A stretch of DNA of 64,000 nucleotides, from NCBI GenBank assembly GCA_904063045.1, contig CAJFCJ010000010.1:806001-870000 (forward strand), in the 5' to 3' direction. The translations under genes and the position numbers were made by a program. Origin of the DNA: Dimorphilus gyrociliatus (taxonomy: Eukaryota > Animalia > Annelida). The notes under the pieces are model-generated. The model searched no databases and was not told the DNA's origin. It was given only the letters and a program-made list of their open reading frames with translations. Shown piece after piece: positions 1 through 64,000 of this stretch; position 1 is the stretch's first letter, and each line of letters begins with the position of its first letter.

Positions 1-568
1 TATTATATAAAGCAGCTGTGTGTTTTCTTTTTGATGAGTCTGGCTTCTGTAACGTAATACTGTCGACAGATTGGCGTTCGGCGCCTGGAAACGGATATTC
101 GAGTGAGTTACGTAAAACGATATTGGTATTCATTTATTCTTCGTTTATCGTTGATATTTTTTAAGTGTAAATAAGCCGGTTTTGGCGGCGTAACTGGCGC
201 ATCTGTTTGACGAAAGCTTGCATAACCTTACACGTTTTTTACGGTAGTTTGCGTAACTTCTGGCAGCCGGTCGGCCGTTTTGTAAGCTTTTGTAAATAAA
301 TGAACCGGAGTTGATTGTTTTCTACTTTGATTTTAGTCATAAGCATAATAAAATATACCTAATTTATTGTTGTTTACTTTTCCAACCATTCCTCTCCTTA
401 AAGCTCTTATATTCCACTAAATTCTTGTTAATAAAATGCCTTCTATTATGGCTTTTTACCACGCATTTCAGTTCCAGTAATTTATTATATTAAATCTATC
501 AAATATTTATAAATACAAAAAATAAGCCTAAACTAGTTAATAGACAAATTATTTAATATTATATTCAA

Positions 569-582
569 CTACAGATGGCGTA
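569..582 (+). promoter_or_regulatory. CTCF-like motif (CTACAGATGGCGTA)
   Basis: Matches the AG[AG]TGGCG core of the metazoan CTCF consensus; a YY1-type ATGGCG reading is also possible. Motif match only. Confidence 0.35.
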
Positions 583-2832
583 AAGTACTACTACCTGGGC
601 GTTTCGTACTTATTTAGAGTATCATTCTTGTTAATGATAAATTTTAAATTTTCTACAACGGCTCTACAGTTATAACAATCTAATCAAGCACAAGAAAAGA
701 CATGACTAAAATAGAAAAATAGTCTTTGATTGAGACGCAATTAAACCCAATTAAGAATAAATTATAAATCTATCTGATCAAACTGTTTACAACAGTTTTT
801 TAAGAGTTCAAAAGAAGCAAAAGAAAAATAGTTCTGACTCATTTGCTGCTCTTAAAAAAGCTGTTTCTTGGGAATAATAAAAAAGTTAAGCAACAAGGAC
901 ATCTATTGCCATCTATGGTACAATTGAAGAAAACATTTATTCTCCCTAATACTTAAAATATGATACATGTATCTCGTAAATTTATCAAAATAATTGTCCA
1001 TTTTTTATTTATATAAGAATAAACTGAGAAAACAGAAAATAGATCAATAGAAAATATATGTATGATTTATTCGAAAAATTGCATTATGTTTGAATAATTT
1101 CCCAAAAAAATTGGTTAGGCCTTTGAGAATCAAGTGATATTCATTTATAAAGTAAAATTTTAATGGCTAAAATTTTTATATTTATCTATTTATCTCTTCT
1201 TTGAGAGGAATAGCTGAAACCTTCCTTTTTTGAATAAACAAATACCTTTTAGTGTAAAGGTAAAAATAAAGTTAATTAAAGCGATTTTAAAAGGTATAAC
1301 TTGTAGGCTTTTTGCTAAACTACTGGTAACTTTATAACAACCTAGTGATTAAGCGATCATGTTTTACGAAAAGTAAAAGAAAGATCTCTGAAATGGACGT
1401 TTTAGCCTCATTTCAAAGTAGAATTTATATTAAAGAAGAAAATGTTATAAACAGTTTTATATAAGAATAGCATATCCCTTGATAAAAAGTTTTCATTTAT
1501 AAATGTATACATTTTATACCATATGTAGATATATGTCTATGTATATACTGTATATGTATGTGTAATTTAAAGATTTTAATAAAATTGTAGATATTTTTGA
1601 AATGTAATAATACAGCTACTAATTTACATTCTTTAATTGGTGTTATTTATCTTTTACAGTAATATACAGTCTTTCAATAGTCTACAACGCAAGGATTTTT
1701 CCATCTCCAAATATAAAAATCTAAAAAGAATCTGAAAAAGGTGAGAAAATAAGGGAAACTGAAAAAAAATCCTTATTAAAGATGAGAGTAATGTAGGAAG
1801 TTAACAGAATCGTGAACCAAAGCTAAAAAGAGAAAAAAAAATTGGTTAGTAAAAAAATTTTTATTAAGAAAGATGTTGTAAACGCCTCATAAATTCTGTA
1901 CAAATGCCGTCTTTTTTAAGGTTTGTTTTGCTGTAAAGTAAGAGAGAGAGAGAGAAAGAGAAAGAGATAGAGAAAGAAAAAAAAGCCCTTCTAGACCTTC
2001 TAAAGCCTTTTTTTCTATGATTTAACAATGGTAAACGTAATTCAAGAATTAGTTTCAATTTGCTATCTTAATTGTCTTCAATGTTGAAGGGATGTACTTC
2101 TGACATCGACGATGAAACTGGTGAAAATTATTCAACAGCAAGTTATTTATACAACTCAACATATTTAAAAAATATATAATAATAAAAAATAAATGAGAAC
2201 CTTGTTATTTTGTGTATTAAAGCAAAACAAATTGATCATATATGCCTAAATTTCTCTTTTTGACGTCTTTTCTTGCTTTCAATTACTTGTGATCTTATTT
2301 TAACTATGCAGCAGAAAGAAATGTAATTGTATGAAGCTCAAAAAAATTATATTCCGAAACGAAATATTTTATGAAATTCTATTTAAATATAGCTCTATTT
2401 CGTTCTTTCTCTCCTTTTATTTAAACATAGACAAGTTAAAGATAAATCATTTATATATTTATATAATAATATTGATTTCTAAGAGGAAAATGAATACAGA
2501 AAATATAAATTGTCTTTAGCTTTTTTAAATATTATATCATAAAAATTCAGATTAATTCCCATATATTTGATACTCAAATTAGAATTTTAAAAATAGCTAT
2601 GTATACAATATCTATAATTTATATATGTATATGTTAATGGAGAAGAAAAAAAGGAATGATAACATTTATCCGATAATTATATATTCATTTGATAATAAAA
2701 TTTGCCGGATTGCTCTCTCCAAATTTGTATTTGTAGGGTTTGCAAAGCTCTAAGAAATATTATAATAATAATTCACAATTTACTCGATTTTTGAAGCACA
2801 CCAAAATTACATTAGATAAATGATTTATATTG

Positions 2833-3258
2833 CTATTCTCGATTAGATGATGGTGTTAGTGTCTCAAAATTTCTAAGAAGTGAATTAACGGATTGTTTCT
2901 TCTTGAATGAAGCAATTAAATCCTTCATTGATACGTCATCCTTAAGCATTCCAGATCTTTTTCCATTTCTCATGTAAAGTAGGGTACAACACTGAAATGA
3001 AAGTGTTCAATAACTTAAAAATATGTCGAATAAGAAATATTCAATATTCAATATGTTTTTTTCAACTTGAATTTGAAGTGTTTAACATTAGAATCAATTT
3101 CAATATTTGTGTTACCTTTCCCCATGATGAGGTCATACAACCAAACCTTTTTGCGCAAGAACCGCAGCCACAACCTGATTGGCAGCCATTTATTAAAAAG
3201 GATGTAATTAGGAGAGTGAGGAGTAGGCCTAAAAAGGAAAAAATTGCACTAAAGTAGA
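2833..3258 (-). CDS. 3' two exons of an unidentified membrane protein (hydrophobic helix, Cys-rich segment, basic cytoplasmic tail); upstream exons not resolved
   Basis: Exon 3258-3116 (acceptor TTTTTAAAAG, donor AAG|GTAAC) joins in phase 0 to exon 2991-2833 (acceptor TTTCAG, ends TAG). The join reads ...YFSAIFSFLGLLLTLLITSFLINGCQSGCGCGSCAKRFGCMTSSWGK|CCTLLYMRNGKRSGMLKDDVSMKDLIASFKKKQSVNSLLRNFETLTPSSNRE*. The same donor/acceptor pair also allows a shorter alternative frame, so the frame is not certain. Confidence 0.45.
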
Positions 3259-6183
3259 CTTTTAAAAAGATTATTAAACAATTTTACTTTGAATAGACAC
3301 ATAAAGAAAGATACCAATACAGAGAAAAAGAAAAAGTAGAGGGAGAAGAAGCAGAAGTAGCAGAATAAGAAGAAGAGATAGAGAGAGGATGGGGAAGGGA
3401 GAAGGGAGAGAAAAAAGCAAAACAGAAAAGAAAAAGTGAAGTTGTGGAAAAAGGAACAGAAAGAAAAAGGAATAAATGAGTGTTTAATGAGTTATCATTA
3501 GAAAATTTATGTTGAATAGAGTAAAAGAGAAACTAATTGCTTTTGATCAATATCAAACAAATAAGTGGTGTTTCATAGAAGACAGATAAAGGAAATTTAT
3601 TTATAAAAGTCACAATATCTAGTCAAAAAGATTATATAAGAATATAGTAGTTTTTTTATCTATAAAACTTGAGCTAATAATAACCTTAAAGGAAGAAATT
3701 TACATATTAAACCAAAGGAAATTTTATAGTTTTCTATAATTAGTAATTTCTGCCATAATCATCAACGTTTAACTGTAGTTATAGAAGTTGTTAGATGATA
3801 ATTAATTGAATAAAAATTGATGGCAATTTTTTTCAAAGGGAGAGAATTTTTTTTTTAATAAAAAATATAGCTAATTTTAAATCTTTCTTAATATATTTCA
3901 CTTTTCGTTGTTTCATTAAACGAGGTAAAACAAAATTCCCTTTTTTTATATAGAATATAATAATCTTATAACCGGGAGATTATTGAACAAGATTATTACA
4001 AAGTAAACGATGCTTTAAAATATGACTTTATTAAGAATTGAAAGACTCTTTCATGCATTACTTGCTATGTTAGTTTCAGCTTACTGATTTATAGTTTCAT
4101 TGAGTTCTACACAATCTTTTTATTCAAGTTTAAAAGAGACAAAATGTAAGGTAGGTAAACATTTTCTCTCTGTCATTTTTCAACAAAGTTTTCCCCTCTT
4201 GAATATATTACAATCGTTAATAGAAATATATTTAAATATAAGATAGTGACGAATATATTTATAAACTATTGTTATATTTATATTACTATAATTTACTTGT
4301 ACGCAAAACGGTATATATATATATATATTTATACAGTTCTTTATTAATGCCTACAAACAAAAAACTTCCAATTTGTAGCTATTCATTAATATATTATTGT
4401 ATTTATATAAATATCTGAAATCTTAGGCAAATAATTGAGTAGCATTTATTATTAAGTTAATCATAAATTAAGTGATAAATTATTAATAGGTAAGCCTAAT
4501 ATTGTTCATTTTAAGGAAGAATCTGAGTAATTTCTTACAAAAAAAGAAGAAAAGTAAAACATAAAAATCTATCAGAATAACAAGTGAAAAGAAGCATATT
4601 GATAAAGAAGTTTCTTTACGACTGTAAATGAATTAGACATTTCAATATTTCCCATCTGGTATATAATTAATGAAGAAAAAAGTGCTTTCATGTGAATAAT
4701 GTAAATTATTTAATAGTCTTGATACTCTAGAAAAAAAATTAAACTAAAAATATATTTTCCCATATACTTTTCTAGTTTGAACATAGAGTCATTTTTTGTA
4801 AAAGTTATCCTTGAATATGCAAGTTAAAAAATTAATCCTTAAGACTTGTTGACCTTGAATAATTGAATTCCAATTAAGCAATCTATATTTCTGGATATAA
4901 ATTGAAATATAATCTCGCGGCTTTTCTCTTTTAATTAATAAAACTCCCTTAATAATTATGTTCGCTTTCATATCTTTCCTTTATCGCCATTTCATTTATT
5001 TTAATTTGTATATTTTGAATTCTCTTCCTTAAGAGACTAATGTGTTAATTTGATTACCTTTAAATTATGCTCTGTTCTACATATCCTATAAACAGTTTTT
5101 AAGAGAATATTCTCTATTCATTGCTTAAATATATTATCCACATCTTCCTTCATTCTCTAACACTATAAGATATTAATATTTATAATTATAATGTATTATT
5201 GTACATATGATGTTAAGTAGATTAATAATACTTTGTGATATATAATAAAAATTGACAGTTTCAATAGTTTATGCGTATCTAGACTTGAATTAGGTAAATA
5301 TGAAATACACAGTACTCAATATGAACAGTATATTTATAAATATATATAATTCATGTACTGCATAACACATAATATCTAGTACTCGTGAATCGTTGTTTTC
5401 TTAAGTAAAGCTTCTCTCGTATAATAATCATTTAACAGGATGGCTTTCAATGAAATTAATATGTTTCGAAAATGTACATTTCAATAAATATATCCAAATT
5501 TTACAATTAACAACATTATTTTGATATAAAATTAAGAAAACTATCAAACCTTTATATCGAAAATCATAAACTAACATGCAACCTTCCATCTCTCGAGTTC
5601 TCTGCAACTCTCTACTCCTCTACTTCATACTTTAACGACAGAGCAAACTAAATAAATTATCATTTCTTACGACTCATCTCTGTTTGCATCGCAAACATTT
5701 ATGCAAATGAGGATAGTATTCTATGTGCTACAACTATATATTTAGAATAATTTATGTTTGTTCTAGACACTTAAATTATTTTTTTTTAATTGACAAACTT
5801 TCATGTTATTATAAATTAATTGCATTAATTAGTTATGGGCACGTTGGACATCAAAGTTTTTCCTTACAAGCTTAATCAGCTAGTAATCACGTTATTGCTA
5901 AATTGGCAAGAAATATATGTGTATACTATATATATACAGCATATACTAATATATATATATATATATACATATATACATATTAATTTTAGAAGATATATTA
6001 GTAATAGTACAAAGTATAGCTTTTATTGCGATAAAAAGTTTTCTAGTATAATAGTAGAAATAGACATATAGACAGATAGAAGAGCAGATAGACACTGTGT
6101 CGTAAAGAATAAGATAGAAAAAAAAAGAAAAGAACGCAGAAGAAAAAGTGAAGACAGTGACACAGAAGTAGGCATACAGAGAT

Positions 6184-6184
<1 letters not shown>

Positions 6185-6223
<39 letters not shown>
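6185..6223 (+). repeat. (GA)n microsatellite, one of many GA/CT tracts in the window (e.g. about 39258-39280, 48185-48235, 49425-49445)
   Basis: Seen directly. It explains the spurious SLSLSL ORFs at 5946-6350 and 6023-6271. Confidence 0.85.
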
Positions 6224-6225
<2 letters not shown>

Positions 6226-9140
6226 GGAAGAGGAGGAAAACAGAGATTTTCAGCAAGGAATAGATATACAAAAATCAGCTTGCAATGGTAAGATTTACTC
6301 AATTTAAATTTTTTTTCTTCGTGGAAATCGCTATTATACAAACAACTCATAGCCAGTGCATCCTCGTGTTATTACGGATATATAACAATAAAAAACTAAT
6401 ATGCTAGGTACTTCACTCATGCTTCACACCTTGGGTACAGTATATTTTTTATTCCTTTTAACGTAACATAAATTTTTATCGCTTATTAATTATTTTTATT
6501 TTTTTGCTCTTTAATTTTCTACGCTTTTGTACACAAATAAAAATAATTTTAACACTGATTAATTGAAATTTCCTTTAAAACACATACAAATAAACGTACA
6601 TACATATTACTGTATAATACATTCAGTATAAAAGAATAACATTTTTTTAATATTCTTCTCCATTTCTACAAATATAGAAATACTTTGATTTTAGTAAACA
6701 CATTCCTCACATCACTAATTACAAGCACAACAGGTAAAAACCAGATAGGAATCTTTTTTGGAGGAAAATTTTTCCATTATAATCTACTAGAAAAATTTTC
6801 TTTCGTTGAAGATACTTTTCCTTTCTTTACCTTTAGTAAAAAGAGGAAAAAATGGCATTGTTGTAAACACAAAAAATGACTGTTCTTTTTCTATTTTCTT
6901 AATACAAAATAAATAGCTATTAAGAGTTTTTTTCAACACTATCTTCATTAATTTAATTATTAAACCTAAATAAATCACATATCTATTATGACACAAACAA
7001 TTATAGATTTATCATACTTCTATCAGGAATACCTGCATCATACGTAAGAGAGCATAAATGCGCTGTATTGTTTGACACCATAGGTATATAGATTGAGAAT
7101 AATCTTAGAAAGAAATTTATTGTTTCTTATTGAATGAATTGCAAAAACTATGCCATAATCACAGAAATCGCAGTATTCTTTAACAAAAAAGATGTATAAA
7201 ACTGGGAAACCTTAAATGCATTTCCTCAAAGTTCAAGTTCAAGATTGTTTATTTCGTGTTTCTCTACTTCCTTATTCGTTTCACTTAGCACGTTCTTAAT
7301 AATTCCCTTTGTACAAAATATTTAAACAAACATATATATAACTATATATACAGTATATATAGTATAGATATATATATATATATTTATGTATAACACTTAC
7401 TATGTATATAGCCTAGTTTCTCACTCTCTGACGTATACAGATGCCTATATACTTTATAATGTTTACATCAAACTTTAACGAACTCTTAAGGTTTAGCTAT
7501 TAGCAACATCGTTTTTTAAAGGTTATTTAATCGATAGAAGGCGAATTATCACCTATTTAAAATGCTTCTTGTCATAGTGTGTAATGTAGGAGATGAGTTA
7601 TCTTACCACTCCCTCGTCCCCTCCCTTCTTCCCACTCTACACTAAAAAAATTGTTTGTCACTAAATAGGCCTAACCTATGTGTTTGTGTGAAAAGCACAC
7701 GAGAGTCTACAGTACGGTTAGGTTTATTTAGATAAAATGTTAACCTTTTGAGTTCTCTAATTGCCTATTTTCTTTTATGATTTTCATAATTTTTTACATT
7801 AAATCAATATTTTTAGACTGAAAATGAAAGCGAGAACATCTGAAGATTTATTCGTACAATTGTTAATAATTGTGTTAAGTACTTCCTATTCGTAAAATAT
7901 TTTGATGTTATGTGACTTTATCAATAATTTTTAAGGAGTTTATTCACAATGATAATTGTCTTTATGATCAGAGTCATTCTTATCATATAGGATAAATACA
8001 TTATTTGTTCACAATTTCTTCAAAAGTGCTGTAGGTGGCTCTCAAGATCAAATCTGAATTAGTATGCTACTATTTAGAATTACTAATATAAAAATGAGAC
8101 TCATAATTACTTCTCTTAGTTTTTATCATAATAAGTGAAAATGTCATGCTCATTCGTGAACCTTATTTCCCAGAAAAATTGTCCTATTTATTGATTTCTG
8201 TAAAAGTGAGCCAAGGTAGCTAGCAACATAAAGATTTAGGGTTCATTATAAACATCTCTGTATATAGGATATTGTAAAGATCAACAAGGGATTCAAACGT
8301 GATGTAATCTTCCCGTAAGCTCTGTACATATTGTCTATATGTCAAGGCTTTACAATTTAACCTTTTTGATTTATTTTTGATCCCCAGTTTTATTTTTTTA
8401 TCCATTTCTTCCAAAAATGTATCTTTAGGAGCAATTGACTTATATAGGCCTACTTGTCTGTTATTTTCGATTTTTCGATAATGAAAATGTTTTTACCTTG
8501 TCCTCTATTGATCTATTAGGACAGAAGCGGTAGTTTGGTATATATTTATGTACTTTCTATTTTTTCCCAAACCAAGAATTGTAACTTCTAATGAAATGAA
8601 CCGAGTATTTCAAACTGTTACATATAAGTAATACAGTATATTGAATTGTTGATTATAAAAAAAGGGTATATTTAGATTGAATAAAATCTCGAATGTTATA
8701 TACTGTATTTCTATACTAAAACAATAAAAAACCGCAATAAGAAATCGAATTTGTAAATAAATTGAAGATCTATTAATTCTATAGAGTTGGATTAATAAAA
8801 GTCAAAAAGGAAAGCGTTTAATTGTTTAAAGAAACTGATTGATTTTAAATAATGTTATTCAAAATAAAACATAAATTTTGTTAAATTTTCAAAAGAAATT
8901 TGTATTATTCAAGCGAAAGTCGCCGCGTCAAATTCATAAAAATCACAATGCTTATATTGACTATTGTAAAGACAAAACCAAATCGATTGAAATATTCAAT
9001 GGAAGAAAAATAGAATTTTTAGCATATAATGCTAATGAATCACGTCACAATTTCAGTAGCGGATGAAATAAGTAAATGATGTTTGTTCCATAAAATTTTC
9101 ACTATCCTAATTAAAATCATAAGTATGTTTGATCTTTTGT

Positions 9141-10219
9141 TCATTTATTAACAAACTTATTTTTTAAATATTCATCTAATTCTTTATCAAAATTTCCGTC
9201 TAAAATTTTATTTAGATCATCCGATCCTATTACAGATTGACGTCTCATAGAGCTTAGTTTCTTTTTCATACAATCGTTTGAAATTTCCCTCTCAAGTATA
9301 AGGAGATCTTCATCGGAAATAGATTGAGAGTTGTTTAATTTGTCGACGATGCTATTTAACTTGTCATTGGATTTAATACCTGTTAAACTATTTTTTTTCT
9401 TTCCATTATTTTCTTTATCAATAATTAACGAATCTAATTGATTATCTAACAGTTTTTCAAGAGATTCAATATAAGCTTCAACTTCTTTCGGGCTTTGATC
9501 CGTTTCTCTTTGCTCCTTATACACTGGCGTCATATTCTCCTGGTCTTCAGAGGAATATCGTGGCCAAACTTCTAGCGGAGGTGCCTCATTAGACTCTTCG
9601 TCAAGACTCTCCATAGCATAGTAGTTTGCCGAATTTTCTTTTCTATTATTCTTAATTCTTTCCGCTAAAGTTAACTTTGGTAGGTCTTTAGGTTTCTTTT
9701 TCTTGTGTAATCTCCTCTTCATTTCTCTGGTAGCTTCATTCTCTTGAGTTTCGTATAGAGTGTCAAATCTTCTGTTTAAGGTAACAACCTGTTCTTCAAG
9801 AGTTGGAAATGGTGAATGTTTCCTATAAACAACACTTGTATCGCTGCCTCGTCTATCTCTGGGAATTTCGGGAAGTGTCAGAGTAGACGCTCTATCCTTT
9901 TCGGTTTCGCTCTTATGTAATTCAATTAAAGCTTTTCTAAGTAAACATTTTTGCCCCAAAGGTATCTGTATAATTAGATTAAAAAAACAACAAATAATAT
10001 TTTTTCCTTTTGAATAAAGTTCATTTAGTGCACCAAGTGCAGTCGGTACTATAGACAAAAAATCACCTTGATAAGTTCAAGAACATCTGGAGTCAAAGCC
10101 AATAGCGACTCTTTCGTATTAAATTCCTCTTCAAATAAAGTATTAGCTGTCCGTTCGGAGATCTCAGTTCTTTTACAAAATTCAAAAACAAAAAACTTGG
10201 CTCTACTTCTATTCGACAT
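9141..10219 (-). CDS. Two-exon 325-aa protein with an N-terminal SAM-like domain and a long charged, probably disordered or coiled-coil tail
   Basis: Exon 1 is 10219-10067 (ATG, 51 codons, donor AAG|GTGATT), the intron is 101 nt, and exon 2 is 9965-9141 (acceptor ATACAG, ends TAA). Splicing restores a SAM-like pattern: TANTLFEEEFNTKESLLALTPDVLELIK|IPLGQKCLLRKALIEL. The ORF-track start at 10058 lies in the intron. Confidence 0.8.
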
Positions 10220-10887
10220 CGTTCAAAGTTCGGAAAATAACTGAGACAAACATTGAATCACCGCATTATTTATACACTTGACGGTAACTCTAATCAATAT
10301 AAGGTGATCAATAATAAAAGGGAAAAACTTATGTTTTTTATCCGAATGAGTACTTATCATCTATCTTTCCCTTTTCAGACTAGTTGCCTATGATTAATAA
10401 TTAATTTTTATAAGTAATAGCGTTACTTAAATTTTTAAAATATTCTCTTATTTAGAGTACTTAACCATTTTATCGGATCATCAAGTGCTTAGCAATCGGG
10501 ATTTTGCAATAGAATCGACGTTTATAGTGATCCAATTCTTCTTTATTCTATAACAGATTTATAGCAAAGTCATATGATTGCCGTAACAACGATTGAATAC
10601 CTTAATTGGATTCATTCATTTTTTAGAGGTAAGACCACATTTAATTTATTTTATTATCATAAAGTAGTACACACACCCACACACATGTATAGTATTTACA
10701 TACTTCAGTATATCATTCATATTGATGACATACTGCATTTTTACGGTATACTCTGATATTTATTTAAAACTCAAGATGAAGGTCTATTCATCTGAACCAA
10801 AACATTTTTCAAGGTGCTAGTGACGACGGAGGATGATTGACATGAATAAACAATAATTTAACATAATGAGTATTGATATTCTCTTTC

Positions 10888-11984
10888 TTATTTTTCGAGA
10901 CCAGACGACGACAGTTCAATACTTTTGCTTGAATATCTCAAACTTTCATTATTTAAGGATTCTCTCTTCCCGCAACAAGTAAATATTTTGATGAAAAGTG
11001 TTAGATAGGCCTTTCTGAATCTATGATGAGCAGCGTAAAGAATAGGATTTAAGCTGCTATTTAAATGATAAAAAGCTGTGGCCATTAAGTAATAAGGTCT
11101 GCTCCAGCTTCTGTCTTTGTCAAACGTATAACCAGATGATAATGGAACAAGACAGATAAAGAGTACAACTGATACAATGGACAAAGTTTTAGCCAGTTGG
11201 ATTTCTTCTTTAAGTTGATTATCTTTATTGTTATTTGATATTTTACGCAAACTCTTCTTTATTGAATGAACGTATCCAAAAATCAAAACATTAAAAAGAG
11301 CAACTACCGATATAGGTATCCAAATAGAAAATATAGATATCCATAGAGAAGTAAATGTATCTGACTTTCCACTAAAGACGCATAATGAAAGAACATAATC
11401 ATAGCCAACTGAACCGCGACCAGATATATATGGTACTAAGCGCAATGAGCCATACAACCATATAAAGATAATTGCAGCTGTCGTTCCTCTTCGATTAAAA
11501 ATTCTCGGATATAATTGAGGTTTCGTTATGCACAGCCACCTGTGAAGGAAAGTACATTTCATTAATTAATTTACTATACATTATTATATACAGCTATATT
11601 CTTTACTTGCCTGTTAAATGAAATTACTGTTAAAGCTCCGGGACTGGCGCAGCAACAGAATGCACAAATCAGTCCAAAGACCTTACAGATAGCTTTCCAA
11701 TTTCCACGGGCATAGAATTCTTCGCCTCTCCACAACATCCCAGACATTGCAGTAAATTGTACTACTGTTGAAATACCAAAATCAAAAATTGCTAATTGAA
11801 CAACCAACATATTTGCAGACGACCATAGAGACCTTTGAGTCAAAACCGAAAAAATTACCAAAAGATTACCAAATGTTCCAAAAAATACTGATAAAAGTTC
11901 TATAAACCAGGAAAGGACAACCAGAGTATCTTCTCCAGATAAAGTAAGATCACTCCAAGAAAAGCTGCCATTCCCAAGCCCCAT
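10888..11984 (-). CDS. Rhodopsin-class GPCR, melatonin-receptor/Moody/Tre1-like (NRW in place of DRY), 341 aa, two exons
   Basis: Exons 11984-11611 and 11539-10888 joined in phase 2 give ISFNR|WLCITKP. Class A motifs include GNLLVI (TM1), LAIFD (TM2), NSSLNPILY (TM7) and an FRKAY helix 8. The 71-nt intron starts with GC (AG|GCAAGT) and ends CACAG. Confidence 0.88.
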
Positions 11985-12698
11985 TTTTGATAGATATACT
12001 TCTTAAAACTTTTATTAAAATCAATTAAACAGAAATAATATAATGGGCAAAATAAGGACTCTGTTCGACTGTTAAGAGGTCTATCTGCCTTATATATAGT
12101 TTCATGAATTTCCCATAATTTAATTCCATAAGAATTCTTTAAAATTAGCCAAATCAACTGTTTCTTTTAGTTTTCTTTTTAAAATTAATAAAAATAATTC
12201 TTTTTCATTAAACAAAACTAAAAATTCGCACTTGAAATAATTAAAAATAATGAATAAATCTTTTAATTGTTCTTCTTTGAATATAAAGAAACTTTTATAT
12301 CCAATTTAACTTTTTATTTTTTGAAACAAATTAGATGAATAAGAGAAATTTAAGAAAAGCAAAAGACTAGAATAGAAACAGAGAGATTCGTTGTTTAAAA
12401 ATTAAATCAAAAAAGACAAAAGAAGTTTAAGTACTCCAACTAGTTTTAATGCTAAAAAGGAATTATTAATAATTTATAAAATAATGGAAATTACTTGATC
12501 AAGTGCACTTTCCTTGATTTTTTTAATGATTTTAAAGAAATTATAATAATAGTTTAAAAGTAAATTGAATATGATATTTGCTTTTGTAAAGAATTAGGAT
12601 ATGACTGTATAGTATGAATTTTTTATTAGTAGAATTTAGTATGGTAAATCTGGTCAGAGGAAAGTAAGATGAGGTGAACAAGAAGAAGAAAAGAGGGT

Positions 12699-12722
12699 GG
12701 AGGAGGAGGAGGAGGAGGAGGG
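12699..12722 (+). repeat. (GGA)n microsatellite
   Basis: Seen directly. Confidence 0.85.
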
Positions 12723-13473
12723 AAAAAATCACTAATACTGTAACTTTATGCTTTAACCGTTAAATGTTAAATAAATAAAAATATTGAATATGCGTAGGAG
12801 AAGGTAGAAAAATTAAATAAACAGAAATTATTATAGATATATAAAAATAGAAAATGGTTAAAGTGATACACTACGCCAAAAGTTATTAATTGTTTAATAT
12901 ACCATATAAGGAAAAAAATAATGGATTGTTTTATCTTTTATTCTGAATAGTTGCTTCAAGTTTGCATATAATGCAATCTTTCTTAAATAAATATTAAAAA
13001 ATATGAAGAATTTTAGATGTTTTTCTTTTTTTATGAAAGGGGTATTTTTGTTAAAAGCGTCTAAAGTTCTTATCCAATTTCAAAAACAAGATAAGTTGCT
13101 ATAAACATCTTTTCAAAAGCTGATAAAAGAAGGAATACCTAGTTTTATAACTGATGCAACAAAAACATGTAAAAGTGGCAAACCACTCGTCTTATGAAAA
13201 AGAGAAAGTAGTATTAATGTTAAAAATATGAAAGTATAACTTTGCCTTTTCAATTTTTAAGTTTTAGATAGAAATACACTTTCCTCTAATTGGAGTCGAT
13301 AATTTCGTAATTAACCTTTAAAGGTTAAAAACATAGAGATATAAATATAGAAAAGTATGTTATTTTACATTAGCGACACGTGCAATAAATTTATTTTGTT
13401 TTTTAAATTAATAAGTTATTAATCAATTTCTTGATTTTTCGATCCTTTTATGTAAATATAATATTTATCTTCC

Positions 13474-14365
13474 TTAGCTTTCATCTAGACTTTCACTTTC
13501 TAATAAAAATATCCTCCTTTCATAATAAGTATATATTTTGTTACGCAGTGTTAAATATGCTTTCCTGAATCTGTTATGAGCTTCATGCTAAAGAGGACCT
13601 AAGCTTATATCTAAGCGATAAAGGCTGAAGCTCTACCATAAATGTGGTCTTGTCCAATTTCTAGCTTCGTCTAAAGAATAATCTAATAATAATAGAGTTT
13701 AGCAAACAAAACAAGACAACCGATACATTAGATAATATTTTGGCCTATTAAATTTCCTCCTCAAGTTGTTTATCCTATTGTAATATTTCGCGTCGACTAG
13801 TGTTTATTGACTAATCAAGCAAAAGATCAAGACTTTGAAACGAGAAGCAAATCAGTATGAAGCATAGATGCGTTCATCTACGAGAAATGTATAAAATAAT
13901 ATGGCATAGAAGTCATTTGTCTTATCAACACATCTATAATGTAGCCATTAAGAGAATAGTCTTAAATGAACACAAAACCAATGTTAAAAACAAATAAAAT
14001 ACCGTTCTTTTTTGTATTAAGGAGCTTAGTGTATTATCCAGCTTTTATTATACATAACCACTCTATAAGTAAATTATTTACAGTTTATAAGAATAAAAAT
14101 TTTCTATTATATTTGTCTATTAAATTATAATATGGCCATAGCACTGGAATACAAACTACAACTTAAATCATATATTTTACAGATTTATTACCAGTTTGCT
14201 CTATTAAGTGTCTTCTGTTCTCTTCATAACATTCCAGACATTGCAGTAAATTGTGAACTTGACCGTTATTTTAAAAATGAGAATGTATATGATATGTTTC
14301 TATATTTTTATGAATAGTGTCCTTGTTTAATAAAGAAAATGAACTAATCAGGATAGTTATCTAGT
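13474..14365 (-). pseudogene. Decayed tandem duplicate (unprocessed pseudogene) of the 10888-11984 GPCR
   Basis: A 21-nt exact match (14234-14254 = 11740-11760). Collinear translated remnants carry stops and frameshifts: QFTAMSGML*R..NRANW**ICKI vs QFTAMSGMLWR..ARGNWKAICKV; FNR|WLCIIK vs FNR|WLCITK; DKQLEEEI**AKILSNVSVVLF vs DNQLKEEIQLAKTLSIVSVVLF; AHNRFRKAYLTL vs AHHRFRKAYLTL. An intron remnant (about 14116-14063) sits at the same position. The 5' limit is approximate. Confidence 0.85.
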
Positions 14366-17300
14366 TAACGGTATCTTTTTAATCCGTGGACAATAACGAA
14401 AATACATTTTCTCTATGAAATCCTTTAATTTATCCATGAAATAATTGTTTAATATTAGAAAGCTATTTGACAAACTTTCCTTTAGTATCTTTTCTCGTAA
14501 ATAATTAATGTTTTCTCTCTTTTTTCCTGTTTCTTTCTTTATCTTTCTCTCTGTCCTTCCCTCTCTCATTAGTAAGATATTTACAGTTGTTTAATTAAAA
14601 ATAATACTAGTTTGACAAGTCATTATGTTTAGTAACAACAAATGAAGATGTTTGTAGGAGAAATTAGATTACGAATGTCTTAAACGTGTAGATTGCAACG
14701 ATTCGTAGACTATAACAAATCACTTATGAAAATAGAAAACTATATATATTTCAATTACATTACTCTTTATAGGCTCTTTAAAAACAGTGTCACAGTATGC
14801 TTTTTACTTCTATATTTAAATGACAATTACTTTTAATAGATAATCTCTTCATAAATAGAGGCATTTTATATGGAATAAACTTCGATAGACAATTAATTAT
14901 AATTCTTTTAAAATAGTTGAAATATCGACCACCGACTTTTTTTACTTAGATAATTTATATTTAAAACTTTATTTGGAAAAAAATTCAATATTCTCAGTCT
15001 ATACTTTTCTACCAAACGTTTTAATGTTATATTGTCGATTGTTTCTATATTCTAACTTATCATGTTGCTCATATCTTTTTCCTTTCCACAAGTTGAGTTT
15101 ATTAAACTGACTGACTAAGTCATCTTACTTAAGGAATGAACAAGAAAAAGTTTATATTTTCTATATAGAAGCTATTCACTTACAAAGCTCAGCATTTCGA
15201 ATCTTGACATCAAATTTGGACATTATATTAATACGTGCTTGTCCAAAATCTTACAATGAAATTAATAGATTGATAGGATTGTAGATAATCCTGCTAGTTT
15301 AAGAAATTTACAAGCTTTCTTTAGATTTCTAAGAAAAGTTTTCCATCCTTATCGACTTCCGTAACAAGTAAATAGTCAAACAAACTAGACTGTTGTTTAC
15401 TTGTTTTTTAATCGATAAATGAAGAGTAGCTTAATGATTTAAATCTCTGTTTACTATCATACATTGTAAACCTCAAAATAGAAAAATGATAGGAGTCATT
15501 AATTATCTTTAATTATCTCAGAAAGAAAAAATATTCTAATACTGCACAAGATCTATACAATTCTAATATTAAATGTGTTTATTAATAGAAAGGATATTTA
15601 TCTTTTTTTCGGGTTACATTTGACAAACTGTGTTTGATGAAATTGATGAAAAAAGAAACTATAAATATTATCACTATCCTGAGATCTAATTCGTTAATAA
15701 AAGATCACAAAATTGATTCTTAAACAATACAAATTTTATGAAATTTGTTAATGAATTAATCAGTCTAAAAGAAATCTATTTTATTTGACTTAAGAATAAA
15801 AATTCCAGAATATTCATAAACTGTACAAACATATAACTTTTCTTTTAGTATGAATTATTCATTTTTCGTAACATTAGCAATAAAATAAAACAATTTACTT
15901 AATTAATCATTATTTCTTTTGTTTTTAATGACAGATATGAAAGTTTTAAAAAGAGAAATTTCCCATCAAGAAAATATGTGTCTAATAAAAGGAAAAGGTT
16001 ATGTTATTGCGTCTTCATTCTTTATCAAATTTCCATTTTTTTCCAACTTCACCCTCATCCTTTGCTATAATATTACATTTAATTAATTAACATATTCTAC
16101 TATGTTCTACTCAGAGCTACTTAACGTAATTTCAATAAAATCAAACATTTTAAACTTTTTTCAACTTGTTCAATTGATCAGTATGAAAATAAAATAAATC
16201 ATTAATTCTGTTATTGTTTTGTTTTTTTAAAAAAAAAAATAAGACATTTCCTTTTTACTTCCTAGAAAAAAATTTATTGAATTGCTTTTGAAACAAGCTG
16301 TTGTAATTATTATTTTTGAAAAAAAAACTAAATTAAGTCTCTCCAGTTTTTTAGTTTCTAATTATTGACTAGATCATAATTGAACTTGTTTCGATTACTC
16401 AATTGATTAGTAGTTGATCAATACAGTTATAGTAGGCTAAAATACTGGCCTTATAATATTCATTAGTGATTTAAAAGATAGTCATTTAAGTAGAAAGCAA
16501 CTTATTGTGGGATATTTTGAAAATTAAAAAAGTTAAATACAGATATAAAGGGAATGCAATGATTATAATTATATTTTCAAATTAAAGGAAAAAATGTACT
16601 ATTTTGGAAATGTATACATATTTACTATAAATTTGGATCGAATATTATCAATTTAACGACAATGATATTTGTGTTATGTAAAATATAAAGGTATGCCATA
16701 AAATCTTTTCATTATATAGTTGAATATTTTTTTTTGTAGGCCTAATCAAATGAACGTCATTGTTTTCTATAAGACTTTTATTTCATAGTGATAATACAAC
16801 GACAAAACAAAAAATAATAATCACTGAGATACAACTTTTCTGCTGCTGTTATAAATAGTATTACTAATGAATGAACATTATTTAATGTAAGAATAGGCAT
16901 ATTGTTTCTTGTAATAAAGAGAGAGAAAGAGAGATTCATTGGAAAAAATTCGCGCTATTCTCTCAAATATTCTACCTTAGATAACCTTTGTTAATGATTC
17001 ATCTTCAGTAAATTAAATAGAGTATGATATAAAAATTTCTTCCTCATATTACAGGGAAAAATTGAATTTCTTTGCTACATCTATTAGCCTAAAAGACTAT
17101 TTAGGAAGATTTTTGTGGCATAAGTATATATTTAATGCGTAGACATACTGCATATGAATAAATTTAGGATAAAATCTTTAATAAGAAGATCAAAATCTGA
17201 AGAAAAAAATTATATGCAATATTCATGAATAAATAGGTCAACATGGATTAATTTAAAATGCAGAAAACATGCTTTTAAACTTTGTATAACTTCAAATATG

Positions 17301-17980
17301 TACCAACAATGCATACTGCATATACATTATATAGATATATATAATACGTATTAAATTTAACAGCTTTTAATTGATTTTTTTTTATAGAAAGTATAACCTT
17401 GTCAATTTAGACTAATTTTATTCATTCAAAAAGTAACAAATACAATGTTAAAAATATTTATTCTTCTCTTAAATCAATGTTTTCTTTTATATAATGAAAA
17501 CTGGAACATACCTTATCTCTCTTATAGTCCAACATTTCTCTTTCTTTAAAGATTCTAGATTAAAATCATTAAGGTGGAAAAAAGTGGAGGCGGATAAGAG
17601 AATGGGGAAAATTATATGATTAAAACTTTAAAAAAGTTTATCGCTGATATTGTAAAACTCCCTTCTTCTCTTGTTATTAATATTCTTATTCTCTCATTTT
17701 CTTCTTTTTTTTTTGTTAAAGTTGCACAAAAAAAAGAAGCATATTTTTTTAATTGATCTTTTCAGCCTGTTCATACTTTTCCGATTTTACAGAATACCGT
17801 TTACAGGATAAATGAAAAAAATTATAGGCTTAGTTATGAAGAGTATATACACCGTAATATTTTAATATCGATTATATATAACATCTGTTATAAAAAAATT
17901 GTTAATTTTTCTCATTATAAATGAAATACATGAGGTTAAAACATATAATAAAGTTATTATTTCAATGAAATTTTTTAAGT

Positions 17981-19668
17981 ATGACTGATTTTAGTGAAGA
18001 TGGTTTTGATAACAGATCTGTTTCGGCCGAATCGGCATCGTCTTCCGAACAAGAAACAAAGGATGGAATTGTTTTACCTATATATCCTTCATTCCAAGAG
18101 GAGAATACTAATAATGGAACTCGTATAATATATCCATACGAAATTAATGATAGTCAAGCTCACCTACAATCATTAGAAGGTCTACCTTGTTCTGAAAATT
18201 ACAGTGATGTTACTCTTATTGTTGGTAGTAGAACTTTTTCAGCTCATAAAGTATTTTTAGGCCTTAAAAGCGATGTATTCCAAACTATGCTTACATCAAA
18301 AAAATGGAAAGATTCAGAGAAGACGGAGGTCTCCTTGCACGAAACTGTTGAATGCGAGCATGTTTTTCATTTATTCTTGAAATACTTTTATACAACAAAA
18401 TTAACACTATGTTTAGATAATGTTAAAGCTTTACATATCCTGGCCGACAAGTATAATGTTTCGGAAATGCAGAAACAATGCACGCAATATATGATTGAAC
18501 ATATACCAGTTGAATGCTGTATTAACAAAACTGTTGAATGGCTTGAATACGCCCAATCCTGTCAACATAGCGAATTAGAGAATAAATGTATGCAATTCAT
18601 TTGCTCTAACATAGATATTGTTATATCTTCGTCCGCTTGGCTACAATTAAGCAAAGAAAATATGAGAGTTGTACTCTCCAATTCAGATTTGATATTGAAG
18701 AATGAATATATTCTATTACAAGCCTTGCTACGTTGGATCGATCACAAAGATTTCGAAGAGAGAGAGGCTCTTTTTGCTCAATATATATCTCTCATAAGAT
18801 TTCCGTTAATCCTCCCTAAACATTTAATGGAATTTGAAAGAGAATTTATGAATTATGATGGTATTACTCAAGATAATTCAGGTTTAATGCAACAAGAAAT
18901 TATCAAGGCCTACAGGCATCATGCAATACCTTTTTTTGAGAGACCAAGTTTCTATTGTTGTAACTCATCTGATTATACACCAAGAATTTACACTCATTCA
19001 CAATTTTGTCACGAATTTAAAATAGATTTTAGAGTTGTAAAAAAGGGTCATAGAGCATCTTGCGAATTCAAAACAGGTTAATATATAAATTCATAAACGT
19101 AGATAATAACTGTATATGTTTTTTTTTTGAGAAATCCATCTAATATCTAGCTTCCTCTTTCTTTATATAGAAACATAAATTTATTCATCTATAAAATAAA
19201 TGTATATTAAATAAAAATATATCTATATTCATTCTAATTCTTTTCATATTATTCATAGGTTTGTCAAGTTCCTATGCGGACAGAAACCACTTCTTATGGA
19301 AGGCTATTTTTGAGTGCAGGAATCCCCCAGATAGCCACGGTAGGCACTTTAGAAACTTAAGCAGGAATAATTTAACTGAGAAGGATACCAACTCTCAAAG
19401 CTATTCTTTCCGTTTAAAATTACAAAATTCAACTGCAGATGGAGCAACCTGCTTTGTCGATTTATCAATCAGACGTCAACAAAATAACGTCTCTTTTATA
19501 AATCCTAATTTAAACATTTGCAAACATTTTTCAACAACTGATTGTGAGATAGTACTTGACAAATTTATTGACAAAGACGAGTTATTTTGGAGTGAAACCG
19601 CCTTTAGTGGATTTGGAATTGTTAAGAATTGTGTTACTCTCTATATAACGATAAGACCTGTAATATGA
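17981..19668 (+). CDS. BTB/POZ + BACK domain protein, BTBD17-like (putative Cullin-3 adaptor), 501 aa, two exons
   Basis: Exons 17981-19076 (donor CAG|GTTAAT) and 19259-19668 (acceptor CATAG), phase 1. BTB signature YSDVTLIVGSRTFSAHKVFLGLKSDVFQTML...LHILADKYNV. BACK region WLQLSKENMRVVLSNSDLILKNEYILLQALLRW...IRFPLI, followed by YTPRIY. Confidence 0.9.
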
Positions 19669-21082
19669 TAAAATTTCGTTATATAACATTATCTTTATCA
19701 TCATTTTTTATCGCATGTCTCTTTAATTTTATCGTTAGTTTCATAATCAAACAAAAAAACATTAAACAGAAAAAGTTTCTACCTTTTTTCTTTACCTATA
19801 GTTCATAAACTAGGGTATACAGCATGAGAAAAAGTAATAAATGACCTCATTTCTCTTTTGCTTTTTCTCCCTTTATAGCTAAAGACGTCATTTTCTGCTT
19901 AAATTATATTTTAAATACAAGAGCCGATAAAACCACCTTTTTCTCCTCTTTACATCTTTAAACATCTCTTCTCTTTGATTGATCAGGCCAATAAAGCCAG
20001 TAAATGAGCGGAAAGAGAGGTAGAGCTCTAAACGGGACAAACCACTTAATATAAAAGGTCTTTACAGAAGAAAAGGGCTTTAAAATTAGAGTATTTTACC
20101 CTCGATTATTAGTTAGTTTGGGAAGGTTAATAGTGAAAATTGAGATCTTCAATAATGAAAATTGTTTTGTAAGTGAGTTACAAGACTATTTTTTAAAAAA
20201 TGATTAGACTTGAGAGGAAGTTCTTTGTTTTGTGCAATATAAAAGGATTTATAAGAAACAGCATATAGTACGCATGTCATGCATATATTGCGAAATAAGC
20301 ACAAGAAAAAGTTGTTTAATCGGACAAAAAATACAAATGAGATTAATAAAAAACTATCTAATTATAAGAAAAAAAATAGAGGAAAAAGCCCATAAAAAAA
20401 TAGTAATCATCTGCTCTATTTCCTTCATAGTCGTATTGGTGAAGCGATGCTCTCAATTAGAAACATTACTATACTGAGAGAAGTGTTTCGGGGAAAATTT
20501 ACTTTATTCTTTAAAGGGTTGTATCTGTTGCATGTTAAGTTACGTGAGTTACATATATCTATAGATTAAAATACTATATAAAGCATCAATTTAGCATAGC
20601 TTCCACCAATATTCCTTTCTAGATTTCAGTTATTGATCTTCCTATGAATGGAATGGCAAAGACGAATAGATCTAAAGAAGTCTGTCCTTTAGAGTACTTT
20701 TTTTTAGAAATGATATATCAAATAAATAATTAATTACCTATATTAATACTATATATTTATATATATATATATATACAGTATATATATAGATTAATATATG
20801 GTTCACCCAATGATATACTTACCTATTGCAAGTAATTACATTTTGTATAGAGCCTTTCCGAATGAAAGTTAAAATTGCTCCGTTACTGATAAAGATAGGC
20901 TCGACAACTTTTATCTTTATTGTTTATATAGAAAGGCAATTTTTTAGCACAACATTATTCTGAAATTTGTGATAGAACTCATGATAAAAAACGCCTGACA
21001 CCTGTACATTTCGCACCTTTCATTAGCATCTATATGGTAAACTGGGCAAGAAGTTTATACCATTTTAAGAAGACTTTCAAAC

Positions 21083-22244
21083 ATGAAAGGTATTCAGGTC
21101 TCAATTTTTTTCGGCTTCATTCTCTTTGCTTCTGGACAGAGATTTATAATTAAAGACAATAATGGGGTAAAGAATATTTTAATTTACTAAAAAGTAAAAA
21201 AAGAAAACTTTTATCCTAAACGCGTTTCTTTTTTTTTTTACTACATTTTTCAAATCAGCTGCCAACACTAGCCGTTGATTTATTAAGTACAGCAAATAAA
21301 CTTTACGCTGATGAATGCAATAATGGCGATTATGAGGTATTAAAATGGTCACTTTTTCTATTTAAGCATCACCAAATGTATCATTTCTCTTTTTCTTTAT
21401 AAAACATTTATACTTGTTAAAAGTTATCCATATGGGAGACTAATGTAACTCTGCCCGAATATATAGTTGGACAAAGAGCTCAAGATGATTTAGGTCCAAT
21501 GAGAGGCTATATTCCACATGTTCAAGATATCACCAGTAAGTACTGTATATTTAAAAGAAAAACGATTGTAAAAATGAGAGCAAAAATATGAACGATCTAT
21601 TTTTATAACAAAGAATATTCTCTAAATTCCTTTTCTGTTTCTTTTTAAAAAGGAAATGCAAGTAATATTGCTTTAGTTGAGCCAGAAAGTTTCTTAGAAT
21701 TATGGAACAATACTGGTAGCTCTAGTTGCACTAGATTCTCTGTTTGGCGTCTAAACTGCCCTAATGGTAAAGTAGATCAATTTCAATGAATAAAAGAAAT
21801 TTAACAAAAATTTATTGTTATGATATTTTTTCTTCTTGCAAATAATTAGGATTTCGGGCACTCGGCGACATTGCAACCTTCTGTGAGCCTAATGAGCCAT
21901 GTACCTTACCAGCACCGGACAGTTATAAAAGTAAATTAAGGTGTGTTAGACAAGATCTGTTAGAAACCTGCAGCTTTGATGATGATGATATTTGGAGTAC
22001 TGATGGTAAGATTATTGTCTAAATTTACATGTTTTTTCCTGTAATTTTCAAAAAGATATAATTATATTCATTTTTCTTTTTGCTTTAAATAGGAGACTCA
22101 GTTGCTACACCTGCTTCCCTCTGGCGTACATCGGGCGACCTGGGTATTGGTGGTTTATATCATATGAATGAGAAGTCAGCTACTGAAAAACCTCTAAACG
22201 GAGTTTGTTACTGTTTGAAAAGATTAGATCCCGAAATAGTTTAA
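21083..22244 (+). CDS. Secreted Vps62/DUF946-like (beta-tripod-type) protein, 231 aa, six exons
   Basis: Exons 21083-21166, 21259-21336, 21424-21535, 21653-21766, 21850-22005 and 22093-22244 all have GT-AG boundaries and compatible phases (total 696 nt). There is a signal-peptide-like N-terminus MKGIQVSIFFGFILFASG. The Vps62-family motif is LWNNTGSSSCTRFSVWRLNCPNGFRALGD, with further repeats at IWSTDG..ASLWR. The gene is absent from the ORF track because the exons are short. Confidence 0.85.
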
Positions 22245-25200
22245 TCAAAGTCTACAAGTTAACTTGTACTTAAAAAAAAGGAAAAATGTTAAACTGAGAT
22301 AAAAATTCCGTTCATTTCTCCAATAAATGAAATTCCTACCGTGTATATCAAGTATATTGAAATAGAAACGATAATGTCTTGAAACTCTATAGAAAACTCA
22401 TCATTTATTGCTTTTAAAACAAGAAAAATTAGATTAGATAATTATAGTTTAAATTGTAGCAATTCTATTTATGGATGTATCTAGATTGAACTAGCATGTT
22501 AAGTCCTACTTTCTTCTTTACAGATAATCAATTATAATTAAATTATCATTTTTATTACCCGATTAATTAGTAAATACGGCTGTTAACTTAATGTTTTATT
22601 AGCGGTTTTTTTGACATACTATTGATGTTTGATATCATTAAATAGAATAGGAATTTTTCAAATATCATAGTCCTAAATCTTTATCCTAAAAATGCTGGCC
22701 AAAGTCTATTTATTATGTAGATTTATATTCTTTATTATGTTACTTTCATTAACTTTGCATAAGCTACAAACGAAAAAACTTGTACGAACCTGGATAACTA
22801 AAATATTCTTCTTTTACTTCTCCTTCAACAGTTTATAGTGTGAAAACATTTTATTACATTAAATATCTCCCTTCCTCTCCTGGAAGAAAAATAATGTATG
22901 TTGTAATTATTGAGATTCTTGAAATTCTTTTCTATTTATATGCTTTGAATGCATACAAATAAAACAACAAAAATAAGAATATTTTGTCGATAGTTTTGCT
23001 TTAGTTTTTAAAAAGCTAATCGAAAAAAACAATCGACTGCAAAGTAAAAAAAATGATTTCAAAAGAGAAAGTACATTATAAAAAATAAACTATTACTAAA
23101 TAATCAGACATTATGATCACTTTTTCAAACTGTATATTCATTTTTACATCAACTTAAAAGATGAGCTGATCCAACCTAAGTACATGATGATTCATATAAG
23201 CTTTTACAAATGAAAACGCTTAAATATATAAATTCCTATATAATTGCAAATCGTACTGGAGAAAGATAAGTATATTTTTTTTATTTGCATAAAACTCTAG
23301 TCTGCCTTCAAAAGTTGTATATAGAACCTTCCTGCTGAAAAGGTAGCATGATTATTAAGTAACGTAAAATTTCAAATGTATATTTTTAGCTTAACAGATT
23401 AACTATTCTTTTCAATTTTCATATAAAAGAATCAAATTAAGAAGATCATAAAATGTCTAAAGTGTCCCTTTACGAGCCCATACTATTTATATATATATAT
23501 ATATATATGTAGCCTTATTATTCTTTACTTGAATACTTTTACTTATATCAACTTTTAAATTTTACTCTTTGCTGTACATATAAAAAACTACTAATTCCAG
23601 ATTATTGACCTTTTACATAAAAACACATGTTAATAGTATTTTCTATTATTTTTTATACATTCTGTAATTTATAAATCTATATTTAATTAGCATCTATACA
23701 ACTATAAAATGTTTTCTGATATTTAATATTATTAGTTTATTATACCATATTTTCATTTTATTTTTATCCTCCATTGTTCTAATAAATACAATATAATAGT
23801 AGTTTTTCTTTTTTTTAAATATTCTTTTAATGTATGAATTAATTGATTTTAAATGTAATTTTTTACAATCAGTTTTACAATTTAATTCCAGGTTTAATAA
23901 CATTTTTACGACTTAATGAGAAATCTAGCAATCTAAACTCTTTTTAAGATAAAAAAAACCTCACTTTTTTGTTTTGTTTGCAACGTCTAGACCATTTAAG
24001 GATTTTATTTTTAGCTATTTTTACGCAGAGAGATTAAAAATATCATTTTTATCGAAAATTTTTTCATATTGATTGTTTGTAGTGTATATTTCATTCTATT
24101 TCCATCTCTTATATATTGTATATATTTTGATATAAACTGCTATAAATACCCTTACTGGATGAAAATTAATTTTGAAATAAAACAAAAATAAATTGTATAT
24201 ACTTCTTAAATGCGTGAGATTTGTTTATCTATTATATTTTACCATTCTTCAGTATTTATTTTTATCCATTGAATATTATAAAAAGGGAAAAAATAGCTAC
24301 TTTAAATTTATTGATAAAAGGTATTATATGAATACAGGCAAACAAAAATTATTATTAAAAATGAAAAGGGAGAATAAATTACATTATCTAAATTGATAAA
24401 AGCTGTTATCGTTTATTGAGTTCTTTTACAATTTCTACTTACCCTTTGTTTTTAAATCTTTCGTTTTTCCATAATAAAAGCTTAGCTAACTTTTTCTGTT
24501 TTCATTATTTCTTTTCCTTGTCTTATTAATAGGATTTGATTAGTTAGAAAATTGTGAAAGGTTTCTTCTACAAAGGAGATAGATGCATTTTACTTAAATA
24601 TACATACATGCTGTATATACCGTATATTAGTACCCGAAAGTAGATGCTACACTATATAAAGACGCATATCTCTGCTCCCCTATACCTTATCAACCAAAAG
24701 CTACAAAATATTACCAATTTTGTTAATATATTTATTAACATTCTTTCTCGCAAAAACAGATATTTTTTTCTCATATCATTTAAGAAATAAAAAATTTTTT
24801 AATATAGTAGGCCTATTTGTTTTCGCCTTAATTAGTTCCTGCATAGACAGAATTTGTTCCATATCATAACTAATTCTAGTTCAATTGTATATGGGTAAGT
24901 GTGCACTAAAGAGTATTCCTTGATAATTTTTGTGCAGAAAAAACAAAATGGGAAATCGAAAAATAGAATAGAGTAGTATTTTGGCGTAGATTTTACTTAC
25001 ATCCAAGGAGAGAGTTTGTAAGGAGGTCGCTAGGACAAAGAAATAATCTTACGTATATCACGAATATCATATTAAAATCGGTGAAGGAAGTATCGTGGTG
25101 TTGGGGCTTATATCGGATCCAGGCGAGGAAAAGGCCTATCAAGAGTTAATAATCAAATGATAGGTGGTGATTATATTAAATCAAAATTTGTTTGGGAATT

Positions 25201-28200
25201 GTATAAAAGCTGAAATCTTTTGGTAAGACGGAGCCAATTATCATGTCTTTAAAAAAAACTTTGGAAAGAAATTTTAAAAGGGTAATCGTTACCTTTTTTC
25301 CATTGAAACCTTAACATTCTATATATAGAGAATCATAATGATACAAGAAAACAGTATATGCTCTCTACTTGTCTTTCTAGAAATTTTACCATCTCTTATT
25401 AGAAAATATAATTACTTTATGTGGATTTTAATAAGCAGAAAAACAACAACATTTTTATAAAATTTGATCTTTTGCGAATGTAATGTAGTAAATATATACA
25501 GTATCTATCTATATATATATATATATATATATATGCGTATGTCTTTGTTTTCTTTTTTGCTTATTTATAAATGTCTGTTGCTATATGCTACACTAGAAAA
25601 GTGAAAAAAAGGGGAAAAAGCAAACCATAAATATTTAAATGTATTATACTAAATTATATTATACAAAATTATAGTCGATTTCTCAGTATAAAATTTAATA
25701 AAAATTGGTTAATATTAAATTGCTAAGAGAATTATAAAGAACACCGTTTAAATACTAAAAATAAGATTACTTTATGGTCCTTTTTTTTTCATCAATAAAA
25801 CTTTTCATTCTATTTATTTAAAAAATTAGAATTAATTGTTCTTCTCTAAAAAGGCTCTAATGAATTTTTTATTATCTTGTTTTTATACTTTTTGTTATAT
25901 ACGATAAAGGTAATGAACAACTCAGGAATTAATAAAATATTTTACTGTAATACTTCTTTCTAACTTTCCTAAACTGAATACAGATTAAATTACTTTTTAA
26001 GTATATTTCATATTCTTTGTTTCATTAATTCGATATTTTACTATATGAAGAGAAAAATAACAACACTTTTTTACGAAATAAAACTGTAAAAATCTTATTA
26101 CCATTAATTGTTTTAAACTAAAAAAATTTTAGAAAAGGGATAGAAAGAAAAAGACATGGAGGAGAAGGGAGAAAACATAGAAAAGAAACAGACAATAAGT
26201 ACGCAAGTGCAATCAGAAAGTTATTCATTTATAATTAGTGAGCTTCTTATTTCCTTGCAGAATTATTACATAATGAAACTTATCTAACAGTATTATCAGT
26301 CATCTAAATCCTTTATGAAAAGCATACCTGACGTAACTGATTAATAGAGATAAAGATGACACTAAACGTATCTCTCCTCGGATATACTATGTATATTATT
26401 TTTATCATATTGTATATATAAAAGTGTTGTATAAAAACATGAATATATTAAACAATATTGTAAAACAGTAAGGTTTTCATGTTGAAATTTAACAAAAACC
26501 TGCGTTAATGACCATATGTTATATACAGTATAATGATCTACCGATTTTCATTTAGATAGAAAAGAATAAAAACCATTGAAATAAATATATATTGAATGAA
26601 ATTAGAAACATCTTTTCCACACAAAAGTTACTGGAAGAAGTCAATTTGCATAATTACTAAGAAAAATATTTATATTTTATCATTAATTATCCAGCTATAA
26701 CTATGAGAATTTCCAGGCAACGAAAGGACAAAAATGAAAACAGGTAATATCTTGAATAAATTATTATTAATCTAACGCCGATAGTATACCCCCTAGTGAG
26801 AGGACACCATAGTAGTTTAGATCTACATTTGTTAGTTTCCTTCTTCCATGAGGACTTGACTAACTTTTTCCACAGCTCATCGTCACTTAACTTAGGTATT
26901 ATATTTACAAATATAGCATTTTAATTTCTCTATTATATTATATTCATCTATCTATTGGCATTTTAATATTTTAAAAATTATATTTATTTATATTAATATG
27001 TACGTTATAATTTACAATTTATATAGCATGAAATGTCATTTATACGTTTATTGTATGTTTATTTATAAGTATTCTGTTTATTTCTTTATCTTGTTTATTA
27101 CTAGTTTTCTTATTAAGCCTTTCATCCTTTCAATATACTAATTTTGATGTAAATTAATTCTTTTTCATCTTTAACAGCTGATTTTATAAATAGTTTAACG
27201 GATACATTAGCCGGTAATTTCTAAATGTTTACTCCCCGATAATTGTTTCTTATCCTTCTGCCTAGTAGCAATTTTTAGATAGGGCATCAAAGCAAAGAAC
27301 ACCGTAACTAATTTCTTCCTTATATTAGTTCGAGAGATTATTACTAATTTTTCGTTTAGTTTAAGTGTTGGAACCTCTCTGTAATTGAAATTATCTCTTG
27401 TTCTGTTAAAAAACCTTTGAAACAACTCAAAACAAATATAAATAAAAGGAAAAGATTGTAAAATAGAGTGATTATAAAGAGTTCTGCTTATTCGCTACGA
27501 TTTCTTTCTTCTCTTTTCCTCCTCTACACCTCGTTCTTCACCTTTTCCTATTGGCGTTTGCTTTTTTTCTCAGTGTTTTAAATATACGTTTAAAAGATGT
27601 GTAGTCTTATAGGGAAAGAAAGTAACTCTTTTTTCTTAGCCTTTTAAAGCTAATTTATGTTTATTCTTCTTTTATTTTTTTACTTCTTCTCTTATTTACA
27701 TAGATTCTCAGAAAGAATTTGCCGGTCGGATGAATTAAGTTATAGTGAAGAAGAGTGATGACCGTAAAATTCCAATTTTCCTGAGCTTTAATTACACCAA
27801 ATTCTTTGAAGTAAATTTCAGAATAACCAAAAAAAGAAAACGTATGTATTCAGATCTTAAAATTATCAATAAAGTTTAATATGATATATCCTACCTTCTT
27901 TTCTTTGATATGATGTATTAGTTTTGTGTTCAATCGCTGCTAATTAGCCGCAACTAATATTACAATAGTAGGCCGAGAGCATATATGATAAACTCAAAAA
28001 GTGTAGCAGCAACAGTGACGACCAGAGAGAAGTAAATAGAAAAAACAGTCAGAGTTTATCTTTATACTTTTATTAAAAGATGAGATCCTCTACTAATCTT
28101 TCAGATGTAATTAAATCATTAAAATGATATTTCCAGGAAATTTATACATTTCTCCGCAAGGCTAATTTACGTAGTTTACGTTCAGCTGAAAGAAATCTTT

Positions 28201-29156
28201 ACCGCACGCTATACCAATTGATTTATGATGACTCTCTTTAAAAAAGAGTAGCGTAAATTACCCTTCTGATAGGAGAAGGAAGTATAAACTTGCTAAAACT
28301 AATACTCTGTAACAGAATACTATCTACCATCGTTTACTTATTGAAATAGTTGAAACCATATTTCATATCTCGGGGGAAAGAATTTGAAATTTATTATATT
28401 GTTAAAAGCATAAGTATTTCTGTACATGAACCATATTAACAATTTTAATTAATTGAATATATATGAAATCAAAGCATATGCATGGCGTTTATTATACATT
28501 ATATGTTATAGTGTATATAATTTATATAAGAGAAATGAAACGAACAATTAATTCCATTTTTCTAACTTTAAGAGAGATACAATTAGAGCGAAGATTAGAG
28601 TTAAGTAAACAGGGAAATCGGTAAACAGAGAACAAAGACTGTTTTTCTTATGAATATGTGACAAATAATTATATAACAAGGGTAGCAAACTATTGATTTT
28701 TCTGTGCAATTAATTTTACTTACTGATAAGTTTAAGTCAATTGAAATTTTAACTTTTATACGATGTTATTATATTGTAACTAAATTATTTAAATAAATTT
28801 TTTTCTCGATAAAAGGAAGACTTTAATAAATAAAAAAAAAAGAAGGTAGACATTGCACAAAAAAAAGCATTAATTATGCGATTGAATTACCTTTTGTCAA
28901 AGTTTGACACATAATTCTTCTTATTAAAATTAGGAGTTGCTACATTGCTGTTTATAGTTTATCGTATGTTAATATATAACTAATATTATATATTAGTATA
29001 ATTTAAAATAGATTTTATATATACATATCTCATTATATGTATAATCTTATGTGTGTATGAGAAATATATACATGTACGTGTGTAAGAAATTATTCATCAG
29101 GTTTTACCCTGTAAATTATCAATTCGCTCTTTTTCTTTATTCCAAACAGCCCAACT

Positions 29157-30209
29157 ATGTTAAATCAAACTGGAAATAGTACTACAAATTTCGAATATGA
29201 TGTGGCCTATGCTCTTATTAAATATAGCTTTCCAATTATTATTATTGCGGGAACTGTTGGAAATACCTTATCGTTTTTAGTATTGCTCAGTAAGAAGTTA
29301 CGAAAACAGAGCGTTTACCTTTTTCTTGCTTGTTTAGCAATTAGCGATACTTTGGTTTTATATTTCAGCGCTTTAAAAACTTGGCTTCGCGTTATTACTG
29401 AATATGAAATATTGCACCAATCTTACCTTTCTTGTAAACTTATAACTTTTATTCTTCACACTTCTTTTCACCTATCAAGCTGGTTCGTTGTACTTGTCAA
29501 CCTGGATCGTTTCTACGCCATATGGTGGCCCATGAAAGCCGTCCTCGTTTTTAGTCCTAAGAAAGCCAAAACTGTTCTGGTAGCTACAACATTATTGGCC
29601 TGCGTCTACAGTAGCCATGTATTTTGGACGTACACCTTGAAATTGAATAGCAAGGAGAGAAGATTGAGTTGCGTATCTTCGGATAAGTACGAATATTTCA
29701 TGATGCATATATTTCCTTCTCTCAAATTAACGACTTACTGTTTCCTTCCTTTTGCACTTGTTCTAGTAATGAATATTGCTATAATTTGTAAATTAGTAAG
29801 GAGATCAAATCAAGTACGGAGATTAACTTCACAAGCTTATCAAACGGTCAATAATAAATACAAGATAGTTAGTTTACTTTTAACTCTATCTTTCACTTGG
29901 TTAATTCTTACAAGTCCATACTCAATATGGAGTCTAAATGGTTATCGAGGAACAGAAAAGGGGGCAAAAGAGAACACGATGCTATTAAAAACAATACTGT
30001 TTACTATGATGTACATCAACCACGCATTAAACTTTTATATTTACTGCCTTACTGGGAGAAAATTTCGAGGTGAATTAATGAACTTTTTAAAATGTCAAAA
30101 ACCGGAAAAGATCAGAAGATCTATCAGACTGTCTACAGTCAGAGCACAAAAATCACTTTGCACAGACTTAGGAGATGGTGAATCAAGTAAAAATCTGATG
30201 AAGATCTAA
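29157..30209 (+). CDS. Intronless rhodopsin-class peptide GPCR (FMRFamide/sex-peptide/TRH-receptor-like invertebrate expansion), 350 aa
   Basis: Single ORF with N-glycosylation sequons (NQT, NST), GTVGNTLS (TM1), LAISD (TM2), LDRFYAIWWP (TM3/ICL2), LTSPY (TM6) and NHALNFYIYCLTGRKFR (TM7/H8). Confidence 0.93.
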   Translation: MLNQTGNSTTNFEYDVAYALIKYSFPIIIIAGTVGNTLSFLVLLSKKLRKQSVYLFLACLAISDTLVLYFSALKTWLRVITEYEILHQSYLSCKLITFILHTSFHLSSWFVVLVNLDRFYAIWWPMKAVLVFSPKKAKTVLVATTLLACVYSSHVFWTYTLKLNSKERRLSCVSSDKYEYFMMHIFPSLKLTTYCFLPFALVLVMNIAIICKLVRRSNQVRRLTSQAYQTVNNKYKIVSLLLTLSFTWLILTSPYSIWSLNGYRGTEKGAKENTMLLKTILFTMMYINHALNFYIYCLTGRKFRGELMNFLKCQKPEKIRRSIRLSTVRAQKSLCTDLGDGESSKNLMKI

Positions 30210-30463
30210 TCATATAATCCTGCTATACATAATCTATATTGGATATATCTGCTCGCCTTTTATCTTTAAGTTATCTATATACAACATTAAGCAATCTTTT
30301 AATGTAGCCTTTTATTCTAGAACCTTGAACTTGCGACAATTTTTTACGTATTTTAACAAAAACCTATAAAACCAAGTTTTTTCACTAAATTAATAAAAAA
30401 TAATTATATTAAATTACTATTTATCATCTGAACTTCTCTCTTCCGTCTCATTCTCATCAAACA

Positions 30464-30493
30464 TCCTCCTCCTCCTCCTCCTCCTCCTCCTCC
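30464..30493 (+). repeat. (TCC)10 microsatellite
   Basis: Seen directly. Confidence 0.9.
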
Positions 30494-33400
30494 TTCTCCC
30501 CTTCACCTTCTCCTTCTCCTCCTGCATCTTATCTTCCTTCTCTTCGTCATCGTCCTTGTTCTCCTTCAGCTTGGACCACTACGTTTAAACGTTTTTTCTT
30601 CGTTTTCTTACTTTATACATACGTTTGAAGTCAATTTTAATGCAAAGAATATCTTAATTTTTGTAATTAAACCCACATGAATGAACTTTTATAAATTATG
30701 AAATATTTAATTCTTTTCACCTTTTAATCATGTAATTTTTTTTAATTTTAAATTGTTATACCTAAAACACTGCAATTATTTCAGTCAAAGCATAGTGCCG
30801 TTTAGAATCGCCTTTGCTCACTTAAATTCAAAATTTCTGATACCACCCAAATTCTTTTCTATAGATTGGCTACAGTTGAGAACTGATAACTATTAGAAAG
30901 TGACTATTTAGCAGATGACATAAGTTTCCTATTGGAAATTGGTCTGGGCAGAAAAGTGGTCAGGGAAATACCTCTAGATCAATTCGCTCAATGTAGTATT
31001 CTACTGACTTAGCTTTGTGGCAGGAGCATTATCTTACTAAAGATATATCCTTACATAGCTTTTCTACTCCGAATAGTAGTGCTTCAATCTCCAATAAATA
31101 GAGATATTTTTTTTATTTCTTTTCTTGAAACGGACGAACCTTAAGGAGGAAGAAAACTTCACTGTTCTTAATAAATTCTCCATGCTTAGGTCTGTTGGAT
31201 TGACTGATCAAGATAAAACTCATCTGTTTATTCAATGAATTATTATGGGTAAGTTTGATCATGTTATGAACATTTGACTTCTTGGTGTAAAAAGTATCAA
31301 TAATATCTTGACAATTGTTCTCCTCAGCAAGTTTCTTCCTGACTGTTCTATGTAGTTGTCTTTTGTAAGAGTGCAATTTTTCAACGAATTATAATTTAAT
31401 GAAAAAAGTATGTGAAGTAAGCCGTAGGTCTTTGATGAAGATGACAAACACTGAAAGCAATGATTTTTCTATATAATTTATCATTATTTTTTTTACTGTT
31501 ACTAATATTATTACAGATGACCATCGTTTAAATTCTTTCTTCTTTTAAATTACTCTCTTCCAGGATTTATCGTATAGTAAAAGCTAGTTAATTAATTAAT
31601 TATCGTTTCAAAGAGTTTTAAGGTATTGAAAAATTTGTTAATTTCTTCAATCTTTCTTCAACTTTTTTGTTGGAGTACCATTTTCTATTTTTAATTAAAT
31701 CCTTATAAGCCGCTTTTCACAATGATGATCTATTTTCTCAAAGAAGGTAATCTTCTACTTAGATCTGTGCCTTACCTTCATAGCTGAGTCATAGTTTTCT
31801 TTCCATAAGCAATGACCTAGGATATGGATACGCAAAAAAAATAAATTAGGAGTTTTCCTAAAATAGAGATCCGTGACGTATTTGCAAAATGATAGGCCTT
31901 GTCCTGCCATTAGTGAAATGATGCAATTGTTTTCCCTTGGTTAATTAGCTATGTTAATAGACAACCGGACAACTGTTAAAGAAAATGTTTTGATTTTTAA
32001 ATAAATAACGGGGTTGTTCGGGCTATATTTAACATACTAATATACTTGTATATAGTATTTTCCCAATGAATAATTAAAGTTCATAGTTTAGTAATAATAA
32101 GTAAGTTAACCAAACAATACATTTCTAGTCTAACTTTGATTTTTTCTCCTCAAGTACAAAATGTGAGCAAGACATAACAGAAGACTTAAATACTTTAATT
32201 AATTAGGTTATTCTCTATAAGAACTTGTCACGTTAATAAGAAATTGAAAATAAATACAACTCTCTGTGGAAATTAATTTTAGAGGCAAAAAATATATTAT
32301 TACAAGATTTTAGCTTGATTATGTAATCTATTTTATCATTCTACACCATCGTTTCTCCTTTGATATATATATATATATATATCTATTATTTTGTACTTGG
32401 CTTTTAAGGCTTTCGTAATAATAATAAAAGTTATAATATATTAATTTTATGCAATAAAACACAAACACACGCGCAACAACAACAATAACAAAAAAAAATT
32501 ATAGATTAGAGCATGCTGTTTTTTAATAAAAACAAAACATATATATATATAAAATATTTGTTAATCTTCTATCCTTTTCTTAGGTAAAGTACTCTTTTAA
32601 CTCTCTCTTTCTTTCAGTCTCTTATCACGCGAAATCTGTCAGGAGAGGAAAATTAAAAGTGTTTACAAAATATTCATCAAGGTTTAAAGCAATATTCATT
32701 TCAATATTATATTCATAGAAGAAACAAATATAGTATTATTTATTGTATATTTTATAATAAAAAGGATTTTTATTAACTTTATTATTGTTATTATTATTAT
32801 TATTATTTAATGATACGAAAAGATAAATTATAATAAACAGAAAAAGAAAAAATTAGACTATTTATAAAAACTTTATGCTAAATTAGGCCAAAAATTACTG
32901 ACAATTTATCATTATTAATTTATATTTAGAACAAAAATCTATAATCTTCCGCTCTTTCCATCTCTCTATCCATCTAATTTTATCTTCAAATGAAAATTTC
33001 TTTCTATTTGCTCCGTTAACACATCTTCGTTGGTATAAATTATTATTTATAATCAGTTATTAATTATCATATTTTTCTGCACAATATACTTATATTAAAG
33101 GAGAAATGTCATCAAACTGTATAAATACATTTTGAGTAATATATAAAAGTATATAATTATTCAACTTCTAAAGATCAAGTTAACTGAAAATGTCGATTTT
33201 TTCTCTATTTCTTTAAGGCTAGGATATTAACCCTACCATTTGCCTTTTTTCTTTATTTTACAAAACATTGTTTTCATACATTTTATATCTATTTTCTTTC
33301 CCTCCATCTCCTCCTCCTCATTGTCATCTCCGTCACACGGTATCCATTTAGAAAGACACATGTATAATACTGTATATGTAATGAATCTTTCTATCGTTCT

Positions 33401-35955
33401 TCTTTACTTTTGCTATTTTTGGTTTGTCTAAAATGCTATCACTAAACGCCTATAATAATTAAACATTATGATTTGAAGACTTTAAGTAAGAAAAAAGTCT
33501 TTAAAATTCTCTGCTAGCTAACCCATATGACGACAATGTTTTATATTTCATATATGTTTTTTTGCATAATTAAACATTAGCACTCTTCGAAAAAGCCTAA
33601 AGTGGCTAGCTTAGATAATTTAGTAAGGATGACACACATTTTAAGCGTTTAAACACAATTCTTATCTAATAAAAATTTGACCTATTTTCCCAAGTCAAGA
33701 AAAATTAAATAATGATACAAAATATATCAACACGGAAAAATACTTTAAACAACTGGGAAAATTGACTTAAAAATTATGATTTATTAGCATTGAGTTTCGA
33801 TTTATTCCAATTGATTGTCAACATATGACAAAGAGGATATTTGCAATTGGTCTTGGTCGTGTATATGCTCGATAACAAAGAATTAACCGCTTTCTTTTGC
33901 TTTTACTTCAAGCTACTTTTAAAAGGAAAGAACAATTTATCATTCAGTTTCGTTAAATTCAGTTAGTAAAGTGTCATTCGATTTATTAAAATATTACTAA
34001 CCAATCTAAATCAACTTCTACATTTTTTGTTTTCTAATAACGAACAATGGACGCTTTTAGATTTATCTAAATGATTATCCATATTACAATATTTAATGCA
34101 AATTGGACACTGTTATCGATCTTGAGGGAGGAATTCTTGAAGCAGAAGAGTTGATGCTTTCATCGAAACCCTTAAGCCACCTTGTTTCTAGTATTACCTT
34201 TCCTTTGGAACTGGAGAAAAATTACTTTCACAGAGAGCCTTTTAGGTATATACACTTCTCATGTATTATTCATTCAGAATTATACAGTTAGAAAGAATAT
34301 TCGGAAGCATTTCTTTTCTTCTCTATGAAGTATCTCTACCAGGCATTCGTTCTATTTTCTACCGTACTCTAATTTATAAAGAAGAGTCTTAAGGAATTCG
34401 TTCTAAACCCTTTTTTGTAGTTAAAGACACAAATAGTATAGGCGAAAGTGATTTTAGTTTTTTCTTTTTTTTCTCAAAGTAGCGGAATGTTGGCATTTTC
34501 TTCCGTTTGACATAGTTTAAGAAAAATTACGCCGGTTTTTAATTTTGTGAGTCTTGGGAAAAGATATTGTGACAATATCCCTTCATTTCGCAGAGTTTGT
34601 TAATGAAAGCAAAAAATAGATTTAATTACGCTACATTAATGCATCACCTACTACAAGGGGAAGTTGGTGTTAAAGATGGGGTATTATTTCTACTAAATTT
34701 TCGTAAACTGATCTATAATCATTAATTTACTCTTTCTTCTTTTATATATCCATTTTTGTTTTTGTTTTACGGTCTTTAATGAAGAAGAGAGATATATAGA
34801 TAAATAGATAAATAGACAGATAGATAGAAAAGAGGAAATTGTTTTATTATTTATCGCCATCTTGGCTTTCTACTATACTTAATTCTTTCCTTGGTTAAAA
34901 AGCAATCTTAATTTTCTTTATTTAAGAGCAAATGTGATTTTTGTTTATTACCCTAACCATAAACTATATATCTCCCCTCCTTTATTCATCTTCTAAGGAG
35001 AAATCAAGACTCTCAAAGATTTTGATATTAGGCGTTTTCTTCGATTCAGGAAAATATTTAAAAGCCTTAAATCTTTTTTTTCCTTTCTTTTTCCTTTCAT
35101 TTTTAAAATGAAACAATATTTCAAACTTTTGCTAATAGTAAAGCACTTGGATGATTGACCTGCGACCTACGGATTTAATCGATAAACCATTTATCGGTTT
35201 TTTTTCCAACAAAATGACTATTCTAAGTAAGTCTCTACGGTAGTATTGCATATAACTAGAACAAGTATACAATGATTTAATTTGGCTAAAATCCATGTGG
35301 GGTTTATAACTTTTGATTGTCAATTTGATCTGAGAGAACAAAATGACTGTAAATCGCTTTAGGAGTAAAAATATATAGATGTTATATACTACATTGCATA
35401 TAATATTCTTTAAAATGACATATCTAAAGTAAGTTTACTAGGAAACTATTCCTAGAAAATCATCCCCAGAAAATAAGCAGTAGACACTGTGCTATTCAAA
35501 AATATATAAAATCACGATATCTAGATATAACATCCATAAATAAACATATAGAACAAAGTAAACAGTAGAAACTTTTAGATACCATATATCCTACGGTTTC
35601 TCTGTTTATTCCAAAAAACGACTAAATTGCATTTAATACTTTTTATCCTTAACCTTTCTAATTGGATTAATGGAATAGTATTTAAAATCATACCAGGTTG
35701 GAGTCTTCCACACAAAGGATATTAAAGTTTCGTTATTTTCTAAAATATACAAAAAAGAAGTATGAAAACAAACGGACAATTATAGAACAAAATGTAATTT
35801 ATATTTATAAAGAAGAGAAGAGAGCAGGTTAAACTTTTGTGAATAATTGTAATAAGCTAGAAGATAGAGCTTAAATGCTCTATTGAGATGACTTCAATAT
35901 CACATAGCAAGTAATGATCCCTTTCTCTTGAGAAATCAATTTATTTATATTTTAG

Positions 35956-36012
35956 ATGTATATATATATATATATACAGTATATATGTATATATATATAT
36001 ATATATATATAC

Positions 36013-36056
<44 letters not shown>

Positions 36057-36094
36057 TTATTTATTTATATATTTATATATATATAGTTGTATAT
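35956..36094. repeat. Long (TA)n microsatellite with inverted ACAACT/AGTTGT flanks (fold-back)
   Basis: Seen directly: a TA tract interrupted by (TTTA)n, with ACAACT at 36011-36016 and AGTTGT at 36085-36090. Confidence 0.85.
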
Positions 36095-37875
36095 AATGAT
36101 TGTTAGCTTTCTATGTCTAGTTATATATAAATAAAACAGGATTTAAAAATACTATTTTGTTTTTGTTCTTTCTCTCTATCCGTAAGCCTATCTTTCTGCA
36201 TGTCTGTCAATCAATCTTTCCTGCCTCTCGTTCCCTTCCTTCTATCTCTTCACCATTACAAAATTTTTAGTGAAGCTATAACTCGTCAATCCATAATTAA
36301 TATCCATTTGTAAATAAATAGACTATCTATAGATTGTGCGGATTTAAACAATATATTTATACATATTTTCTTATTCTATTACGCACATGGCAAAAGAACA
36401 ATTGAAGTAAAAGAGAAATTATTGATGTTTTTCTTTTTCATACTATCTAATTATTGATTTAGTATTAAAATGTTTAACAAAAGGAATAGAACATGGCGAA
36501 AAAGGTGATCAAAAAATCAACGAATACAGTATTTTAATGACACTGATCCCAAAAATACCCTTATGTCACTAGAGTGATTCGTTTTTCTAATATCGTAAAA
36601 TAATATTTTCCATCCTTAGGCTATGAGAAACATCAACGAGACAATAGTTTAAAAAATATGATATTCATAGGTGACGAAAAAACTCGGGAAAATAATTTTT
36701 TCTCTATTAATTAACGTAAGTAATAAAACCCTATTAATTTCCTCACCTAAACATTTATGGTACTTAATTATAATTTAAGTTCAGATATACTTAGGAGCAA
36801 TCAAATCACAGTAAGAAATCTTTACCAATGATCAACTATAATTGAATATTAATGACCAAAACTAAATGAGGAGGAAAATTTTTCATGTGAAAATTAATTT
36901 ACCTCATTCCATCAAGTATAATTTTTTTGTCCTTTTATTCCGGATGACACCGGAAAAGGAGACATCACGAATTTTCCATGCTGTACATGTTTGTCTTATT
37001 TTTTTTACAAATTTACTGTACATACTGTATATATTGCTAATAGCAGGTGAGGAAAAGCATTATTTAGTAAAATACTATCCTCACTGTAGACTATTTTAAT
37101 GTAAATATATATTTATAGAGAACATTTTCTAAAACAGAGTACAAAAAATCAATCCATATTTACAAATTAAAAATATAGAATTAAACTCATTTCGACTTTG
37201 ATCTAAAGCCTTGACTAGAGTCAAATTGAATGTGTTTTCATTTTCTCCTTTCAAATCTCCTATTTTGACTTTACGGTAAAATATTAAATTATATTTTTTC
37301 GCTTGCCTCCTTTCTCCTCTCTCTTCTCTCATTTAATTCTTTTCTGTTTCCTGTTCGCAAAGCAACATATCTTTATTAACAATCTATTTTTTTTTATATT
37401 TCTAGGAATAAAGTCTACTATAGTTTATTTTGCTCATAATTTGTCCATAATTATTCTCCTGCTTCTCCATCATATTCTATCTCTTCCATCGATTTTTTAT
37501 CTTCGCTGTGATCAGTTTATAATTGTTGACCATAAATCGAAATGTATCCCTTTTTATGGGTAAGTAAATAAACAAGAAAAAAAAAAACAACTTTCGTGGA
37601 AAATTTGCGCTTCACTGATAATTAGAGTTAATTAAGCTGATTAACTATTACCTGGGAACACTTTTAAGCTGGAATTAAAAATAATTCTTAAAAATTATTC
37701 AGAATATAGTCTATCCGTAGACGCTTGTCTTCTCTTTTCCTTCTAGACTATATAATGTTTTGTAAAGTTTCTTGTCATTTGAATTGAAAAGGTTATTTGT
37801 AGGTTAATTGAGTCTTTAAATTGTGACGGGATATTACAAGAAACTTGACATTCAGCTTATGAAAATACCTCAACT

Positions 37876-37890
37876 GTCGCCATCTATAGG
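37876..37890 (-). promoter_or_regulatory. CTCF-like motif (CCTATAGATGGCGAC) just 3' of the GlnT-like gene
   Basis: Close to the CCASYAGRKGGC consensus. Motif match only. Confidence 0.45.
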
Positions 37891-38051
37891 TAAATCTAGA
37901 TAAATAATGTTCTAGTTTACACAGGAATAGATTTTATCATTTTTTGTATTTCTGCCAATTTATCTAATTGTACGTGTATTTGAATTAAAATAAAACTATT
38001 ATATGATAATTTGTTGGGTTTTAAAACTTCAAACAACACAGACAAGACAAA

Positions 38052-39862
38052 TTAAATGTTGGAATAATAATTAATTTCCCACTGGGTAATTTGGGACATA
38101 AACGAGTCCCATTCTTTTCTTTTCATATGAAGAAAGCCATCAATTATTCCTTGACCAAGAGATTCCCTTAGAAATTCATTAGACTCCAATTTATTTAATG
38201 CTGCGTCAAGGCTCATGGGAACTTTTTTAAATTGCCCAGAATAGTTTTGAACATCGAAATCTACTCTAGGTCCTGGATCTGAAGAGAAAATTACGACTTT
38301 AACTTTATTATAAGAACTGCAAATTAATCTTTCAAGCAATATAAAATAATAACGAAATATTTTTCTTTACCCGTTTTATTTTTTATTCCATCAAGACCAG
38401 TTGATAATATTGCAGCATGCATCAAATACGGATTTGCTGCTGCATCCGGTAATCTAAGTTCTATCCTGAAATAGATAATAGTAAAAGCGTACTATTTTCA
38501 ATGTCATAATAAATATGAAATGCAATAGGAAATAGAAATACCTATCAGAAACTGGTACTCTAATGAGAACACTTCTATTATTACCACCCCAAGATATTTT
38601 GTTTGGACACCACACGCCTCTATTAAGCCTCTTATAACTATTTACTGTTGAACAGTAAAGAGCACAAGCCGATTCAATGTTGTTTAGTAAACCTCCTATG
38701 AAATTATAGCCTAACGACGATAAACCGATTTCATCTGTGTCGTCTTCAAACAGGTTCTTTGTTGAGTTAGAATTCCAGAGCGAAATGTTAGTGTGCAAAC
38801 CATTAGCTAAAACAAAAAAATTCGTATAAACTGCTATATTAGACTTAAAAAAAACTCAACTATAAATTTACAATAGTATAAATAAACTAACCACAAAGTA
38901 CTTCTGGTAAAGGTACCGCCATAAAAGACGCCTTAACGCCGTGTATTTCGGCTAATTGCTTTATCATAAATTTCATAAACATTTGTCTATCTGACATCTT
39001 CAAGCAGTCAACATAATCGAAATTAATTTCATATTGACAACACGAAGATTCGTGATCAATTTCGTACGGATTCCAACCAATTTTTTCCATACAATCTGCT
39101 AATTCGCAGAGGAAATTTGAATGTCTTAGCGTTGAATGAGGATCTTGAAGACTCATAGGTTGCTGCATATCACATTCGTCATATAATCTCTTACCATCCT
39201 TAGTTAATAGCATAAATTCCGCTTAAACAGTAAAGAAAAACCAGTCAGATAGATAGCTAGAGAGAGAGAGAGAGAGAGAGAAAGATAATGAAAGAGACAG
39301 AGACAGGGAGAGAGAGAGAAGAAAAAATTACGAATATTAACTCAATGCGAAAACAAATTTGAATAGAGAGAAATTAATAATATATTCAGTAATTCCTTAC
39401 GTTCAATACCAGATTTCATAAAATAACCCATCGATTGGGCATCTTGTATTTGTCTTTTTAAACAATCTCTGGGGCATTGTTCGTATGGTTTATTATACAT
39501 GTATAAATCACTATAGGGTTAAAAAAGAGACAATTTACATAGATATCTGAATATCTCCATTATTATTTTGAAAAATAAACACAAAACTATTAATTCATTA
39601 ACCTGCTTAACCATCCAAAATTAGGTTTCCAAGGCAACTGAATTAACGTCGAAGGGTCAGGTTTAATTACCATTTCCGGTTCGGCAGGAGAAGATTTGAA
39701 GAACATGGCTGCAGGCATCCCACACCCTTTATCTTGAACCATTTTAATTGCTTTTTTAGGTATTAGAGAACATCTGGAATCCGCATTTAGTGGTGAATAA
39801 GAAACCAGAAAGTAGTCTATTCCTAATTTTTTTGCAGTTTCTTCTAAATCAATCGAAGACAT
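38052..39862 (-). CDS. Glutamine-synthetase-fold ligase most similar to bacterial GlnT (type III glutamate-ammonia ligase) / GmaS gamma-glutamylmethylamide synthetase; 428 aa, six exons
   Basis: Exons 39862-39603, 39510-39401, 39221-38892, 38806-38542, 38465-38371 and 38278-38052, with GT-AG introns of 92, 179, 85, 76 and 92 nt; total CDS 1287 nt. GS motifs: GIEPEF, DHE...[34 protein letters not shown]. GlnT-like signatures: [34 protein letters not shown] and C-terminal EW..F...IT.WE. Confidence 0.92.
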
Positions 39863-40499
39863 GATTTCTGTCTCCAACTGCAATTGGAAAGCAGGAAATT
39901 TATCAGTCCGGTATCCCGTCCCTCTCTTTTATACTTTAGGTAACCATAATTTACAATAGAATGACATACCATATTAGATCAATATACTACGCCAGATTGA
40001 TGTTTGTCAAAAACAAGTTGGTACCTAGATTTATTATGAGCGGCTTTTATCAAATATAGAAGAAAGCACGAAAATTAAAGATTAGACATACATTTGTAGT
40101 CTTAATTCTCATAGTCATTTTAAAGTGGTGACATAGTTTTATTCCTGATACTTAAAGTCTACATTTTTTAACCTTGATAAAACAATTTATTTCACTTCCG
40201 ACTTGCTATAATATTAGTATTCTAGCATTATTGATGCCAACCTAAACACTAGTTTTCAATTATCCTATTTTTTTTTTACCTTATTTCTGCCTATATATTC
40301 AATTATTTTCATTTTGCTATTTATCTTTTTTATTTGAATTACATTTTTCTCTTTTCTCTCTTTCTATCTACATATCTGTGTAACTCTTACTCTTTCCCTC
40401 TCTCTCTCTCTCCAGTTGTTCGAGCTTTATCATTTGTACAATATATGTAAATAGGTCGGGATAAAATATTGCATAATAAAAATTTTCAAGCCATTTATT

Positions 40500-40514
40500 T
40501 CGCTAGATGGCGTT
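40500..40514 (+). promoter_or_regulatory. CTCF-like motif (TCGCTAGATGGCGTT) in the divergent promoter region between the GlnT-like and peptidase genes
   Basis: Contains the CTAGATGGCG core. Motif match only. Confidence 0.45.
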
Positions 40515-41135
40515 TAATTTCATTAAAAAATGACGATCAAATATATTGAACATGTTCTAAGAAGAGCAAAGATTTGAATAGGAAGAAGAGTATTTTTTCT
40601 TTAACATTTCCTCTCATATAGATCTGACAATTGAGAGATATCGTTAACCTTTTTTTGTTCAGTTTTAAAACAATATATAATTCAACTTTCGCTGAATTAG
40701 CGATTTTTATTGTAATGTTTAGTCAATAAAATTTGTAACTACAAAATAAATTATTCTATAGTATCAAGCCTATAAGGAAAATTGAAATTACCTGTGTTAA
40801 ATGAAGGGAAAATGATTTATTGTATATCTATTAAATATACCAAGGAGAAAAATAACTTTCTAATAATTGGTCTTTGATGACTAAATTCTCATTCAAATGA
40901 ATGATTACTGGATGTTTTCCTTATTTATTATTTTATTATCAACTTAATATAGATATAGAATAAAACAATCCTCTTGGTTGGATGGTCTATATTAAATGTC
41001 AGAATAAAAAAAAACAAACTGTCAAATAACATAATCAATCAGACATGGATGCTTGTTTGTTGTATAATTAAGACACAATTGGAATATATATATATACTGT
41101 ATACCGTATACCTTCCATTCAATCACAAGATAAGA

Positions 41136-44100
41136 ATGAGCAAGTCAAACAAATGCCCTTGCCTTAAATATTTCATATTTTTAGCCGGCGCGTTCGCTAT
41201 TGGTTTCCTTATTGCTTGGTTTTCGCGAGGAAGTTTAGTGGAGAATGTTGAGAAAAATCAAACTTTTTATAAAGGATTTCAAGAAAAACTAGTTAATAAT
41301 ATAGTTGAAATGGTAGAGGGTAAATATATTAAAAAATATTTAAGAACATATGCCGGAAAGCCACATCTAGCTGGAACGCCCCAAGATAAAATCAATGCTG
41401 AAACTCTTTACAAATTCTGGAAAGGCTTGGGATATGAGACAAAAATTATTCCTTATAAAGTATTATTATCTTATCCAGTTGGTGATCCGAAAGAATCGAA
41501 TCTAGTAGAATTTGCAAAATCTAATGGACTTTGGCGAAGCGCAATATTTGAGAAGAAACTCGGAAAAGCTATCTATAACTACTCTGAGATGGTTCAACCA
41601 TTTAACGGTTTCTCTGGATCGGGCGATGTTCGTGGAACACTTGTATATGTCAACTATGGAAGAGAAGAAGATTTTCAATATTTAAAAAACAAATTTAATA
41701 TAAACTTTCAGGGTAAAATTGTAATTGCCAAATATGGGAAAATATTTAGAGGAGACAAGGTTAGTACTTGTACATAAACGCCCTCTCCTTGTGTCTCTAT
41801 CTATTTCTTGTTACAAACAAATAGGCTAAAACGGCTCAAAGGTGGAAAGCGGAGGGAATAATACTCTTCACCGCTCCATTAGACTACGCTCCCGAGTCGG
41901 TTGGAAAACCTTTTCCTGAAGGAATTCTAATGCCATCTAGTGGAGTTCAAAGAGGTTCACTACTTCTCGGGGGAGATCAATTAACACCCGACTTCGCAGC
42001 AACAAGTAATATAAATATACAATAAATAATTAAGCATCGAAACAAATACCAATAGAGACAGCAGAATAAAAATTATATAGCTCGCTTTTAGTAAAACAAA
42101 AGAAAATGTAAACCCTAAAGATTAAATTTATCCATACAGAAAGTAGAATAACAGTTTATTCTACGTGTTTCCATTTTTGTCTATTGTTTTAAGTTTATAT
42201 TCAAAGGGGGAGTTAGGACTATTTGAAATTGTCTAATATTTCAATTAATTGATAGAGTATGCTGCAATTTAATATTCTTTTCGAAGAAAGAAAAAACTAA
42301 ATGCTAATTTTTTATGCCATTCGTTTACAAAGAAAATGTATATATCTATCTATCTATACATCTATATATCTGTATACAATATATTTATATACTATTACTG
42401 TTATTATTATTTAAATAACATATATTTAAATATTGAATTTATTACAAATTAATTCGTTGCTCTTTTTGTTTTACAGACAATACATATTCATACAGAATAT
42501 CAGAGGCTGAAATATCAGACTCGATAAAAATTCCTGTCATTCCGATTAGCTATGAGGATGCTCAATCTCTATTAGAGTATACTTTCTAAATTAGATAAAT
42601 GTCAATAGCAGTTCAACTAAAATATAATTCACTCAGGCATGAAACAATAGACGATGCTACCATTAAAGAGAAATTACCTTCCGATTGGAAACATGGGCTA
42701 AAATTGAAAAAAATAGATACATCTATATACTTTACTTATGACAATTCATTTAACTTGCAAAGGTATCGCAAACTATAGTTCTTTGAATTAAATAATTAGT
42801 ATATAAGGAAAAAATTTTAGAACTGTAAGAGTCAATGTGAACGTATCGAAAGAATTACGAACTACTTATAACGTTCATGCTACGATCAAGGGCACGACGG
42901 AAGAGGGTATATATCATTCATGTTATAACAATAGCATAATAAAGGGTTTCATTATCTGCAGACAGATACGTGATTGTGGGTAATCATAGAGATGCATGGA
43001 CTCATGGATCTATTGACCCATCCAGCGGGACCGCCACAATGCTTGAAATATCTAGAGTTATCTCAAAAGTCCACCGAGAGAGAGGATGGCGACCTAGACG
43101 AAGTATTATATTTTGTAGCTGGGCTGCCGAAGAACAAGGTTTAATAGGTTCAACCGAATGGGTAGAACAATACGGACATATTTTATCAAATAGAGCAATA
43201 GCTTATATAAATACGGATATAGCAGTTCAAGGAACAGATACTTTCCGAGGTAGAGTTTCTTCCTCACTTATCGAAACAGTTCTGCTAGAAGCGACAAAAG
43301 CTGTTAAAAATCCAAACAAACAAGAGATTAAAGATGGCCGTAATACCGTTTTCGATACGTGGAAAAAGTACTACCCATGTAAACAAAATCCCGAAAAGCC
43401 ATAGTTTGTATTACTTGATTACGAGTAACTTTTGACAGAGATTTTTTATTTTTACATCCTTTAATAGCTTAATTCCTCTTGGTTCTGGTAGTGATTTTGA
43501 ACCTTTTGTAACTAGGCTTGGAGTTACTTCTGTTGACCTGCGCTATTCATTTGATCCGGTATAATCTGGCAATCAGTTAACTAAATTCTAATTTTAAATA
43601 CTTATATTCCTTTTTAGCGTAAACCCTTATCTTCCTATCCACTGTATCATACTATGTATGAAACTATCGAATTAGTTGAAAAATACTACGATCCAGATTA
43701 TAGCTATCACGCGTCTATTAGTAAAATAATGCTCTACATGGCTTTACGATTAGTCGATTCAGATATTCTTCCCTTCGAGCCGATTTTATTCTCAGAGCAG
43801 CTTGGAAATAGCATAAAATCTTTTTCTAAAAAGGCTATGAATGTTGCAAGTGATGTAGCTAAAATGCCTAATAAAGTCAAGGACTCTCTAGGTGCAGATA
43901 GAGATTTAAATCCGATTGATGTACAAGACAATAGCTATTGAATAATCGTATTATTACCCTACAGATGATTTACTTAGAGCTGCAGATGAACTAAAAAAAA
44001 GATCAAAGAGCTTTGATTCTGTGCTAAAATCTGTCGATAAAACTAGGTAAGTAAGTTATTGAAGATCATTAAAGAAAGGCTACACGTGTTCTTTTCAACC

Positions 44101-44400
44101 CTTTTTTTTAGACACTTGAACGTCAGATCGATTAATGACCGCCTAATGGAGATTGAGCGTCACTTTATTCACCCACAAGGGTTGCCTAATAGACCTCGCA
44201 TGAGGAACTTGCTTCTCTCTCCAAGTGTCTATAACAGTTATTCAGCAACTCCTCTACCGGGATTGTACGATACTCTTTTTGAAATTGAAAAAAAACAGAA
44301 AACTAGTTGGAAGAAAGTTCATAAGCAAATTAGCTTATTGTCAAACGCCGTTAGGGAGGCGGCAGCCTCGTTAGAATGTACTAGTAATTTTATGATATAG
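41136..44400 (+). CDS. Type II membrane M28B metallopeptidase of the glutamate carboxypeptidase II / NAALADase family, 764 aa, ten exons
   Basis: Exons 41136-41759, 41825-42005, 42477-42576, 42637-42762, 42821-42906, 42962-43403, 43468-43558, 43618-43891, 43965-44046 and 44112-44400 are all GT-AG and phase-compatible (2295 nt). The N-terminal TM anchor, PA domain (GDVRGTLVYVNYGREEDF, KYGKIFRGDK), zinc ligands (GNHRDAW, IDP, WAAEE, INTD, YPLYHT) and TfR-like dimerisation domain (INDRLMEIERHF) are all present. Confidence 0.95.
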
Positions 44401-44541
44401 ATAAACGCAGAATTAAGATAGAAAGCTTGTATTTAGTCTGATCAGAAATCTATTTGAAATTTTAAACTCGTTATCTATCTATCCATCTTATCAAATATAG
44501 CTATCATTTTACTCAAAGGTTTATTTTTGTGTGAATATCTA

Positions 44542-44556
44542 CCGACAGATGGCGTC
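44542..44556 (+). promoter_or_regulatory. CTCF-like motif (CCGACAGATGGCGTC) just 3' of the peptidase gene
   Basis: CC..CAGATGGCG matches the consensus. Motif match only. Confidence 0.45.
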
Positions 44557-46908
44557 TTAAAGAACTTTTACAATTTGCTTTATAAAAAGAATATTTTTCT
44601 CCCACACCTTTAATCATTCTTTCATGTTTTCTCCCTCTCTCCCGCGCCTTCTCTCTCTGGCTATCTGTTCATTGAGTCTATCTCGTTCATTCTCAATTAC
44701 AAATTGGTTTAATAACGTTTACAGAAGATATCTGCCAGCTTCCGCAATAAATAATGCAGCTGTAAACTGGCGAATGGTTACCTAAACTAAAAAAACAATT
44801 TTTGATTGCTTTTAATCAAATAAAGGTAATATAATTTGTCCTAGAAAGAGAAAAAATAGTGATAAAATGTTAAATAGTATTGAACTGTATATAAGTACAT
44901 TTATTAGTATCTCTATATATATACTCTAAGGATTGATACTGTATATTTGAAACGTTTTCCTCTGTTTTCTATATTCTTTAATAGATAACGAATTTGGAGA
45001 GAAAGAGAAAGTCTCTTTTTATTGTTTCTTAAGTATTATTTATCAAAAAAGACAACAAACCAATAATATTGCACTCGCACGCCAATTATTAGGATAATTT
45101 CAGTTTGTTTTTCAACTTATCTACATGTACTCTTCATATAATATACAATATACTTTTAGTACAGTATACTGATTACTATAGAAGTATCAGTATATTGGTA
45201 AATTGAATAAAGTTCGTTATTATCATCTCTATTTATGAGAGTGGCAGCTGACAACTTTTAATTCACAGATGATAATCTATATTGGTAAAGGATTAGGCTA
45301 ATCGCAATTTTTTTCTTTATAAATCAACTTTTCTGGTAGATGCGGTTGTTGTAGCTATTATCTTTGGCCAAAAATATATTCTTATATTATATTTATATAT
45401 ATATGTGACACCTTTATATGTTTCGATTTTTGAAATTGGTCTTCTTTATTCGTAAATGTTCGTTTTATGACTGACAATAATAACCTTGGGCTATCTTTTT
45501 TAGAAACTTGACACTGACTATCTACTAAAGGTCGTCTAGTAGCTTCCTCTCTCTATATATACGTCTGTCCCAGTCTATATCCTCCCACACATATATTCTC
45601 TCGTTTCGTATTGTGTCAATCCGTTTTAGAATTTTATATAATAGGTAATTTTTTCATCTTCCCTCCGGTCTATAAATTACTTCCGTCGATTATATAATAT
45701 ACCTACATTTAGTCACGATATAGTTTATGTAACCTTTGTATATTTGTACATGGCGTATTCTCTCTCCATTTGTTTTCGATTATAAAAAAAAGGAAATATT
45801 CTCTTTCTATTGATTTCTAATATTAATGAATATTTGGAATTTATATCAATATTAATTTAAAATAGAAAATACTCCTATAGAACCAATCTAACGGGAAATA
45901 AGTCTAATTTCCCGTTTGATTCCTTCCTCCTTTATTTCTTTATGACTTTCGAATACTTTTGTTAGAGGGCAATAATTAAGCCTAATGACAGAGTATGGAT
46001 AAATTACACACTATTTATATCAAACGCCAGATGTCAGCATATGCGTTATCCAAGACGTACTTTGTCGACACCCCTATTTTCCCGTAGAACTTGAACTGCT
46101 CTGCATAATTAAGAAGGTGCATGGTTCATTTGAAAAGTGAATCCCAAAGCGCCACAAAAACTTTTAAGGAATTTTCTTCAACTGAGCTGAGAACGATTTT
46201 TTGCAGATAAGATACTTAAATTCCTCTCTTCTTCTCACATCTTCTGCCGATAAAGCTTTTTTTTTCTGTTTCCCCGTGATATTCGTGCCAAAGAAAATTG
46301 GGGAAGAATAAAGGAACAATTGAACAGAGAACGTCTATCAGAAAACTTCTGAGAAGAGGAAAAAGAAGCTAAAAGGAAAAGAAAAAAATGTTCATATCAT
46401 CAACAACTAATTGGGGGAAACGAATAGATGTGATAGATGCTTGATAAGTTAATTATAATTCTCTTTCATTACTCGAGGACTATAAAAGGATTACTTTTCA
46501 AGTAATAGGGTCATGTAAATAGCTGTTGATGAGATAAGGTAAGAAAATATACAGTTTTTATTATATTTTCAAATTTTTATATAAAAAAAAGTTTCTCTTT
46601 ATTTTTACGATTACAAGTCTATTACATCTATTTTGGGTATCCCTTATCAGTTCATGCAAATTTACTCCTAGCATATTTAATTTCTCTTCTATAAACTTGT
46701 AGATTAAGTTATCGCATCCATTTGCATATTGTTTACCTGTGATTACGTAAAGTTATATAAATTAGGCGCGTCATTCGGTTGACGAACACCTGTTCTGGAG
46801 CAAAGTTATTTGAACATTTCTTTCTTTTATAAAGGATACTAAATCACTGCTTATTGACTTAGACGTTACACTGTAAATATTGTATATTTTTCCAATCTTA
46901 TCAGAAAA

Positions 46909-49900
46909 ATGTTGAAGTTCGTCGTGAACGGCAAAAATAGACAAAAGAGGTCACCTTCAACGTCATCGGATAAGCCTAAAGTTTGCACTCTGCAAGCACA
47001 TATAGATGCTGTCTCCCTACCAATTGAGTTGTCGCGGGAATCGGATAACGATACAGAATTTGAATTATTGATAACCCGGGATGAAATTCGTGATATAACA
47101 CAAGTCGGCGGTGAGTGTTTTCTTTTGATCTTTGTAACTGTTTCCTGAAAGTTGGGGCACCCCTCGTCTTAAGTGCGTTCTCAATATTTTAAAATGTCGT
47201 TAATTTGTAACAATAAAAAAAAAAAGACTGAAGATGCTGAAAAGATGGGATAAACAGTCTTTTGATGTTCGATAACGAAGCTGATTATGTCGAAGAGTAA
47301 GGTATAACTTTCTCTTTGAAGTCTGGACAACAAGTATATAACAGGGTAAATTAGCCTTCAAACAACGGCTCTTTTATCTCATCTATTTCGTTATATTTTC
47401 AAGTATTTTTCTTTCTTCCCCGCCGTCTTTTTTAAAATTTATCTATAAGAATAACAAAAATATCCGTTTTTATACCATTAAAGGTTCTTTCCTATGATGA
47501 AAATGGGAAAATTCTTTATATAATAGCATTCTTTCGTGTCTTATGGATATCAATAACTATTATTTTAACAATGAATATCTATTCTAGTCGATTTATTTTA
47601 ATTTCTTGAAAAAACATAATATAATTCCTTATCTCCGCTCATCTAAAGCCGTTTTCTCAAACGGGAAGCACGAAGAATTCGACTCATATTTAAGAAATCT
47701 AACCGCCCAATAGAAAGAATATACAAAATCAATACTGTTAAAAAACAAGCTATTATTCGATTGAGCAATTTAGTTTTTCATATTTTCTTTATTATATAGA
47801 TTTGTTCAAAGATACCAAATATAATTTAATTCAATAAATATTCATAAGCATATCTTATTTTTATGCATCACTTCTCCATTACTATTTCCGTACGCCATTC
47901 TCTAAAGGACTAAAGGGAATTGAAATATTTACAATGTTTTGACAAACAATTCAGTCACGATTTTGAAGTGAACCGAAAAAATGTATAAGTTTTCCCTTTG
48001 ATCTATTGTCTCCCATTAAGAGCAACGTAAATAAACACCGCAATAAAAGTTAATACGTAACAAGTAATGTATATTCGTTTCTTAGCTAGAAAAGAGACGA
48101 TTGTTCTTTGTAGGGAAATTTTATTCATTTATGTATTTCTTCGGAAGGAAATTAAATATAAATGAACTAGTATTAGTTGTAGAAAAGAGAGAGAGAGGGA
48201 GACAGAGAGGGAGAGAGATAGAGAGATAATGAAAGAGAGTGAGGGGGAGAGGGGGGCAAAAGGAGCAAAGAGGGCAGAAAAACGTACGGAAAACTTGCAA
48301 GTTAAGTGTATAATTCCTATCGAGTATATCCGGTTGTACTTGAGAAGTGAAAATAGTGATAAAATATTTGTAAAAAAAAATATTTGTTAGCTTTAATTGC
48401 TATAAAAAAGATATACTTTATTCACTCTATCATATACAATTTGTTTACTTTTGATTAAGAAGCGTTTATAATGAAAGTTTGCACCGTCAATAAGGTACGG
48501 TATACTTTGAAAGGGTTTAGTTGTTATTCCTTTTTTACTCTTCTGCTAACATTTTCGTTACTTAATTTCAAAAGGAACGGTAAATTAGATATTCTTGTTA
48601 GTTCTATTCCATAAATTTTTATTGTGAAAACTAAGAAAACTAAATAGCTTTAGATTTTATTGTCCTATTCAGTTTTGTCCCCCACACCCCCTTCCTAAAT
48701 TCCCTTTTCTCCGCCCAGAAGTCACATGACCTGGAATAATAAATAAAAATTATTTGTCTATTTGAACAGATATCGATACAGTACACTACGTACCGCATAG
48801 ACGAATATCACGTTTATTGTAAATATATATATATAATGCCTTTGATCTATCTTGATTTTCCTGAAAGAAGAAAAGGGTCCATTTTTATTCGGGTCTGTAC
48901 CTTTAACAGAAGGAAGCCTGTCTTACGTCGAAGTATCGAAATTCAATTTACCTTTGAATTTTCTCAGGGCGCTAAACAATTTTTCTAAAGGCTTTTTAAC
49001 TGCAACAGTCTTCAAAACCTGCTTTGTTCAGTTTTGTTCACTTTTAGGCGGCAATTTTTTTTTACAATTTTATTATAAATTTTTACTCATAAATCATGCC
49101 ATTAGATGGATAAATCTTAACGGGATTTTCTCTATTCAAGCAAAAAGTAGTCTTTATTTACTCAATTTAGATTTTATTTTGGCCCTCAAAGATCCTTTTA
49201 TTTGAATGTTCAACCAACTCGAAATGTGTATAACATACTTGAATTTTGAACAGATGGGCGGACGTTTCTAAATCTCTTTTGGAATTTTTTCGCATTTAAG
49301 TGCAAAATATGCATCAGTAAATAACTGATTTCCATATGGAACTAATAGTCTTACATAGGAATTTACACATCATTTATGCCATACAAGACTTTTCTCATTA
49401 AACTTCTATATTATGCTTTAAAAAGAGAGAGAAAGAGAGAGAGAGAATGAGATAAGAAAGAAAATAATCAAAAAGATAAAAAAAACTACAAGTTAACTAA
49501 CTATATATTTTTACTTAATAAAAAAAGTTTGTAAGAGCGAAAACTTTCGAACATATGGCAACTCGATTCGTTTTTATTTACCGAACATGATGAAGTAAAG
49601 GAGTATAGGGTAACAAAGCGATTTTTGTACTTTTAATTAAAACTATAAAGCTTCAAATTGGAAAATAAGAAAAATTCCTTAAAAGTCACTTTCTTCTATC
49701 AAAACTCAATTCTTTTTTATAAGGAACAAGTAACAGGATTCGGTTATTAGTCAAAGAGTTAAATTACAATTGGACTATAAAAAGAGGTGTAACATCTTAT
49801 ACGGTTCATCGCTTCTAGTCGAGAATTTCTACAATTTCCCTATTTCTTTACCTTGTTAGACAGATGATACGCAATAAATCAAAGTGTTCAGAATTAAAAA

Positions 49901-52900
49901 CCACTCTTCTCGATTATAAAAAAATATTCTGTTTTTTACCTTTTTTCGTATTACGGTGACACTTATAAATAGTATGTTTTGAATTTAAAGTCTATTCGAA
50001 TGTTTAAATTGTTCAATTCACCTTAGACTGCATTATCAAAAAAAGGTCCGAAAAGGATTTAAAATATGCATATATTGAGGTATATGGCTAATTCTTTAGG
50101 TTCTTTTGTAAACTAAGTCTTTTCTATATTATAAAGAAACCCTTTATTTTACGTCAGTCTCTCCATATTAAAAAGGGATTTTACAAGATAACAAAGCTCT
50201 TGAATATATAGTTTTACACCTTTACATCTTAAAGGTTTCTTTCATCTTTAAATTGAATTAATATTTTGAATAATTTTTATTTATCCCTTCTTTATTTTTC
50301 AGTTGAAAAGTGCGACGACGGCAGGAAAACCCCTTCACAAGATTCCGATATAGAAAGTTTTAAGAGCGAAGCAGACAAATCAGACGGTGAGTTGTATGCG
50401 AGATACATTTTTTTCCTCTTGAAAAATAAAAGAAGCTAGTGAGAATTTACTGCTATAAACGATGCACGAGATCGTAAAGATAGAAAGAAAGTCATCAATT
50501 TTACATAAAAATTGAATGTGACTTGAAAGGAGAACTCAGTAGGTGGTGAAACATTCTAAGGCCTAGTTGTACTATTCCTTGTGTTAAAATCGCCGTTAAT
50601 GATGACACTAATGGCGTTTTTCGGGAGGAAATTACGGTCGTTTTCATGTGTCAACGTTATGTAATAGGAAGGTAAGGATAATCTGACTCTGGTTCAATAA
50701 ACAATGGAACTGATCGTTCATTGCAAAAATAGCTTCAAGCGGGATAATAAACGAATATATTTTCTCGAAATTCAATACAGTTTTTGCTCGAGGCTGTCAA
50801 AAAACAGTGCAAATAAGACAAGAACAAGCAATAGCACGTTTTTCCACTATATATCGGCCTTTTCTCTTCCATAACCGTTCATTACGCTCATGTTTTTATT
50901 TGTCATTAGTGAGCATTGATTTATTAATATTCATTTGTACATTTATTTGCTTAAATGTCTATTGAACAAAGTCCATAAATCAACTAGAGCAAGGTGAAAA
51001 AAGGGTTTTTTTCTGTTTTTTCTTTTTAAGGAAAAAAAATTTATTGAATGGAAAAATAATGTTTATATCCTAATGAACTTTGTTGTCAATCAAATTCAAT
51101 ACTATTACATTGAATTAGCGGATAAAGAGACGTAATTAGTAAAGTGAGTTCAATCTGTACTTAGTTACGTAATATATTTTCTTAGTTGACGGGCGTGCTC
51201 CGTTCTTTTCCACCCAAATTATCTCCTTCCACTTGCCAATGTGTATGCATACTTGCAGACACAACTTTAGTTTCCCAATGCGAATAGGAAAAACTCGCCC
51301 GAGAAAGAAAAACTGCTAACAATAAATTAATTAAAACTATTCTATTTATATAAAACTTTATATTAATAATTTTAGGCCTAATAACCATTTAATTGAAACT
51401 TTTTTCAAATGGTTTTTTTATTTGACATACTTACAAATGATAGGATAGAAATTTCTATATGGCCTTTTTAAATTAGAGATTAATCGCTTATTACTAATTT
51501 AATAATAATAGCTGTAATGGCAAACACAATAAAGATAATATCAGTATCCTCGCTTCCTTAGTCTATGTAAATCATATTGATTTGCCTACCTGGTTAGTTT
51601 GTGACAATTAATAGTCTAGAGAAAATCTGACAGAAATGCATTAAGCTTTGTTATGTTTTTGTGTACCTGCGAAAATAAATTGTATACATAGGTTTTCTCT
51701 CATTTTTGCATACGGCTTAAAGGCGTTTTAATTCGATCACTGAGTAAATTATAATCCACTTTTATTAAAATTAAAAGAGATAGGAGAAAAGAAAAAAATC
51801 GGTTTGAGAGGCCATTAATTCTCCGTTAAATTCAATACACATTTTAACAAGTTTAATTAGCATATCATTTGCATAAATATACACTAGTTACTTTTAAGTA
51901 TAAACTACTTGTTAAGAAAAACACGATTAAAAGTTACTTCTTTCCCTTTTAGAGTAGTTTAAGTAACGTAAACTCGACTATTAATATTAATTGATAGGAC
52001 TTAACAAAAAATTATACGTTGCAAAATGTTGTACCCAAGGTTTTTATCCTGTAAAATTATAGGCGTTACATAGTGATATTAAGTAAGTCACGTGACATCA
52101 AAGGGATTTACTAAAAATTAACCCGCATGCTAGCCGGAATATAAAAAACCAGCTGCTCTCTTTTGTTAAAAACGCCGAAATCCGTTAGATGAGTATCGAC
52201 GACGCCCATACCTCTACCTTGACATTGAACTTTGAACTCATAAGCAAGTTTTAACAGGTTCCTTGCCGTTTCATCGGAAACTTTACTGGGAGCTAATAAA
52301 ATCTAAGAGGTGCGGGGGGGGGTAAATTCAAAAATAGAAAGGAATAAAAAGTTCCTCACCACTTTAGAACGCTTTCAAACTTCTTGAATAAAGTTATAAT
52401 AGAAATTTACTGTTGTGTATACAAACAGTACAACTGCTTCACTAAAGTTATAAAATACAAAATATATAAAAAAAAAGCTTGTCAAGAATTTATAGTTATT
52501 TGGTTTCAATGCAAACAATAACCCCAGGCCTGTTATTATCAACACCTTTTTTTCTATAGTGCGTTGAAATCGCCACTTCGCACCCTGGTTTTGACATGCA
52601 AAACAATTTCCCAAATGCAAAAGTGAATATCAATATTTCCTTAAGCAAATAACGGCTTAATTGACCGTTAATTACGGCTTTCTAAGCTGGACAGCAAACA
52701 CATTTGCTAAACTTTTGAAAACTCTAGTCCGATTTGTAAACTTTTAAAAACAAAGTAAGTTACTTAAAAGCTGTTTGTTTTAAGTTTACCTTCGATCTTT
52801 TGCTGTTTTTTCATCCCCGTGTTAAAGTCGGAGTAAACACTTCACTGAAAATATTTCCCCTGACCTGGGAAATTTAGACGCATAGGGCGACGTCGCCATC

Positions 52901-55900
52901 TATCGTATACATTAGGAGATACAATTTAGACACGTGATTTATTTTGCGCCATCTATCCAAAGCAATCAATAGCTCGCAAAAGATCGATGAAAATCGTATC
53001 CGAACGGCCATATTGCAGAAATTATTCAGGCAGCAATTAAGACTAGAAAAAATAACAACAACCAATAAACTTGTGTATATTTAAAAAATATGACCGATGT
53101 AGTAAAAAGTTGGCCAGAGTAAATGGATTATTCTGACATCCGAGGTTCACCTTTAACAATTGACAAACTCTATTCTTCAGTAAATTCCGAAAAATTTGCC
53201 AATTGGAATGGAATTTTTACAGATTTGTTTGATAACGGTTCGTGTTATATTTATATATTTATTATTTAATTGTATTTATTTAACAACTAAAATATCTTAC
53301 AAGAAGAAAGGGTGTATTTGTAAATAGAAGACAATAAACTTGCATTAAAAAGTACTACAAGAGCAAAGCAAGCGCGTAATAATATATAAATATATATTTC
53401 AGTACACAACGGTCAACGGTATATCATCTTTATACTGTTGGCTAATACAAGTATCTCTACTCTATATATAAATATATATATATATATATAGTTTAACAAC
53501 ATTCTTTTTACTATTACACCATTGGAACTCTGAGATCAATTAACGATTATCGCAATTATTCACTGAATTGAATAGTGTGTGTTAATCTCCGCTTGTTCTC
53601 ATTAAAAGCACCGAAAATGTTAAATAAACTCAGAATTGAAAAAACGCTGTTCATACAGAAAACAGAAATTTAAGAAGTTCGTGTAAATTTATTTAGCGTA
53701 CTTTTTCTCTTTAGTTGTATGTAAGGTCTGGGAAAATAGGCCAGAAAAGAATCGTTTCTAATTTACATAATTTTGCATATTTAATTAAGGGAATAAGGTA
53801 TTCTTGTTTGACCGCTCTCTAATTAGAAAAGACACCTTCTTTTATTAAAATGATTACTATACATACATGATTTATTCGCATTCGGTTCTGTAACATGCAT
53901 TTTACCGACCAAGAAATTGATTAATAGGCTAAATTTAAGCCTCTTATAGTTTCGAGTTTACATTCAAGAAAGCGAAATGTAACGGCACCTTAGGGTCGTT
54001 AATGATAAACCTCAAGCGGAGGGATGCATTGCCACGTGATAATATTTTTGTAAGCAAGTACTAATCATCTAGAAATTAATTAGGTGGACAGGTGTCTTCT
54101 TTCTAAAAGAGTCCCTTCGGGACGAAATTACTGCGAGCGACCCCTGGTGTGCGAGCGGACGAAATCATACGGTCGAACGACGTCGTTCAATAATTGCAGG
54201 CCTAAAGTGCTGTTATTCTCAGTTCTCATTGATTATAATTGTTAATTTTATGACGCCAGACGGCGCCTGTAACCAAAAAAATTAAAATTGTTGACGAGTA
54301 TATTAAAAGATGAGAAATGAAAGACTTGACAAAGAAATTGAATGAGATATAACCAGGAATGCAGACTCGGTAATCTGTATGAATCGAGGTTAATTTATTC
54401 TCTATCTAAAGTGCAATTACTCGAAACTTTTAATTGAAATTACTATTTCATATTTTGTGTAATATTAATTAATAATCGTTTATTGAACAATTTAAGCCGA
54501 TTTTGATTATAAAATGATAATCGACCGACAGTAAAAATGTCAAATATTTAGTGGTCTATTTATTAGGATTATCCATTATATAATCTCTATAAAAACTCTA
54601 CTGATTACTTACAAGACCAATAAGAAGCAAAGTAAATCATTAAAAAAAACTTAAGCAAGATATTTACGCTAAAATGTTTACTTTATTCTCTATTTTGTCA
54701 CTCTCGTTCAAGCTTTTCTATTTTTCTTGAATACTTTTTTCTACTATAAATGAAAAACATACTTAAGATAGACTATAGCCGTTGAAAATTGTAATTGATG
54801 TTTTTTGACCATTACTTCTATTGTTAAAGAAAGAGAAAAGCTTAAGAAGTGCATGATCGATGAGCCGGCATGAGAAAAGCCAAATAATTTTAACATACCA
54901 AAATAAGCCCAGTTCAATTTAAAAGTCGTTAGATCAGAATGATAATAGAATTATATATAAATATATACTCATTTTCTAAATTCTCTTTTTTCTATTAAAA
55001 AAAAGAAGAGAGAAGCGTCTGGAAACTGTCAAACCTAACAATTTTTTGGCCTATTTTCTCCCCCCGCCGGCTATAGAAACATATTAATATAGCAATAAAT
55101 TTACCAAAAAGTCAAAAGTCAATTAAAGTGAAAAGTATCGATTTGATTTAATGTTTTTATCAGCTCTCATTTATATATATATATTTAAAACTATATACGG
55201 GTTGTTTATTAACTTGAGTACTTAAAAATTGAAATATTTCCATCAATACACGTCTAGTCTTTCTTCTTAACGCCTTGTTTACATTCAATTCTTGAAAGTA
55301 GACACTGACGTAGCCTGGTTCCCTCAACACCTCTCTTGAACAACAAAATAGCATAAATTTCTTTCTATTTCTATAACAAACAGTATAGAAGAGAAAGAAA
55401 GGGAGAAAGACAGAGAACTGGAGAGGAGAGGGAGGTGATAAAGAGAAAATGTCACTAAAGAAAAGCTAGAAAAGAATTAGGCCCAATTCAACACTTTATT
55501 TTTTTGACAAATAGAAAAAAAGAACCCGCTATTTACAAAATATTTTTAATACTTCTTATTTTTTTCTACTATTTAATAAACCTCGTTAAAAAATTTTCTT
55601 CTAGGCCTATTCAGAAAAGTAAATAGCAAAAGGGTGCGACTGAAGAGAGTGTAAGAGTGGAAAAAAAGAGAAATTTTTTTAACTTCCAATTTAAACTTTA
55701 TATAAATATATCAATCTATATAGACCATATACTGTCTATACTGTATATATATGAATAAAGGAAAATGACAAGAGAAGTAAAAAAATGGTTTACTTAATGT
55801 ATTTGAATATTTCTCTTTGATAGGAAAATTCATATACTCTCTTCGTTCGTTTTTTTTTGTCTTCTTTGCTTAAGAATGAAATAAATTGTTCTTCTTTTTT

Positions 55901-57358
55901 CTTCACTTTTTATGTAATAAGCAACATTTATTGGCTATCACATGTATTGTAATTATAGATCTCGCTTATTTAAATATATTCTATATTAAATATTAAAGAA
56001 TTCAATGGATTCTGTAAGCTTTAGAAATTAAACACCAATTTTTTTCTAATTAGTTGTTTCTATTCTCATTTACAGAAAAAGAATGCAAAGGAGCGGACTC
56101 CAGTTCGGGAATAGCTTCGGCTTCGAGTCCTGATGAAGCTGTTACTGAAAGACCGAGTAGATGGCGCCATCAAACGTCTGACGTCGTACGAAATTATGTT
56201 GCATCTCAATTATACTGTTCACCTGTTTATCATTTGCCCGATTTTCTGCTTGTAAAGATATTTTCATATCTCGATGCTCATGAGATAAGTAAATGCGCCT
56301 CTGTCTCTAGAGCTTGGTACTCAGCAGCCTGGGATCCGTCTTTATGGCGTCATATTTCCTTAAAACATAATGATATTGATGCAGATTACGCAATTAAAGC
56401 TCTCACAAAAAGACTGTCGTATGACACACCAACAATTTGTGTTAGTGTGGAATCTCTAGATTTAAGCAACACCAGATTATCTGACAATGGCTTAAGGATT
56501 ATTGGTAGAAGATGTCCTGAGCTAAGGTCGCTAGTCATTCGTAAATGTTCGGCTGTAACCAATGTTGGAATTTGTGAAATTGTATCTCGTTGTGTCAACC
56601 TTAATCAATTAGACGCTTCAGGTTGTCCGAATGTCTCTTGCCTTTGTCTATCTCCTTCCGCGTCGGCCCATCTGCCAGCTCACGCTAAAAGAGTTTATGT
56701 TCGAAATTTAGATTTAAGTGAGTGCTCGGCCCTGGAAGACACAGGACTGCATTTAATCGCTTCATACTGCAATCAATTACAGTATGTCTATCTAAGAAAA
56801 TGTATTAGAATAACAGACATTGGACTTCAATATCTTGCTTCATTATGTTCCAACATTAAGGAATTATCCGTCAGTGATTGTCCCTCTATTGGCGATGCGG
56901 GAATTTGTCAAACTGCTGAGAGACTACAATCAAGCCTAAGATATTTGTCAATAGCAAAATGTGAGAATATAACGGACACTAGCCTTATTTCATTAGCAAA
57001 ATACTGCAAAAGACTCAGGTATTTAAATGCACGATCGTGCGCAATAACGGACCGGGGATTATCGGTGCTCTGTAGGTCTTTGGGACCGAGATTAAAATCA
57101 CTGGACGTTGGAAAAACCGCCGTAAGCGATCTTGGCGTTTGTTGCTTGGCCGAAAATTGCACACAAGTCAGGAAACTAAGCCTAAAATCTTCAAAAACCG
57201 TTACGGATCAAGGGATAGTCTCCTTGGCGAAGACATGCGTATACCTACATCATTTAAATATACATGATTGCCATCTATTGACATGGAGATCATATCGTGC
57301 TATAAAAAGATCTTGTAAGCGATGTGTTATTGAACATTCAAATCCAACTTTTTTCTGA
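46909..57358 (+). CDS. FBXL7: F-box/LRR-repeat protein 7 orthologue, about 522 aa, three coding exons
   Basis: The large exon 56076-57358 has an F-box (LPDFLLVKIFSYL...WDPSLW), LRRs and the FBXL7-typical TRRLSYDTPTICV and C-terminal CKRCVIEHSNPTFF. Upstream exons 46909-47110 (ATG, donor G|GTGAGT) and 50303-50386 (acceptor TTTTTCAG, donor G|GTGAGT) are phase-1 compatible but rest on splice signals only. Confidence 0.9.
52087..52096. promoter_or_regulatory. Perfect palindromic CLEAR/E-box GTCACGTGAC (TFEB/MITF/USF-type site)
   Basis: Exact 10-bp palindrome in FBXL7 intron 2. A related M-box GTCACATGAC lies at 48721-48730. Confidence 0.35.
52892..52958 (-). promoter_or_regulatory. Pair of same-orientation CTCF-like motifs (TAGATGGCGAC, TAGATGGCGC) in FBXL7 intron 2
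   Basis: CGCCATCTA occurs at 52894 and 52947 on the + strand. Motif match only. Confidence 0.4.
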
Positions 57359-60300
57359 ATATTTGTTTAAAAATTTTTATTTTTTTCTGACAGAAATACA
57401 ATTGTACAGATTCTTTATTCAATCTACAACATATTTTCCTTCTTTTCACCTTTACTTCTATATTTATTTATATATTTATATACATATTTTATAGCAGTAT
57501 ATACTTTCATATACGCCATTTCCTCTTCCTATATATTCAATGCTTCACTTTGAGTGTTTAGAATGAAAACATTTCGGTGGAAATATACCGGAAGAATAGT
57601 AGAAAAGAAAAAAATACTAGAAGAAAAAATATCCCCCCGCAGATCAATTTGAATTCAGAAATATTCGGCTTGTAAGTCGATATTCTATGATTCAAGTATG
57701 AAATGTAATGTTAGATCTATTGGTCATCTTGCTCAATCGTTCAAACGCTATCACCTTTCATGTTCATTCTTTCTGACGATATTTTCTTTATGTCAAAAGA
57801 GGAAAATTAATACAAAATGCATGCCATACGTCTCTTTTTATAACTGTACTCATTTTATAATGAGTGAAACGAAACGGCTCGCTCACTAACTCTACAGTTC
57901 AACAGTTCAATTAAAAATATAATACTTATCCGCAAGATGTCGCTGTCATACGACAATTGTTCTTTTAACTTATTCTACCTATTATCAAAAACGTAAACTA
58001 CAAGAAAAAAGAAAGAGGCTTTGAAGCATAACTCTAGTACAAAGCTACGAATAGTGTTCATAGTGAAAATTAAACTTATAAACAGAAATTTAACATTAAA
58101 TAATGTATCGTGTTATTTACTGAGCAAAAAATTTATCAATTTCATGGCTACTTCTTAATTAAAATTGTATAGTTCAAATTCAGAAGAGCAGACATCAAAT
58201 TTTAAAATGTAATACAACAAAAAATAAGCGAACATGTTTAACTTTCATCTATAAAAAGTTGACTATGTTGGTTTTTCTACTAAAATATGAACTGTTGCTA
58301 TATATACAGTAAATATATATATATATATATATATATGATTCAATAATTATTGATTCATTTGTAATTGAAAGCCAATAGAGAAAAGAAAACTATTAAAAGA
58401 CTAATAATTGAATAGAATAATTGAGATTATACAAGTTTTTAAGTATACGGTAGTTTTTTGTCTGTCTATATATATTTCCGTTAGATATGTTTAAGGTATA
58501 TAAACTTTACAAAGAAATATAAAAATCATGCCCTGGGCGTCACCTTTTCTATTTATACTTCTTGTGGAAAAGGTTAGCTAAACTATACCCTTTTCAATTA
58601 AAACTTTAAACAACCTGCTAAGAACGTAAATAATAATTTTTCCATTTATTGTCTTATTCTTGTTTTCCTTTGACTTTCAAAATTAAAAGTATAAATCGAA
58701 TAAAAGCCAAACCAATCTATGTCTAAAGTAAAGTAATGAATCGATTGTCAAATTTTAGTTTCTTAACTTTTTATTGAGAAATTAGCAAAAAGCTTTGAGA
58801 AGACAGTGAAATTTTAAACTTAATGTTTTAAGACTTCAACTAATTGATAATGATGTTAGATTTGAAAGAATAGAATATATCAATATAATTTTCTTCTAAC
58901 GCTAAACGATAATTAAAGTAAATTTTTGGGCAAACAGTAGAGCGAATACAGTAATTTTTTCTGTCAATCTCCTCTTTCTTTCTTTCTCTTTCTTTTTTCC
59001 CTCTCCCTCTCTTTCATATTTTATCAAAAGAATATCTTTCTTGTTAATAACGTAATATTAACAGTAAATAAAATTCACATTATTTGAGAGATTATTCATG
59101 AAAGACTCCTTTGTCATAGCAACCCATAATTAATAGGTAAAGAATGCGTCAGACTTTTTAAAAAGAAAAATAGTTCCACTTTTTCAGAAATCAAACCCAC
59201 AATACAGAACACACGCCCTGCCCTTACCTTTCTCAAAATATTAATCAAATTCCTCCCATTAAGTTTATAGGGATTATCCCATACTCTTTATTCCTTAATT
59301 AATCTTTTACTTAAAACAACTACTTTATAGTGAAGAGATCTCCTGCGGCTAATCGACAAAAAATTAACATCTTTAACAACGTTGGTCAACGGTAGAAGTT
59401 GCTATATACCTTTTTAGTAGTTTGTAACTGATCAGTAAAGTGTGACGCAGTACAAGAAATAGTATTTTTAAACAAAAGAGAAAACGGGTTAAAAATAAAT
59501 AATCAAACGTCTTAAAATGCTAATTTTGCTATTTATTCAAATAATTTGTATAATAAGAGCATTTTCTTTTAAATCTTTATTAATTATTGTTTCTGGGCTG
59601 TTTTTAGAAAGATTAAGAAAAATCAACATTTAAGTACTAAAGTAAGAGATGAGATTTATTCATAAGGGTTCTTTTATTGTTAAGTAACAAACACAAAATT
59701 CTCATATTCTTCAATTTATTTAATTGCGTAAATAAATGAAATTGTCTTGTAAATTACACAATTTACTGAATTTCGTAGCTTATATGTAATGCTGCATAAA
59801 CAAAGTAATACCGACAAATAGCTGATCGCTGGTGACATCTGTTGGATATTTGATAAACTAAGGAAAATCGAAAGATGTACTTTATAAATTCTGCTAAAAG
59901 AAGAAAAGAAGAAAGAGGAGTAAACTGAATGAGCAAATAGTATACATAGAATAATTAAAGAGAAAATTCAATGTTAAGAGACTAAAGTGGAATAAGAACA
60001 TTTTAAGTCTAATTAAATTAAGCAAAATAAATTTAGTCGACCGATATAGTATAGCTTGGCTTGTATATAGTTCTACTAAGTACCTTTTTTTGTCCCCATC
60101 CTTTTTTCTTTAACATAGAACATTAAGTCGCGTCTAGCAAGAATTACTGTCCTAAAAATAAACCTTGTTTGTTATTCCTCCTCAAAGGTTGTTGCCTAAG
60201 GAGATAGCTTAATAAAATTATTTAATAATCATGAATTTTGAAAACGTGTTAATTACTGATTAATTTGCAAGGAATGTTCCATCTATTGTATATAATAAAA

Positions 60301-62158
60301 TAGCTCTGTTCGAATCGGAATAGTTAAAGGCGTAATACAAACACACATTTATTAAGTATAAAAGTATTTCCTGTTTACTTGGTTGAGCAAAGTTTCGTCA
60401 TAAAATTTCATTATATAATTAAAAGTGAACTTTTCAATACGTGTTTACTTAATTTTGCCTCAACTGACATCTTTATCCTATTTTCAGCTCTTTATTTTAA
60501 AAGTGTCCCAGAAATATACCTAATACATGCCTGCTCCTTTTTTCCCTTTTTATCCTTCATTTAATTAATTTATTAACCCTTCGCTTTCTCTCTCTCTCTC
60601 TCTCGCCCTTCCTTCCTTTCCCTTCTCGTTCACTCACTTTTCTTTTGCCATCCCCGTCCTCTTCATAGTTTCCTTTTAATTATTGTTATTAATGAACAGA
60701 AATTGAAACTTAGTTTGTAATTGAATGGGCATAGAAATTTTCATAATAACTGCTCTTATTGAAGATAATATAATCTAAATGCACTGGATCAGAAAATTTC
60801 CCTTCAAACGATATCCACCGGGGTTGATAAAGATTGGATAACTATATTTATAATCAAAATAGAATGTCTTATTATGTTCAATATGTAATAGATAATCTTT
60901 TCAATGGGGAGAAGAAGAGCATTTATGTTGGAGATGGTATATGATAAAGATTAATAAATCAAACTGTCCCTGACAGCTTATTTTACAACTATTCTACTAT
61001 TCTCTATAGCTTGCTCAATATCCAGGTCTGATATTTGCAATTCCTATATTTATTCGAACTCTAAGAGCTCGATTAGCGAATACATTATATGCAAACTGGA
61101 CATTATTAATTATAGGATTGGGTAACGATTTTTTTGCAAACTATAGAAAATACACTAGTCGCGCACACCTGGATTATCTGTATTGTTTAAATTCCTACGA
61201 GTGTTTACCAAATGGTTGTAAAGGTTATATTAGGCCAGCAACAGAAGGTACGTGTTTAAAGTTTTTCTCAAAATGCAGAGTCCAGATGTAGCTAGACTTA
61301 CTCTGTTTCTGTAGAAATTTATATTGAAAGATATCAGGTCATTCCAACCGGTCAATGAACTTTTCGAACATCTTGATTATAAGAAAAAGAAATTTATTCT
61401 GCCATTATATTTTCATTGACAGCTTTTAAAACATTCAGCGCGTCTGTTCATCTTTTTATACTTAGCTTGAATAAATAGTAAATTCAGCTGCAGCTCTCTA
61501 TACATCAATAGTTATTGATGAACTAGAGAAAGAAATGTGCTTCGAAAGCTTTTTCCAGCTATCCCACGTACTTCTTATTTAATAATCTAATAGAATTTTC
61601 TCATCAAACGATCCTAACAATCTAATCTACGTAGAGTCTAGTAATAATCGGCTACAAGCTTATAATAATAGTCCAAATGCAATGGTAACAATTTTCAGCA
61701 TGTGCAACTAATTCAATCGAATCTCCCTGGACCTTTTTTTCTAATAAGCAAACAAATTATTGATTTAATTTGTCTCAAGACCAGCTATTTGATTGCAGTC
61801 GATCAATTTTAAAAAGAGACAGATATATTTCCCTTTTCCAGTTCAATATTTTTGGACTAAAATAATCGATAAAATTGGCATAATATCTTTAAGTATATAG
61901 CATATACTATAATTGTATATAGTAAATATATATAAATATATAAACTAGTGCTAATATATTTATAAGTAATGCTTTTTCTTTTAAATAACTCTATACATAA
62001 AAAATTGTGTTTTTTTTTTAAACAGAATCCTGTTTTTTTGTTGCAAAGAATAATAAAGGAATAAATAATACATTAGAAAAAAATATATAAGGCATTATAT
62101 TACCGTTTTCTTGGCAATCTTTTGTATTATTTACAAAAACCAGGGTAAGATGTAAAGG

Positions 62159-62172
62159 TGCCACCTACTAGC
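62159..62172 (-). promoter_or_regulatory. CTCF-like motif (GCTAGTAGGTGGCA)
   Basis: Matches the AGTAGGTGGC form of the consensus. Motif match only. Confidence 0.35.
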
Positions 62173-64000
62173 AAAATTGTAAATAGACCTAGATTAGGAC
62201 ACTAACATCTGTAAATTTCCAAAGCTTATGTGTGTTATGGATGAGCATAGACGGTAAAGAATTAAGGACTTATTATTGATCTCCCTAGGTTACTTCACTG
62301 CTAATTTATTATGAAATCGGATCTTTTATTACATTTAAAGCATCTTTTATCTTGTATATGAAGTATTTTATAAGAGAACATTCATTTTTCTGTAGTTTTT
62401 ACTTTCAAGTTCTGTTTTTACTGCACCTATTACATATGTGATGATTAATAGGCATTCATTTATCTAACAGAGTTGTAATATATATATATATATATATACT
62501 GTAGATATACAGTACACAAAAATTCTAAAGCTAGTCCTCAATCTATTCCGTATCATTATTAGTAAATTAACAGTTTTATATTGCAGAACTAGACAAAAAA
62601 TATGAAATTTAATAAAACTTCTTTGATTTTGATTTTACATTTTAAGAGTAATATGAGAAAGGAAGTAGAGGATTAGTTCTAAAATTTATATCCCTTAAGG
62701 ATATGCTTACACTGCTCTGTCACAAATACAAAAATTAATAGTGAAAAAGACGAATAAATATTTCTAATGAAAGATATTTGAATTATTTATATATAAAACT
62801 GTTATTAATCTAGATTAAAATATGTAAACTGTATAGGCATTTCTGCATAAATAATTTCAAAAACTTAATCCTCTAAAACTAATAATACTATTTGCCTCTC
62901 TCTCTCTGTCCACCCGCTCCCCCCCCCCGTAACCTTCTTCCACCCCCCCCCCACCTATTATAAATGATCACGGATTTTACCTCTTATTCACCCCCAGCGA
63001 CTCCTAAATCTTTTTAAATTCTAAATCCCACAATTGCAAACTCCTTTAAGGCAGTTTAATGAGACTTTTCAAAATGTTTGAATTAGAGAATATGGGATTA
63101 TTGTTTTTCTCGATTCTCCATAGGGCTGTTTGTTTATTACACGAATTCGACTGATTGTAGAAAAAAGGCTTTGTGTAGAATTATGTTTATTTATTATACA
63201 TGGTTTATGTTGTCATGTATTCTCTATGTTCAAATTCCTTCCACACTTCGTTTTATTATGAATATTGTCATAGCAAATAACAATAAAGATTTTTATGGCA
63301 AGATTGAATCAATTTTAGGAAACTACGTCGGTTTTTTATTTACTGTTCATCAAAGAGCAATTTGAACATTTGATTCCCTTTTTTGTACTATATAATGAAA
63401 GCAATGGGGGTCAGATAAAAAAACAACCATTAAACAATAACAACAACGGTGGCATATTCACTAGTGTATTTTACATATTGTAAAAGTATATACACACAAT
63501 AAATATAAAAATACCAAGAAAACAATTTTTTTAATCTGATGACAAATAAGAATAAGCTGAAATACCATTTGAAAAGTTTTTTTATTAAACTAGTAACCTA
63601 ATATTGTGTTACAAAATAAAGTCAAGTTTTTCCCTAAAATATCTGATTTTCTTTATCCATGTAAACAAAAGTGAAATTCAAAGTGCTATTCCAGTGAAAA
63701 CAAAACATGAAACATTTTTACAATTATGTTTTGTCTATCCTTTTGATGAATTCTTTATTTTTATTTTTGTTATTATTTTTTTTATATAAATTATCTGCAT
63801 TCTAGGCATTTGACCTATATTTCTCCCTGTTGAACCAATTCCGTATACTAAGTATAGAAAATTGTAAAACAATCTTTATGGTGTTCTAAATAATTATATC
63901 TTTGAACTTTAACTCTTGTAATCCTAGTAGGTTAAATATTTATTCTGTCTCTAGTTCGTAAAGTTTTCCTACTATTTATATATATATATATACAAGTTGC

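What the first reader, a model, noticed from the sequence alone, without database searches (positions are those of the whole stretch)
38052..39862. Intron-containing bacterial-type GlnT/GmaS ligase in an animal genome: candidate domesticated horizontal transfer
Seen: a 428-aa GS-fold ORF split by five canonical spliceosomal introns of host-typical size, embedded among animal genes (GPCRs, FBXL7, BTB-BACK), so it is not a bacterial contaminant. Established: animal glutamine synthetase is GSII, and animal GSI-like genes (lengsin/FluG-like) look different. This protein instead carries the signatures of proteobacterial GlnT/GmaS ([18 protein letters not shown]...P.EQ.PR; GW.PY..DHE; W.PN.I.W.GNNR; C-terminal EW..Y/F...T.WE). 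GmaS makes gamma-glutamylmethylamide in the methylamine pathway of marine and methylotrophic bacteria. Inference: a bacterial gene was acquired and gained introns, possibly giving the animal a route to handle methylamine or other amines.
Basis: partly seen in the sequence, partly recalled or inferred. Interest (0 to 1): 0.85.

Follow-up and report, generated by a model that had tools for sequence, protein, structure and literature searches.

The report
Ancient bacterial-type glutamate-amine ligase gene in annelids
This worm gene is real, spliced and expressed, and encodes a bacterial-type (GlnT/GmaS-like) glutamate-amine joining enzyme; all annelids checked share it with the same introns, so it is an old annelid gene, probably of bacterial origin, with a changed amine pocket and an unknown substrate.

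Summary
On the minus strand at 38052-39862 lies a six-exon, five-intron (all GT-AG) gene for a 428-aa protein with the glutamine synthetase (GS) fold. One 1439-nt contig of a public run matches it perfectly and skips exactly those five introns.

The genome is the annelid Dimorphilus gyrociliatus. The public model DgyrCDS8096 equals residues 91-428 and lacks exon 1.

The best family for every exon is TIGR03105 (GlnT/GmaS), but the score is below its cutoff. The best solved structure is Rhodovulum GmaS.

It is not a recent transfer. Owenia, Capitella and Helobdella carry orthologues with all five Dimorphilus introns at the same codon and phase, plus three that Dimorphilus lost. The gene was therefore already intron-rich in the annelid ancestor.

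Outside annelids the nearest relatives are bacterial GmaS/GlnT at 42-47% identity. The trees do not nest annelids inside any bacterial subgroup, so ancient transfer is likely (about 0.6) but unproven.

Metal, ATP, glutamate and catalytic residues are kept. Three of seven methylamine-pocket residues that never vary in 36 bacterial representatives are replaced, and the flap loop is six residues shorter, so methylamine is an unlikely substrate.

The Riftia genome paper (PMC8789280) already noted prokaryote-like group I GS genes in annelids. The scan's other notes on this gene are on this same stretch, not on other DNA.

The parts
37959..39921 (-). extent of the spliced transcript seen in a public run (5' UTR at least 59 nt, 3' UTR at least 93 nt)
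   Evidence: One 1439-nt contig of run X1 with 0 mismatches, laid in six pieces.
39603..39862 (-). exon 1 CDS (aa 1-87, N-terminal beta-grasp domain); missing from the public model DgyrCDS8096
   Evidence: TIGR03105 positions 2-82, 47.5 bits. Matches 7cql residues 22-104, E 1.3e-15. Joined to exon 2 in the X1 contig. In-frame stop upstream.
39511..39602 (-). intron 1, 92 nt, GT-AG, phase 2 at codon 87
   Evidence: Same position and phase in Helobdella and Owenia.
39401..39510 (-). exon 2 (aa 87-124; ends in the metal-binding E-x-E motif)
39222..39400 (-). intron 2, 179 nt, GT-AG, phase 1 at codon 124; holds a (GA)n microsatellite
   Evidence: Shared with Helobdella, Capitella and Owenia.
38892..39221 (-). 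exon 3 (aa 124-234): amine pocket and catalytic Asp and Glu (RhGmaS D177, E179, E186)
   Evidence: TIGR03105 89 bits against GlnA 40 bits. 7cql E 2.3e-21. Residue map. In other annelids this exon is split by two more introns.
38807..38891 (-). intron 3, 85 nt, GT-AG, phase 1 at codon 234
38542..38806 (-). exon 4 (aa 234-322): H235, S239, K287, R288, shortened flap loop with Trp, R312, R317
   Evidence: Pfam Gln-synt_C 101 bits. Alignment to 7cql shows the 6-residue gap..
38466..38541 (-). intron 4, 76 nt, GT-AG, phase 2 at codon 322
38371..38465 (-). exon 5 (aa 322-354): E325 and R327
38279..38370 (-). intron 5, 92 nt, GT-AG, phase 1 at codon 354
38052..38278 (-). exon 6 CDS (aa 354-428 plus stop at 38052-38054)

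Best explanation
This is a genuine, expressed nuclear gene of the annelid Dimorphilus gyrociliatus. It encodes a cytosolic, two-domain enzyme with the glutamine synthetase (GS) fold, from the GlnT/GmaS (TIGR03105-like) lineage.

Shown: the gene structure, the spliced transcript, the family assignment, and orthologues in Owenia, Capitella and Helobdella with eight shared intron positions. The gene was therefore already intron-rich in the last common annelid ancestor, and Dimorphilus later lost three introns.

Inferred origin: one ancient transfer of a bacterial GmaS/GlnT-type gene into the annelid stem lineage (or earlier), followed by intron gain, a six-residue deletion in the flap loop and fast divergence.

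Inferred mechanism: like GmaS, the enzyme should phosphorylate the gamma-carboxyl of glutamate with ATP on Mg/Mn sites. It should then let an amine attack the acyl phosphate, with Asp177 deprotonating the amine and Glu186 resolving the tetrahedral intermediate (RhGmaS numbering). All of these residues are kept.

The amine pocket is rebuilt: K30' to Ser, Y147 to Gln, Q175 to Glu. The enzyme also lacks both ammonia-handling residues of true GS. The substrate is therefore most likely an amine other than methylamine or ammonia, such as a biogenic monoamine or a polyamine, giving a gamma-glutamyl amide.
For: Gene and transcript.

Family: TIGR03105 is the best NCBIfam on every exon, colinear over positions 2-434 of 435. 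On whole proteins it beats GlnA by more than 100 bits. RhGmaS 7cql is the top solved structure by sequence. It is also the top fold match for the orthologue P0425: pLDDT 91, TM 0.89/0.95, rmsd 1.4-1.9 A.

Age: all five Dimorphilus introns are shared in codon and phase with Helobdella and Owenia, and the four that the truncated Capitella model covers with Capitella. Three more (178/0, 212/0, 293/2) are present in all three but absent here. All eight annelid sequences share a 6-residue loop deletion and a W-C-P motif. The crown clade has 100/100 support, and adding Owenia gives 80/69 and 88. Against a close relative dN is 0.19 while dS is saturated, with the reading frame intact.

Bacterial affinity: the catalytic domain is 45-47% identical to marine bacterial GlnT/GmaS, and Owenia is 45-47% identical. 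GTDB genomes reach at most 47%. A roseobacter relative sits in an mgsABC-gmaS cluster. The only animals among the listed hits are annelids.

The liverwort member has 12 introns, none shared with annelids, and keeps the loop insertion.

Residue map: with residue roles taken from PMC7948447.

Against: No enzymatic data exist.

The annelid clade is not nested in any bacterial subclade. It sits on a long branch at the unresolved base. An all-eukaryote clade is not rejected (AU p 0.28).

The Riftia paper reports that sponge sequences cluster here too, and reads the pattern as secondary loss.

No lengsin, FluG or sponge sequence could be fetched for a direct test.

Scores are below the TIGR03105 equivalog cutoff.

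H237 to Asn and W189 to Phe touch the ATP site.

The run with the spliced contig is not on record as RNA.

Molluscs also hold gamma-glutamyl serotonin, and no mollusc homologue turned up in my searches, so this gene cannot be the general invertebrate enzyme.
Confidence: 0.7

Rival explanations
1. Vertical descent. The gene survives from an ancient eukaryotic or early-metazoan GS-like gene of the GlnT type, and was lost in nearly all other animals. This is the 'secondary loss' reading of the Riftia genome paper.
For: Annelids branch outside the main bacterial GlnT/GmaS clade (86/86). The AU test does not reject one clade of all eukaryotic members (p 0.28). Sponge sequences are reported in the same cluster. 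The gene had at least 8 introns in the annelid ancestor. Annelids lack the loop insertion, as GlnA and PuuA do.
Against: No non-annelid animal appeared in three database searches that listed everything scoring above about 310 bits. The other eukaryotic members (liverwort, Paulinella, diplonemid) sit inside the bacterial clade, keep the insertion, and share no intron with annelids where tested. Identity of 45-47% to bacteria is high for a split at the root of eukaryotes. Sponge hits may come from symbionts: a sponge-associated Rhodobacter carries a homologue (L069).
Confidence: 0.25
2. One reading: the enzyme is a true gamma-glutamylmethylamide synthetase that lets the worm take up or detoxify methylamine.
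For: The closest characterised enzymes are GmaS. The catalytic Asp177, Glu186 and Arg312, and the Trp in place of the flap Glu, are kept.
Against: K30', Y147 and Q175 of the methylamine pocket are present in 36 of 36 bacterial representatives but are replaced here. The flap loop is 6 residues shorter. Scores are below the equivalog cutoff. Bacterial GmaS works with mgsABC next to it, and no such partner is known in animals (my own knowledge; not searched in this genome).
Confidence: 0.1
3. A non-catalytic GS-like protein, recruited for a structural or regulatory role as lengsin was in the vertebrate lens.
For: Some family members have lost key residues. P0004 has D177F, R312K and R317C, and Owenia has D177V and H178A. 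There is precedent in lengsin (Wyatt 2006, as cited).
Against: In Dimorphilus, and in Helobdella, P0425 and P0426 over the full length and Capitella and P0169 over the positions they cover, all six metal ligands, R288, R312, R317, R327, D177 and E186 are intact after more than 500 My (the age is my own knowledge). dN is 0.19 with dS saturated.
Confidence: 0.08
4. Bacterial contamination or a recent Dimorphilus-specific insertion.
For: None beyond the bacterial-type sequence.
Against: Five spliceosomal introns removed in a transcript contig. Host-like composition. Animal genes on both sides. A 1.76-Mb contig in NCBI. Orthologues with the same introns in three other annelid genomes.
Confidence: 0.01

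Closest known systems
Bacterial gamma-glutamylmethylamide synthetase GmaS (Rhodovulum sp. 12E13, PDB 7CQL and related entries; Methylovorus mays 9QUR) and rhizobial GlnT, NCBIfam TIGR03105
   Same: Same two-domain fold (TM 0.89/0.95 for the orthologue) and colinear over the whole length. Same metal ligands, ATP and glutamate arginines, catalytic Asp177, Glu186 and Arg312, Trp at the flap-Glu position, and no Asp50' (PMC7948447).
   Different: Below the equivalog cutoff: 355 bits for aa 91-428, and 379-462 bits for orthologues, against 469.6. Pocket residues K30', Y147 and Q175 are replaced, as are D180, N182, G183, W189 and H237. The flap loop is 6 residues shorter. The gene is nuclear with introns, and has no mgsABC neighbours.
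Annelid 'prokaryote-like group I glutamine synthetase' genes reported in the Riftia pachyptila genome paper (de Oliveira et al. 2022, PMC8789280, supplementary note and Fig. S43)
   Same: Their annelid glnA (K01915) gene lists hold CapteP219713 and Helro1_190105, which are the Capitella and Helobdella orthologues found here. They note annelid genes clustering with prokaryotic GSI, apart from lengsins.
   Different: They did not name the subfamily (GlnT/GmaS), the introns, the active-site changes or Dimorphilus. They read the pattern as secondary loss rather than transfer. I could not see their tree, so I infer that these two genes are the ones in that cluster.
Lengsin and other eukaryotic GSI-like genes (FluG and others)
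   Same: GS-fold proteins of group I type in animals.
   Different: A published tree places annelid lengsins in a separate clade.
GS-like gamma-glutamyl-amine ligases with other amines: E. coli PuuA (putrescine) and Pseudomonas NpaA1 (1-naphthylamine GS, PDB 8WWU)
   Same: Same chemistry with a larger amine. These show that GS-fold pockets retune to polyamines or arylamines. Owenia has the PuuA-like Val-Ala at positions 177-178.
   Different: Much lower similarity: PuuA model 208 bits against 355 for TIGR03105, and NpaA1 25-26% identity, TMt 0.75.
GSI gene of root-knot nematodes listed as a lateral transfer from bacteria (Scholl 2003, table in PMC3511272)
   Same: A precedent for a bacterial GSI-type gene in an animal genome.
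   Different: A different animal lineage. Its relationship to this gene was not tested here.

Membership tests
NCBIfam TIGR03105 (type III glutamate-ammonia ligase, GlnT/GmaS equivalog) | Whole-protein score at or above the curated cutoff of 469.6 bits | tested here: not met
   P0170 (aa 91-428) scores 354.7 bits, and exon 1 alone 47.5 bits. The exon-wise sum is about 341 bits. Orthologues score 379-462 bits. A roseobacter GmaS scores 657 bits.
NCBIfam TIGR03105 (type III glutamate-ammonia ligase, GlnT/GmaS equivalog) | Best-scoring family, colinear over the full model | tested here: met
   The six exons cover model positions 2-434 of 435 in order. On P0170 it beats GlnA by 107 bits.
GmaS (as defined structurally in PMC7948447) | Catalytic Asp177, Glu186 and Arg312; Trp300 instead of the flap Glu; no Asp50' | tested here: met
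   D, E, R and W are present, and Pro stands at the Ala48' position.
GmaS (as defined structurally in PMC7948447) | Methylamine pocket: Tyr147, Gln175, Asp177, Glu179, Glu186, Asn188, Lys30' | tested here: not met
   Four of seven are kept. Y147 to Gln, Q175 to Glu and K30' to Ser. All three are present in 36 of 36 bacterial representatives.
GmaS (as defined structurally in PMC7948447) | Full-length flexible loop Lys287-Ile305 | tested here: not met
   The loop is six residues shorter in all eight annelid sequences. It is full length in all intact bacterial sequences in the tree set and in the three other eukaryotic members.
GmaS (functional) | Partner genes of the N-methylglutamate pathway (mgsABC, mgdABCD) | not testable with these tools
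   These are seen beside the bacterial relative L061. The worm genome beyond this window could not be searched, and the window neighbours are unrelated.
Classical glutamine synthetase GSI (TIGR00653) and GSII | Score above cutoff; Asp50' and flap Glu327 for ammonium handling | tested here: not met
   GlnA scores 247 bits against a cutoff of 429. GlnII scores only 12.7 bits on exon 3. Pro and Trp stand at the two positions.
Lengsin family | Groups with vertebrate and sea-urchin lengsin in a tree | not testable with these tools
   No lengsin sequence could be fetched. A published tree separates annelid lengsins from the prokaryote-like annelid clade.
Horizontally acquired animal gene | Integrated in host DNA, with spliceosomal introns, and expressed | tested here: met
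Horizontally acquired animal gene | Nested with support inside a donor clade | tested here: inconclusive
   Annelids lie at the unresolved base, outside the main bacterial clade. AU p is 0.28 for one eukaryotic clade.
Horizontally acquired animal gene | Absent from sister animal lineages | tested here: inconclusive
   Only annelids are among the listed hits. The literature says annelids plus sponges. No genome-wide survey of animals was possible.

The most novel reading that the evidence does not exclude
The annelid-wide clade is the unidentified ATP-dependent gamma-glutamyl-amine synthetase that conjugates and inactivates monoamines in annelids. [quoted passage not shown] On this reading the enzyme was born from a bacterial methylamine enzyme by an ancient transfer, with retuning of the amine pocket.
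Probability: 0.12. Interest if true: 0.75.

Novelty: new variant of a known kind. Interest (0 to 1): 0.45.

Why it matters
If the transfer reading holds, this is a clean example of a bacterial metabolic enzyme kept by a whole animal phylum for over half a billion years. Its introns give a datable history: eight gained before the annelid radiation, and three lost in the compacted Dimorphilus genome.

It also gives a concrete, clonable candidate for gamma-glutamyl-amine formation in annelids. I found no paper that names an enzyme for this chemistry in annelids.

Practically, the public gene model lacks the N-terminal domain that completes the neighbouring subunit's active site. It should be corrected before any expression work.

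Tried and rejected
- **Naming a donor.** Three trees leave the annelid stem at an unresolved base. The motif-led scan of 185,579 species genomes gave only Alphaproteobacteria-rich hits of at most 47% identity. That set is biased by the two peptide patterns used.
- **Testing one eukaryotic origin.** The AU test was not decisive (p 0.28).
- **Direct comparison with lengsin, FluG or sponge genes.** No tool could hand me such a sequence. The three word-index searches list only the top 120 hits, which bacteria fill.
- **Naming the organisms behind twelve further annelid-type fragments and transcripts** (P0001, P0004, P0021, P0026, P0062, P0070, P0082, P0087, P0109, P0121, P0131, P0425). The cluster look-ups carry no names. 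Two lie on megabase ENA contigs, one of them (L073) beside a GPCR gene, but the species is unknown.
- **RNA evidence.** Only one run holds the stretch. It is kept as contigs and is not on record as RNA, so there are no expression levels, strand or ends.
- **dN/dS.** dS is saturated, so only dN = 0.19 can be given.
- **ESM Atlas.** Only bacterial type III GS clusters came back.
- **Conserved synteny.** The neighbours differ in Helobdella, Capitella and Owenia.
- **Contamination and recent transfer** were considered and rejected.
Full report
**1. What is there**

The minus strand of 38052-39862 reads as six exons joined by five GT-AG introns of 92, 179, 85, 76 and 92 nt. Together they give a 1287-nt CDS and a 428-aa protein. 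The introns are 19-32% GC, the CDS 36% and the window 28.7%.

All six exon translations hit the glutamine synthetase domains in colinear order. These are Pfam Gln-synt_N and Gln-synt_C.

A word-index search returned DgyrCDS8096 of Dimorphilus gyrociliatus (P0170, 338 aa, on a 1.76-Mb contig). It is identical to residues 91-428 of my model. This names the genome, which an earlier scan note had suggested. It confirms introns 2-5, and it shows that the public model lacks exon 1, the whole N-terminal beta-grasp domain.

The only public run that holds the stretch contains one 1439-nt contig. The contig lies on 37959-39921 without a mismatch and skips exactly the five introns, including the exon 1-exon 2 joint. 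The run is not on record as RNA, so I take it as a cDNA-type contig with that caveat.

An in-frame stop lies 66 nt upstream of the ATG at 39862, with no ATG in between. The N-terminus starts directly in the conserved domain, so no targeting peptide is apparent.

The flanking genes are animal genes: two rhodopsin-type GPCRs, a BTB-BACK gene, an F-box/LRR gene and a glutamate-carboxypeptidase-II-like gene.

**2. What family**

Against NCBIfam, every exon has TIGR03105 (type III glutamate-ammonia ligase, the GlnT/GmaS model) as its best or joint-best hit. Together they cover positions 2-434 of 435.

On whole proteins, TIGR03105 beats GlnA by more than 100 bits for the Dimorphilus protein and for all annelid orthologues. 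None reaches the curated cutoff of 469.6 bits:

| Protein | TIGR03105 score (bits) |
|---|---|
| Dimorphilus, aa 91-428 | 355 |
| Annelid orthologues | 379-462 |
| A roseobacter GmaS | 657 |

By sequence, the best solved structures are Rhodovulum GmaS (7CQL) and Methylovorus GmaS (9QUR).

An AlphaFold model of the full-length orthologue P0425 (57% identical to the window protein) has pLDDT 91. It matches 7CQN, 7CQL and 7CQW best: TM 0.89/0.95, rmsd 1.4-1.9 A, 43-45% identity. Archaeal and Bacillus-type GSI come next.

**3. How old**

A profile-free search of 1.84 billion representatives with exon 3, followed by word-index searches, found these orthologues:

- Capitella teleta (P0002).
- Helobdella robusta (P0167).
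- Owenia fusiformis (P0053).
- Several unnamed transcripts and genomic fragments carrying the same signature motifs.

I rebuilt the exact exon chains of the three annotated genes from their genomic loci and placed the introns on an alignment.

| Intron position (codon/phase) | Dimorphilus | Helobdella | Capitella | Owenia |
|---|---|---|---|---|
| 87/2 | present | present | outside the model | present |
| 124/1 | present | present | present | present |
| 178/0 | absent | present | present | present |
| 212/0 | absent | present | present | present |
| 234/1 | present | present | present | present |
| 293/2 | absent | present | present | present |
| 322/2 | present | present | present | present |
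| 354/1 | present | present | present | present |

A close unnamed relative (L003, 71% aa identity) keeps 293/2 but also lacks 178 and 212.

Owenia belongs to the lineage that is sister to all other annelids (my own knowledge of annelid phylogeny). The gene therefore had at least eight introns in the last common annelid ancestor. Dimorphilus lost three of them, in line with the intron loss described for its compact genome (PMC7854359).

All eight annelid sequences also share a six-residue deletion in the flap loop and a W-C-P motif there. Every intact bacterial sequence in the tree set and the three other eukaryotic members keep the longer loop.

Trees recover the crown annelid clade at 100/100. 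Adding Owenia gives 80/69 (careful tree) or 88 (no outgroups). Against L003, dN is 0.19 while dS is saturated.

**4. Where from**

Outside annelids the nearest sequences are bacterial.

- The Dimorphilus catalytic domain is 45-47% identical to marine GlnT/GmaS proteins, for example from Puniceispirillales.
- Owenia is 45-47% identical to cyanobacterial and proteobacterial ones.
- A scan of one genome per prokaryotic species gave mostly Rhodobacterales and other Alphaproteobacteria at 42-47%. The two peptide patterns used bias that set.
- One such relative sits directly after mgsABC-like genes, the N-methylglutamate synthase cluster. The bacterial neighbours are therefore true GmaS.

The only animals among the listed hits of three searches are annelids.

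Other eukaryotes with such genes are a liverwort, Paulinella and a diplonemid. They fall inside the bacterial clade. The liverwort gene has 12 introns, none at an annelid position.

All this fits independent acquisitions of an intronless bacterial gene. The trees, however, do not nest annelids in any bacterial subgroup. The clade sits on a long branch outside the main bacterial clade (86/86) at an unresolved base. An AU test does not reject a single clade of all eukaryotic members (p 0.28). The window protein's composition also departs from the model's assumption.

I put ancient transfer at about 0.6 and vertical descent with massive loss at about 0.25.

**5. What is already published**

The Riftia genome paper reports that annelids hold two clades of group I GS. 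One is the lengsins. [quoted passage not shown] The paper reads this as secondary loss elsewhere.

Its annelid glnA (K01915) gene lists hold CapteP219713 and Helro1_190105, which are the two orthologues found here. The presence of prokaryote-like GSI genes in annelids is therefore not new.

The following I did not find in papers:

- the GlnT/GmaS assignment;
- the intron history;
- the corrected Dimorphilus model;
- the active-site changes.

A bacterial GSI gene is also listed among root-knot nematode transfers.

**6. How it probably works**

I mapped the residues that the RhGmaS structures define (PMC7948447) onto an alignment of 36 bacterial representatives and the eukaryotic sequences.

Kept in Dimorphilus, in Helobdella, P0425 and P0426, and in Capitella and P0169 over the positions they cover:

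- the six metal ligands E122, E124, E179, E186, H235 and E325;
- the glutamate and phosphate arginines R288, R312, R317 and R327;
- Y174 and Y191 (Phe in P0425 and P0169);
- the proposed bases D177 and E186.

As in GmaS, and unlike true GS, a Trp stands at the flap-Glu position and there is no Asp50' equivalent. The basic chemistry should therefore hold: ATP-dependent formation of gamma-glutamyl phosphate, then attack by an amine. This is inferred, not shown.

Seven residues line the methylamine site, and all are present in 36 of 36 bacterial sequences. Three of them are replaced:

- K30' to Ser;
- Y147 to Gln;
- Q175 to Glu.

Nearby, D180, N182, G183, W189 and H237 also change, and the flap is six residues shorter.

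Losing a lysine and a tyrosine and gaining a glutamate should make the pocket roomier and more negative. That would suit a larger or more cationic amine. This step is inference.

Candidate substrates:

- Monoamines. [quoted passage not shown] An earlier scan note on this same stretch raised the idea.
- Polyamines. Owenia has the PuuA-like Val-Ala at positions 177-178.
- Ammonia, which is still possible.

Methylamine is the least favoured.

Some family members (P0004, Owenia) have lost D177 or arginines. They may be inactive or work differently.

**7. Verdict**

The gene is bacterial-type, integrated, intron-bearing and expressed. But it is a pan-annelid gene of great age, and neither its bacterial origin nor its substrate is proven. 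Its existence in annelids has been noted in print.

Noticed in passing
window 40974-44400 (+): ORFs with Peptidase_M28 (42970-43404) and the transferrin-receptor-like dimerisation domain (44059-44400). This looks like a glutamate carboxypeptidase II / NAALADase-like gene. It lies head-to-head with the ligase gene, about 1 kb from the ligase mRNA 5' end (at or beyond 39921) to its first ORF. A glutamate-releasing peptidase next to a glutamate ligase may be coincidence. The pairing is not seen beside the Helobdella, Capitella or Owenia orthologues.
   Followed up: partly
window 39603-39862 (-): The public model DgyrCDS8096 starts at the Met in exon 2. It omits exon 1, the N-terminal beta-grasp domain that supplies residues to the neighbouring subunit's active site. 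The spliced contig shows that exon 1 is part of the mRNA.
   Followed up: yes
window about 39259-39320: A (GA)n microsatellite inside intron 2, which makes this the longest of the five introns. Read laying skipped 39241-39327 as a repeat.
   Followed up: no
L008 (Owenia fusiformis, P0053): The Owenia orthologue is the most bacterial-like (462 bits to TIGR03105, 45-47% identity). It has Val-Ala instead of the catalytic Asp177-His178, the same pair as E. coli PuuA.
   Followed up: partly
L011 (Calypogeia fissa, P0391): A liverwort carries a full TIGR03105 member (615 bits) on a 41.7-Mb contig. It has 12 introns, none shared with annelids. This looks like a separate acquisition of the same bacterial family by a plant.
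   Followed up: partly
P0003 / P0151 (Candidatus Auribacterota MAG): A 4424-aa bacterial protein with six GS-like stretches came up as the third-best hit to exon 3. It is a giant multi-GS-domain protein of unknown role.
   Followed up: no
L073 and L074 (ENA assemblies ERZ25072999, ERZ25767047): Megabase contigs filed as metagenome assemblies carry exon-sized pieces of the annelid-type gene, in L073 beside a 7tm_1 GPCR gene. They are therefore animal, probably annelid, DNA of unnamed species.
   Followed up: partly
L069 (Candidatus Rhodobacter oscarellae): A sponge-associated bacterium has a GmaS homologue (42% identity to P0425). This is a possible source of the 'poriferan' sequences that a published tree places with the annelid genes.
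   Followed up: no
   Followed up: yes
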